Below, piece by piece: positions 1-42,081 of a DNA stretch of 42,081 nt (within the stretch, counting starts at the first letter, position 1; each line of letters starts with the position of its first letter). This stretch comes from a virus. Taxonomy: Duplodnaviria > Caudoviricetes. Position numbers and translations under genes: made by a program. The notes under the pieces were generated by a model. That model was given only the letters and a program-made list of their open reading frames with translations, was not told where the DNA came from and searched no databases. The stretch spans positions 1 through 42,081 of the IMG/VR virus record IMGVR_UViG_3300046786_000240. The stretch is one strand, 5' to 3'.

Positions 1-4
1 GGGG

Positions 5-11
5 AGGACCC
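5..11 (-). other. cosQ-like packaging termination signal (GGGTCCT)
   Basis: Minus strand reads CGCGGGTCCTCCCC at the contig end; GGGTCCT is the lambda cosQ heptamer; terS lies at the other end. Confidence 0.55.
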
Positions 12-26
12 GCGAGGGGGTGGGGG

Positions 27-755
27 TCAGCCCCTGCCCAGCTTGCGCTGCACCTCGGCCTCGTAGGCCTTGCGCACCTCGGCTGGCCATGCCTGCCCGA
101 AGGCCTTGGTGAGGATCTCGCGCACGGGGAACTGCGGGCGCCTGACCTTGGGGGTGGGGTCGATGGTGAACACCCGCCGGGTGCTGCGCTCCAGCGTGGA
201 GGTGCGGCTGATGAAGGCCTCCTTGCGCTCGAACACGGCCTTGATCGAGCTGCCCGGCTTGACCGGCCCGATGAAGTACTGGCCACCGCCTTGGCGTGCC
301 TGGCCAAGGATCGTGGCGTACTTGCTCAGCGAGACGTTGCCTGCTGCGTTGGTGAGGCCTGAGCCCTTGGCTGGCACCAGCACAGCGCCGGGCGCTTCAC
401 GGGCGATCTTGCTGGCCGAGAGGTCAGCGCCCTTCAGCTTCGGCGTGGTGCCCTTCACGATCGGCTGCAGGTAGCGGCCTGCGGCATTGCCGCGGCCTTG
501 GGGGTCGGAGCGGAAGCCCACCTCGGTCTCGAGGGTGTCAGGCCGTGCGAAGCGGACGTAGGTGCCGTTGAGGGTCCAGCGGGTCGGCTGATCGATGTAG
601 CGAGGGGTCTGCTGCTTCAGCTGCGCCTGGGCAGCGCGAGCAGCGCCTGTGAGCGCCCTGGAGGTGGCGAAGCGCAGGTTCTGGTCCGTGAGCAGTGCCA
701 CGCGGCTCGAGAGCCGTTGCAGGTCGCTCTGGAGGTCAATGCGGACGGTTGCCAT
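27..755 (-). CDS. Putative gpZ-like tail completion/neck protein
   Basis: Basic 242 aa ORF; N-terminal pattern LRFATSRALTGAARAAQAQL..IDQPTRWT resembles gpZ-like proteins. Confidence 0.5.
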   Translation of the reverse strand: MATVRIDLQSDLQRLSSRVALLTDQNLRFATSRALTGAARAAQAQLKQQTPRYIDQPTRWTLNGTYVRFARPDTLETEVGFRSDPQGRGNAAGRYLQPIVKGTTPKLKGADLSASKIAREAPGAVLVPAKGSGLTNAAGNVSLSKYATILGQARQGGGQYFIGPVKPGSSIKAVFERKEAFISRTSTLERSTRRVFTIDPTPKVRRPQFPVREILTKAFGQAWPAEVRKAYEAEVQRKLGRG

Positions 756-759
756 GGCT

Positions 760-1041
760 TCACCGTAAGCGGGTCCGATGGATGTAAGGCCGTTCGCTTC
801 GGATCACAAGCAGCCCATCTTCGACCCGATGCACGTGGTAGCGAGCAAATGCCCCGCGGGAGTAGCGAGCGATCCATGCGCGGATCACCGGCTCGGTGCG
901 GCCTGTGGCGTCGATGCCATCAGCCATGGGGATGAGGAACGATCCGCCCGGCTCCAAGGAGGCCAGCGGCCAATCGGGCTTGGGGTATGCCTTGCGGCCG
1001 ATCCAGACGGTGCGGCCATCGACTTCGTGGAACGTTCCCAT
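760..1041 (-). CDS. Hypothetical protein, possibly small DNA-binding
   Basis: ORF MGTFHEVDG..WPLASLEPGGSFLIP; abuts the next gene. Confidence 0.55.
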   Translation of the reverse strand: MGTFHEVDGRTVWIGRKAYPKPDWPLASLEPGGSFLIPMADGIDATGRTEPVIRAWIARYSRGAFARYHVHRVEDGLLVIRSERPYIHRTRLR

Positions 1042-1077
1042 GCAGTCACTCAGCAATACAGCAACAGGATACGGCCC

Positions 1078-1245
1078 TTGCCAACCCTGCCGACTTCACC
1101 GACCTGCGCCCTATATAGGGGTATTCCTCCCTCTCCCCTCTCCCCTTTTATACTTTATCCTATAGGTTAGAAGGTTAGATAGGTAAGAAGAAGGGAGGCG
1201 GGGCAAGGGTTTAGGCCTTGCTAACCTCATTTCAGAGGTTGGCAA
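1078..1245. other. Putative replication origin
   Basis: Largely non-coding, AT-richer stretch at the 3' end of the primase; palindromes CCCTATATAGGG (1109-1120) and CCTATAGG (1159-1166); AGGTTAG-like repeats; inverted repeat TTGCTAACCTC/GAGGTTGGCAA (1218-1245). Confidence 0.55.
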
Positions 1246-3260
1246 AACACCCATTTCTGCCTACCTTCCAACGTAATCCGCTTCTTTTGGAAACCGAGAT
1301 CACGGAGCAGCGTGGCGACCTGCATCTGGTCCGCACGGCTCTGACGCTCCACCGGCTTGCCGATCGCCTCCGTCAGAAGCAGCTCCGAGGTGATGTGCCG
1401 CTGCGCGTTCCGTGGTGCCCCGAGCCAGTCCTCAATGGCCGCTTTCCACGGGCTGTCGACCAGGTAGGTGAGGTTCTCGATGTCCACCCGCTCAGCCAGC
1501 TCCCGCGGCAGGTGGTTCGCCTCCTTGTTCCGGTAGGCGGTAACCGCTGCGCTCCAGATGGCGTCCCGCTCAAGCAGCAGCTCATCGACGGGGATCTGGC
1601 TGGGCACAGCGACGGGGATCACCCAGAAGCGGCGGTTGCCGGTGTCGTCCACCAGGAAGCCGGTGTCGCGGTTGGTGGAGCCCACGATGATCGAGCGGCG
1701 CGGGTAGTCCTCGGTGCTGCGCGCGTACGGCGCGCGGAAGGTGTCGGTCTGCTGGGTGAGGAAGGCCTTGATCTGACCGGCGTGCTTGCGGCCGGTGATG
1801 TGATCGAGCTCCGCCCACTCCATGATCCAGGAGCGGTGGAGCACCATCAGGTCATCGCGGGATGACACGTCGCGGAGCGCATCGCTGAACCAGAGGCCGC
1901 CGAGGTTGCGCCAGAAGGTGGACTTCCCGCAGCCCTGCGGCCCCATGAGGACGCAGGCCGAGTCGTGCTTGCTGCCGGGCTCAAAGACGCGGCGGACGGC
2001 AGCGATGAGCGTGGCCTTCAGCATGGCGTCGTAGAGCGTGCCGGGCTGATCTGCGGGGCGCAGGTAGGCGGTGGCGAGGTGGTCGATGTCGGTGGCGGGC
2101 ACGTGATCGGCGACGTGCTCGAGGTATTCGCGGACCGGATCGAAGGGGTTCTCGAGCGCGACCTTGTGGAGCGCATCAGCGGCGAGCTCCTTGGTTGTCT
2201 TGATGCCGTCTTCGGCGAGCTTCAGGTAGAAGTGCTCGATGTGCTCGATCGGCTTCTGCTCAAGCTCAATGCGCTGGGAGAAGACGTTCCAGCGGAGGGT
2301 GTCGCCGAGCTGCTGGCGCAGCAGGTTGATCAGCTCGAGGGAGTCGAGGCGGAGCAGCTTGGCTGTAGGCTTCTGGGTGCTGCGCTCCTGTGGCTGGACG
2401 GCGGGCCGCTCGGCTGGAGACGGGCGGCCTTTTTCGTGGCCTGCGAGATGAGCAAGGGTGCCGAGGGAGACGCCACCGGCTGCGGCATGGAAGGTGCGCC
2501 ACTTCGCTTCGCAGATGCCGGGCTCGAACTTCCCGGATGAGGCAGACCAGCTGATCCAATCTGAGAGGAGCGAGTCGTCACCGACGCTGTGAAGCGCCAT
2601 GCCGACCTTCACCCATGTGTCGTAGTCGTCAGCGTCAGCTGCTGGCACTGCGGCGAGGAAATCGCGAGCGCGCTGGCTGTCGGTGTCCGGCAGGCGGAGC
2701 AGCGGTGCGGGGTCGGGCTTGTGGCGCTGCATCTGCTGGAGCAGCAGCGAGGGTGCCTCAGCGAGGGGCAGCTCACCGGGTCCGCGACCCTTCAGCCAGC
2801 GGTAGGCGCCGGTGATCGGGTGAGCGCCTGCGACGACGGACTGGCAGCCGGACCAGCGGAGCTCGAGCTGTTCGCCCTTGATCGAGCTGCGCAGCTTCGT
2901 GGTCTTGATGGTGGACCAGAAGGGCTCGGGGACCTGGTAGATGATCTGGACGCGGGCATCACGGCCTGAGGTGACGGCCCATGATTTCGGCAGGTCGCGG
3001 AGTGGTGCGCCGATCTGCTCGAGCACCTCGGAGGCGCCGAGGCCATCGTGATCGACGAAGAGAAGGCCGCCTGATTGGGGACCGGCGATCACGCCGATCG
3101 CGACAGCACGGCCGGCGGTGATCTCGGCGGTGAGATCAGCGCGGGAGATGGGGTGCTTCTGCCACTCGGGCTGATAGGGGCGCTTGTCGTTACCGACTGC
3201 GACGAGAGCCCATGAGTCTGGGAGTTGGGAGAGCTGCTGGAGGAGGGGGTGGCTGGTCAT
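1227..3260 (-). CDS. Bifunctional Prim-Pol primase + PriCT-2 + VirE-type P-loop helicase
   Basis: N-terminal GLLFVDHDG Prim-Pol motif; DYDTWVKVGMALH PriCT-2; Walker A GPQGCGKS; RRFWVIPV VirE motif. Confidence 0.9.
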   Translation of the reverse strand: MTSHPLLQQLSQLPDSWALVAVGNDKRPYQPEWQKHPISRADLTAEITAGRAVAIGVIAGPQSGGLLFVDHDGLGASEVLEQIGAPLRDLPKSWAVTSGRDARVQIIYQVPEPFWSTIKTTKLRSSIKGEQLELRWSGCQSVVAGAHPITGAYRWLKGRGPGELPLAEAPSLLLQQMQRHKPDPAPLLRLPDTDSQRARDFLAAVPAADADDYDTWVKVGMALHSVGDDSLLSDWISWSASSGKFEPGICEAKWRTFHAAAGGVSLGTLAHLAGHEKGRPSPAERPAVQPQERSTQKPTAKLLRLDSLELINLLRQQLGDTLRWNVFSQRIELEQKPIEHIEHFYLKLAEDGIKTTKELAADALHKVALENPFDPVREYLEHVADHVPATDIDHLATAYLRPADQPGTLYDAMLKATLIAAVRRVFEPGSKHDSACVLMGPQGCGKSTFWRNLGGLWFSDALRDVSSRDDLMVLHRSWIMEWAELDHITGRKHAGQIKAFLTQQTDTFRAPYARSTEDYPRRSIIVGSTNRDTGFLVDDTGNRRFWVIPVAVPSQIPVDELLLERDAIWSAAVTAYRNKEANHLPRELAERVDIENLTYLVDSPWKAAIEDWLGAPRNAQRHITSELLLTEAIGKPVERQSRADQMQVATLLRDLGFQKKRITLEGRQKWVFCQPLK

Positions 3261-3268
3261 CCATAGAC

Positions 3269-3655
3269 CTATGAACCGTCAGAGTTTGGCGGGAAGGTTG
3301 GCAGGTTGGCAACCAGATGGTGAGCATCTGCAACAGTCCGCGCCACGCCAGCGATGCCACCAGCGGTACGGACGGCATGGAGCCAGTGGGTCTGTGCAGG
3401 CGAGAGGCGACCTGTGGCGGTCTTCACCTCCACGCTGGTGAACACGGCGATGCGCCGGCCGACCATCTCGGGGGTCACCACGAGAGTGCGCCAGCCGATC
3501 AGGTCAGCGGAACCGCGGGCAAGGCCGAAGGTGACAAGGCGCCCGGTGCGTGGATCAGGCAGGCTGCCCACCTGGTTTCGAAACAGTCGGGCATCGGGGT
3601 GCGTGCCGAGCGCGAGACGGATGCGCTGCTGCAGGTCGGTCTCGGGGTTCGCCAC
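3269..3655 (-). CDS. VRR-NUC domain nuclease
   Basis: ETDLQQRI, GSADLIG, EVKTATGRLSPAQ..W..GG motifs; GTG start next to the helicase stop. Confidence 0.85.
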   Translation of the reverse strand: MANPETDLQQRIRLALGTHPDARLFRNQVGSLPDPRTGRLVTFGLARGSADLIGWRTLVVTPEMVGRRIAVFTSVEVKTATGRLSPAQTHWLHAVRTAGGIAGVARTVADAHHLVANLPTFPPNSDGS

Positions 3656-3656
3656 A

Positions 3657-5030
3657 TCAGGCCGATCGGTTGCGCGCATTGTGGACCTTCCACGCCCATG
3701 CGGGGCTGTAGCCGCGCTGGCGTGCGATGGCCATGAGCTCGGGCAGCGTGCGGGCACGGCGGCGCTCGGCGACACGCTGGCGCACGGCCTCGCGGTGGAG
3801 CTCCTTCAGCTCACCATCGACCTGCCGCAGCTGACGCGCAGGCTGGATCGGCACCGGTGTGCCGCAGCAGGGACAGGCCGGCTGTGGTGCAAATGCAGCA
3901 AAACAGGTCTGGCATGTGCGAACGCACGGGGCTGCAGCACCAGCTGCGCGGCTGCGCTTCAGGCGATCATCCAGCGACCAGTCGCGATGATCATCGGGGA
4001 AGCCATGGCGGTGGACGTTGCCGACGTGATCGAGGATGACGGCGTGCGCCTTGCCGGGCGCCGGCCTGAGCACACGGCCGACTTGCTGCAGATAGAGGCC
4101 GAGGCTGGCGGTGGGGCGCAGCAGGATGGCGGCTTCGGCATCGGGGCAGTCGAAGCCCTCGGAGACCACATCGACGGTGACGAGGAGCTGGAGGGTGCCA
4201 GCGACGAACTGCCGCAGCAGATCGTCACGATGCTGTGTTGCTGTTGTGCCGAGCAGCGTGGCGGCTGTGATTCCTGATTCGGTGAAGGCCGCGGCCACGG
4301 AGTCTGCGTGCTTTGCAGAACAGCAAAAGGCGATCGCGCGCTTGCCTGCGCAGATTCGCAGATAGTGACTGATGGCATCACCGGTGACAGTGGGGCGATC
4401 CATGCGATCTGCTGCCTGTTCTGCTGAATAGTCCCCTGCGCGAATTGTGATTCTTGATAGGTCTGCAACAACAGGCGGCGCGAAGATGCGCGCAGGTGAG
4501 AGGTGCCCTTTTGATGTAAGGGCTGCCACCGATGGACCGAGCACCATGTGATCGAACATCTTCTGCAGGCCTTGGCCGTCGCGTCGAACGGGGGTTGCAG
4601 TAACGCCAAGGCGAAAGGCTTGCGGCCAGTGGTTGAGCACTGACGACCAGGTGCCAGCTACCGCGTGATGAGCCTCATCGATGACGATGAGATCTGGCTG
4701 CCAGTGCTGACGATGCAATCGCCTTGCGAGCGTCTGCACCGATGCAACCTGCACCGGATGATCGGCTTCCGGGTGACCAGCCGCGATCACACCATGGGGC
4801 ACGCCGGCAAGGTGCAGCTTCGCGCTGGCCTGCAGGATCAGCTCACGCCTGTGGACGAGGATCAGCACGCGGCGGCCACGATCTGCGGCGCCAGCGGTGA
4901 TCGCTGAGAAGCAGCAAGTCTTGCCACCACCGGTCGGTAGGACCAGCAGTGGAGCGCGCGCGCCTTGGCGGTAGGCAGCACGAAGGTCTGAGATCGCCTG
5001 TGATTGATAGTCGCGAAGCGTGAGACTCAT
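3657..5030 (-). CDS. Superfamily 2 (DEAH) helicase with C-terminal Zn finger
   Basis: LRDYQ, PTGGGKT, DEAHH, TATP, QQVGRVLR motifs; CxxC..CxxC. Confidence 0.92.
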   Translation of the reverse strand: MSLTLRDYQSQAISDLRAAYRQGARAPLLVLPTGGGKTCCFSAITAGAADRGRRVLILVHRRELILQASAKLHLAGVPHGVIAAGHPEADHPVQVASVQTLARRLHRQHWQPDLIVIDEAHHAVAGTWSSVLNHWPQAFRLGVTATPVRRDGQGLQKMFDHMVLGPSVAALTSKGHLSPARIFAPPVVADLSRITIRAGDYSAEQAADRMDRPTVTGDAISHYLRICAGKRAIAFCCSAKHADSVAAAFTESGITAATLLGTTATQHRDDLLRQFVAGTLQLLVTVDVVSEGFDCPDAEAAILLRPTASLGLYLQQVGRVLRPAPGKAHAVILDHVGNVHRHGFPDDHRDWSLDDRLKRSRAAGAAAPCVRTCQTCFAAFAPQPACPCCGTPVPIQPARQLRQVDGELKELHREAVRQRVAERRRARTLPELMAIARQRGYSPAWAWKVHNARNRSA

Positions 5031-5035
5031 GAGAC

Positions 5036-5090
5036 TTGACCTTGGATAGCGGGAAGGAATACCAAGGTCAGCGGCCGGATACTAGCCGGC
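5036..5090. promoter_or_regulatory. Divergent control region with 9-bp inverted repeat
   Basis: TGACCTTGG(5037-5045)-N16-CCAAGGTCA(5062-5070) overlapping a TTGACC -35-like hexamer, between divergent operons. Confidence 0.4.
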
Positions 5091-5179
5091 AGAGAGGGAA
5101 ATACTGAGAACTACTGGGGGAAGCGATGACAAGCGACGAAACGGTGGTAACTTGCGTGAGCCTTCGGGACGAACCGAAC

Positions 5180-5641
5180 ATGCCTCGACCGCGACCATTG
5201 CCGCCAATCGACCAGCTGCGGCATCTCTATGAGCTGCGCGACGGGATCCTTGTGCGCAGGGTGAGCCGCGCCAGCTTCAAGGCCGGCACTGTGCCTGGCC
5301 ACCAATCAAGCGATGGCTATTGGTCTGTAAAGATTGATGATCGCAGCTATTCGCTTCACCGGATTGTTTGGGCTGTTGCCAACGGCCAAGACCCCGGTGA
5401 AATGCAGATTGACCATATTGATGGCAATCGCTCCAACAACCGTCCAGAAAATCTTCGTTTAGCTACTCCGTCTCAGAACGCAGCCAACAGAGCAGCAAAG
5501 GGATACCACCGTGTTGGCAGCGGCTTTCAAGCTCGCATCCAACAGCAGCACATCGGTTACTTCCTAAGCGAAGAAGCTGCAGCCGATGCTTATCGCGCCG
5601 AACGTATCCGCAGGTTCGGGGAGTATGCACATGTTTCCTAA
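5180..5641 (+). CDS. Free-standing HNH homing endonuclease (HNH_3 + AP2-like C-terminus)
   Basis: LHRIVW..IDHIDGNRSNNRPENLR; HIGYF..EEAAA.AY..FGEYA; visibly lower GC. Confidence 0.88.
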   Translation: MPRPRPLPPIDQLRHLYELRDGILVRRVSRASFKAGTVPGHQSSDGYWSVKIDDRSYSLHRIVWAVANGQDPGEMQIDHIDGNRSNNRPENLRLATPSQNAANRAAKGYHRVGSGFQARIQQQHIGYFLSEEAAADAYRAERIRRFGEYAHVS

Positions 5642-6497
5642 GCGACAGCTTTCCAATGCTGACTACCACGCCTTGACCGGTGTGGTCTCTAAAAGCCACC
5701 TCGATCAGATCGCCCGCAGCCCGCTGCACTACTGGGCGCGGTATCTGGACCCGAACCGGGTGGAGCCTGAGCCGACGCCAGCGATGCGGCTCGGCACTGC
5801 GGTTCACACGCTGACGCTGGAGCCCGACAGCTGGGAGGAGCGCTACGTGACCGCGCCGCAGATCGATCGCCGCACCAAGGCCGGCAAGGAGGAGTGGGCT
5901 GCGTTCGAGGCTGAGGCCGCTGGCCGTGAGCTGATCAGCTGCGACGATCGCGCCATCATCAGCCGCATGGCCGAGGCGGTGTGGACGCACCCTGCAGCTG
6001 GTGCGCTGCTGAAGCTGAAGGGCAAGGCCGAGACCACGCACATCTGGACCGATGAGGCGACCGGGCTTGAGTGCAAGTGCCGGCCGGACTGGCTGACCGA
6101 TGACGGCAGCCTGATCGTGGACCTGAAGACCACGGAGGATGCGAGCCCGGCTGGGTTCAGGAAGTCGATCGCGAACTTTCGCTACCACGTGCAGGCGGCC
6201 TGGTATCTGCACGGCCTCGAGCAGGCCACGCCACGCCGGCCGGAGGGGTTCATCTTCATCTGCGTGGAGAAGAAGCCACCGCACGCCGTGGCGGTCTATG
6301 TGGCCGATGGCGAGATGATCGGCGCCGGCGGTGAGCGTGCGCTGCAGGATCTGGAGCGGCTGGCCGAGTGCCGCGCTGCTGGCCGGTGGCCGGGCTACAG
6401 CGAGGAGATCGAGCCGATCGGGCTGCCGGCATGGATGCGGCCGCGGCCGGATGGATCGCTGCCAGCCGGAGCGCCACCCGAGATCGAGCTCTACTGA
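5631..6497 (+). CDS. RecE/exonuclease VIII-like PD-(D/E)XK nuclease (DUF3799 type)
   Basis: YHA..SKSHL, GTAVH, CKCRPDWL, IVDLKTT, YHVQAAWY motifs; GGGGAG RBS. Confidence 0.88.
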   Translation: MFPKRQLSNADYHALTGVVSKSHLDQIARSPLHYWARYLDPNRVEPEPTPAMRLGTAVHTLTLEPDSWEERYVTAPQIDRRTKAGKEEWAAFEAEAAGRELISCDDRAIISRMAEAVWTHPAAGALLKLKGKAETTHIWTDEATGLECKCRPDWLTDDGSLIVDLKTTEDASPAGFRKSIANFRYHVQAAWYLHGLEQATPRRPEGFIFICVEKKPPHAVAVYVADGEMIGAGGERALQDLERLAECRAAGRWPGYSEEIEPIGLPAWMRPRPDGSLPAGAPPEIELY

Positions 6498-6640
6498 TGC
6501 GGATCACCTACGCAGCCATCCGCGCACCTGCAGCGGCGCTGGCCGGCGGCTGGTTCCTGACGGAGCTGTGGCCGATCACCTACTGGCCGGCGGTGGCCGG
6601 CTGCCTGTTCATCTACCTGACCTTGAGACTTCAACCATGA
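6497..6640 (+). CDS. Small membrane protein
   Basis: 47 aa hydrophobic ORF coupled by TGATG and ATGA overlaps. Confidence 0.6.
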   Translation: MRITYAAIRAPAAALAGGWFLTELWPITYWPAVAGCLFIYLTLRLQP

Positions 6641-7308
6641 GCGAACAATCGACAGGCGCACTGGTGCCCAGCAGTGGCGGCAGCGTGTTCTCCGGCATCC
6701 AGGCGTTCGAGGATGCGCAGCGGATTGCGAAGGCGCTGGCCAGCAGCACGCTGATCCCGCCGCAGTTCCAGGGGCAGCAGGGCTTCGCGAACTGCCTGGT
6801 GGCGCTGGAGATCGCCAACCGGATGCGGATGAGCCCGTTCCAGGTGATGCAGAACCTGCACATCATCCACGGCCGCCCGAGCTGGAGCAGCCAGTTCATC
6901 ATCGGCCTGATCAACGGGTGCGGCCGGTTCAGCCCGCTGCGCTACGAGATGACGGGCAGCGGCGACAGCCTGGCTTGCTACTGCGTGGCCACCGAGCACG
7001 CCAGCGGCAATGACCTGAAGGGTCCGGCCGTGAGCATGGCGATGGCGAAGAAGGAAGGCTGGGCGACGAAGAGCGGCAGCAAGTGGCAGACCATGCCCGA
7101 GCTGATGATCCGCTACCGCGCCGCGGCCTTCTGGGGTCGGCTGTACATCCCCGAGCTGCTGGTCGGCATCCAGACCGAGGAGGAGGTGGTGGACGTGGAG
7201 CCCGTCACGGTGCGCCCGGCCGTGGAGCAGCTGAACGCGAAGATCAAGCAGCCGGCGGCGGAGCCGGTTGAGGTGGTGGAGGCAAGCGATGCAGATGAAA
7301 TCTTCTGA
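6637..7308 (+). CDS. RecT/Beta-like single-strand annealing protein
   Basis: Follows RecE-like gene; NCLVALEIA..MSPFQVMQNL..IHGRP, SKWQTMPELM motifs; acidic tail. Confidence 0.8.
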   Translation: MSEQSTGALVPSSGGSVFSGIQAFEDAQRIAKALASSTLIPPQFQGQQGFANCLVALEIANRMRMSPFQVMQNLHIIHGRPSWSSQFIIGLINGCGRFSPLRYEMTGSGDSLACYCVATEHASGNDLKGPAVSMAMAKKEGWATKSGSKWQTMPELMIRYRAAAFWGRLYIPELLVGIQTEEEVVDVEPVTVRPAVEQLNAKIKQPAAEPVEVVEASDADEIF

Positions 7309-7519
7309 GCCCGGATACCTGCAGCCACGCGAGCTGGCCGCGCGATGGCGAGGTGTCGTCACGCTGAGCACGCTCGATAACTGGCGCAGCCAGAACCGCG
7401 GCCCGAGGTTCGTGAAGATCGGAGGCCGTGTCCTGTATCCCGTCGCCGAGGTAGAGGCCTACGAGGCTCGAAACCTGCGCGGGATGCCCAACAATCCACC
7501 TACCCAACCGAGACCATGA
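7289..7519 (+). CDS. Excisionase-like/AlpA-type HTH protein
   Basis: YLQPRELAARW..STLDNWR..GPRFVKIGGRVLY; GGAGG RBS. Confidence 0.75.
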   Translation: MQMKSSEPGYLQPRELAARWRGVVTLSTLDNWRSQNRGPRFVKIGGRVLYPVAEVEAYEARNLRGMPNNPPTQPRP

Positions 7520-7842
7520 GCTTCAAACTGAACCTGGCAATCTTCAAGTCCACCAAGCCCGACAGCAAGGTGGACTTCAGCGGCCGGATGAACATCAAGC
7601 CGGAGGATCTCGATGCGCTGTGCGCGTTCGTGCTGAGCCAGCCGGTTGACCAGTACGGCAGTGTCCAGGTGCCTGTCAGCGGCTGGAAGAAGCAAAGCAG
7701 CAACGGCACGGCCTACGTGAGCGCGGTGGCGCAGCCTCCCCGCGACTGGGTGCCGCCCGTCACCGCTCAGAGCGCTGCCGAGAGCCTTGCCGCGGCCACC
7801 GATGGCGTGGTGACCGAGATCACTGAGGCCGATCTGTTCTAG
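7516..7842 (+). CDS. Putative ssDNA-binding protein
   Basis: Beta-rich 108 aa ORF in the recombination operon ending in acidic-aromatic tail EADLF. Confidence 0.5.
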   Translation: MSFKLNLAIFKSTKPDSKVDFSGRMNIKPEDLDALCAFVLSQPVDQYGSVQVPVSGWKKQSSNGTAYVSAVAQPPRDWVPPVTAQSAAESLAAATDGVVTEITEADLF

Positions 7843-8044
7843 GGAAGCCCATCAGCTCGCATTCGAGGCGGGCGATCTCATTGACGGCCTGCTGCAGCAG
7901 CTGCTGCTGGTAGCAGGCCTGCTTGAGGAGAGCTGCAGCCATAGCGCCCGCATCCTTGCTTGCCAGCAGGGTGCGGGCTTGTTTTTCGATCTCAAACTGT
8001 TGCTCTGGCGATAGCTCCACCGCCATCCACTGTCCGAAGTTCAC
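7820..8044 (-). CDS. NblA-like helical hairpin protein (putative phycobilisome degradation adaptor)
   Basis: ELSPEQQFEIEKQARTLL matches the NblA LSLEQQF motif; two-helix size of about 70 aa; GTG 8044 or ATG 8026 start. Confidence 0.5.
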   Translation of the reverse strand: MNFGQWMAVELSPEQQFEIEKQARTLLASKDAGAMAAALLKQACYQQQLLQQAVNEIARLECELMGFPRTDRPQ

Positions 8045-8080
8045 TGTGCCATAGTGGCGGGGTACAGGTTCAGGATACCT

Positions 8081-8314
8081 ATGGAGTGCCCACGCTGCGG
8101 TAGCGGTGAGATCAGGGCGATTGCAACGAACGGGAAGCAGCCTGACAAGGTGACCCGCCAGCGGAGGTGCGTGGACTGCCGCCATACCTGGTACACAGTC
8201 GAGCTGCCGGTGAGCCTGGTGGCGATCGGCTGGACGCGCACACCCGGCAGCAAAAAGAGCGTGCCCGTTCTACGTGTGCCTGTGGAGCTGGCGGTCGGCA
8301 GCAACGCAGTGTGA
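8081..8314 (+). CDS. NrdR-like zinc-ribbon protein lacking the ATP cone
   Basis: MECPRCGS..TRQRRCVDCRHTWYTVE matches the NrdR N-terminal Zn ribbon pattern. Confidence 0.7.
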   Translation: MECPRCGSGEIRAIATNGKQPDKVTRQRRCVDCRHTWYTVELPVSLVAIGWTRTPGSKKSVPVLRVPVELAVGSNAV

Positions 8315-8361
8315 AGAACTGTCACAGCGGTTAGCAGGGTGACCCGTCGGCGGGGCATACT
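8306..8361 (+). promoter_or_regulatory. Putative promoter with palindrome TGTGA-N7-TCACA and -10 CATACT
   Basis: Palindrome at 8310-8326; -10-like hexamer 8356-8361 upstream of the small-ORF cluster. Confidence 0.4.
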
Positions 8362-8395
8362 TAGGGGACGCCCAACCGGGCACCGCAACACACCC

Positions 8396-8590
8396 ATGCT
8401 CACCGCAACCCTGCTGGTGATCTGGAAGCTGATCCTGCCGCTGCTGTTCGTAGTGGCAGTGATCGACTGGCTCACTGCCTCCGAAACCCGTCGCGTTCGC
8501 GTCCTGCGTCGCACGGGTCTCAGCCAGCGACAGATCGCCACCCGCCTCAACCTCACCCGCTATCGCGTCCGCCAAGCGCTCGCATCATGA
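8396..8590 (+). CDS. Membrane-anchored HTH protein
   Basis: Hydrophobic N-terminus followed by GLSQRQIATRLNLTRYRV HTH. Confidence 0.65.
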   Translation: MLTATLLVIWKLILPLLFVVAVIDWLTASETRRVRVLRRTGLSQRQIATRLNLTRYRVRQALAS

Positions 8591-8721
8591 TCAACCGCAT
8601 CAACAACGCCATCTGCCTGCTGATCGTGGCCTCCGTGTTCGCCATGATCGGCATTGAGTCCGGCGCACACCACGGCACCAACCACACCGGCACGCAGTCC
8701 TACGTGGAGGTGCGGAAGTGA
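8587..8721 (+). CDS. Small membrane peptide
   Basis: MINRINNAICLLIVASVFAMIGIESG; ATGA and GTGA overlaps. Confidence 0.6.
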   Translation: MINRINNAICLLIVASVFAMIGIESGAHHGTNHTGTQSYVEVRK

Positions 8722-9053
8722 GCCACCCCATCACACCACCGCCGTCAGAACTGGTTGAGCAGTGGAGAAGGTCTGGCCCTGCGGAAGCTGCCGTCAACAA
8801 TGCCTACGAGCGCCACATTGCCACCCGCGCCGCCCAATGGGGCGCAGATCATGAGCTGGAGGCGTGTTGTGAGTGGCTGATACTGAATGGTTACGGAGCA
8901 GCCACCAGCAGACTCCGCACGGCCCGCCGCCCCAAGCCGCCGAGCTTGAAGGAGCTGGCGCTTGACGATTTGCGCATTGCTTTTGATAGGGGCTGTTTAA
9001 GCGGAATACAGGCTGACACCATCCGCCGCGCACTGGAGCAGCTCGATGACTGA
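8718..9053 (+). CDS. Hypothetical protein (cyanophage-style HPITPPP..RPKPPSLKE family)
   Basis: Coupled ORF; motif recalled from cyanophage ORFs. Confidence 0.65.
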   Translation: MSHPITPPPSELVEQWRRSGPAEAAVNNAYERHIATRAAQWGADHELEACCEWLILNGYGAATSRLRTARRPKPPSLKELALDDLRIAFDRGCLSGIQADTIRRALEQLDD

Positions 9054-9207
9054 ACGCCGCTTCTACTTCCAGATCCGCAGCGCCAATGTGATCGAGTGCA
9101 TCACGGCGCAGACGTTCACCGAAGCAGTCGGCATCGCTGCCGATAGCTGGCTGCCGTGGTGGCACGAGATCGAATGGCTCAACCCTGAAACCGAAACCCA
9201 TGTCTGA
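9046..9207 (+). CDS. Hypothetical protein
   Basis: MTERRFYFQIRSANVIECI.., 53 aa, overlaps both neighbours. Confidence 0.6.
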   Translation: MTERRFYFQIRSANVIECITAQTFTEAVGIAADSWLPWWHEIEWLNPETETHV

Positions 9208-9436
9208 GATTGTTGGCGCCATGCTGCCTTGGCAATGGCGTGAGGATGAGTCCACCAGCAAGCACGGCGACGGTATCAGCCGGCCGCGGCCGAAGGCGCG
9301 CACGCGCGAGTTTCGGCTGATCATCTACCCACAAGGCGCACGGCCGATGACGTGGATCACGCAGGCTGAGAGCAAGCGCCACGCCATCCGCTACGCCGAG
9401 GCCCGCTGGCCTGGTGCCACGGTGGAGGTGGCGTGA
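9200..9436 (+). CDS. Hypothetical protein
   Basis: Coupled ORF in the small-gene cluster. Confidence 0.6.
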   Translation: MSEIVGAMLPWQWREDESTSKHGDGISRPRPKARTREFRLIIYPQGARPMTWITQAESKRHAIRYAEARWPGATVEVA

Positions 9437-9630
9437 TGGACACGCGCCAACGCCTCGAGCAGCTGCTCACCGATAGCGGCACATACCAGCAAGGCAGACA
9501 AGATGAGCGGGACCGCATTGTTCAGCTGATCGATATCAGAATCGACGAGCTGAGCAGCGTGCCAGGCATCCGCAACCGCCAGCAGCTCTGCGCTGAGCTG
9601 CTGCACATCCGCCAACACCTTGAACAATGA
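9436..9630 (+). CDS. Hypothetical protein
   Basis: GGAGG RBS; TGATG coupling. Confidence 0.6.
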   Translation: MDTRQRLEQLLTDSGTYQQGRQDERDRIVQLIDIRIDELSSVPGIRNRQQLCAELLHIRQHLEQ

Positions 9631-9917
9631 AGTCACACCAGCTGGACCAGCAGCGCGCCGACATGATGGAAGCCCTCTACGAACGGAGTGGCCGCGATCA
9701 GCTGCCCTACGGCCATCCACTGCGCAGCACCTATACCGGGCTGTGGGAGGAGTTTGCGCTTGATCTTGCCGCCAACTTCCGCGACACCGACTACCCCGAG
9801 ATGCTCGCCCGCGTGGTGCGCGCCATGGATGCCACGGAGTCCGTGTTCAGCCAGAAGCAGGCGCAGCAGGCGATCGAGGTGTGCCGCCAGCAGCTGCTCG
9901 GAGACAAGTGGCGATGA
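9627..9917 (+). CDS. Hypothetical protein
   Basis: ATGA overlaps on both sides. Confidence 0.65.
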   Translation: MKSHQLDQQRADMMEALYERSGRDQLPYGHPLRSTYTGLWEEFALDLAANFRDTDYPEMLARVVRAMDATESVFSQKQAQQAIEVCRQQLLGDKWR

Positions 9918-10537
9918 GCGTTGAGCTGATCCACTGCACGCCTGATGCTGAGGCGTTGATCGTGAAGATGGCCAGGGTGAGCAACCCGGCCAATGCCGAC
10001 AATCAGGCCACAGCACCACGGCTGCTGCGGTATCTGATCCGGCACCGGCACTGGTCGCCATTTGAGATGGCCAGCCTGTGCCTGAAGATCGAAACCGAGC
10101 GCGATATAGCGGCACAGATCCTGCGGCATCGGTCGTTCAGCTTCCAGGAGTTTTCGACCCGCTACGCCGTCACCGGCAGGGCGCAGGCGCCACGCTTGCG
10201 CCGGCAAGACACGGAGAACCGGCAGAACAGCTTCGACGATCTGGACACGACAGCGCAGCAGGCATGGGGCAACCTGCTGAGCGATCACCTCACGCGATCC
10301 CATGCGCTCTACCAGCAGCTGCTGGAGCAGGGCATCGCCAAGGAGACTGCTCGCCGGATCCTGCCGCTCTGCACCCCCACCACGCTCTACATGATGGGCT
10401 CGCTGCGCTCGTGGCTGCACTACATCGATGTGCGGACGGATCCGGCAACGCAGCTGGAGCACCGCGAGATTGCGCTGGCCGCGCGCCAGATCTTCACCGA
10501 GCAGTTCCCCACCATCGCGGAGGCCGCCTTTCCATGA
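9914..10537 (+). CDS. thyX: Flavin-dependent thymidylate synthase
   Basis: HWSPFE, RHRSFSFQEFSTRY signature, KETARRILP, TQLEHRE. Confidence 0.95.
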   Translation: MSVELIHCTPDAEALIVKMARVSNPANADNQATAPRLLRYLIRHRHWSPFEMASLCLKIETERDIAAQILRHRSFSFQEFSTRYAVTGRAQAPRLRRQDTENRQNSFDDLDTTAQQAWGNLLSDHLTRSHALYQQLLEQGIAKETARRILPLCTPTTLYMMGSLRSWLHYIDVRTDPATQLEHREIALAARQIFTEQFPTIAEAAFP

Positions 10538-10755
10538 CTGATCAGATCAACCCGGATCACTACCGCTACGGCCCGGCTGAAGCGATCGACGTGATCGAGG
10601 CTGCCATCGCCCGCGCACCTGATCCGGTGCTCGGCAACTGCCAGGGGCATGTCCTCCGCTACATCCTGAGGATGTGGGACAAGGGCGATCCTGCCGTGAA
10701 CGCTGCGAAGGCGAGGTGGTATCTGAACCGCCTGCTCGGCAAACTGGAGGGATGA
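10534..10755 (+). CDS. DUF3310 / T7 gp1.7-like nucleotide kinase
   Basis: INPDHY..EAIDVI..GHVLRY..R..KG..KARWYL pattern. Confidence 0.75.
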   Translation: MTDQINPDHYRYGPAEAIDVIEAAIARAPDPVLGNCQGHVLRYILRMWDKGDPAVNAAKARWYLNRLLGKLEG

Positions 10756-10985
10756 TGCGCTACCTCCCCGGTCTCAGCCTCCTTGAGCGCCTTGCGCTGT
10801 GGGTGCTGGTGCGCAGCCCCCGCACCAGTCTGGTGGTGGTGAAGGAGATGTTCTGGCCGACCGTGTTCACGGCCGCCAATCCAGCGGACCCGGTGGCGGC
10901 ACACGTCACCGGCGGCCAGTCAGAGCCGGCCTCAATGCTGCTCGAGCGCATCTTCCACCTGCCGAGTTACGGCGAAGAAGAATGA
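10752..10985 (+). CDS. Hypothetical protein
   Basis: GGAGG RBS; coupled ORF. Confidence 0.6.
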   Translation: MMRYLPGLSLLERLALWVLVRSPRTSLVVVKEMFWPTVFTAANPADPVAAHVTGGQSEPASMLLERIFHLPSYGEEE

Positions 10986-11305
10986 TCAGCCTGCACGCCG
11001 GCCGTCTGCTGCTGGTGTGCAGCCGCTCCGATCGAAACTGGCACGCGCGCATCGTGCTGGGTCCAAAGCCCGAGCTGCAGATCGAGGCCGATACCGGCAC
11101 GGTGCAGCTGCAGGCAGCGCTGTTGCGGGCGCAGTCGATCTACCGCGCAGCGGTCACCAACCTGCGGCCAGCCGGGGCGGCGCCAATGTGTTGGGACTGC
11201 AAATTCTGGGAGATGCGTCACCAGCGCTGCGGGTTTGAGTTGCCAGAATCGAAGAGAAGCGGCGGCCGTTTCGCGGCCAGGTGTGATCTCTATGTTCGGA
11301 CCTGA
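10982..11305 (+). CDS. Hypothetical protein with C-terminal Cys cluster
   Basis: CWDC..C..C; ATGA coupling. Confidence 0.6.
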   Translation: MISLHAGRLLLVCSRSDRNWHARIVLGPKPELQIEADTGTVQLQAALLRAQSIYRAAVTNLRPAGAAPMCWDCKFWEMRHQRCGFELPESKRSGGRFAARCDLYVRT

Positions 11306-11462
11306 GGTGATCAGCCGCACCGAACGCGATGGCGGCAGCATTGAGACGCTGATGCCGATCAACGGCGAGATCTACTACCGCAGCTGCGTTGGTGGCATCT
11401 GCCGCTACAGCTCCGACCTATGGCAGGCCGAGCTGTATCTCGACCACCTGCTAGGCCGCTGA
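11292..11462 (+). CDS. Hypothetical protein
   Basis: MFGPEVISRTERDGG..YYRSCVGGICRYSSDLWQA. Confidence 0.6.
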   Translation: MFGPEVISRTERDGGSIETLMPINGEIYYRSCVGGICRYSSDLWQAELYLDHLLGR

Positions 11463-11548
11463 TGCTCCGCGACGTGCTGATCCTGATCGTTGAATACTGG
11501 CTGACCTGCTGGATCGCGCTGTGGGTCTGCAGCAGGATCCTGCCGTAG
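11462..11548 (+). CDS. 28 aa hydrophobic peptide
   Basis: MLRDVLILIVEYWLTCWIALWVCSRILP; TGATG coupling. Confidence 0.45.
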   Translation: MLRDVLILIVEYWLTCWIALWVCSRILP

Positions 11549-11596
11549 CCTGAGCAGGTTCCCGCTCTGCCTCGGCATCGGGCTGTGCAATGGGGT

Positions 11597-11679
11597 GCCC
11601 GGTAGCTGGTCCTCACGCGGTGCCAACCTCACCGCTGCCGGGCGCAGCGGACGCCTAGAAACCTTAAAAGGAACTAGGC
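11597..11679 (-). ncRNA. Candidate structured RNA (H-type pseudoknot plus hairpins)
   Basis: Minus strand GCGGUG/CACCGC stem whose loop GGUUGG pairs with downstream CCAGCU; several flanking helices. Confidence 0.4.
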
Positions 11680-11991
11680 AGCCAGATTAGCGCCATCTGC
11701 AAGCCACTGCGCGATCGCCCACTCACCGAGTGCGGACCAGAACGGCTGCTGGCGATACCAGCTGACCCACTCCTTGTGGCCCTTCTGGCTGTTGCACATC
11801 AGGCAGCAGGAGACGAGGTTCTGGCGCACGGTGAGGCCGCCGTGAACCTTGGGCACTACGTGGTCGAGGGTGGGGCTGCGGCCGAGCGGATCACCGCAGT
11901 AGGCGCAGCGGTAGTTCCAGGCGAGGTGGATCTGGTCGCGCGCTGATCGCCGGGTGACGAGGCGCGTCTCATCAATGTGGTGCTGATCCAC
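11674..11991 (-). CDS. Small zinc-binding HNH endonuclease
   Basis: CAYC..TLDHVVP..GG..NLVSCC..CN..KG. Confidence 0.88.
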   Translation of the reverse strand: MDQHHIDETRLVTRRSARDQIHLAWNYRCAYCGDPLGRSPTLDHVVPKVHGGLTVRQNLVSCCLMCNSQKGHKEWVSWYRQQPFWSALGEWAIAQWLADGANLAA

Positions 11992-12157
11992 AGAGGTCCG
12001 GCGGCAGGGGGACTGCAGTCACGTCGATCTCGATGATGTCCTCATCGGAGGGGATGAACTCGGCCAGCTGGGAGTAGATGTCAGCGGGCAGATCGTCGGG
12101 GTCCGAATCGGATCGGATGATCAGCTTGGCGGAGATCTCTAGGTAGAACGCCCGCAT
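11972..12157 (-). CDS. Small acidic hypothetical protein
   Basis: MRAFYLEISAKLIIRSDSDPDDLPADIY..SDEDIIEIDV; overlaps the HNH start. Confidence 0.6.
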   Translation of the reverse strand: MRAFYLEISAKLIIRSDSDPDDLPADIYSQLAEFIPSDEDIIEIDVTAVPLPPDLCGSAPH

Positions 12158-12203
12158 GGGCTGGCCGCCGCTGGTGCCACGGTAGCGACAGGAACAGTGA
12201 CAG

Positions 12204-12268
12204 GCAGTGTGACGGATTGTGAACGGACCGTGCGGGACAGGCATGGTGCCCCTTGGGCGGTGTATAGT
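12204..12268 (+). promoter_or_regulatory. Putative promoter (shared upstream motif, extended -10 TGTATAGT)
   Basis: GCAGTGTGACGGATTGT resembles the 8306 motif; TATAGT at 12263-12268. Confidence 0.45.
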
Positions 12269-12294
12269 TCACACATCGACAGCCAACCACTCCG

Positions 12295-12429
12295 ATGACC
12301 TACCAAGTGATCGACCGCCAAGACGGCACCGTTCTCGAAACCTGGCCGACCGAGAAGGAAGCTCAGCAAGCCTGCGCTGAAATCTGCGCTCGCTGGGGCG
12401 AAGGCGAGGCTTACGTTAAAACCGCCTGA
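12295..12429 (+). CDS. Small hypothetical protein
   Basis: MTYQVIDRQDGTVLETWPTEKEAQQAC.., downstream of a promoter, followed by hairpin 12439-12456. Confidence 0.6.
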   Translation: MTYQVIDRQDGTVLETWPTEKEAQQACAEICARWGEGEAYVKTA

Positions 12430-12468
12430 CCCCTGCCGGGCCGCTTTGGCGGCCCTACTCTCACCACC

Positions 12469-12660
12469 ATGCAATACATCCTCCGCATCGGCCCGTGGCA
12501 CGTCGGGCCGTTTCCGACCCACATCGGTGCGCAGCACTTCGCCGAGAGCCACGGCTGCGATGACTACACCCTCATCCCGGTCGATGATCCGGCTGAGGCA
12601 CCTGGTCGCATCCACCGGATGCGCATGGCACCGCTGCGGCATCCGATGCTGCGCGAATAG
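12469..12660 (+). CDS. Small hypothetical protein
   Basis: 63 aa ORF; stop codon lies inside an attP arm repeat. Confidence 0.6.
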   Translation: MQYILRIGPWHVGPFPTHIGAQHFAESHGCDDYTLIPVDDPAEAPGRIHRMRMAPLRHPMLRE

Positions 12661-12671
12661 TGCGCGAATGG
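12649..12671 (+). repeat. attP arm-type repeat, copy 1
   Basis: CTGCGCGAATAGTGCGCGAATGG identical to 12900-12922; tandem 11-mers. Confidence 0.85.
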
Positions 12672-12710
12672 CGCTCCGAGCTGCTCCGCCGCCTGCTGGC
12701 AGCCCTTGAC

Positions 12711-12723
12711 TAAGTGCTTGATT
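12711..12723 (+). promoter_or_regulatory. IHF binding consensus in attP
   Basis: TAAGTGCTTGATT matches YAANNNNTTGATW. Confidence 0.65.
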
Positions 12724-12736
12724 TCTCGGGAGATTT

Positions 12737-12781
12737 TGGTGCCCAGGGGCGGAATCGAACCACCGACACTGCGATTTTCAG
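12737..12781 (-). other. attP core: 3' part of tRNA-Phe(GAA), anticodon loop to CCA
   Basis: Minus strand CTGAAAATCGCAGTGTCGGTGGTTCGATTCCGCCCCTGGGCACCA with anticodon loop, T arm, acceptor strand and CCA; no 5' half; adjacent to integrase. Confidence 0.9.
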
Positions 12782-12899
12782 CCGACTTTGGAGGCCTCAC
12801 GGCGGTTCACGGAATCTCACTAAAGGTCCGATTCTGCGCTGCTTTTCCGGTTGACCTTCTCCCGCTGATACACGCAGAATCCCGGCCGTTCGCGCAAAT

Positions 12900-12922
12900 C
12901 TGCGCGAATAGTGCGCGAATGG
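12900..12922 (+). repeat. attP arm-type repeat, copy 2
   Basis: 23-bp identity to 12649-12671; extra inverted copy TTCGCGCA at about 12889-12896. Confidence 0.85.
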
Positions 12923-12930
12923 AGAGGGGC

Positions 12931-14031
12931 ATGGCGAAGGAGTGGCAGGCCGATCGGAAGGTGCCCGGCCTCGGGCTGATGGTGCTCGATTCCGGGGTGC
13001 GCACCTACTACGTGCGCTACAGGGAGCCGAGCGGCAAACAGCAGCACCACAAGATCGGACGGGCTGGCGTGATCAGCCTCACCACCGCCCGCGAGGAGGC
13101 GCTGAAGCTGCTCGGTGACGTTGCCCGCGGCATGGCGCCCACCACTGCGCGCCAGCAGCTCAGGCGCAGCCCCACCATGCAGCAGCTGTTCGAGCGGCTT
13201 GATGCCGAGCACTATCCGAAGCTCCGGCCGAACACCGCCACCGGCTACCGCGTCCTCTGGCGCCGCCACATCCTGCCGCGGCTCGGGAGCAGCAAGGCCG
13301 CGACAATCACCAGCGCCGATGTGATCGACCTGCTCGGCCAGCTGCCGCGCATCCAGGCGAACCGCACGCTGGCGGTGCTGCGCAAAGCCTTCAACCTGGC
13401 GGAGCTGTGGGGCATCAGGCCGCAGAACACCAACCCGTGCCACAAGGTCACCACGGGCAACAGCGAGCGCAAGCGGCGCCGCTACCTGACGCGCGAAGAG
13501 CTCCAGCGGCTGCTGGCTGCCTTAGATCGCTTCGGCATCACCCGCGTGCGGTGGCGGTTCGCGCAGCTGATCCGCCTGCTGCTGCTCACCGGCTGCCGCG
13601 TTTCAGAGATCAAGGATGCGCGCTGGGAATGGGTGCAGGGTGCTGTGCTGGTGGTGCCGGCCGATTGCCATAAGACGGGCGCCGATGGCAGCGATCGCCG
13701 CGTGCAGCTGCCCCCGCAGGCGCTGCAGGTGCTCGAGGAGCTGCACGCCAAATCGAACAGCGAGTGGATCATCCAGGGCGATGGCGATGGCCACCTGATC
13801 GGTTACCACCGGATGTGGGCGCAGCTGCTGGAGGCCGCCAAGATCGAGAACCTGCGCGTCCACGATCTCAGGCACAGCTTCGCCAGCCTTGGCCTGAGCG
13901 CCGGGCTGAGCCTGCCGCAGATCGGCGGCCTCCTCGGCCACGCCAGCCCGCAGACCACGCAGCGCTACGCGCACCTGATGGATGAGGCAGCAGCCGGCAT
14001 GGCTGCGAGGGTGGCGGCGCTGATCCGCTAG
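12931..14031 (+). CDS. int: Tyrosine integrase with P4-type arm-binding domain
   Basis: PGLGLMV..G.RTYYVRYR..IGR arm domain; TGCRVSE, HDLRH, LLGH, RYAH catalytic motifs; RBS before 12931. Confidence 0.95.
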   Translation: MAKEWQADRKVPGLGLMVLDSGVRTYYVRYREPSGKQQHHKIGRAGVISLTTAREEALKLLGDVARGMAPTTARQQLRRSPTMQQLFERLDAEHYPKLRPNTATGYRVLWRRHILPRLGSSKAATITSADVIDLLGQLPRIQANRTLAVLRKAFNLAELWGIRPQNTNPCHKVTTGNSERKRRRYLTREELQRLLAALDRFGITRVRWRFAQLIRLLLLTGCRVSEIKDARWEWVQGAVLVVPADCHKTGADGSDRRVQLPPQALQVLEELHAKSNSEWIIQGDGDGHLIGYHRMWAQLLEAAKIENLRVHDLRHSFASLGLSAGLSLPQIGGLLGHASPQTTQRYAHLMDEAAAGMAARVAALIR

Positions 14032-14543
14032 CCCTTGCTGGCGGTCACGGCCTCGTCGCCGTTGTAGCGGCCGGTGATCGCATAGCTGCGGCCGGGGATG
14101 CCGTCCATCTTGTGGAACACCATCTGGCCAATCTTCATGCCCGGCCAGATCGCCACCGGGTGCATCCGGCGTGCGTTGCTGAGCTCCAGCGTCAGGCGGC
14201 TGCCATGCCAGCCTGGATCGCACCAGCCGGCCAGCAGGTGCTCAAGGCCTTCGCGTGCGCGGCTGGACTTGAGAACGAACTGCGCCGCGATGAAGTCGGG
14301 CAGGTTGAAGATCTCGCGAGTCTCGGCGAGGCAGAACTCACCCGGCTGCAGCCAGTACGGATCGTCCGCCGTGTGGCCGCTGATGCCGTGGATCTGCAGG
14401 TCGCGGCTGTCGGCCACCTCGATCATGATCCGATCGCCCAGCAGCACATCGATGCTGGCCGGATTGACCAGATCAGGATCGAACGGCATCACCATCGCGT
14501 GCTTCTTGCAGAGATGGTGGATCTCGAAATCAGGCAGCGGCAC
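14028..14543 (-). CDS. dcd: dCTP deaminase
   Basis: NPASIDV, LQPGEFCLA, KSSRAREG, DPGWHG..TLEL, IGQMVF; GTG start. Confidence 0.9.
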   Translation of the reverse strand: MPLPDFEIHHLCKKHAMVMPFDPDLVNPASIDVLLGDRIMIEVADSRDLQIHGISGHTADDPYWLQPGEFCLAETREIFNLPDFIAAQFVLKSSRAREGLEHLLAGWCDPGWHGSRLTLELSNARRMHPVAIWPGMKIGQMVFHKMDGIPGRSYAITGRYNGDEAVTASKG

Positions 14544-14550
14544 AGGTTGC

Positions 14551-15633
14551 TCAGTAGTCCCAGCGCACCCTAGGTCCGCCCTTGCGGATGCCAAGGTGCA
14601 CAAACCCCTTCGGTGCGCCGTAGCCGAGCGAGTGCGGCCAGGTCTTGTCGCACCAGTCCTGCACGGCGTTGATGTTGGCGCCGTCGATGTAGAAGTCCAC
14701 CGCGCCCACGCCGATGCCGTCGTAGAGGTGCTCAGAGCTGCTGGCGCCACCCACCGAGCGGTTGACCGCTGGCGGCCGGTAGCCGGAGGTGATCACCACC
14801 GGCTTGCCACCGAACTGCGCGCGCACCTTCTCGAGGAACTGCGCCAGCTTCAGCGCTGTGTCGCACTGGTGCTGATGATCGAAGCGCCTTGCTTCCTGGC
14901 CTAGCGCAAACTCACCTGCTGTGATGTGCGGCGTGATCTTCTGGCTGAAAGGGCTCTCCGGCGTGAACATCGCGGAGATCGGCCCCGTGGTCTGCCGCTC
15001 GCGACCCCACAGGTCACCTTCTGCGATGCGGCGCCGCTTGAGGCCGGCCTCCACGTTGGTGCCGGGGTTGCGGTAGAGCAGCAGGGCATCGGGCACACCC
15101 GGCCAGTCCTTCTCGCGCAGGCGGCGGCTGATGGTCTCGAAACCCTTGGTGCCATAGAACGCCGAGCCGAGGTTGTAGGCGAAGGAGATCAGCGCGCACT
15201 TCTGCGCATCGGTCATCTCCACCCAGTAGGGGATGGCGGTGCGCAGCTTCTCGCCGATGCGATCCACCTCCTGCCGCAGCAGCAGGTCAGCCTCGATCGC
15301 GTTGATCTTGTCGCCTTTGCTGACGGCGCGCCCGTCGTTGTAGCGCGTTGTCCCGTAGCCGATCGTCCACGGTGCGCCGCCGCTCAGCGGGTCGGGATAG
15401 GCCTCGAGGTGGCAGCCCTCGAACTCCTTGATCAGCTTCAGCGCTGGCGCGAGGTCCGCCTGCTTGCCGTCTTGGCTCCATGTGTTGAACCATGCCCGAT
15501 CGCGGCGCATCGCTGCCGCGTAACCGTTCACGGCGAGATCCTGCTCGAGCTGCTGAATCGCGGCTGCCTGATGCGGCAGGCTCCGGTAGTAGCGGAACAG
15601 CTGCTCGATCGTGATCGGCGCGGCGTTGGCCAT
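14551..15633 (-). CDS. Endolysin: GH24 lysozyme + peptidase M15
   Basis: EFEG..AYPD..WTIGYGTT, GLKRRRIAE; ITSGYR..N..VGGA..SEH, AVDF, FVHLG. Confidence 0.9.
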   Translation of the reverse strand: MANAAPITIEQLFRYYRSLPHQAAAIQQLEQDLAVNGYAAAMRRDRAWFNTWSQDGKQADLAPALKLIKEFEGCHLEAYPDPLSGGAPWTIGYGTTRYNDGRAVSKGDKINAIEADLLLRQEVDRIGEKLRTAIPYWVEMTDAQKCALISFAYNLGSAFYGTKGFETISRRLREKDWPGVPDALLLYRNPGTNVEAGLKRRRIAEGDLWGRERQTTGPISAMFTPESPFSQKITPHITAGEFALGQEARRFDHQHQCDTALKLAQFLEKVRAQFGGKPVVITSGYRPPAVNRSVGGASSSEHLYDGIGVGAVDFYIDGANINAVQDWCDKTWPHSLGYGAPKGFVHLGIRKGGPRVRWDY

Positions 15634-15636
15634 GAT

Positions 15637-15789
15637 TCAGCCCTTGCGCTTTGGGAAGACCATCCGGGCCGCAGCGAGGATCAGCTGGATCCAGCTGTTT
15701 GATTTAAGCGGCGTCAGGGCGATGATCTCGCTGCCGGCCGCAACGACGATCGCGATCATCGCGATGGTTTCGGGGCTCATGGCATCCAT
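15637..15789 (-). CDS. Putative holin
   Basis: MDAMSPETIAMIAIVVAAGSEIIALTPLKSNSWIQLIL..KRKG; hydrophobic with basic tail, just before the endolysin. Confidence 0.6.
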   Translation of the reverse strand: MDAMSPETIAMIAIVVAAGSEIIALTPLKSNSWIQLILAAARMVFPKRKG

Positions 15790-15804
15790 GCTTGTCCCCT
15801 CAGG

Positions 15805-16038
15805 TTAGGGCTGCATTTCAAGGGCACGCACGCGCTTGTCGAGATCTGCCAGTTCGGCGCGCGCGTCGGTTTTGATCTCATCGACGGACTTGGCCATCTG
15901 CACCAGCGTGGCTTCGATCCGTGCGGACTGCACTTGCATCGAGATGAGGAGTGCCCCGATGGCGACCATACCGGCGGCCAGTGCAGCTGGGAGGGAGGCA
16001 GCGAACAGGCCGCTAACGGTCTTCGGTTCGTCCGCCAT
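15805..16038 (-). CDS. Membrane protein with coiled coil (lysis accessory candidate)
   Basis: One TM segment then heptad repeat; in the lysis cassette. Confidence 0.6.
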   Translation of the reverse strand: MADEPKTVSGLFAASLPAALAAGMVAIGALLISMQVQSARIEATLVQMAKSVDEIKTDARAELADLDKRVRALEMQP

Positions 16039-16144
16039 CGGGGTTCCGTCGCTCGATCGCATCGTAGCGAGCGGAAAGGTCAGGCCTCCTCGAGCTGATG
16101 GCAAGGGCAGGCCTGATCGTTGGCTTCGTTGCAGGTCTAGGCGA

Positions 16145-16297
16145 TCACCGCCCCTGCCCGCGATAGCGCCGCTTTCGTTGCGGGTTACGGCTGGTGCCGC
16201 TCAGCTTGGTGCGCAGTGAGCGGCCTTGGCGGGTGCGCTTGGGTGGTCCGGCTTGGTGGTCGATGCGAGCGGTGCCGGTCTTGGACTTGACGGCCAT
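16145..16297 (-). CDS. Highly basic 50 aa peptide ending YRGQGR
   Basis: MAVKSKTGTARIDHQAGPPKRTRQG..RKRRYRGQGR; TGATG coupling; below the ORF track cutoff. Confidence 0.7.
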   Translation of the reverse strand: MAVKSKTGTARIDHQAGPPKRTRQGRSLRTKLSGTSRNPQRKRRYRGQGR

Positions 16298-16776
16298 CAG
16301 GCTTCGGGTTCGGGTTCGGGTGCAGGAGCCGGCGCGTAGGGGTCAGGCGGCCACGAGGTGTAGCTGTCGCTCAGGATGAACGCCGCCAAGCCCTCGGTGG
16401 TGGTGGTGGCAATGATGCCGCTGATCTTCAGTTCACAGGCCAGCCGCAGGTCCTGGCGCCAGCCTTGGATGGCAGGGTCGATCACGGTGCCATTGTCCTG
16501 CTGGCGGATCACCATCCAGTCGGTAGGGGTTAGGAGCGTTCCGGCCGTGGTGCGCGTCTGCTGCGTCCACTGCTCCACCAGCTGCGCGTGATCCTTGGGC
16601 AGGCCTGGTCCCCAGTAGAACCGCTGATCGTAGGGAGCAGGATCAGGCTGCTCGGTGATGCCAATCGCCGCGCGCTCCTCGGGACTGGCTAGGCGCAGCC
16701 AGTTGGCGGGGTAGCTGATGCCATCGTGCTCAAAGGGCACATCAGGGCTCAGTGGGCGGCCGTCGAGGATGAACAT
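16297..16776 (-). CDS. Tail fibre assembly/chaperone-like protein
   Basis: Follows fibre genes; YPANWL, LLTPTDWMV..WRQDLR chaperone-like motif. Confidence 0.65.
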   Translation of the reverse strand: MFILDGRPLSPDVPFEHDGISYPANWLRLASPEERAAIGITEQPDPAPYDQRFYWGPGLPKDHAQLVEQWTQQTRTTAGTLLTPTDWMVIRQQDNGTVIDPAIQGWRQDLRLACELKISGIIATTTTEGLAAFILSDSYTSWPPDPYAPAPAPEPEPEA

Positions 16777-16800
16777 GGCGATCAGGTCCGTGGTTGCAGG

Positions 16801-19155
16801 TTAGCGAGCACGCGCGTACTGGAAAGGCGCTTCGGCGAAGGCCGCGTAAATGTAGGTAGACCCGCTGCCGTTCTGGTTGGTTGAGCTATTGCGCAGCTTG
16901 AAGCCGTTACTGAGCGCATCGATCGTGACAGCAGAGCTTGTGACTTCCTGCTGTGGGTTGTTGGCCAGAAGGTAAGAATCGGCGACGTTGTAATCATCGC
17001 GAACGGTGTCCCACATAACCCAGTGGTCGATCGATGTGCCTGTGTTTGTGATCTTGATCATCACCCACCTCGGCCTAAACCCGGTATAAACAAACGGCCC
17101 ATCCGAGCTGCCGTTGCCGGTGTAGCTACCGAACGCGCTATACCCGGCTACTGGGGCGAAGCAGTAGGCGACGTAGTTATCCCCGCTTCCATTGGAACCC
17201 GTTGCGCCGCCACCTGCAAGATTAAATGTTGTCGAGGAAGGAAGTGACAAGCCAGCACCAGAAGAACCGAGCGTCAGGTTTAAGTAAAGCTGCTTAAGCG
17301 TTCCCGACTCATTGGCATACACAATCCAGTCGTGTGACGTTGTTCTGTTTTTAATGATGATCCACGAAGGGCCAACACCTAGCCCGTGACCCACCGTGGC
17401 GTTAGAACCTGTTCCCGTATAAGTAACAATCGAAAACCCCGCACTTGCATTAGCCCTCACCTGACTAGAGATGGAGCCTTGTGTGTTCGTGACGGTGGAG
17501 CTGCCGGCGTCCCACACCCACGCCACACGCGCGATGTTGTTGGTGTAGTTGATATCAGGCTGCGGGCTGTTGTTGTTCGCGCCGAGGGTGAAGCCGTCCG
17601 AGTTGAACGAGACGAAGCCATCGGTGGTGTACTGCTCGGCTTCGGTGGTGTTGGACTTGAGCGCTCGGCCAGCGCCGCGCACGGTGTCATAGAGCGCATG
17701 GGCGACACCGGTTCCGCGTGACTTCAGCCAGGCGAAGTCTGGCGAGAAGCCGAGGCCGGAGACGGTCAGGGTGCCAGCGTTTGAGGTGTAGAGCTTGGTG
17801 TCGAACACCGTGCTCGGGTTCGTGATCGTCGGCGCGGGCAGGTTTGCCGTGCAGAGCGCCTTGAAGCCGCTGGGGGCGGTGTAGGCGAAGGGACGTTGGC
17901 CGAAGTTTGTCTTTATCTGATCAATTGCTCCGTCTGCTGAATGCCAGAAGAAATAGATACCTACCGGAATACCGGTGGCTGTCAAACGAAGCTGATTATT
18001 ATGATAAATCTTACATTCGTTAGCATCAAGGTTTAATGCAATCCCGATTGTCCCTGATGTTATGTCTGATGAGTGGCCGGAAAGGGTTACGGTTACTCCT
18101 CCAGCACTGGCGGAAGATCCAGCCCTAGCTCTAAGTCCAGCGTACACAGAGGAGCTAGAATTGGAAAATCCCCAACTTGGGCCAAAGTTCAGACTGGCGT
18201 TAATGATTGTGTATTCGCAATACCATTTACCTGACGCAACTCCGATAGTCGACTGACTTGTTTGGTTTAGTAAGTCAAGATTACCATTTGAGAGTCCAGA
18301 GGCTGCAATCAAAGGGTTCCACGTCGAATAGTTTCCCCGCACCTGCCCGCCCGCTCCGGTATCAACCTCACTGCCGTTGGTGGGTACATCGACAAGGCTG
18401 TCGTTGCCTGCACCAGCGGTGACGGAGAGGTTGTTGACGGTCCACGTGTTCCCTTGCCCAGAAGAGTCCGTTCCTAATGCGGCGGCGGTGCTGTTATCCG
18501 AGAACGAAAGTTTGAAGCCGTTTGTGCCGTATGTTCCGGTGTACTGCTTAGGCATCCACACGCCGGTGGTGGCGGAGAACTCACCGAAGCTGGTGGGATC
18601 TAGGGCTTGGCCGTCCACCAGATGCACGTCGGCTAAGTAGCCGGAGAGATAGTCATAGATATCATCCGCGCCAATGTTGTGCGGTACTGCAGCATTGACT
18701 TTGAGGTCTGCGTTAAGGCTAGGGTAGGTTCCAGAACCAATTACCTGCTGAACACCATTCACATAGAGCTTGACTCGATCAGAAGTGGTGGCTTGTGTAG
18801 TGTCAAGAACGGCGCATATGTGCATCCAAGCAGATGGATCTCGAAAGACAGCAGTAGTTCTCGGTCCAGAAATCGTGCCGCCGTAAAAGAGGCCAAGCTG
18901 ATCTGACTCAAACTCAATCGTGGTGTAGTTCGCGGCGCCACCATCGTGAGCAGCAAATAACGCTTGCCTAATTCCAGAACGGCTCCGCTTCACCCACCCC
19001 GCCCAAGTCCACGTCTTGCGGTTGCCCTGAGATGCGGGGGTGCGGCTGAGATAGGCCGAGTCTGCTGAGTTGAAGCGCAGCGAACGGCTGATGCTGTACC
19101 CAGCCGCCCCACCAGCAGGAGCACCAAGCAGCAGGCTGTTGTTGAGCACGCTCAT
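16801..19155 (-). CDS. Tail fibre/receptor-binding protein (LamG/ConA + SPRY-like domains)
   Basis: SLRFN, WTWAGWVKR, WMHI..KLYVNG (LamG); SGKWYCE (SPRY-like); YTGNG..GFRP repeats. Confidence 0.8.
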   Translation of the reverse strand: MSVLNNSLLLGAPAGGAAGYSISRSLRFNSADSAYLSRTPASQGNRKTWTWAGWVKRSRSGIRQALFAAHDGGAANYTTIEFESDQLGLFYGGTISGPRTTAVFRDPSAWMHICAVLDTTQATTSDRVKLYVNGVQQVIGSGTYPSLNADLKVNAAVPHNIGADDIYDYLSGYLADVHLVDGQALDPTSFGEFSATTGVWMPKQYTGTYGTNGFKLSFSDNSTAAALGTDSSGQGNTWTVNNLSVTAGAGNDSLVDVPTNGSEVDTGAGGQVRGNYSTWNPLIAASGLSNGNLDLLNQTSQSTIGVASGKWYCEYTIINASLNFGPSWGFSNSSSSVYAGLRARAGSSASAGGVTVTLSGHSSDITSGTIGIALNLDANECKIYHNNQLRLTATGIPVGIYFFWHSADGAIDQIKTNFGQRPFAYTAPSGFKALCTANLPAPTITNPSTVFDTKLYTSNAGTLTVSGLGFSPDFAWLKSRGTGVAHALYDTVRGAGRALKSNTTEAEQYTTDGFVSFNSDGFTLGANNNSPQPDINYTNNIARVAWVWDAGSSTVTNTQGSISSQVRANASAGFSIVTYTGTGSNATVGHGLGVGPSWIIIKNRTTSHDWIVYANESGTLKQLYLNLTLGSSGAGLSLPSSTTFNLAGGGATGSNGSGDNYVAYCFAPVAGYSAFGSYTGNGSSDGPFVYTGFRPRWVMIKITNTGTSIDHWVMWDTVRDDYNVADSYLLANNPQQEVTSSAVTIDALSNGFKLRNSSTNQNGSGSTYIYAAFAEAPFQYARAR

Positions 19156-22100
19156 TTCACGTCCGAGATCAGGCGAGCAGTGATGCGGGTGGCCGATTCG
19201 ACGTAGTAGGCGATCACGTCCACTGCGCTGGCCGTTGTCGTGAGTGTAGGCGCGGTGCCACCGGGGAACTTCCAGTTGCTGCCGTAGGCCAGCGTCCGCG
19301 ACCCGGTGCCGTCCTGCGTGATCACGATCGTGCCCGACTGGCCGGCCGTGAGGTTGCTCGGGTTGGCCAGTGTTCGGTTGCCGCCGAGGGTGACGCTGAA
19401 GTTGTTGCCGGCCGCGAAGTCCGCCGTGATCGTTGCGCCATCGGTGAGCGCCACCACGCTGCCGCGCTGCGCTGCCGTGAAGCTCTGCGCGGTTGCCAGT
19501 GCCGCATAGCCCGAGATGGTCTGGCCGGCCGCGAAGGTGATTGCGCCGGTCATCGTCCCGCCGGTCTTTGGCAGGGCAGCGTTCGCCAGGTCGTAGGCCG
19601 ATTTGACCGCGTTCGGGGTTGCGGCTGTTGAGGTGCTGGTGCTGCTGGTCGAATCCGTCAGCTGCACCACGCCCACCACGCTGGTGGTGCCGGCCACGAT
19701 CTTGCTGCCGCTGATCGCAGCGCCCGCTGCAATGTCGGCGTTGACGATCGCGCCAGAGAGCACCAGCGTGCCGTCTGCGTTCGGCAGGTAGATCAGTCGG
19801 TCTGCGGTCGGATCAGCAGCCAGCAGGCGCGTCTCGTTTGCGTCGTCAGTGCTGCCTTCAAACACCACGCCCACGTTGGCGCCGAGCGTCACGTCGCCGG
19901 TGAAGGTGCCGCCAGCCGCGGGGACCGCTGCAGCTGCCAGGTCATAGGCCGCCTTCACCGCTGTGGGTGTGGCAGCCAGCACCGAGCTGGTGGTGCCGGT
20001 GCTGTCGCTCAGCTGCACCACACCAGCCACGCTGGTGCTCGCCGCTGCCACGCTGATCGCAGGCGTGGTGGTGCCGTTGCTGACGGAGATCGCGCCGGAG
20101 CCCGTCACGGTGGTGACGGTGCCCACGTAGTCGGCGCCCCACTCGAGGCCGGTGGCGGTGGCGCTGTTGGCGCGCAGCACCTGCCCGTTCGTGCCCACGC
20201 CAAGCTTGCTCAGCGCGGTGCTGCTGGATGCCGCGAGCAGATCGCCCTTCGTGTAGCTGGTGGTGCCGGTGCCGCCCTTGGTGGCCAGCAGCGTGCCGCT
20301 GGTGATGTTGTCGGCGTTGCGGCATTCGTTCGACACCTCCTCAATCGCCGCCTGCACGTTGGTGGCAGAGATGCTGGCGCCAGGCGTGAAGCTGACGTTG
20401 TTGGCCGACTGCGCCACGAACGTGGACGACACATCGATCTCGGTCCAGATCGTGCCGTTGGACAGGATCAGGTCAGGCGGTGCCAGCGAGGTGGTTGGTG
20501 CAGGCGCAGTGCCCGTGCCACCGGTCGAGACCACCACGTAGTAGCCGTTGTTGCTCGAGCTGGCGGACGGCAGCGCGTTGCCAACCGTGAGGCCGATCGA
20601 GGAGCCCTCGGTGGTGACGGTGGCGATCTGGTTGGTGGTGGCGTTGTAGGTGCCAGCAAAGATCACCGAACCGGCTGAGATGCCCAGCGGCTGCCAGACG
20701 TTGCCGTCCCAGAGGAAGAAGGCTTCGTCCAGCGGATTGAAGAAGATCTGGCCGATGAAATCGGCGGTGGGCAGCGCCTCGCCGAACTTCGCGGTGGAGT
20801 AGTTGGCGAGCTTGGCGCCGGTCACCGCATCGTCGGCGAGCAGCGCCGTCGCGAAGGTGCCGCTGGTGATCTTGCTGGCCGGCAGCGAGGGAATGTCCGA
20901 TTCCGCCAGCGTGGTGCCAGCAGTGACGTGCCCTTCAGCATCGACAGTCACCTTGGGGTAGGTGCCAGCGGTGGTGCTGTTGGTATGGTTCAGCGTGCCG
21001 CTGCTGACCGATAGGCCGGTGCCGGGCTGAATGATGCCTTTGGTGCTGGCGGTGGCATCCGGCAGATCACCGGGCACCAGCGCGCGGAAGGTTGGCGCTG
21101 CATCGGCGCCAGTGGTCGGTCCAGCGAACACACGCGCCGCGCTCTGCGTGTCGAGCGTGGTGGTGATGGTGGCGCTGTAGTTGTCGGGATAGGCAACCGA
21201 GAACGCCAGCGGCGTGCTGTCGCTGAACGTCAGAGTGCTCAGCGAAGCCTGGCGCACCCATGTGGTGCCGTCCCAGGTGTATTCGATTCCGGTGTTGGTG
21301 TTGATCCACTGCTGGCCAATGAAGGCGCCAGAGCCGGACGGCGTGGAGGCCGCCACCACCGCAGCGGACTGATCCGCCAGCTTGGCGGCCGTGATCGCGT
21401 CGTCAGCCACCTTGCCGGTGGTGACGGCGCCGGTGCCGAGCTTGGCCTCAACGACAGCGCCGCTGGCGATCGTGGCCGCGAACGATCCGGTGCCGGAGCC
21501 GGTTACGTCACCCGTCAGGGTGATCGTCTGGTCGCCGGTGTTGGTGCCGGATGTGGTGCCGCTGTGGGTGCCGGAGAAGGTGCCGGACTGCGTGGCGAGC
21601 GTGCCGAGGCCGAGAGTGCTGCGCTGGGCGGCAGCGTCGGCATCATCAAGCAGCGCACGGCCTGCTGCGGTGCAGGTGATCTCCTCCACATCGCCGGCGC
21701 CCGCGGTGCTGCGGCCGAGCAGCTTGTCGGTGCCGGAAACGTCCTGCAGCTTGGCGTAGGTAACGGCACCATCCGCCAGTGCTGCGGTGCCGAGGTTGCT
21801 GGCCTTGGCAGTGGTGACTGCACCATCCGCCAGCTTGGCGGTAGTGACGGAACCATCCGCGAGCACCGGGGTGATCGCGCTGTAGGCGCCGGAGCGATAG
21901 ACCTGCAGCTCGCCGGTGCTGGTGTTGACCCAGCCGCGGCCGTCGAAGTTGTCAGCAACGGGCGCTGATGCGCTGATCGCCACTGAGCTGCTGTCGGCAA
22001 GCTTCGCGGCCGTGACGGCATCATTCGCCAGCGCGGTGGTGCCGAGCTTGGTGGTGCTGGCCTGATCCAGTTTGTCGAGATCGATCGAGGCGGCATCGAC

Positions 22101-22244
22101 CAGATCGAGGCCGGCATCCACCAGATCCTTGGCGGTGACCTTCTTCGTCTGCGATGCCGAAACGTCGGCAATGGGCAGCACGTCGGTGGCTGCCACCGAG
22201 GCCTTCGGCAGAGCCGTGAGCTGGGTTATGCGCTGGTCAGCCAA
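19152..22244 (-). CDS. Long tail fibre protein
   Basis: A/T/G/S-rich; VTTAKLAD repeats; two GVVQL.DST..AATP.AVK.AYDLA fibre repeats. Confidence 0.85.
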   Translation of the reverse strand: MADQRITQLTALPKASVAATDVLPIADVSASQTKKVTAKDLVDAGLDLVDAASIDLDKLDQASTTKLGTTALANDAVTAAKLADSSSVAISASAPVADNFDGRGWVNTSTGELQVYRSGAYSAITPVLADGSVTTAKLADGAVTTAKASNLGTAALADGAVTYAKLQDVSGTDKLLGRSTAGAGDVEEITCTAAGRALLDDADAAAQRSTLGLGTLATQSGTFSGTHSGTTSGTNTGDQTITLTGDVTGSGTGSFAATIASGAVVEAKLGTGAVTTGKVADDAITAAKLADQSAAVVAASTPSGSGAFIGQQWINTNTGIEYTWDGTTWVRQASLSTLTFSDSTPLAFSVAYPDNYSATITTTLDTQSAARVFAGPTTGADAAPTFRALVPGDLPDATASTKGIIQPGTGLSVSSGTLNHTNSTTAGTYPKVTVDAEGHVTAGTTLAESDIPSLPASKITSGTFATALLADDAVTGAKLANYSTAKFGEALPTADFIGQIFFNPLDEAFFLWDGNVWQPLGISAGSVIFAGTYNATTNQIATVTTEGSSIGLTVGNALPSASSSNNGYYVVVSTGGTGTAPAPTTSLAPPDLILSNGTIWTEIDVSSTFVAQSANNVSFTPGASISATNVQAAIEEVSNECRNADNITSGTLLATKGGTGTTSYTKGDLLAASSSTALSKLGVGTNGQVLRANSATATGLEWGADYVGTVTTVTGSGAISVSNGTTTPAISVAAASTSVAGVVQLSDSTGTTSSVLAATPTAVKAAYDLAAAAVPAAGGTFTGDVTLGANVGVVFEGSTDDANETRLLAADPTADRLIYLPNADGTLVLSGAIVNADIAAGAAISGSKIVAGTTSVVGVVQLTDSTSSTSTSTAATPNAVKSAYDLANAALPKTGGTMTGAITFAAGQTISGYAALATAQSFTAAQRGSVVALTDGATITADFAAGNNFSVTLGGNRTLANPSNLTAGQSGTIVITQDGTGSRTLAYGSNWKFPGGTAPTLTTTASAVDVIAYYVESATRITARLISDVK

Positions 22245-22281
22245 GGCTCAGCCTCCGAGGGCACCACTGCTAGAGCCCATG

Positions 22282-23157
22282 TTAGTCCTCAGTTTCCTTC
22301 AGCAAGAAGTCGAGCGACTGCTCCAAGTTGATGCGGTCGTCGTCTTCCTTGAGGATGTATTCATCGATGGAGCCGATCAGTAGCCTGATCTCTCCTGTGG
22401 TCACGAAATCGATCGTGCAGTTGATGATATCGCCCGCGCGTACTTCCACGCCGGCCTTTGTCACCATCGCGTCGAATTGGTAGAAGACGTTATTAACGCC
22501 TGCATCCACGGATTTATCGGTGAGGTAGAGCGCGCAATCGAAGCCACTGCCAAGCTCGAGGCGCTGGATCAGCTGCAGCATCAGCAGCGGCGCCTCTACG
22601 GTGCCGGCTGTCGTGTAGTCGAAGGCGCAGGTGATCGAGCCACTGCCGCTCAGGATGCCGGCGCTGTAGAGCTGGCGGAAGCGGTCGTTGAGGCTGGTGG
22701 TGTCGATCGCCTCGCGGTCGGTGGCCAGCGTGTAGTCGATGACGTTGCCGAGCACGCTGTAGGACACGTCACGCACGCGGCACTCAATCGGAATCGGTTC
22801 ACCAGCGAAGGCGTAAAGCGCCAGCTCGTTTGCGCGTGTGTTGTTGACCGCATCCTGGAAGGTGCGGAAGAAGCGCAGGCCACCGGCTGCGTTCACGTTC
22901 ACGTAGGCCGAGATGCCGGCCTCCACCGTGCCGCTGCTCCATGCCGCGCCGGTGAAGCAGACCAGACCGCGCGCATCGGTGGTGCTGATATCCACGCGAT
23001 CACCGGTCAGCAGGTTCTCGCCGGCACTGTCGAAGCTCAGCCGGTTGAGGCTGGTGTTCACGTCAGCAGCATCGATCTGATCCTGCAGCGCGCTGATCAG
23101 CACCGAGGTGGCACGCCTCAGCCTGACGTTGCCCTTCGTGCCGAGGAAAAAGGTCAT
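22282..23157 (-). CDS. Virion structural protein with C-terminal tail-tube-like domain
   Basis: In the tail operon; C-half resembles 23154..23603. Confidence 0.6.
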   Translation of the reverse strand: MTFFLGTKGNVRLRRATSVLISALQDQIDAADVNTSLNRLSFDSAGENLLTGDRVDISTTDARGLVCFTGAAWSSGTVEAGISAYVNVNAAGGLRFFRTFQDAVNNTRANELALYAFAGEPIPIECRVRDVSYSVLGNVIDYTLATDREAIDTTSLNDRFRQLYSAGILSGSGSITCAFDYTTAGTVEAPLLMLQLIQRLELGSGFDCALYLTDKSVDAGVNNVFYQFDAMVTKAGVEVRAGDIINCTIDFVTTGEIRLLIGSIDEYILKEDDDRINLEQSLDFLLKETED

Positions 23158-23603
23158 GCGATCACGCCGCCAGCGAGGAAGTCGCCATCGACCGAGAATT
23201 GAATCGGCACGGTCACCAGCTCGCCGGTGCTGACGCCAACCTGCGAGGAGGTGATGTAGGCGAAGAACTCCAGATCGTCGGCGGCGTCATCGCTGACGCG
23301 CAGGCGGAGCTTGACGCGATCGGTCTCGGTGACGGCGCCCACCTTCTGCACCTTGCCGAGCAGTGCGGTGAACTGCGCCAGCGTGGCCGACTCGCCGGCC
23401 TCGAGGCGGTAGTAGAGCAGCGTGGCCGAACCGCTGGCCGACTTCAGGCCAGGCGTGAAGGTTGCGGCGGTGCTGTCGATCGCGGTGGTGCTCAGAAGCT
23501 CCACGCTGGTCTCCACCGACCAGTCGCGAATCTTCGCCACGGGTTTGTAGGCCGCGCCGTCCCAGAACTCCAGCTTGCCCGTGCGGCCTGTGTAGAAGCC
23601 CAT
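23154..23603 (-). CDS. Tail-tube-fold structural protein
   Basis: IRDWSVE..TT..D..F.PGLKSASGS pattern typical of tube proteins. Confidence 0.6.
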   Translation of the reverse strand: MGFYTGRTGKLEFWDGAAYKPVAKIRDWSVETSVELLSTTAIDSTAATFTPGLKSASGSATLLYYRLEAGESATLAQFTALLGKVQKVGAVTETDRVKLRLRVSDDAADDLEFFAYITSSQVGVSTGELVTVPIQFSVDGDFLAGGVIA

Positions 23604-23629
23604 GAACGGCGGCCCAGTCTGAAATCAGG

Positions 23630-26600
23630 CTAGCGAATAGTGAAGCCACTATCCGCGAAGGATGCGATCAGGCTCAAGGTCTCTGCGCCGGATTGCACGC
23701 ACGGATGTTCGATGGCCTTCACCGAAACCTGCCCGTCTTCATCCATTTGCACCTCCGTTACTCGGAACACCCGCTTGCGGGTGATTGAGGTGCCGAGCAC
23801 GAACAGGCGGCCGACATAGGGTGCCAGCGCCGCGGCGGTGCCGTTGGTGACGGTCACGCTGTCCACGCTCACCACCGCGCTGCCGGACTGGTAGACCAGC
23901 GCCTTCAGGCCACTGCCATTTGGCACCTGCCCGATCGGCGTGTTGAGCACGCCACCGGCTTCCACCACGCCGGTGCTGACCTGATCCCACTGGTTCTCGC
24001 CGATCGCCACGTAGATGTAGCTGCCGGGCTCCAGCACGCTGTCGGTCGGAAAGGTGGAGAACTCGATCGCGCGGCGGATGTGGCGCCGCTGGTTGCAGAG
24101 CAGCTTGCCGAACAGGATCGCCTGGCTGCGGTTGGTGACGTACTGGGAGAGGTCGAAGGTCTGCCGCACGCTGTTGGCCTCAAGCGCATCGGCGCGGCTC
24201 ACCTCCACGCTGCGGTTGCGCGGGAAGACGCCATCGATCTCGGTGTCGCGGTAGATCACCGAGGCGATCAGATCCTGCACGCTGCTGCCGAAGTCGAGGA
24301 ACTCCTCGCGGTAGCTGTCCTCAAGGATGTTGCCTTGGTTGAACAGCGCCGAGATGGTGACCTGTCGGGTGATGTTGCCGGCGTCATCGCAGGGAACGGC
24401 CGGCACCAGCGTTTCGCGGCCACCGACACGGCCGAGCTCCAGCAGCGAGAACGGTGCCACGTCCGCCCAGAACTGCCTCCATGGCACCTGCTCGGCGATC
24501 ACGCCATCCATGAACAGCTGGTTCTGGCGGCAGAAGCGCTTGGCCAGCGCCAGTGCCTGCAGATCGACGCCGCCGACCTTGGCGAACCGGCCGATGCCGT
24601 TCTCGCCATCGAGGATCGTGTCGAGAAAGATATCGGGCGCGTAGCTGCTCGAGCCATCCGGCTGCGCAGGGTAGGTGCCGTTATCACGCAGGCGACGCAG
24701 CTTCTTGCCCTCCAGCGTGAACACCGAAAGCGAGCGCAGGTCCTGGATGCCTTGGCCGCTGTAGGCGTTGAAGCCGAGCAGTGTGAGCCCGCTGTAGAGG
24801 TTGGGGTAGTTGGCGAAGGCCTCGATGCGCTGCTCTGTCACGGCGCTGATTGAGAACTCGGGACCACCTTCAAAGCTGAAGCTGGTCTGCGTGTCGGAGC
24901 GCATGGAGAACAGCCCCCATTCGTCCACCTCGTAGGGGTTGACGTTGATCGGTGGCTTCAGGCCTTGCCGTGAGCGGATGCTGCCGAGGAAGGTGAACTG
25001 GCCGCCAGCCGGTCCGGGGATGATGTTCACGTCGCCGCTGTTCTCGATGTAGGCGAAATCAGCAAAGCCGTGGAACTGCATCTCGGCAGCAGGCTCTGCG
25101 ATCGGATCAAATCGGAACTGCCAGTTGCCGATGTTGTCGCCCGCGATGAACTTCAGTGACATGAAGTTGTCCACGTCGGCGCCGCGGCGCACGGCGAAGA
25201 TGTAGGGAAGCCGGCTCCACTCAGCGCCGGTGCGGCGGTAGCGCAGCCAGAAGAAGGCGGCGCGCACCTTGGTGCCGTTGTCGCTGTCGCGGAACCGCTC
25301 AACCTTCTCCTTGCCGTACTTCGGCGCACGGCCTTGGATGCGCTTGAAGACCTTGGCCTTCAACGCAAAGTCCACCACGCGGCACTCGGTGATCGTCTCG
25401 TAGCCGGCCTCCTCCATCTTCACCAGACACTTGGTGTTGAAATAGTCGTTCCAGCTGTTCGGGTTCTCGAGGTAGCGGGTGAGGTAGTCGATCCGTGATT
25501 GCTTGGTGGCGATCTGGCTGCGCAGGCTGGCGTCACGCGCCGTCATGGCTGGCAGGTCAAGGTTGTTGGCGTTGGCTGTGATCTGCGAGATCTCGTAGTT
25601 GAGCTCACGCTCGCGGTTGTTCAGCCAGCGCTTCTCCTGCTTCAGCGTCTTGCCGCGTCCAGGGATGACGCCATCGGCAAAGCCGTACTGCTCAAACGCC
25701 TTGCCGAGGCGCGCCTGTTCTTTCTTCAGCCGCCGGTTCGTGTCGGCCAGTTCGCTGCGCCATTGCGCGATGCGGGTGCGATTGCGCTGCGCGCTGGGCT
25801 TGTCCAGCTCATCTTCAATCTGATCGCGCAGTGTCTTGCGGCGATCGCGGAGGCTGTCCACACGCGCGGCGAACTCGCGCACGCGATCGTCGAACAGCTC
25901 CGCATTGTCGAGCAGGTAGTCGAGCTCCTGCGTCGTCCACTTGCGGTCTGTGAGGTCATCGATCAGATCCTTGAGGCTCTGGATCTCCTGCAGGCGCTGC
26001 TGGATGCCGCTGGTGCCCGGCAGCAGGATCGGCTCATTGCGCAGCAGCTGATCGTTGAGAGCAGTCAGTTCGTCCTGCAGCAGGATGATCTCGCGCTGCG
26101 CTTCGCGGCCGTTCTTCTTGAAGTCCTCGGTGCCGTAGTCCTCAGCCGGGCAGATGCCAGCCTCAATGCACTCCATGGAGACGCGCATGGCGCCGTCTTC
26201 CAGCTCCACGTTCTTGATCGGTGCCGCCACGCGGAACTTTGCGCTGCCGAGCTTGTAGGTGCTGGCCGCATCGATGTAGCTCGAGAGCGTGCGGCGCAGC
26301 TCCTTGGCTGCGCGCGCGGTGTCGCTGCCGCCGGATCCGATCTGCCGGAAGATCAGCGTCATGCGCTGCCCGACAGGCACCACCGGACGCGCATCGTTGA
26401 GCACGTTCAGCGGCCAGTAGCTTTCCAGCCCGGTGATCTCAACGCCGAGCGGGGCATCCTGCTCCCTGCCGTCCTCATCGCGGTCGATGTAGACCACATT
26501 GATCGGGATCGGCGCGTAAACACCAAACCGCGTCATGGTGCTCGGCGAAAAGGCCTGGCTGAAGCCGTCCAGATGGTTGTCGCCGATCAGCGTCGGCCGG

Positions 26601-27223
26601 TAGGCGATGCTGCTGGCGGCCTCGCCGATTCGCGTCGGGTCGCTGTCATCGCCGCGGATCAGGTCGGAGAATTGCAGCGGCCGGTTGGCGCCGAAATACG
26701 CCCACGTCTTGCCGGCTGCGAGCTGACGGATTGGGGTCTGGCCGAACGCGATCCGACCAGTGCCAATGCGCTGAATGTCGGAGGCGCCGATCACCACCAG
26801 CATCTGCATGAACTGGCTGGAGCCTTCGCTGTGGACGGCCGACCACACCAGCGAGCTGGCCACGCGCACGCCGCCGGTCGGGTTGTCGTCCACATTGCAG
26901 TAGACGAGGTTCACCGGGTCGCCGTACTTCGCCAGCTCCTGCTGTGAGTTGAAGCCGAACCGCGGCGCGAACACCTGATCACGGCGCTGCCGCTGGTTTT
27001 TCGGCTCCTCGGGCTTGGGTGTTAGCAGGTAGCTGACGGCCTGCAGGATGATGCCGACCACCGCGAGGATGATCGAGATCGGTTCGGCGCGCAGTTCCTG
27101 CAGCTTCTCCTCACGCGATCGCGTGAAGTCGTGCTGCACCGCCAGAAACTCGAGGTATTCGTCTTCTGAGACCTTGAGGATCTGGATGAGCTCGTGCTCG
27201 TAGGGCAGCAGCTTGCGCGTCAT
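23630..27223 (-). CDS. Tail tip/central fibre protein (gpJ-like)
   Basis: 1197 aa, after the K-like gene; YGDPVNLVY, LFNQGNI, FRVTEV..VSVKAIE motifs. Confidence 0.75.
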   Translation of the reverse strand: MTRKLLPYEHELIQILKVSEDEYLEFLAVQHDFTRSREEKLQELRAEPISIILAVVGIILQAVSYLLTPKPEEPKNQRQRRDQVFAPRFGFNSQQELAKYGDPVNLVYCNVDDNPTGGVRVASSLVWSAVHSEGSSQFMQMLVVIGASDIQRIGTGRIAFGQTPIRQLAAGKTWAYFGANRPLQFSDLIRGDDSDPTRIGEAASSIAYRPTLIGDNHLDGFSQAFSPSTMTRFGVYAPIPINVVYIDRDEDGREQDAPLGVEITGLESYWPLNVLNDARPVVPVGQRMTLIFRQIGSGGSDTARAAKELRRTLSSYIDAASTYKLGSAKFRVAAPIKNVELEDGAMRVSMECIEAGICPAEDYGTEDFKKNGREAQREIILLQDELTALNDQLLRNEPILLPGTSGIQQRLQEIQSLKDLIDDLTDRKWTTQELDYLLDNAELFDDRVREFAARVDSLRDRRKTLRDQIEDELDKPSAQRNRTRIAQWRSELADTNRRLKKEQARLGKAFEQYGFADGVIPGRGKTLKQEKRWLNNRERELNYEISQITANANNLDLPAMTARDASLRSQIATKQSRIDYLTRYLENPNSWNDYFNTKCLVKMEEAGYETITECRVVDFALKAKVFKRIQGRAPKYGKEKVERFRDSDNGTKVRAAFFWLRYRRTGAEWSRLPYIFAVRRGADVDNFMSLKFIAGDNIGNWQFRFDPIAEPAAEMQFHGFADFAYIENSGDVNIIPGPAGGQFTFLGSIRSRQGLKPPINVNPYEVDEWGLFSMRSDTQTSFSFEGGPEFSISAVTEQRIEAFANYPNLYSGLTLLGFNAYSGQGIQDLRSLSVFTLEGKKLRRLRDNGTYPAQPDGSSSYAPDIFLDTILDGENGIGRFAKVGGVDLQALALAKRFCRQNQLFMDGVIAEQVPWRQFWADVAPFSLLELGRVGGRETLVPAVPCDDAGNITRQVTISALFNQGNILEDSYREEFLDFGSSVQDLIASVIYRDTEIDGVFPRNRSVEVSRADALEANSVRQTFDLSQYVTNRSQAILFGKLLCNQRRHIRRAIEFSTFPTDSVLEPGSYIYVAIGENQWDQVSTGVVEAGGVLNTPIGQVPNGSGLKALVYQSGSAVVSVDSVTVTNGTAAALAPYVGRLFVLGTSITRKRVFRVTEVQMDEDGQVSVKAIEHPCVQSGAETLSLIASFADSGFTIR

Positions 27224-27597
27224 CGATCCATCCAGAAGTAGCGCGCCACGCCATCAGGCAGCGGCGCCTGAACCACATTCTGCCCCGGTCCGATGAACAG
27301 CAGCGCCCGGCCGAGGCAGGTGCCGAGTGCGGTGCCGCTTCCGGCTGGCAGCAGTGCCACTGCGCCGCGCTGCGGGCGCTTCAGCGGGCTGCCGTGCTCG
27401 AGCACCCAGCGCACGATCATGGAGCGCGGGAAGGTCTCTTCGTTCCAATCGCGGTAGACCCACTCGAAGCGCTCGCGGTAGCTGGTGAGCCCGAGGCGAT
27501 CGCGCACCTCGCACGCCAGCTGGAAGCAGTCGGTGAGCCCGCTGCCATCGCCCGGCCGGTGTCCCCAGCCGTAGCCGAGTCCCACCAGGTCATTCAT
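27220..27597 (-). CDS. NlpC/P60-like tail assembly protein (gpK-like)
   Basis: LVGLGY.WG..DCFQL; synteny. Confidence 0.7.
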   Translation of the reverse strand: MNDLVGLGYGWGHRPGDGSGLTDCFQLACEVRDRLGLTSYRERFEWVYRDWNEETFPRSMIVRWVLEHGSPLKRPQRGAVALLPAGSGTALGTCLGRALLFIGPGQNVVQAPLPDGVARYFWMDR

Positions 27598-28058
27598 CGC
27601 AGGTAGAGCTCCGAGTTGAGCGGCAGCGGTCCCACCATGTCGCGGGTGAAGCTGCGGCCGGGGAAGCTAGAGCCCACGCTGTCGATCGCCGAGCGGAAAC
27701 GCAGCTCGATGGTCGTCTCGCTGAAGCTGGCGCCGAGGCCGATGTAGTAGTCGGTGGCGGTGTTGGTGATTGCGCCGGCAGCGTTCAGCCAAGCGGTTGT
27801 CAGGGTCAGTTCGCTGAGCCGGTTGCCGTTGCCGCGCTCCACCAGCACCAGCGCGAAGTCCACATGCGGGAACAGCACCTGCAGCTGCGCGTTCTCGCCG
27901 TTCAGCGTGGCCAGCGCACCCTCTGCGCGAAATGGCGCGAAGAAGTAGCTCTCGCTCTGCAGGATGGCGGTCTGCGCCACGAAGTAGTTCTGGTAGCGGT
28001 GCGTGACGCCATCGGTCGTTTGCAGCTTGAAAAACTGGCAGATGCGGATCTCGGTCAT
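27594..28058 (-). CDS. Minor tail protein (gpL-like position)
   Basis: Synteny; Y.FAPF and FPGRSF motifs. Confidence 0.6.
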   Translation of the reverse strand: MTEIRICQFFKLQTTDGVTHRYQNYFVAQTAILQSESYFFAPFRAEGALATLNGENAQLQVLFPHVDFALVLVERGNGNRLSELTLTTAWLNAAGAITNTATDYYIGLGASFSETTIELRFRSAIDSVGSSFPGRSFTRDMVGPLPLNSELYLR

Positions 28059-28447
28059 CAGAAGTCGAGCTCTCCGATGAGGGTGATCGAGACACGGCTG
28101 CGGCCGGTGTAGACCGACTGCACTTCAGGCGGCCCGGCATACTCCCAGCGGATGCTGGTCGGTGCCTGGATGTAGCCGCGCAGCGTGGTGGTCATGCCGG
28201 CGAACAGGTCAGCCGGCAGCGTGAAGCGATCAAAGCCACCGCTGGAGGCGTTGTAGTGCGCCAGCAGCTGTTCGGTGGTGGCGTCGGAGATGTTGTCGAA
28301 ACCGAGCTGCAGCTCGTAGCCGCTGGCGCGGTTGCCGAAGGCGCGCTTCACGGTTGCACCCGACAGCGCCCGGTAGGTCTTCACCGGAAAGCTGCCGAGC
28401 TTGAAGGCTCGGGTAGTCGGCTTGATCCCAGGGAACTGCTCAGCCAT
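28058..28447 (-). CDS. Distal tail protein (gpM-like)
   Basis: Directly after the tape measure; typical size. Confidence 0.6.
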   Translation of the reverse strand: MAEQFPGIKPTTRAFKLGSFPVKTYRALSGATVKRAFGNRASGYELQLGFDNISDATTEQLLAHYNASSGGFDRFTLPADLFAGMTTTLRGYIQAPTSIRWEYAGPPEVQSVYTGRSRVSITLIGELDF

Positions 28448-31400
28448 CAGCGCAGCCCCACGCGGGTTCGGGTGGACGGGCTCTGCTGCAGTTTATCGAG
28501 CGTCATGGTCATGCCACGCTTGGCACCGTCGCGAGATGCAGCACGCCGGGTTTCGGCCATGGCCGCCTCCAGCTGATCGCGGCTGACGTATTCGACGCCG
28601 CCGATGTTGGTGCTCTGGAAGCTCATGTTCAGCACCGGGGCGCCCATGCCCTGCGTCGGCCCTGCACCCATGGCCTCGCGCATCTTGTCCTGCCCCTGCA
28701 GCGCCACCGGGATGCGGCGCCCATCAGGCAGCGGCACATAGGCCTCGGGCTTGCTGCCCTCGCCGTAGAGCGCCAGCTGCGGCCGGTTTGCGATGCCGCC
28801 CTGTGAATACTTCTTCAGCGGTGCAGGTCCGCTGGAGGTCATCACGCCGCCGTTGGCGAAGCCGAAGCCGGGGAACAGCGAGTTGAGGCCGAAGCGCAGC
28901 AGCGCACTGCCGATCTGCTTCAGCACGCCGGCTGCGATCTGCTTCAGCTGCTCCTCAAGATCTTCGGCGCCGGTCATCGCCGCCTCGATGGTGGCCTCGA
29001 TGCCGCCGATGATCCCCTCCGCGATCGTGCCCTTGATGTTGCTGTAAAGCTCCTTGATCTCAGCGGCGCGCTGTTCGCTCTTCTCGCGCTCCTCGCGTGC
29101 CTTTCGCTCGGCATCGGCCAGCTCGAGCGTCTTGTTCACCAGCTGCCCCTGCAGGTTCAGCCGGTCCTCGATCGCCTGCACCTGCTTCTCAAGCTCCTGC
29201 CGCAGGGCACTGTCCACCGGCAGCGTGGCGATCTTCGCCTGCAGCTCGGCCTCCATCGCCAGCAGCTTCTCCTGCTCAATCGCGGCCGTCGCTTCCAGCT
29301 CAACCCGCTGCTTGGCGATCTCAGGGCTGATGCCCTGCTTCAGCAGCTCGAAATAGCGCACCTCATCGCGCAGCTTGTTGCCGGCAGCCTTTTGCTGGCT
29401 GCTGAGCGCATCGGTGATCGCGCCGTACTTCTGCTCCAGCGCGGTGATGGTCTGCAGCTCGTTCAGCCGCTGCTGCTGACTGGCGAGCGCACCCTGCGCG
29501 GCGCTGAGGTTGGCACCGGCCTGCGTCACGCCGGCCATCGCCGGAGCGGTTGCCGGTGGCAGCGCAGGCGCCATCGGGGCAGCACCGGCACGCATGGCCT
29601 GCGGCAGAAACTGCTTGTAGGCGCCGGACTTGAACACCGACCACGCGCCAAAGCCCTGGCTCTCAAACACCTTGCGCGCGGCGCTGGCGTTCACCGCCGG
29701 ATCGAACAGCGCCTCATTGCTGCCGATGCCGAAGGCCTGCCGCCGCTGCGGTCCCATGCGGCCGAGCATGTTGACCTGCCACAGGCCGTAGCTGTTGTCG
29801 CCGGTGGCTGCGTTGTTGTTGTGCGCGTTGCTGCGCCCGCCAGATTCGGCCATGGCGATCGCCGCCATGATCGACGCATCGCGGTCGTTGAAGCCGGCCG
29901 CCAGCGCCAGCGCCTTCAGCTGGCCGGCGTTCAGCTGGCCGCGGCCGACAGAGCCGGGAATCAGCCGGTTCGGTCCGAGCGCACCACCAGCACCGCCTGC
30001 GCCGCCGAGCGTGGCAGCAGCAGCCTCGGCGCCGGTCTTCATCTTCTCCGCCAGCTTCTCGCCTGCGTCCTGCAGGATGTTGCTGACCTGGCGCGCGTAG
30101 GCCTCCTGCAGCTTGCCGATGCCCTCGGCCACGCTGATCTTGAACTCCTCCAGCCGGCGCTGCAGATCGGTCTGCGCATCGACGGCGCCGCGCTCGTTTT
30201 CAATCCGCTGCTCGTCATAGCGGCGGAAGATCTCCTTCACCTCCTTGGCGGTCTCAATGCCCTCGGTGGAGAGCCCCGCAGCTGCCAGCCGCTGACGCTC
30301 GGCCTCGAGCGCGCGATCCTCCAGCGTCTGCTGCAGCTTGGTGCGCGTGTCGGCAATCTGCCGCTCGATCTTCAGCCGCTCATCGGCGAGATCACGCTCG
30401 AGCTCCATCGCGCGCTTGATCGTCTCGCGCTGGAAGTCGGCGATCTGCTCGGCGTTGCGCTGCGCCGCATCCGCCAGCTTCTCCTCCGCATCCTTGCGGG
30501 TCTTCAGCTCATCCTGCAGCGCCTCCTCGCGCGCACGCTGGCGGGCAGCCTCACGCTCGGCTGCTGCGGCTTCACGCGCCTCGCGCTGGTCGGCTGTCGG
30601 GTTGTCGCTGAACGCACCCATCGCGCGCTGGCGCCGCTCCGCCTGGAACTGGTTGAACAGCTGCTCGCTGCGCTGGTTCTGGAAGCGGTCGATCTCAAAG
30701 CCGTAACGGAAGAAGCCGCCGATGCCGAACTTCTGGCTGGCTTCCTTCTGCGCTTGGATGGTGGCGCGGATCCGGTCTGCCTCGCGCTCCTGTGAGCCTT
30801 CAGTCAGCCGCAGCGCATCAGACACCCGCTGCAGCGCGCTTGTGAAGCCACGCAGCAGCGCGATCGCGGTCGGTCCGAAGGCCTTGGCGATGCCTTCGCC
30901 CGCACGCCGGAGCTCCAGCTGCAGATCAGCCAGCGCCTGCCGGCCGGTCTGGAACTGCGCGTTGAGCTTGCCGACCTGCGTTTCCTGCAGCTTGCCGAGT
31001 GCCCGCAGCACCACGTCGGTGGTGACTTCTCCCTCGGATGCCAGCTTCTTCAGCTCACCGATTGAGACGCCGAGCTCCTTGGCGATCGCCTGCGCCGCCA
31101 GTGGTGCCTGCTCACGGATGGAGCGCAGCTCCTCACCCTGCAGCACGCCGGATGCCAGACCCTGCTTCAGCTGGATCAATGCCGCGCTGGTTTCCTGCGC
31201 CGTCGCGCCGCTGTTGCGGGCTGCGGCTGAGAAGCCGATGAAGGCCTTCTCAAGCTCCTGAATGGTGATGCCAGTCGGGCGCAGCGAGGCGTAGAGCGAG
31301 GCGAAGCTGCCCTGTGCCTCGGTGTTGCTGATGCGCAGGGTCTGCGCGATCCGTGCCGCCGCTTCCTGCGCCTGGTTGTATTCGCCAAATTCGTCAGAGA

Positions 31401-31848
31401 GCGCCTTCAGCCGCACCTGCGCGCTCTCGGCCTCGAGCCCCACGTCGGCGATGTACTTCACCGCCAGCGCTCCGCCTGCAGCCGCCGCAAGGCCGCCAAG
31501 GCTGCCGCCCATGGCGAGCAGCCCGCCGCCGCCCTTGGTGGTGCCCGTCAGCTTCGCCTGCTGCTTCTGCAGCTTCTCCAGCTCGGAGGTGTAGAACTTG
31601 AACTGCCGGCTGCCGATCTGCGCTTCGTTGCGCAGGTTCGTCATCACCGTGATCTGACGTTGCAGCGAGTTGAGCGAACCACCGGCCGCCTGCGCCAGCT
31701 TCTTGTTCGCTGCGTAGAGCCGATCGAGATCCTTGCTGCTGCGGTTGGCCTGCTGCGCCATGCCCTGCAGGCCGCGCTTCAGCTGATCGAGCCCCTGCCC
31801 TTCCAGCTTGGCGGTGAACTTGATCGCAGTGTCGAGGGTCATCGCCAT
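28447..31848 (-). CDS. Tape measure protein with lytic transglycosylase domain
   Basis: Tape motif QLKQGLASGVLQGEELRSI; coiled coils; AIAMAESGG..SYGLWQVN; FANGG C-terminus. Confidence 0.9.
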   Translation of the reverse strand: MAMTLDTAIKFTAKLEGQGLDQLKRGLQGMAQQANRSSKDLDRLYAANKKLAQAAGGSLNSLQRQITVMTNLRNEAQIGSRQFKFYTSELEKLQKQQAKLTGTTKGGGGLLAMGGSLGGLAAAAGGALAVKYIADVGLEAESAQVRLKALSDEFGEYNQAQEAAARIAQTLRISNTEAQGSFASLYASLRPTGITIQELEKAFIGFSAAARNSGATAQETSAALIQLKQGLASGVLQGEELRSIREQAPLAAQAIAKELGVSIGELKKLASEGEVTTDVVLRALGKLQETQVGKLNAQFQTGRQALADLQLELRRAGEGIAKAFGPTAIALLRGFTSALQRVSDALRLTEGSQEREADRIRATIQAQKEASQKFGIGGFFRYGFEIDRFQNQRSEQLFNQFQAERRQRAMGAFSDNPTADQREAREAAAAEREAARQRAREEALQDELKTRKDAEEKLADAAQRNAEQIADFQRETIKRAMELERDLADERLKIERQIADTRTKLQQTLEDRALEAERQRLAAAGLSTEGIETAKEVKEIFRRYDEQRIENERGAVDAQTDLQRRLEEFKISVAEGIGKLQEAYARQVSNILQDAGEKLAEKMKTGAEAAAATLGGAGGAGGALGPNRLIPGSVGRGQLNAGQLKALALAAGFNDRDASIMAAIAMAESGGRSNAHNNNAATGDNSYGLWQVNMLGRMGPQRRQAFGIGSNEALFDPAVNASAARKVFESQGFGAWSVFKSGAYKQFLPQAMRAGAAPMAPALPPATAPAMAGVTQAGANLSAAQGALASQQQRLNELQTITALEQKYGAITDALSSQQKAAGNKLRDEVRYFELLKQGISPEIAKQRVELEATAAIEQEKLLAMEAELQAKIATLPVDSALRQELEKQVQAIEDRLNLQGQLVNKTLELADAERKAREEREKSEQRAAEIKELYSNIKGTIAEGIIGGIEATIEAAMTGAEDLEEQLKQIAAGVLKQIGSALLRFGLNSLFPGFGFANGGVMTSSGPAPLKKYSQGGIANRPQLALYGEGSKPEAYVPLPDGRRIPVALQGQDKMREAMGAGPTQGMGAPVLNMSFQSTNIGGVEYVSRDQLEAAMAETRRAASRDGAKRGMTMTLDKLQQSPSTRTRVGLR

Positions 31849-31851
31849 GGA

Positions 31852-32178
31852 TCAACCCTCCTTTGCCATCGCTGTCAGTGCCGCGCCTTCCATGACCTGC
31901 AGATCCTCCAGGAGAGAGCGCGGCTCCTTCACTTCGTACAGTCTAAAGAGCCATTCCAGAGCGCCGTAATCGAGCCCGATCGGCCCGCCCATCGACGTGC
32001 GCCACTGCGTTGAGATGCGCAGGAACATCAGCACCGCATCCCAGTTTTCAGGCCATACCTCAAAATCTTCGGATGAGGCCTGCTCGGGCAGATCGAGCCC
32101 GAACGCAGCCGCATCATCCTGTGACTCATCTACGACGCCGCCGCCGGCCCAGTGCTCGGCGGCCTCGGTCAGTTTTTT
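31852..32178 (-). CDS. Tail assembly chaperone GT extension (DUF1799-like), read by -1 frameshift
   Basis: VWPENW..F..STQWR..GLDY..DLQVME; -1 frame after a slippery site. Confidence 0.8.
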   Translation of the reverse strand, partial: KKLTEAAEHWAGGGVVDESQDDAAAFGLDLPEQASSEDFEVWPENWDAVLMFLRISTQWRTSMGGPIGLDYGALEWLFRLYEVKEPRSLLEDLQVMEGAALTAMAKEG

Positions 32179-32513
32179 CGTTTGCCCTTCGCCAGGCTCT
32201 CCAGCCATGCGGTCACCACGGCCGCGGCGACCAGAGGCACGTTCAGCAGGTCGGCCTTGGCCTTCTCGCTGAAGCGCACCTCCTCACCCTTGGCGTCCTG
32301 GATGCCCTTCCAACCGGTCAGCACCTCGGCGCACAGCTCGTCATCGTTGAGATCACCGGCCTGGATCAGGTCCCAGATCTCGCGGATGCGCTGCTGTGGC
32401 AGCCGCTTGAAGACTGCATCGAAGGATTGTTTCTCGAACCGGCCACCATCGATGGGAAATTCGACAGTGACCGGCCAGCTGTAGCTCTCAGTCTGAGCGA
32501 GAACAAAAGCCAT
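32169..32513 (-). CDS. Tail assembly chaperone G
   Basis: Between tube and tape measure; VLTGWKGI.D..G; ends KN. Confidence 0.8.
   Translation of the reverse strand: MAFVLAQTESYSWPVTVEFPIDGGRFEKQSFDAVFKRLPQQRIREIWDLIQAGDLNDDELCAEVLTGWKGIQDAKGEEVRFSEKAKADLLNVPLVAAAVVTAWLESLAKGKRKN
32172..32178 (-). other. -1 programmed frameshift site A AAA AAC
   Basis: CGA AAA AAC TGA at the end of chaperone G; the -1 frame continues KLTEAAEHW. Confidence 0.8.
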
Positions 32514-32529
32514 GCAGTAGCTCCGTGGA

Positions 32530-33465
32530 TCAGGTGTAGACCAGGCTCAGCTCATCGTTGCCGGCGCTGGTGGGCACCGCAACGTAGGGCAGGTTCAGCA
32601 TCTGGATGCCGTCCTGGTCAGAGTAGCTGGGGTTAGCAATGTCGGACTGAGCCGTCGTGAAGGTCACGATGTTGCCGGCCGTGCCGCCGTGCTGGAAGCT
32701 GATCGAGCCAGTTGAGGAGCCCGTCGCGATCGCGAAGAAGTCCTTCGTGGCGATGCTGGGCGCCTCGATCACCACGTCGCCGGCAGGCGCGCGGTTCACG
32801 ATCAGCGACTCCTTCGTGCAGCCCACCAGCTCGCGGTAGACCACCTCGTTCGCCATCTGGAAGCTCAGGGACTGCAGGCAGCCGCTGTAGCTGAAGATGG
32901 AGAAGTTTGAGGTGTTGCCGTTCTTGAAGATCAGCGGCGCCGACTGGTTGGCATAGGTGGGGCTGGGCAGCGCCTCATCGGTCGGGGCGTTGTAGATGCC
33001 CGTCATTGTGAAGGAGATCACCGGGATCTGCCCCACCTCGGCGTTGAGCTCAAAGGTGCCGCGGCAGCCGGTCACCTTGTGGCGAATGCCGTCGTTGTGG
33101 AAGTAGATCGTCACCGAGCTGAAGCTCGCGCTCACCGGCGCATAAGTGACGCTGGTGGTTGCCACCACGGTCTCGGACAGGCCGCAGGCCTTCAGCACCG
33201 GACCATAGGCAGGCGCAGTGCCGGCAGCGCCGGAGCCGGCCAGTTCCACCTCAAAGGTCACCTCTACGCGGGTCTGCGCCAGCAGCTGATCGCTGTTGCC
33301 CAGATACGGACGGATCAGGTCGCGGGTAACGGTGTCAGCCTGCAGCGGGGTGATCTCGAGGTTCCGCACCAGGATGGCGTTCGCCGCACCGGTCGGGGTG
33401 GGATCGGTCCCGTAGGTGGTTTCAGTCTTCGCCAGAATCAGGCGTTTGCGGCTCAGGAGCGGCAT
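32530..33465 (-). CDS. Major tail tube protein
   Basis: ETTYGTDP, LKACG, GCRGTF motifs; synteny. Confidence 0.85.
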   Translation of the reverse strand: MPLLSRKRLILAKTETTYGTDPTPTGAANAILVRNLEITPLQADTVTRDLIRPYLGNSDQLLAQTRVEVTFEVELAGSGAAGTAPAYGPVLKACGLSETVVATTSVTYAPVSASFSSVTIYFHNDGIRHKVTGCRGTFELNAEVGQIPVISFTMTGIYNAPTDEALPSPTYANQSAPLIFKNGNTSNFSIFSYSGCLQSLSFQMANEVVYRELVGCTKESLIVNRAPAGDVVIEAPSIATKDFFAIATGSSTGSISFQHGGTAGNIVTFTTAQSDIANPSYSDQDGIQMLNLPYVAVPTSAGNDELSLVYT

Positions 33466-33598
33466 TGCTCGTTACCTCTTCTTGGGGTTCGGAGGAATTG
33501 GCCGGCTCTGTCCGCTCGATGAGCTTCCGTTTGCCGGTTTTGGAGTCCAGCAGGTAAGTCCCGCCCTGACCCCAGTATTCATCGACCATCGTAGCCAT
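33422..33598 (-). CDS. Small hypothetical protein
   Basis: DEYWGQGGTYLLDSKTGKRKLIERT, between terminator and tube genes. Confidence 0.6.
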   Translation of the reverse strand: MATMVDEYWGQGGTYLLDSKTGKRKLIERTEPANSSEPQEEVTSNAAPEPQTPDSGED

Positions 33599-33600
33599 GA

Positions 33601-34026
33601 TCAGCTCGCCAGATTTGTGACGGAGGTTCGATACATCACACGATAGTCGCACTGGATTTCTCCAGCCGCGCCGTCCGCTTCTGTGAAGTTGAAGGTGACA
33701 CCGATCGGCTGCACATCGATGGCGTAGCCGCCGAGCGTCAGGTCGGCCATCACCTTCCCGTGCAGGCTCTCGATGATCGGATCCGCGAGCTGATCAGGTG
33801 GGGCACCGCGCACGATCACCGTGATGCGCACGATCATCGACCAGTCGAGCGTCGGCAGCGCCGTGTTCTGCGCCGCCGTGTCGCTCAGCGGCTCCACCAC
33901 CAGCGCCGGGCTTTCGGCACGGCTCACCGGTTCCACGCGGCTGCGGTAGATCCGCGTGCCCACGCCGGTGGTGCCCGCCAGCGCAGACGTGACAGCAGCC
34001 AGAACTCGCTCGCGCTTGGTGGTCAT
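33601..34026 (-). CDS. Tail terminator (gpU-like)
   Basis: RE.VL..RIYRSR..PALVV..DLTLGG; synteny. Confidence 0.75.
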   Translation of the reverse strand: MTTKRERVLAAVTSALAGTTGVGTRIYRSRVEPVSRAESPALVVEPLSDTAAQNTALPTLDWSMIVRITVIVRGAPPDQLADPIIESLHGKVMADLTLGGYAIDVQPIGVTFNFTEADGAAGEIQCDYRVMYRTSVTNLAS

Positions 34027-34301
34027 ACCTTCTGCAATCCGATCTCAACGAAGGCGCCGTCATCGATCAGCCGCGTCTCGCGCACCGTGTAGGCCACGCC
34101 AGCCACCGTGATCGCGTCGCCGTATTTCAGGCCGCCGAAGTCGGCGTTGCGCGCCGTCAGCGAATAGTCGGTGCTCAGCACCATGTCGCCAGAGATGATC
34201 TGGCTTGGCATGTCGAGGATGCCCAACGCCGAAACGGCGCCAGCCGTGCAGCTGACGCCGAAGTCGTTCAGGAAGCCGTTGAGGTCTTCACTGATCGCCA
34301 T
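34023..34301 (-). CDS. Head-tail joining protein (gpFII-like)
   Basis: FLNDFG..GD.ITV.G..YTVR..DDG; synteny. Confidence 0.75.
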   Translation of the reverse strand: MAISEDLNGFLNDFGVSCTAGAVSALGILDMPSQIISGDMVLSTDYSLTARNADFGGLKYGDAITVAGVAYTVRETRLIDDGAFVEIGLQKV

Positions 34302-34479
34302 CAGTCGCCTCCGGCTTGGGCTTGCGCGCAGCCTTGGGCTTGGGCTCCTCAGCACGCGCCTCAACAGCGCGGCCGATGCGCAGCAGCTCGGCTGCCACGT
34401 CGCCGGCCAGCTCGTAGACCTTGCCCTCCTCAAGGTGTTGGCCTTGAGCGGCACAGCTGCGGTTGATCAGAACCTTCAT
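34288..34479 (-). CDS. Small gpFI-like/head accessory protein
   Basis: 63 aa after the capsid; G.VYEL..A.ELL..GRA. Confidence 0.6.
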   Translation of the reverse strand: MKVLINRSCAAQGQHLEEGKVYELAGDVAAELLRIGRAVEARAEEPKPKAARKPKPEATDGDQ

Positions 34480-34482
34480 CAG

Positions 34483-34509
34483 AAAAAAGGGGGGCGGTTG
34501 CCCGCCCCC
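34483..34509 (-). terminator. Rho-independent terminator after the capsid gene
   Basis: GGGGGCGG-GCAA-CCGCCCCC followed by a U tract. Confidence 0.85.
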
Positions 34510-34517
34510 GGCTCCTA

Positions 34518-36410
34518 TCAGGCGGTGGTTACGTCAAGAATGGCGGCGAAGCTCTCGGCGTGACGCACGGCCACGTCGTAGGTGATGATGCCGCGGACGG
34601 AGGTCAGCGCTTTGCTGAAGTCGTCCTGGTCCTCACCCACGGTGATCTCGAGGCCGTTGCCCCAGAAGCCAACCATGGCCTGAGAGAAGTCACCCATCAG
34701 CACAGCAGAGCAGACGCCGCTGCTGGTGCCCTTGGTGAGGGTGCTGGGAACCTGGTTGGTGACGCCGATGGGGTAGCCGTTGATCTGGGTGCCGGCAGGT
34801 CCACGGCCGAGGGTGTTGCCCACGGAGTTGACCAGGAAGGGACCGTCACCGGTGGTGGAACCACCAGCGCGCAGCTTCTTCAGAGCGCCCATCACCTTGG
34901 CGTTGGTGACATAGGCCACGGCATCGCGGTTTACGGCGCCGTTGTCGATCATCACCTCGGTTTCAAGGTCCACCAGCTTCTCGAGGGTGATGGCCCCACC
35001 GTTGGTGCCCATCGCCACGGAGCCGATGCCCGAGGTCTGCATGATGCCGGTGGGCTGGCCGCTGGAGCCAGAACCGTTGAGGATGCCGAGATCGACAGCC
35101 AGGTTCAGGCCATCGGTCAGGTCACGGCGCACCAGCTCCTCGATGCCAGGGGTGCCCTGCAGCAGGGTCTGGCGGCTGTACTTAGACAGGGCAGCCAGGT
35201 TCTTGGGAGCCATGGTCACCTGGTCGAAGGTGGACTCCGACTGGGTGATCGCGGTGGTCTGGGTGCTCAGGTAGTAGGTGTTAGCCACACCGGAGCGACG
35301 GGGCACAGCCACGTTGCCGACCAGGCCGGGCATGGTGCGCACGCCGAGGCTGAGCATCAGCGAGTTGTTCCGCAGATACTCGATGAAATCGTCGGCCAGC
35401 AGGTCGGTGGCCACCAGGTTGCCGCCGGTGGAGGCGCCGGAGGTCACGTAGGTGGCGCGCTTGGCGAGTGCCGAGAAGGGCACGAAGAAGGAGCGCTCAG
35501 CGGTCTTGCTGACGCCGGACTTCTCCACCTGCTTGCTCAGCTCACGCACCAGGCCGGCTTCGCGGGAAGACCAGTCACCGGTCAGTGCAGCGCGGATGCC
35601 AGCGGTGATGCTGTAGGCAGCGCGCTCCTGTGCGGCCATCTCCACGGGGGCGACGGTCTCAACAGGCTTGGCGCCGATCTTCTCGAGAACAGCAGCGCGG
35701 GCTTCGTCAAGGCTGCGGCCACCCTCGATCAGCTGGCGGCCGAGATCAGCCATGCCGTGCTTTTCGGTCAGAGCAGTGATGCCGGAGATGCGGGCGCGCT
35801 CAGCTTTGGCAGCCTCAGCAGCCGCTTCAGCCCGCACCGCCGAGATGTCGGGGGTGTTTTCCATCGGAACCTCAGGTTCTGTTTCGGGGGTTGGTGATGC
35901 GGCGGAGGCCGCAGGATCGGCCTCGAGAGACCGACCTACACCCACAGTGGGGTCTGCAGGTATGCTAACCACGCTCACTTCATACGGAGCCCAGCTGGTA
36001 GCGACGAAATCACCGCTGCCGCGTTGCTCCATGTCGTTGATCGCGTAGCCGAAGCTCACGTTACGCAACACACCGTCGCGCACATCCGCGAGCACTTCCT
36101 GCGCGAAGGCGTTACGGCTGAACTTCACCTTCGCGTAGCCGCGCTTTTTCTTGCCGTCGATCCACGCGCGCTCCACCACGCCGATCACCTTGTTGGGATC
36201 GTGGTTGAACAGCAGCGGCGCCGAGTCATTCAGGCGCGATAGATCAGCGCTGCGCTCATCGTGCTGCAGCACTTCGTTGCCGAAATAGCGAGCGACAGGA
36301 AACTCGCTGGAGAAAGGAAACTCAATCGACCGCTCATCTTCGCTGACCGTGAAGTCAGCTACTTCAGAGCGCTTGAGCAGCTGCCCTTCAAGATCACGCG
36401 ATAGGTCCAT
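34518..36410 (-). CDS. Prohead protease - major capsid protein fusion (HK97 fold)
   Basis: PLLFNHD, VSFGY, EVSVVSIPAD protease; linker; GGNLV..DFIEYLR, GDFSQ capsid. Confidence 0.92.
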   Translation of the reverse strand: MDLSRDLEGQLLKRSEVADFTVSEDERSIEFPFSSEFPVARYFGNEVLQHDERSADLSRLNDSAPLLFNHDPNKVIGVVERAWIDGKKKRGYAKVKFSRNAFAQEVLADVRDGVLRNVSFGYAINDMEQRGSGDFVATSWAPYEVSVVSIPADPTVGVGRSLEADPAASAASPTPETEPEVPMENTPDISAVRAEAAAEAAKAERARISGITALTEKHGMADLGRQLIEGGRSLDEARAAVLEKIGAKPVETVAPVEMAAQERAAYSITAGIRAALTGDWSSREAGLVRELSKQVEKSGVSKTAERSFFVPFSALAKRATYVTSGASTGGNLVATDLLADDFIEYLRNNSLMLSLGVRTMPGLVGNVAVPRRSGVANTYYLSTQTTAITQSESTFDQVTMAPKNLAALSKYSRQTLLQGTPGIEELVRRDLTDGLNLAVDLGILNGSGSSGQPTGIMQTSGIGSVAMGTNGGAITLEKLVDLETEVMIDNGAVNRDAVAYVTNAKVMGALKKLRAGGSTTGDGPFLVNSVGNTLGRGPAGTQINGYPIGVTNQVPSTLTKGTSSGVCSAVLMGDFSQAMVGFWGNGLEITVGEDQDDFSKALTSVRGIITYDVAVRHAESFAAILDVTTA

Positions 36411-37983
36411 CGGTGTCCTCAGTGTCATCCTCGCCATTATCGTCGGCCGGATCCGCATCACTGGCCGGGTCGATCTGCTCCGCCTGATCCTCTGCAGGGT
36501 CGCCGGGCTGTTGCGTCCCGCTGGCGTTCACCTCGTGCGGGTCGGTGTCGAACATCAGCTCGAGCTCATCGGCCATCTCGAGCTCGGCAGCGCGTGCCAC
36601 CATCAGCTCCTCGAGGTCGCCGCCCTGCTCTGAGACCACCTCACCCAGCGTCTTGAAGCCGCAGCGCACCGCATCCTTGTAAGCCTGCACCTCCTTGGCC
36701 GGGTCCACCCATGCCCAGCCGCGGGGCATCCACCGCATCTGCCGGTAGCGCTCGGGGCTGGTCTCGTAGGCCGGCAGGTTCAGCACACCGCCGAGCACAG
36801 CCATCTCCAGCCAGGCCTCAAACACCGGCTGGTGGAAGTTCTCGATCAGGTAGCCCTGCAGCGCACGCCAGTGGTCGCGATCCTCCAGCAGCGAAAGGCG
36901 GCTGCTCGAATAGTTGGACTGGCTGAAGTCGCGGCTGATGCTCTCGTAGCTGCAGCCCACGCCGGCCGCCATCGCTCGCAGCATCGCCCGCAGGAACGGC
37001 TCGAACTGCCCATCAGGCGCATCGAGCTGCGGCACCGTCACGCTCTCACCGGGCGCCAGATACTTGAAGACGCCGGGCTCGAAATTGCTCACCCGCTCGC
37101 CTTCGTAAACCGAGTCGCCGATCAGCTCACCCTCATCGCTGGTGATGAAGCCCATCAGCGCCGAGCTTGCCCGCGCGCGGATCACCTCAGCCTCCTCGTA
37201 GCCCGAGAGGTGGTGCAGCCGCTGGATCGCAGTCGCCAGCCACGGCACGCCGCGCGTCTGGCCGGGGCGGTCCACCAGATACAGATGGATGATCTCACCC
37301 GCCGGGATCAGCTTGTGCCGCGGTCCAGGCTGCCCCTGAAACGGGCTGTCGCCGGGGTGCTTGTTCAGAAAGGCGTACTGCACGGGGCGACCCCATTTGT
37401 CGCACTCCACGCCCATGCGCCATTCGTTGCCGTCGATCGTGCTGGTGCCCGTGTAGGTGTCATCCAGCAGATCGGATTCGATCACCTCGAGCGCGAACGG
37501 CACGCGGCTGCCACCGAACGGCTGGCGCACCTTGCGGATGAACACCTCACCGGACTCGGCCATCGCGCCGATCACCAGCCGCTCCATGTCATGCCAGCTC
37601 AGCCGGCCGCCGGTGTGGCAGAACTGCTTTTTGCCCCACTCGCGCCATGCGGTCTCGATCGCATCATTCACCGGCTGATCCAGCCGTCCGCCGCCACGCA
37701 GCATCCGCACCTGCGCCTGCAGCTTGATGCCCGTGCCGACCACGTTGTTCTTCACCGCGCGGATCGCCTGGCGCGCGTAGTCGTTGTCGCGCACCAGCTG
37801 CCGCGAGCGGTTGCGCAGCCGCGGCAGGCTGCCCTTGATCTCGGCATCGGCCGAGGTGCTCTGCGTCACCCAGTCGCTCGTCAGCCTGCTGACCGTTGCG
37901 CCCTGATACATCCGCCGGCGTGGCGCTGGTGTCGGCTCAGCTCCGCGCTGCAGCCAGCCGAGGATGGAAGATCGGATGCCCAT
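36394..37983 (-). CDS. Portal protein, lambda family
   Basis: LRNRSRQLVRDN, RPGQTRGVPW, DFSQSNYSSSR, WVDPAKE. Confidence 0.95.
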   Translation of the reverse strand: MGIRSSILGWLQRGAEPTPAPRRRMYQGATVSRLTSDWVTQSTSADAEIKGSLPRLRNRSRQLVRDNDYARQAIRAVKNNVVGTGIKLQAQVRMLRGGGRLDQPVNDAIETAWREWGKKQFCHTGGRLSWHDMERLVIGAMAESGEVFIRKVRQPFGGSRVPFALEVIESDLLDDTYTGTSTIDGNEWRMGVECDKWGRPVQYAFLNKHPGDSPFQGQPGPRHKLIPAGEIIHLYLVDRPGQTRGVPWLATAIQRLHHLSGYEEAEVIRARASSALMGFITSDEGELIGDSVYEGERVSNFEPGVFKYLAPGESVTVPQLDAPDGQFEPFLRAMLRAMAAGVGCSYESISRDFSQSNYSSSRLSLLEDRDHWRALQGYLIENFHQPVFEAWLEMAVLGGVLNLPAYETSPERYRQMRWMPRGWAWVDPAKEVQAYKDAVRCGFKTLGEVVSEQGGDLEELMVARAAELEMADELELMFDTDPHEVNASGTQQPGDPAEDQAEQIDPASDADPADDNGEDDTEDTDGPIA

Positions 37984-38552
37984 CAGAAGCGCACGAACAG
38001 GTTGTGAGGGTTGCCGAGGCCATTGGCCGCCAGCTGCGCTGCTTGTTCGCGCTTCACCTCAGCCTTCAGTTTGCCCTCAAGCGCAATCAGGTCCGCCATC
38101 TCGTACTTCTTCAGGCTGCGCGTGCCGATCTTGTACTCCTGCACCACGCCGCCGGAGACGATCGCGCGGATCGCCGCCTGCACCGCCTCGAGATCCTTCT
38201 GCGCCTGGGACCGGCCATCGAATGCCGCCGGCAGCCCCGTGTAGCTCAGCCCGACCAGCACCTCGAGCTGACCAGAGCCGAGCGTGACAACTGATCCGGT
38301 CTTGCTGGCTATCGCCTGCCAGAACCACGTGCCGGGCTCAAACCCTGCGCTGGTGGCCGCGGCGATCGTGAACTGCCACCCGGTCCCATAGGCGGTGCCG
38401 GTTACGTCCGCGCCTTCGTGGTTGTGGTTGGTGCGCAGCCAGTACGTCACCGACCAGCTGGCGCTGCTGATTGGGTTGCCGAGGTTGTCGCGTGACGCCT
38501 CATCGCGCCACGTCACCGTGTCACCGGCCCTGATTTGCGCGGGGATGTTCAC
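37983..38552 (-). CDS. Head completion protein (C-terminal gpW-like)
   Basis: VQEYKIGTRSLKKY..L..L..E; between terL and portal. Confidence 0.75.
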   Translation of the reverse strand: MNIPAQIRAGDTVTWRDEASRDNLGNPISSASWSVTYWLRTNHNHEGADVTGTAYGTGWQFTIAAATSAGFEPGTWFWQAIASKTGSVVTLGSGQLEVLVGLSYTGLPAAFDGRSQAQKDLEAVQAAIRAIVSGGVVQEYKIGTRSLKKYEMADLIALEGKLKAEVKREQAAQLAANGLGNPHNLFVRF

Positions 38553-38556
38553 GGCC

Positions 38557-40431
38557 TCACCAGCTGGTAGCGAACGAAGGCGCTTTGCCCTTGCCCGATC
38601 TTAGCTGCGGCTTGCTCGCACCATCAGCTGCCTTCTGCAGCCTTGCTTCCAGCTGATCCCAGATTGTTCTGCGGTCATACCGCGAATAGAGCCGATTTAA
38701 TCCCGCATAGGCGTAGACCAAGCAATCCAAGGCCTCGTTACGGGCGCTTGGCTTCTTCACCCATTCCCTCACGGGAAAACCCTTCACGTACCGCAGCGCC
38801 TGCTTCTCAGCCGTCAGCTGCTCGAAATACTCCCCACCCGTCTGCGCATGGAAGTGCAAATAGCCCTCGCCGGGTTCGTTGTGCTTCAGCCGCCCAAACA
38901 GCGTGGTCTTGATCGTGTCGCCACCCACCGGCCACACCTGCGCGCCGCGCTTCAGCGTCTGCCCCTTGGCGTTGATGTCCACCTTGCCCGGCTTGCCGAT
39001 CGGCGGCTTGCCCCGCTGGCTCTGACCCTTGATCGCGATCACGCCCACACCAGCGCGCTCCCGCGCGTACTGGTACACCTCCGCCGTGGCATGGCCGCCG
39101 GAGTCCACGCACACCACATCCGCCCGCAGCTTGCCTCCACCGGCGTGCTCCCATTCGTGCAGCACCAGCAGGTCCAGCTGCTTCCACACCTCCGCCTGGC
39201 AAGGGTCGCCCGCGATCTCCTGGTGGTCGATCAGCCAGCCCTCCTCGCCGCGGCCCCAGCCCCACACGCTCACCGCCAAGCGATCACCCGCTGAGCCGCC
39301 ACCGCCCTGCACGTCCACACCGATCGTGACCGCCAGCACACCATCCGGCAGCCTGCCGCCCGCATAGGCCTCGCACCGCTCCAGCAGCGCGCTCGCGCTC
39401 ACCTTGCTGGCGAAGTCCTCCTCCCATGTCTCCGCCAGCCGCGTGTTCACGAACGACTTCAGCATCGGCGCGTCCGACTTCGCCCGCAGGAAGTCGTCCA
39501 CCATGTCCGCCCAGCTCAGCCAGCCAAGCGGCGAATAGAGCCCCGACAGCTGGAACCCTGCCGTCTTGCCATCGCTCGGCGCCGTCGCCCGCCACTCGCC
39601 CTGGCGCAGCATCGCCGGCTTGTGGATCTCGGCAAACCTATCGCCGCAGTGCTCGCACTCGTAGACCGCCGTGCTCGGGTCGTTCTTCTCCCACTTCAGC
39701 TGCGGCCATTTCAGCCACTGCATCGCGCCACAGTTCGGACATGGCACGAAGAAGCGCCGCTGGTCGCTGCGCTCGTACTCCGCCTCGATCCGCGAGAAGT
39801 CCTTCACGGTCGGCGTGCTGGTGAGCAGGATCTTGCGCCGCGCGAACGTGGTTGCCCGCTTCTCCGCCAGGCTCACCGGATCACCTTCCCCGTCCACGTC
39901 AGCCGGGAAGGCGTCGATCTCGTCCATGAAGATGTAGCGGCACGGTGTCGAGCGCAGACCCGTTGCGCTGTTCGCACCCGTCAGCAGCATCATGCCGCCG
40001 GGGAACTCCTTCGCGAACATCGTGTTTCCCGAGTCCCTCGAACGGCTCGGCGCGATCTTCTCCGTCAGCACCGGTGTCTCGCTGATCAGCGATTCCAGCC
40101 GCTGCTTGCTCAGCCTCTTGGCCATCTCCACGGTCGGCTGCACCAGCAGCATCGGTCCCGGTGCGTGCGCGATCACGTAGCCCAGCCAGTTGCTTCCGCT
40201 CTCCGTCTTGCCCGTCTGCGCTGCAAACATCATCACCACCCGCTGCACGTTGCTGGTGGTGCTCAGGCAGTCCATCGGCTCCCGCAGATAAGGCGTCCGG
40301 TTGGTGCGCCACGGCCCCGGTTCCGCCGAGGCCTTGCTGCTCAGCCGCCGGTGCTTGTCCGCCCACACGCTCACCGTCAGCGGCGGCTCCGGCCGCAGGC
40401 CCTCCATGAACGCATCGCGCCAGACGCTCAC
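38557..40431 (-). CDS. terL: Terminase large subunit (GpA family)
   Basis: TPYLREPM, AQTGKT, YIFMDEID, STPT, GVDVQ, DSGG, RNEALDC. Confidence 0.96.
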   Translation of the reverse strand: MSVWRDAFMEGLRPEPPLTVSVWADKHRRLSSKASAEPGPWRTNRTPYLREPMDCLSTTSNVQRVVMMFAAQTGKTESGSNWLGYVIAHAPGPMLLVQPTVEMAKRLSKQRLESLISETPVLTEKIAPSRSRDSGNTMFAKEFPGGMMLLTGANSATGLRSTPCRYIFMDEIDAFPADVDGEGDPVSLAEKRATTFARRKILLTSTPTVKDFSRIEAEYERSDQRRFFVPCPNCGAMQWLKWPQLKWEKNDPSTAVYECEHCGDRFAEIHKPAMLRQGEWRATAPSDGKTAGFQLSGLYSPLGWLSWADMVDDFLRAKSDAPMLKSFVNTRLAETWEEDFASKVSASALLERCEAYAGGRLPDGVLAVTIGVDVQGGGGSAGDRLAVSVWGWGRGEEGWLIDHQEIAGDPCQAEVWKQLDLLVLHEWEHAGGGKLRADVVCVDSGGHATAEVYQYARERAGVGVIAIKGQSQRGKPPIGKPGKVDINAKGQTLKRGAQVWPVGGDTIKTTLFGRLKHNEPGEGYLHFHAQTGGEYFEQLTAEKQALRYVKGFPVREWVKKPSARNEALDCLVYAYAGLNRLYSRYDRRTIWDQLEARLQKAADGASKPQLRSGKGKAPSFATSW

Positions 40432-41342
40432 AGCAGCGCTCCCTGCACGTCACCCACCTGCACACGCTGGCGTGCAATCTCCAAATACTCAGCCTCGCGC
40501 TCGATGCCAATAAACCGAAAGCCCTCCAGCGCCGCGGCCTTGCCGGTGCTGCCGCTGCCCATGAACGGATCCAGCACCACGCCGCCCGGTGGCGTCACCA
40601 GCCGGCACAGGTAGCGCATCAGCTCGGTGGGTTTGACTGTTGGATGGCCGTTGCCCTCGCCGCGATCGGCCTTGCTGGCCTTCGCGCAGTAGAAGAACCG
40701 GGCAGCATCGCCGAGCAGCGCGCAGGGCTCACTGCTGCCGTCGTGGATCAGGTTCGCCGGCCAGCGGCCTGCAGGCGCATCTCCCGTCGAAATAGTTTCA
40801 CCATCCCCGGTTCCATGCGCTGCCCTTGGTTTTGGTCCCCTGGCTGAGTGATAGCTGCGCGACTTTGGCCAGGTCTCCACAGTGGTCCCCACCCGACACC
40901 CATCCACATTCAGAGCCCCAGTGCCGTGCTCCAACACGTTCGCCGCCACCGTGCCCTTCAGCGGTTTGCGCGCCACCGTGATCGGCTCTAGTGCAGGCTT
41001 CAGCGCGGTGCCCCAGCCCTGCCAGTCGCCGTCAAGGTTGCGGCTCTTCGGAAACCCCGACCCATACACCCACGCGATCATGTCGCGGATCTCGAAGCCT
41101 GCATCCTCGATCTGCACTGCCATCCGGTGCTGCGTTCTGGTGCCCGCGAATGCCAGCAGGTGACCGCCCGGCTTCAGCACCCGCAGCACCTCGCGCCACA
41201 CCTCCGCGCCCGGCACGTCGTAGTCCCATGCCTTGCCCATGAAGCTCAGCCCATAGGGCGGGTCCGTCACGCAGGCATCCACGCTGCAGTCCGGCAGCTC
41301 GCGGAGCCGGTCGAGGCAGTCGCCGTGCAGCAGCTCGATCAT
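40428..41342 (-). CDS. Amino (N6A/N4C) DNA methyltransferase, beta class
   Basis: TDPPY before HPTVKP and LDPFMGSGST. Confidence 0.92.
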   Translation of the reverse strand: MIELLHGDCLDRLRELPDCSVDACVTDPPYGLSFMGKAWDYDVPGAEVWREVLRVLKPGGHLLAFAGTRTQHRMAVQIEDAGFEIRDMIAWVYGSGFPKSRNLDGDWQGWGTALKPALEPITVARKPLKGTVAANVLEHGTGALNVDGCRVGTTVETWPKSRSYHSARGPKPRAAHGTGDGETISTGDAPAGRWPANLIHDGSSEPCALLGDAARFFYCAKASKADRGEGNGHPTVKPTELMRYLCRLVTPPGGVVLDPFMGSGSTGKAAALEGFRFIGIEREAEYLEIARQRVQVGDVQGALL

Positions 41343-41872
41343 CGCTCTGAGTCTGCCAGCGCCAGCAGCGCATCGCGGTGCTCATCGCTCAGCAGCTGGT
41401 GGATCACCGCCGGGTCGGTCTCGCCGGCCAGTTGGTGCGACAGCCGGTCCGCCAGGTTGCTCAGCGCTTCTCTCACGCTGCGTCCAATCTGGAACGCCTG
41501 CTTCTTCACCTCATCTGCCGGCACCAGCTCCTTGCGCTGCTGCGCCACCTGCAGCTTCGCCAGCTCCGCTTGGTAGTGCTCACGCCGTGCCCGGCTTTCG
41601 TTCAGCTCGGGGATCGCATCATCCGGCAGCCGGTCGATCGCCTTGCGCAGCTCCACCGGTGTGCGCGGCTCCACCGGATCCGGCTGGCTCACCTTCGCGT
41701 TGTGCGTCGCCTTGGTGTTCCGGTTCCACAGCTCCAGCGCCAGGTCGCGATCGAGCCAGCGCTTGCCGTCCTTCTCCACCACCGCAGCAGCGATGCGGTT
41801 CTTCGTCGCCGCGGTCACGGTTCCCTTTGCGCATCCCTTGAGCGCTGCGAACTCGCTGAACGTAACCAGCAA
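41339..41872 (-). CDS. terS: Terminase small subunit (Nu1-like)
   Basis: N-terminal winged-helix-like segment; ESRARREHYQAELAKL..LVPADEV coiled coil; upstream of terL. Confidence 0.85.
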   Translation of the reverse strand: MLVTFSEFAALKGCAKGTVTAATKNRIAAAVVEKDGKRWLDRDLALELWNRNTKATHNAKVSQPDPVEPRTPVELRKAIDRLPDDAIPELNESRARREHYQAELAKLQVAQQRKELVPADEVKKQAFQIGRSVREALSNLADRLSHQLAGETDPAVIHQLLSDEHRDALLALADSER

Positions 41873-41887
41873 CAGATCGTGGCCTTT

Positions 41888-41920
41888 TAGTTCAACAGAA
41901 TGGTAGTGAACTATTGAACT
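41888..41920. repeat. cosB-like repeats (three TGAACT, one inverted)
   Basis: TAGTTCAA (41888-41895), TAGTGAACT (41904-41912), TATTGAACT (41912-41920) between the genome end and terS. Confidence 0.4.
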
Positions 41921-42007
41921 CCCGAACGGGTCGGGGTCGCTACGGCCGATTTCTCACTCTGAGTCCCGTTTGAGACTGCTTTTTGCTGACGCTAGCCCTA
42001 GCGCGGG

Positions 42008-42081
42008 GTTGGTGCGACAGCCGGTCCGCCAGGTTGCTCAGCGCTTCTCTCACGCTGCGTCCAATCTGGAACGCCTGCTTC
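42008..42081 (+). repeat. 74-bp exact duplicate of 41431-41504, probable assembly artefact
   Basis: Exact copy of internal terS sequence appended at the contig end. Confidence 0.85.

Follow-up and report, generated by a model that had tools for sequence, protein, structure and literature searches.

The IMG/VR record IMGVR_UViG_3300046786_000240 is that of a freshwater virus, and the window analyzed here is the whole phage record, 42,081 bases long. Between a short open reading frame (ORF) and a dCTP deaminase gene lies a cassette composed of a phage attachment site (attP) and a tyrosine integrase gene. Its parts and flanks are the following:

12469..12660, + strand: 63-aa ORF, left flank of the cassette slot, adjoining filled and empty slots alike
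12649..12671, + strand: left arm repeat, built from two 9-bp units in tandem to which the integrase is predicted to bind; the 63-aa ORF takes its stop codon from this repeat
12711..12723, - strand: IHF consensus site, 13 bp beyond the CCA end of the tRNA
12737..12781, - strand: attP core, the 3′ half of an alphaproteobacterial tRNA-Phe(GAA), 45 bp from the anticodon loop to the encoded CCA
12775..12781, - strand: anticodon loop, predicted 7-bp strand-exchange region and probable crossover position; identity to the host tRNA starts here
12851..12880, + strand: sigma-70-like promoter match 5′ of the integrase, from a consensus scan (9/12, 0.2 expected)
12889..12896, - strand: third, inverted arm unit, read from the sequence and present in relatives too
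12900..12922, + strand: right arm repeat, adjoining the integrase start
12931..14031, + strand: tyrosine integrase, 366 aa, with an arm-binding domain, a catalytic domain, and six catalytic residues
14028..14546, - strand: dCTP deaminase, right flank of the slot; TIGR02274 above cut-off; best phage matches S-CRES1-3, at 48-50%

The initial annotation had described an attP with a 45-bp tRNA-Phe 3′ core ending in CCA, and this core was confirmed at 12737-12781 on the minus strand. The two arms that it reported as identical 23-bp repeats around the core (12649-12671 and 12900-12922) share 100% identity over 23 bp, and the left one is conserved throughout the family. The perfect IHF consensus, also reported there, is a single match in the window, with 0.15 expected per genome and 0.001 per 290-bp stretch. 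A full RNA gene was not detected in the window by ARAGORN or Rfam. The integrase contains PF13356 (47.8 bits), PF14659, and PF00589 domains, and every member of the catalytic R-K-H-R-H-Y set was found (R223, K248, H311, R314, H337, and Y346). As in other tyrosine integrase attP systems, an N-terminal arm-binding domain is accompanied by arm repeats on both sides of the core. The description of the enzyme as P4-type holds for its domain layout but not for family membership: its score with the NCBIfam model PRK09692 is 21 bits where 434 would be required, which places the protein outside the P4 Int family in the narrow sense. Identity to enterobacterial and Pseudomonas phage integrases is 26-29%. 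The nearest cellular integrases, at 38-41%, are of an alphaproteobacterial island type that has the same layout at tRNA-fMet, tRNA-Lys, and tRNA-Thr genes; integrases of this type were found in 37 of 301 Acetobacterales genomes and also provide the best 25 plasmid matches. The window ORFs scanned include no CI-type repressor, a class whose divergent members may escape detection, and PF00717 is present in none of five relatives. With no such repressor detected, control over integration may be loose, or the integrated state brief.

The core exactly reproduces the 3′ portion of bacterial tRNA genes, with at least 120 identical stretches in GTDB. By their titles, the 120 exact matches listed comprise 116 alphaproteobacteria (Hyphomicrobiales, Acetobacteraceae, Rhodospirillales, and others), three unnamed proteobacteria, one Actinomycetes MAG, and no cyanobacteria. 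This distribution bears out the proposed likeness to alphaproteobacterial tRNA-Phe; the contrast with picocyanobacterial tRNA-Phe, which would probably not pair with the core, is drawn from the lack of cyanobacteria among the 120 matches listed. One identical tRNA-Phe 5′ half stands in front of 108 of the 120 listed matches, and the identity of the phage to that 5′ half ends one base before the anticodon loop.

Two scans yielded 80 viral loci with an integrase 44-99% identical to that of the window, the second scan having kept 80 of 110 confirmed loci. The exact 45-bp core recurs in 14 of these 80, down to an integrase identity of 60% (L185), and the cores of related loci derive from Phe, fMet, Lys, Thr, Asn, Arg, and Gly tRNAs. 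Core isotype tracks the integrase tree, which, like the endolysin tree discussed below, is a quick, midpoint-rooted tree and was not used for the direction of transfer. The fMet cores of two relatives are identical to att cores adjoining Acetobacterales integrases, whereas the tRNA-Met att of P-SS2, the sole picocyanobacterial att compared, differs from the relatives' fMet cores. In a search of sampled alphaproteobacterial genomes, a common Lys core was absent from 121 + 121 genomes and one Phe variant from 91; therefore, not every core copies a sampled host tRNA. The T stems of 25 distinct cores contain standard pairs at 125 of 125 positions, compared with a mean of 85.5 and a maximum of 98 after shuffling; the set includes five cores from full phage tRNAs, and the search pattern drops decayed cores such as that of L141. 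Twelve related loci combine a short core, which retains only the anticodon loop and a few flanking bases, with a complete tRNA, matching the core in isotype, that lies immediately beyond the arm. Two of these variants (L164 and L166) are phages with a Cyanobium-type NrdJ.

The IHF-like site is likewise a family trait. Among 34 distinct spacers of the family, 29 have their best match at a distance of 13 bp from the CCA; mismatches over the 34 number 0, 1, 2, and 3 in 9, 9, 14, and 2 spacers, respectively. A site with at most one mismatch is present in 18/34 spacers, as compared to 62/3600 shuffles; this count leaves out two chance matches that have no integrase. IHF is stated to be absent from cyanobacteria in the available text of PMC4132750. 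Dankookia has a protein that exceeds the threshold of the IHF-alpha model, as does one of 14 controls.

All but one of the 80 integrase loci (79/80) lie in one slot among genes of the window's phage family. None of the 80 contains a stop or frameshift, and three are cut by contig ends. When loci are instead anchored on the endolysin gene, the slot is visible in 75 of 80; it is filled in 22 of the 47 with an endolysin at least 80% identical and in 1 of the 28 with an endolysin below 80%. Empty slots are clean, although that of L329 retains a 7-bp piece of the arm, and L347 has an att together with only an 81-aa piece of the integrase. On the quick endolysin tree, cassette presence switches at least 11 times, and no tail gene that clearly tracks integrase presence was found. 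Comparison of the integrase with the four closest relatives tested gives dN/dS values of 0.05-0.08 at dS 0.21-0.24; values are 0.05-0.16 in nine other close pairs and 0.27-0.48 in distant pairs. The cassette is intact, family-wide, and under selection. The suggestion that it is a vestigial module is ruled out by this selection, as seen in the low dN/dS, the paired T stems, and the kept IHF-like site. As to a cross-phylum capture of a lysogeny module, it is an old trait of the whole family and not a one-off event.

A chimeric contig is unlikely because five other contigs share both cassette joints at 90-93% DNA identity. The coverage check proposed in the initial annotation gave similar read depth on the two sides of the core in two runs, which are possible source samples. 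A further run, X5, showed a depth over the integrase far below that of the flanks; this value sums over related phages at 85% likeness and was set aside.

The remainder of the genome belongs to another gene pool. Features outside the cassette that bear on its affiliation are the following:

7298..7519, + strand: small helix-turn-helix protein, putative recombination directionality factor (HTH_17, 23.5 bits, cut-off 27)
7820..8026, - strand: conserved two-helix ORF, earlier labelled NblA-like, a label that is unsupported
9914..10537, + strand: ThyX; TIGR02170 above cut-off; the DNA-level matches listed are Synechococcus phages
14551..15633, - strand: endolysin (GH24 lysozyme and M15 peptidase), 71% identical to S-CBS3 and 97% to L320
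16145..16297, - strand: 50-aa basic peptide (PHROG 516), with cyanophage matches

Structural genes were compared with four Synechococcus phages and three alphaproteobacterial phages. The portal is 62-64% identical to those of S-CBS1, S-CBS3, and S-LBS1 versus 39% for an alphaproteobacterial phage; the capsid is 34-41% identical to Synechococcus phages versus 36%. For the tail tube, identity is 46-71% to Synechococcus phages, with the maximum in S-CBS1, and there is no match in the alphaproteobacterial phages compared. The small terminase (57-59%), endolysin (71%), and gp25 (82%) also point to the S-CBS1/S-CBS3/S-LBS1 pool. The capsid and portal of the Roseobacter phage CRP-823 are 36-39% identical to those of the window, and the large terminase, 48% identical to both phage groups, does not separate them. 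Cyanophages make up 35 of 42 records with DNA-level matches to 8-16 kb, and the 50-aa peptide matches 217 phage records (187 Synechococcus, 22 Cyanophage, 6 Prochlorococcus, and 2 "Marine"). The endolysin was found in 0 of 401 alphaproteobacterial genomes, and portal matches in the alphaproteobacterial genomes searched do not exceed 38%. Some genes are less informative: the tail protein at 16801-19155 matches phages of Pelagibacter, Roseobacter, and Methylophilales as well as cyanophages, and neither the methyltransferase nor the 784-aa tail protein is host-specific. No host was obtained from the protein names of the endolysin clusters, and atlas searches returned generic families only.

The structural genes are thus nearer to Synechococcus phages than to alphaproteobacterial phages, and the cyanophage likeness that the initial annotation attributed to the rest of the genome is upheld except for the NblA-like ORF. 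That ORF failed every comparison with NblA, a protein whose viral forms are treated in the available part of PMC12695635: neither Pfam, PDB profiles, nor Foldseek provided a link, and only a generic two-helix model was obtained. NblA is also absent from the 27 integrase-bearing genomes, as is a cyanobacterial RpoD-type sigma factor, which was not found in the window either. The findings that the annotation had named against itself did not appear, there being no cyanobacterial match among the core matches listed and no sign of a chimera.

Exchange between this family and S-CBS3-type phages is recent. L320, whose tail-tip proteins are 70-92% identical to those of S-CBS3, shares with the window a 2.3-kb lysis block at 92.6% DNA identity. 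In another phage, L345, the best family match of a sigma gene is to the cyanobacterial RpoD type, although below cut-off; this phage shares 1.2 kb of lysis DNA with integrase-bearing relatives at 90-91% identity. The endolysin of S-CBS3 nests within the endolysin tree of the window family, and the tail tube of the window, 71% identical to that of S-CBS1, is less similar to those of two close relatives (63% and 68%). NrdJ is present in five integrase-bearing loci of a larger sister group, where all 11 named cellular matches listed are cyanobacterial, at 70-72%.

Genome composition leans weakly toward cyanophages. Counts of Shine-Dalgarno motifs are 12 of 47 for the window, 44 of 169 for cyanophages, and 96 of 174 for alphaproteobacterial phages (p = 0.0005, window versus three alphaproteobacterial phages). 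This signal weakens because pieces of alphaproteobacterial chromosomes give fractions of 0.33-0.57. GANTC shows a mild, intermediate shortfall in the window (0.73, z -2.3), a signal weakened by the range of 0.42-1.04 in alphaproteobacterial chromosomes. Tetranucleotide correlations of 0.40-0.62 with cyanophages and 0.21-0.59 with alphaproteobacterial sets do not separate the hosts.

Host junctions were sought as a whole tRNA followed by the left arm (attL), with a pattern that covers some D arms and spacings. The 3′ part of this pattern was validated on 41 loci and 47 viral contigs. No match was found in 2.9 million viral (IMG/VR) and 241 million JGI metagenome records. A control pattern omitting the 5′ half gave 47 viral and 55 metagenome matches, of which 13 of the 55 were true and 42 were chance; all 13 true matches are free attP sites, and none has a tRNA D arm in front. 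Logan contigs break at the 45-bp core, so phase across the core is not readable in them, and no RNA holder was among the entries listed. Three draws of genomes from alphaproteobacterial orders (301, 201, and 201 genomes, with overlap between two of them) yielded no integrase of the clade, the best match being 41%. One clade protein (NDG47492.1), 90% identical to the L194 integrase, bears the name of a Rhodospirillales MAG, where its contig is 26.8 kb long; it may be a binned phage. The lack of an attL junction in these collections, the lack of a clade integrase, of the endolysin, and of a close portal in the alphaproteobacterial samples, the unmatched Lys and Phe cores, the IHF-like sites with two or three mismatches, and the integrase fragment of L347 all count against use of the cassette in alphaproteobacteria.

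In the lambda/P4 model of tyrosine integrases, the enzyme bridges arm and core sites over an IHF-induced bend. By analogy, the integrase of the window would bind its two arms and the core while host IHF bends the left arm, and strands would be exchanged within the 7 bp that encode the anticodon loop in the tRNA-Phe gene of the host, a position that would fit the anticodon-loop class of tRNA integration sites reportedly due to Williams 2002. At the junction distant from the integrase gene, the 3′ half supplied by the phage would restore a complete tRNA-Phe, allowing the cell to survive. The cassette would pay only in an alphaproteobacterium because it would need IHF and a tRNA-Phe 5′ half that pairs with the core. 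Recent exchange with S-CBS3-type phages, in turn, calls for a shared cell, most simply a picocyanobacterium, and lytic growth and gene swapping would occur at least partly in Cyanobium/Synechococcus cells. Because the cassette fits alphaproteobacteria and the exchange needs a shared cell, we give about an even chance to a lineage that has hosts among picocyanobacteria as well as alphaproteobacteria and integrates in the latter. Integration in a heterotrophic partner, one of the original proposals, is the best-fitting reading, but no attL junction was found for it in IMG/VR or the JGI metagenome contigs.

Within such a two-host lineage, one virion might do both, or tail variants of one recombining population might split the two hosts between them. 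Productive infection across phyla is rare, and we regard it as doubtful that a single virion can both lyse picocyanobacteria in fresh water and enter their alphaproteobacterial partners, there to integrate at a tRNA gene and wait. If this dual-host virion exists, which is the same doubtful premise, the variants with a short core and a full tRNA could represent a cassette freed from matching the 3′ half of the host tRNA.

A minority possibility that deserves serious weight is that this phage infects picocyanobacteria only, with the integrase using the 7-bp anticodon loop common to tRNA-Phe genes in the brief or rare manner of T7-like cyanophages and the alphaproteobacterial features being inherited. 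All of the backbone evidence points to picocyanobacteria, neither a lysogen nor a CI-type repressor was found in the searches above, and PMC8776855 shows S-TIP37 and P-SSP7 to integrate without establishing lysogeny. The short-core variants L164 and L166, with their Cyanobium-type NrdJ, would need no match to a host 3′ half. This account, however, leaves unexplained why, while the integrases diverge by 40%, the acceptor and anticodon strands can still pair with 5′ halves of alphaproteobacterial tRNAs, and why the T stems remain paired and the IHF-like site stays at a fixed distance. It also sits poorly with the P-SS2 att, which is unlike the relatives' fMet cores, and with the attP sites of T7-like cyanophages, which match cyanobacterial tRNA-Leu perfectly according to the same source (PMC8776855).

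We consider it rather unlikely that the host range is confined to alphaproteobacteria, such as Acetobacteraceae, Hyphomicrobiales, or Rhodospirillales of fresh water, with the cyanophage likeness reflecting ancestry and a lack of cultured freshwater alphaproteobacterial phages. All of the att evidence favors such hosts, and identity of attP to a tRNA is an accepted host marker in the available text of PMC3861242 and PMC4490671. The absence of cyanobacterial sigma and NblA genes from the 27 integrase-bearing genomes, the mild GANTC shortfall, the broad matches of the tail protein at 16801-19155, and the clade protein from the Rhodospirillales MAG point the same way. An exclusively alphaproteobacterial host range would nevertheless require very recent DNA exchange (90-93% nucleotide identity) with phages bearing S-CBS3 tails or a cyanobacterial sigma gene. 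The nesting of the S-CBS3 endolysin, the affinity of the tail tube to S-CBS1, the Cyanobium-type NrdJ of sister phages, and the lack of a prophage in the alphaproteobacterial samples searched also argue against it. Finally, a dead remnant or a chimeric contig might be read from the cassette-free half or so of close relatives, the arm piece of L329, and the truncated integrase of L347, but is very improbable and already largely refuted by the open reading frames of all 80 loci, the low dN/dS in close pairs, the joints repeated in five other contigs, and the even depth around the core.

These results bear on how hosts are assigned to phages. Identity between attP and a tRNA and genes shared with cultured phages usually agree as host markers; here, they disagree across a whole, abundant family of freshwater phages, and each seems to reflect the present rather than ancestry. 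The family also serves as a warning that either marker, taken by itself, can misassign hosts. Cross-phylum host range of phages is often claimed and seldom shown, and the window family turns it into a testable question, with junction sequences known for PCR or long reads, known candidate hosts, and natural members that either carry or lack the cassette. If the dual-host virion were real, this family would use one phylum for lytic growth and a second for storage.

Each component of the cassette has precedents. The Acetobacterales island integrases (L203-L217), like lambda/P4-like systems, have arm sites on both sides, a tRNA 3′-half core, and an IHF site; they share with the window family the gene-to-att layout, the overlapping targets fMet, Lys, and Thr, and the arm-binding and catalytic domains. 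The window integrase differs from them in its identity of only 38-41% and in an N terminus about 15 residues shorter than that of most relatives. Unlike proteobacterial prophage and island systems, the window has no recognizable repressor or adjacent excisionase. S-CBS1, S-CBS3, and S-LBS1 have head, neck, tail-tube, lysis, and early genes in common with the window at 35-82% identity, and S-LBS1 adds a primase (58%) and a helicase (47%). In contrast to these phages, the window has a larger genome, a different tape measure, a lambda-like tail tip, and no RpoD-type sigma factor. S-CBS1 and S-CBS3 lack an integrase; that of S-LBS1 is 21% alike to the window's and, in the available text of PMC6157547, has no tRNA-type att.

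Among cyanophages, S-TIP37, P-SSP7, and P-SS2, the last described as an integrating phage with a tRNA-type att in the accessible part of PMC2784084, resemble the window in combining an integrase and a tRNA-type attP with no known repressor. Their att sites match the tRNAs of their own cyanobacterial hosts, whereas that of the window matches another phylum. The short core with a full tRNA in 12 related loci is the arrangement of tRNA-dependent lysogeny (Guerrero-Bustamante and Hatfull 2024, PMC10865867). The window itself differs, with an ordinary 3′-half core and no full tRNA, and the likeness of its relatives is one of att layout, seen in sequence. These loci thereby add to the actinobacterial and Lactobacillus phages for which PMC10865867 names this layout. 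A literature search of titles and the openings of abstracts, with subscription papers and supplements outside its scope, listed no paper describing a family of cyanosiphoviruses whose att cores are alphaproteobacterial. The parts of the cassette are of a known kind; their pairing with the Synechococcus-siphovirus gene pool, selected across a family, is new.

The window's integrase frame (12931-14031, + strand) stays open upstream to a TTG at 12706, across the tRNA-Phe core of the attachment site (12737-12781, - strand), and spans 441 residues in all. The Acetobacterales loci, island integrases of similar layout in alphaproteobacterial genomes, have open frames of comparable length. The extension (12706-12930) is probably untranslated, since a strong ribosome-binding site precedes the ATG at 12931. 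Relative to codon-shuffled controls, the window genome strongly avoids GGNCC (0.31) and CCNGG (0.43) and is enriched in GATC (1.38), a bias that may hint at which restriction systems the host has. An ORF at 7820-8026 encodes a two-helix protein without a known match, which occurs family-wide with an invariant C-terminal motif.

Related phage loci (L-numbers) were compared with the window. L320:2192-11077 is a mosaic in which the window genome's lysis block is fused to a tail tip of the S-CBS3 type (a cultured Synechococcus siphovirus), and its integrase slot is empty. The 'integrase' A12 of a second cultured siphovirus, S-LBS1, has two close homologues:
L180:15184-16008, 73%
L384:225-878, 82%
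Both lie near tail-fibre and lysis genes, and L180 carries a separate att-linked integrase as well, so A12 may have a function other than integration for lysogeny.

A cassette-bearing 55-kb sister group (L164:6920-9921, L166, L179, L184, L186) encodes class II NrdJ, whose nearest relatives among the matches listed are chromosomal copies of Cyanobium/Synechococcus; ThyX adjoins it. Two kinds of tRNA-like element, detected by ARAGORN at a relaxed threshold only, recur among the relatives, with a T loop and odd anticodon arms:
First kind: L164:4532-4602, L174:8768-8838, L178:3137-3207, L180:8942-9012, L184:9119-9189
Second kind: L121:7988-8058, L131:7739-7809

The attachment cores of the relatives also vary. 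With the arms unchanged, tRNA-Thr, Gly and Arg cores are inverted relative to that of the window. Twelve other loci have, 150-320 bp ahead of the integrase gene, a short core whose arm is directly bordered on its outer side by a complete tRNA of matching isotype.
Opposite-orientation cores (tRNA-Thr, Gly, Arg), upstream of integrase: L179, L181-L184, L186-L188
Short core + full tRNA-Lys: L126, L201, L159, L163, L164, L166, L168, L176, L177, L178, L180
Short core + full tRNA-fMet: L162
The three full tRNAs that were folded gave predicted cloverleaves. The short-core arrangement is scattered over several positions of a quick integrase tree, and in these 12 loci it matches the layout of tRNA-dependent lysogeny.
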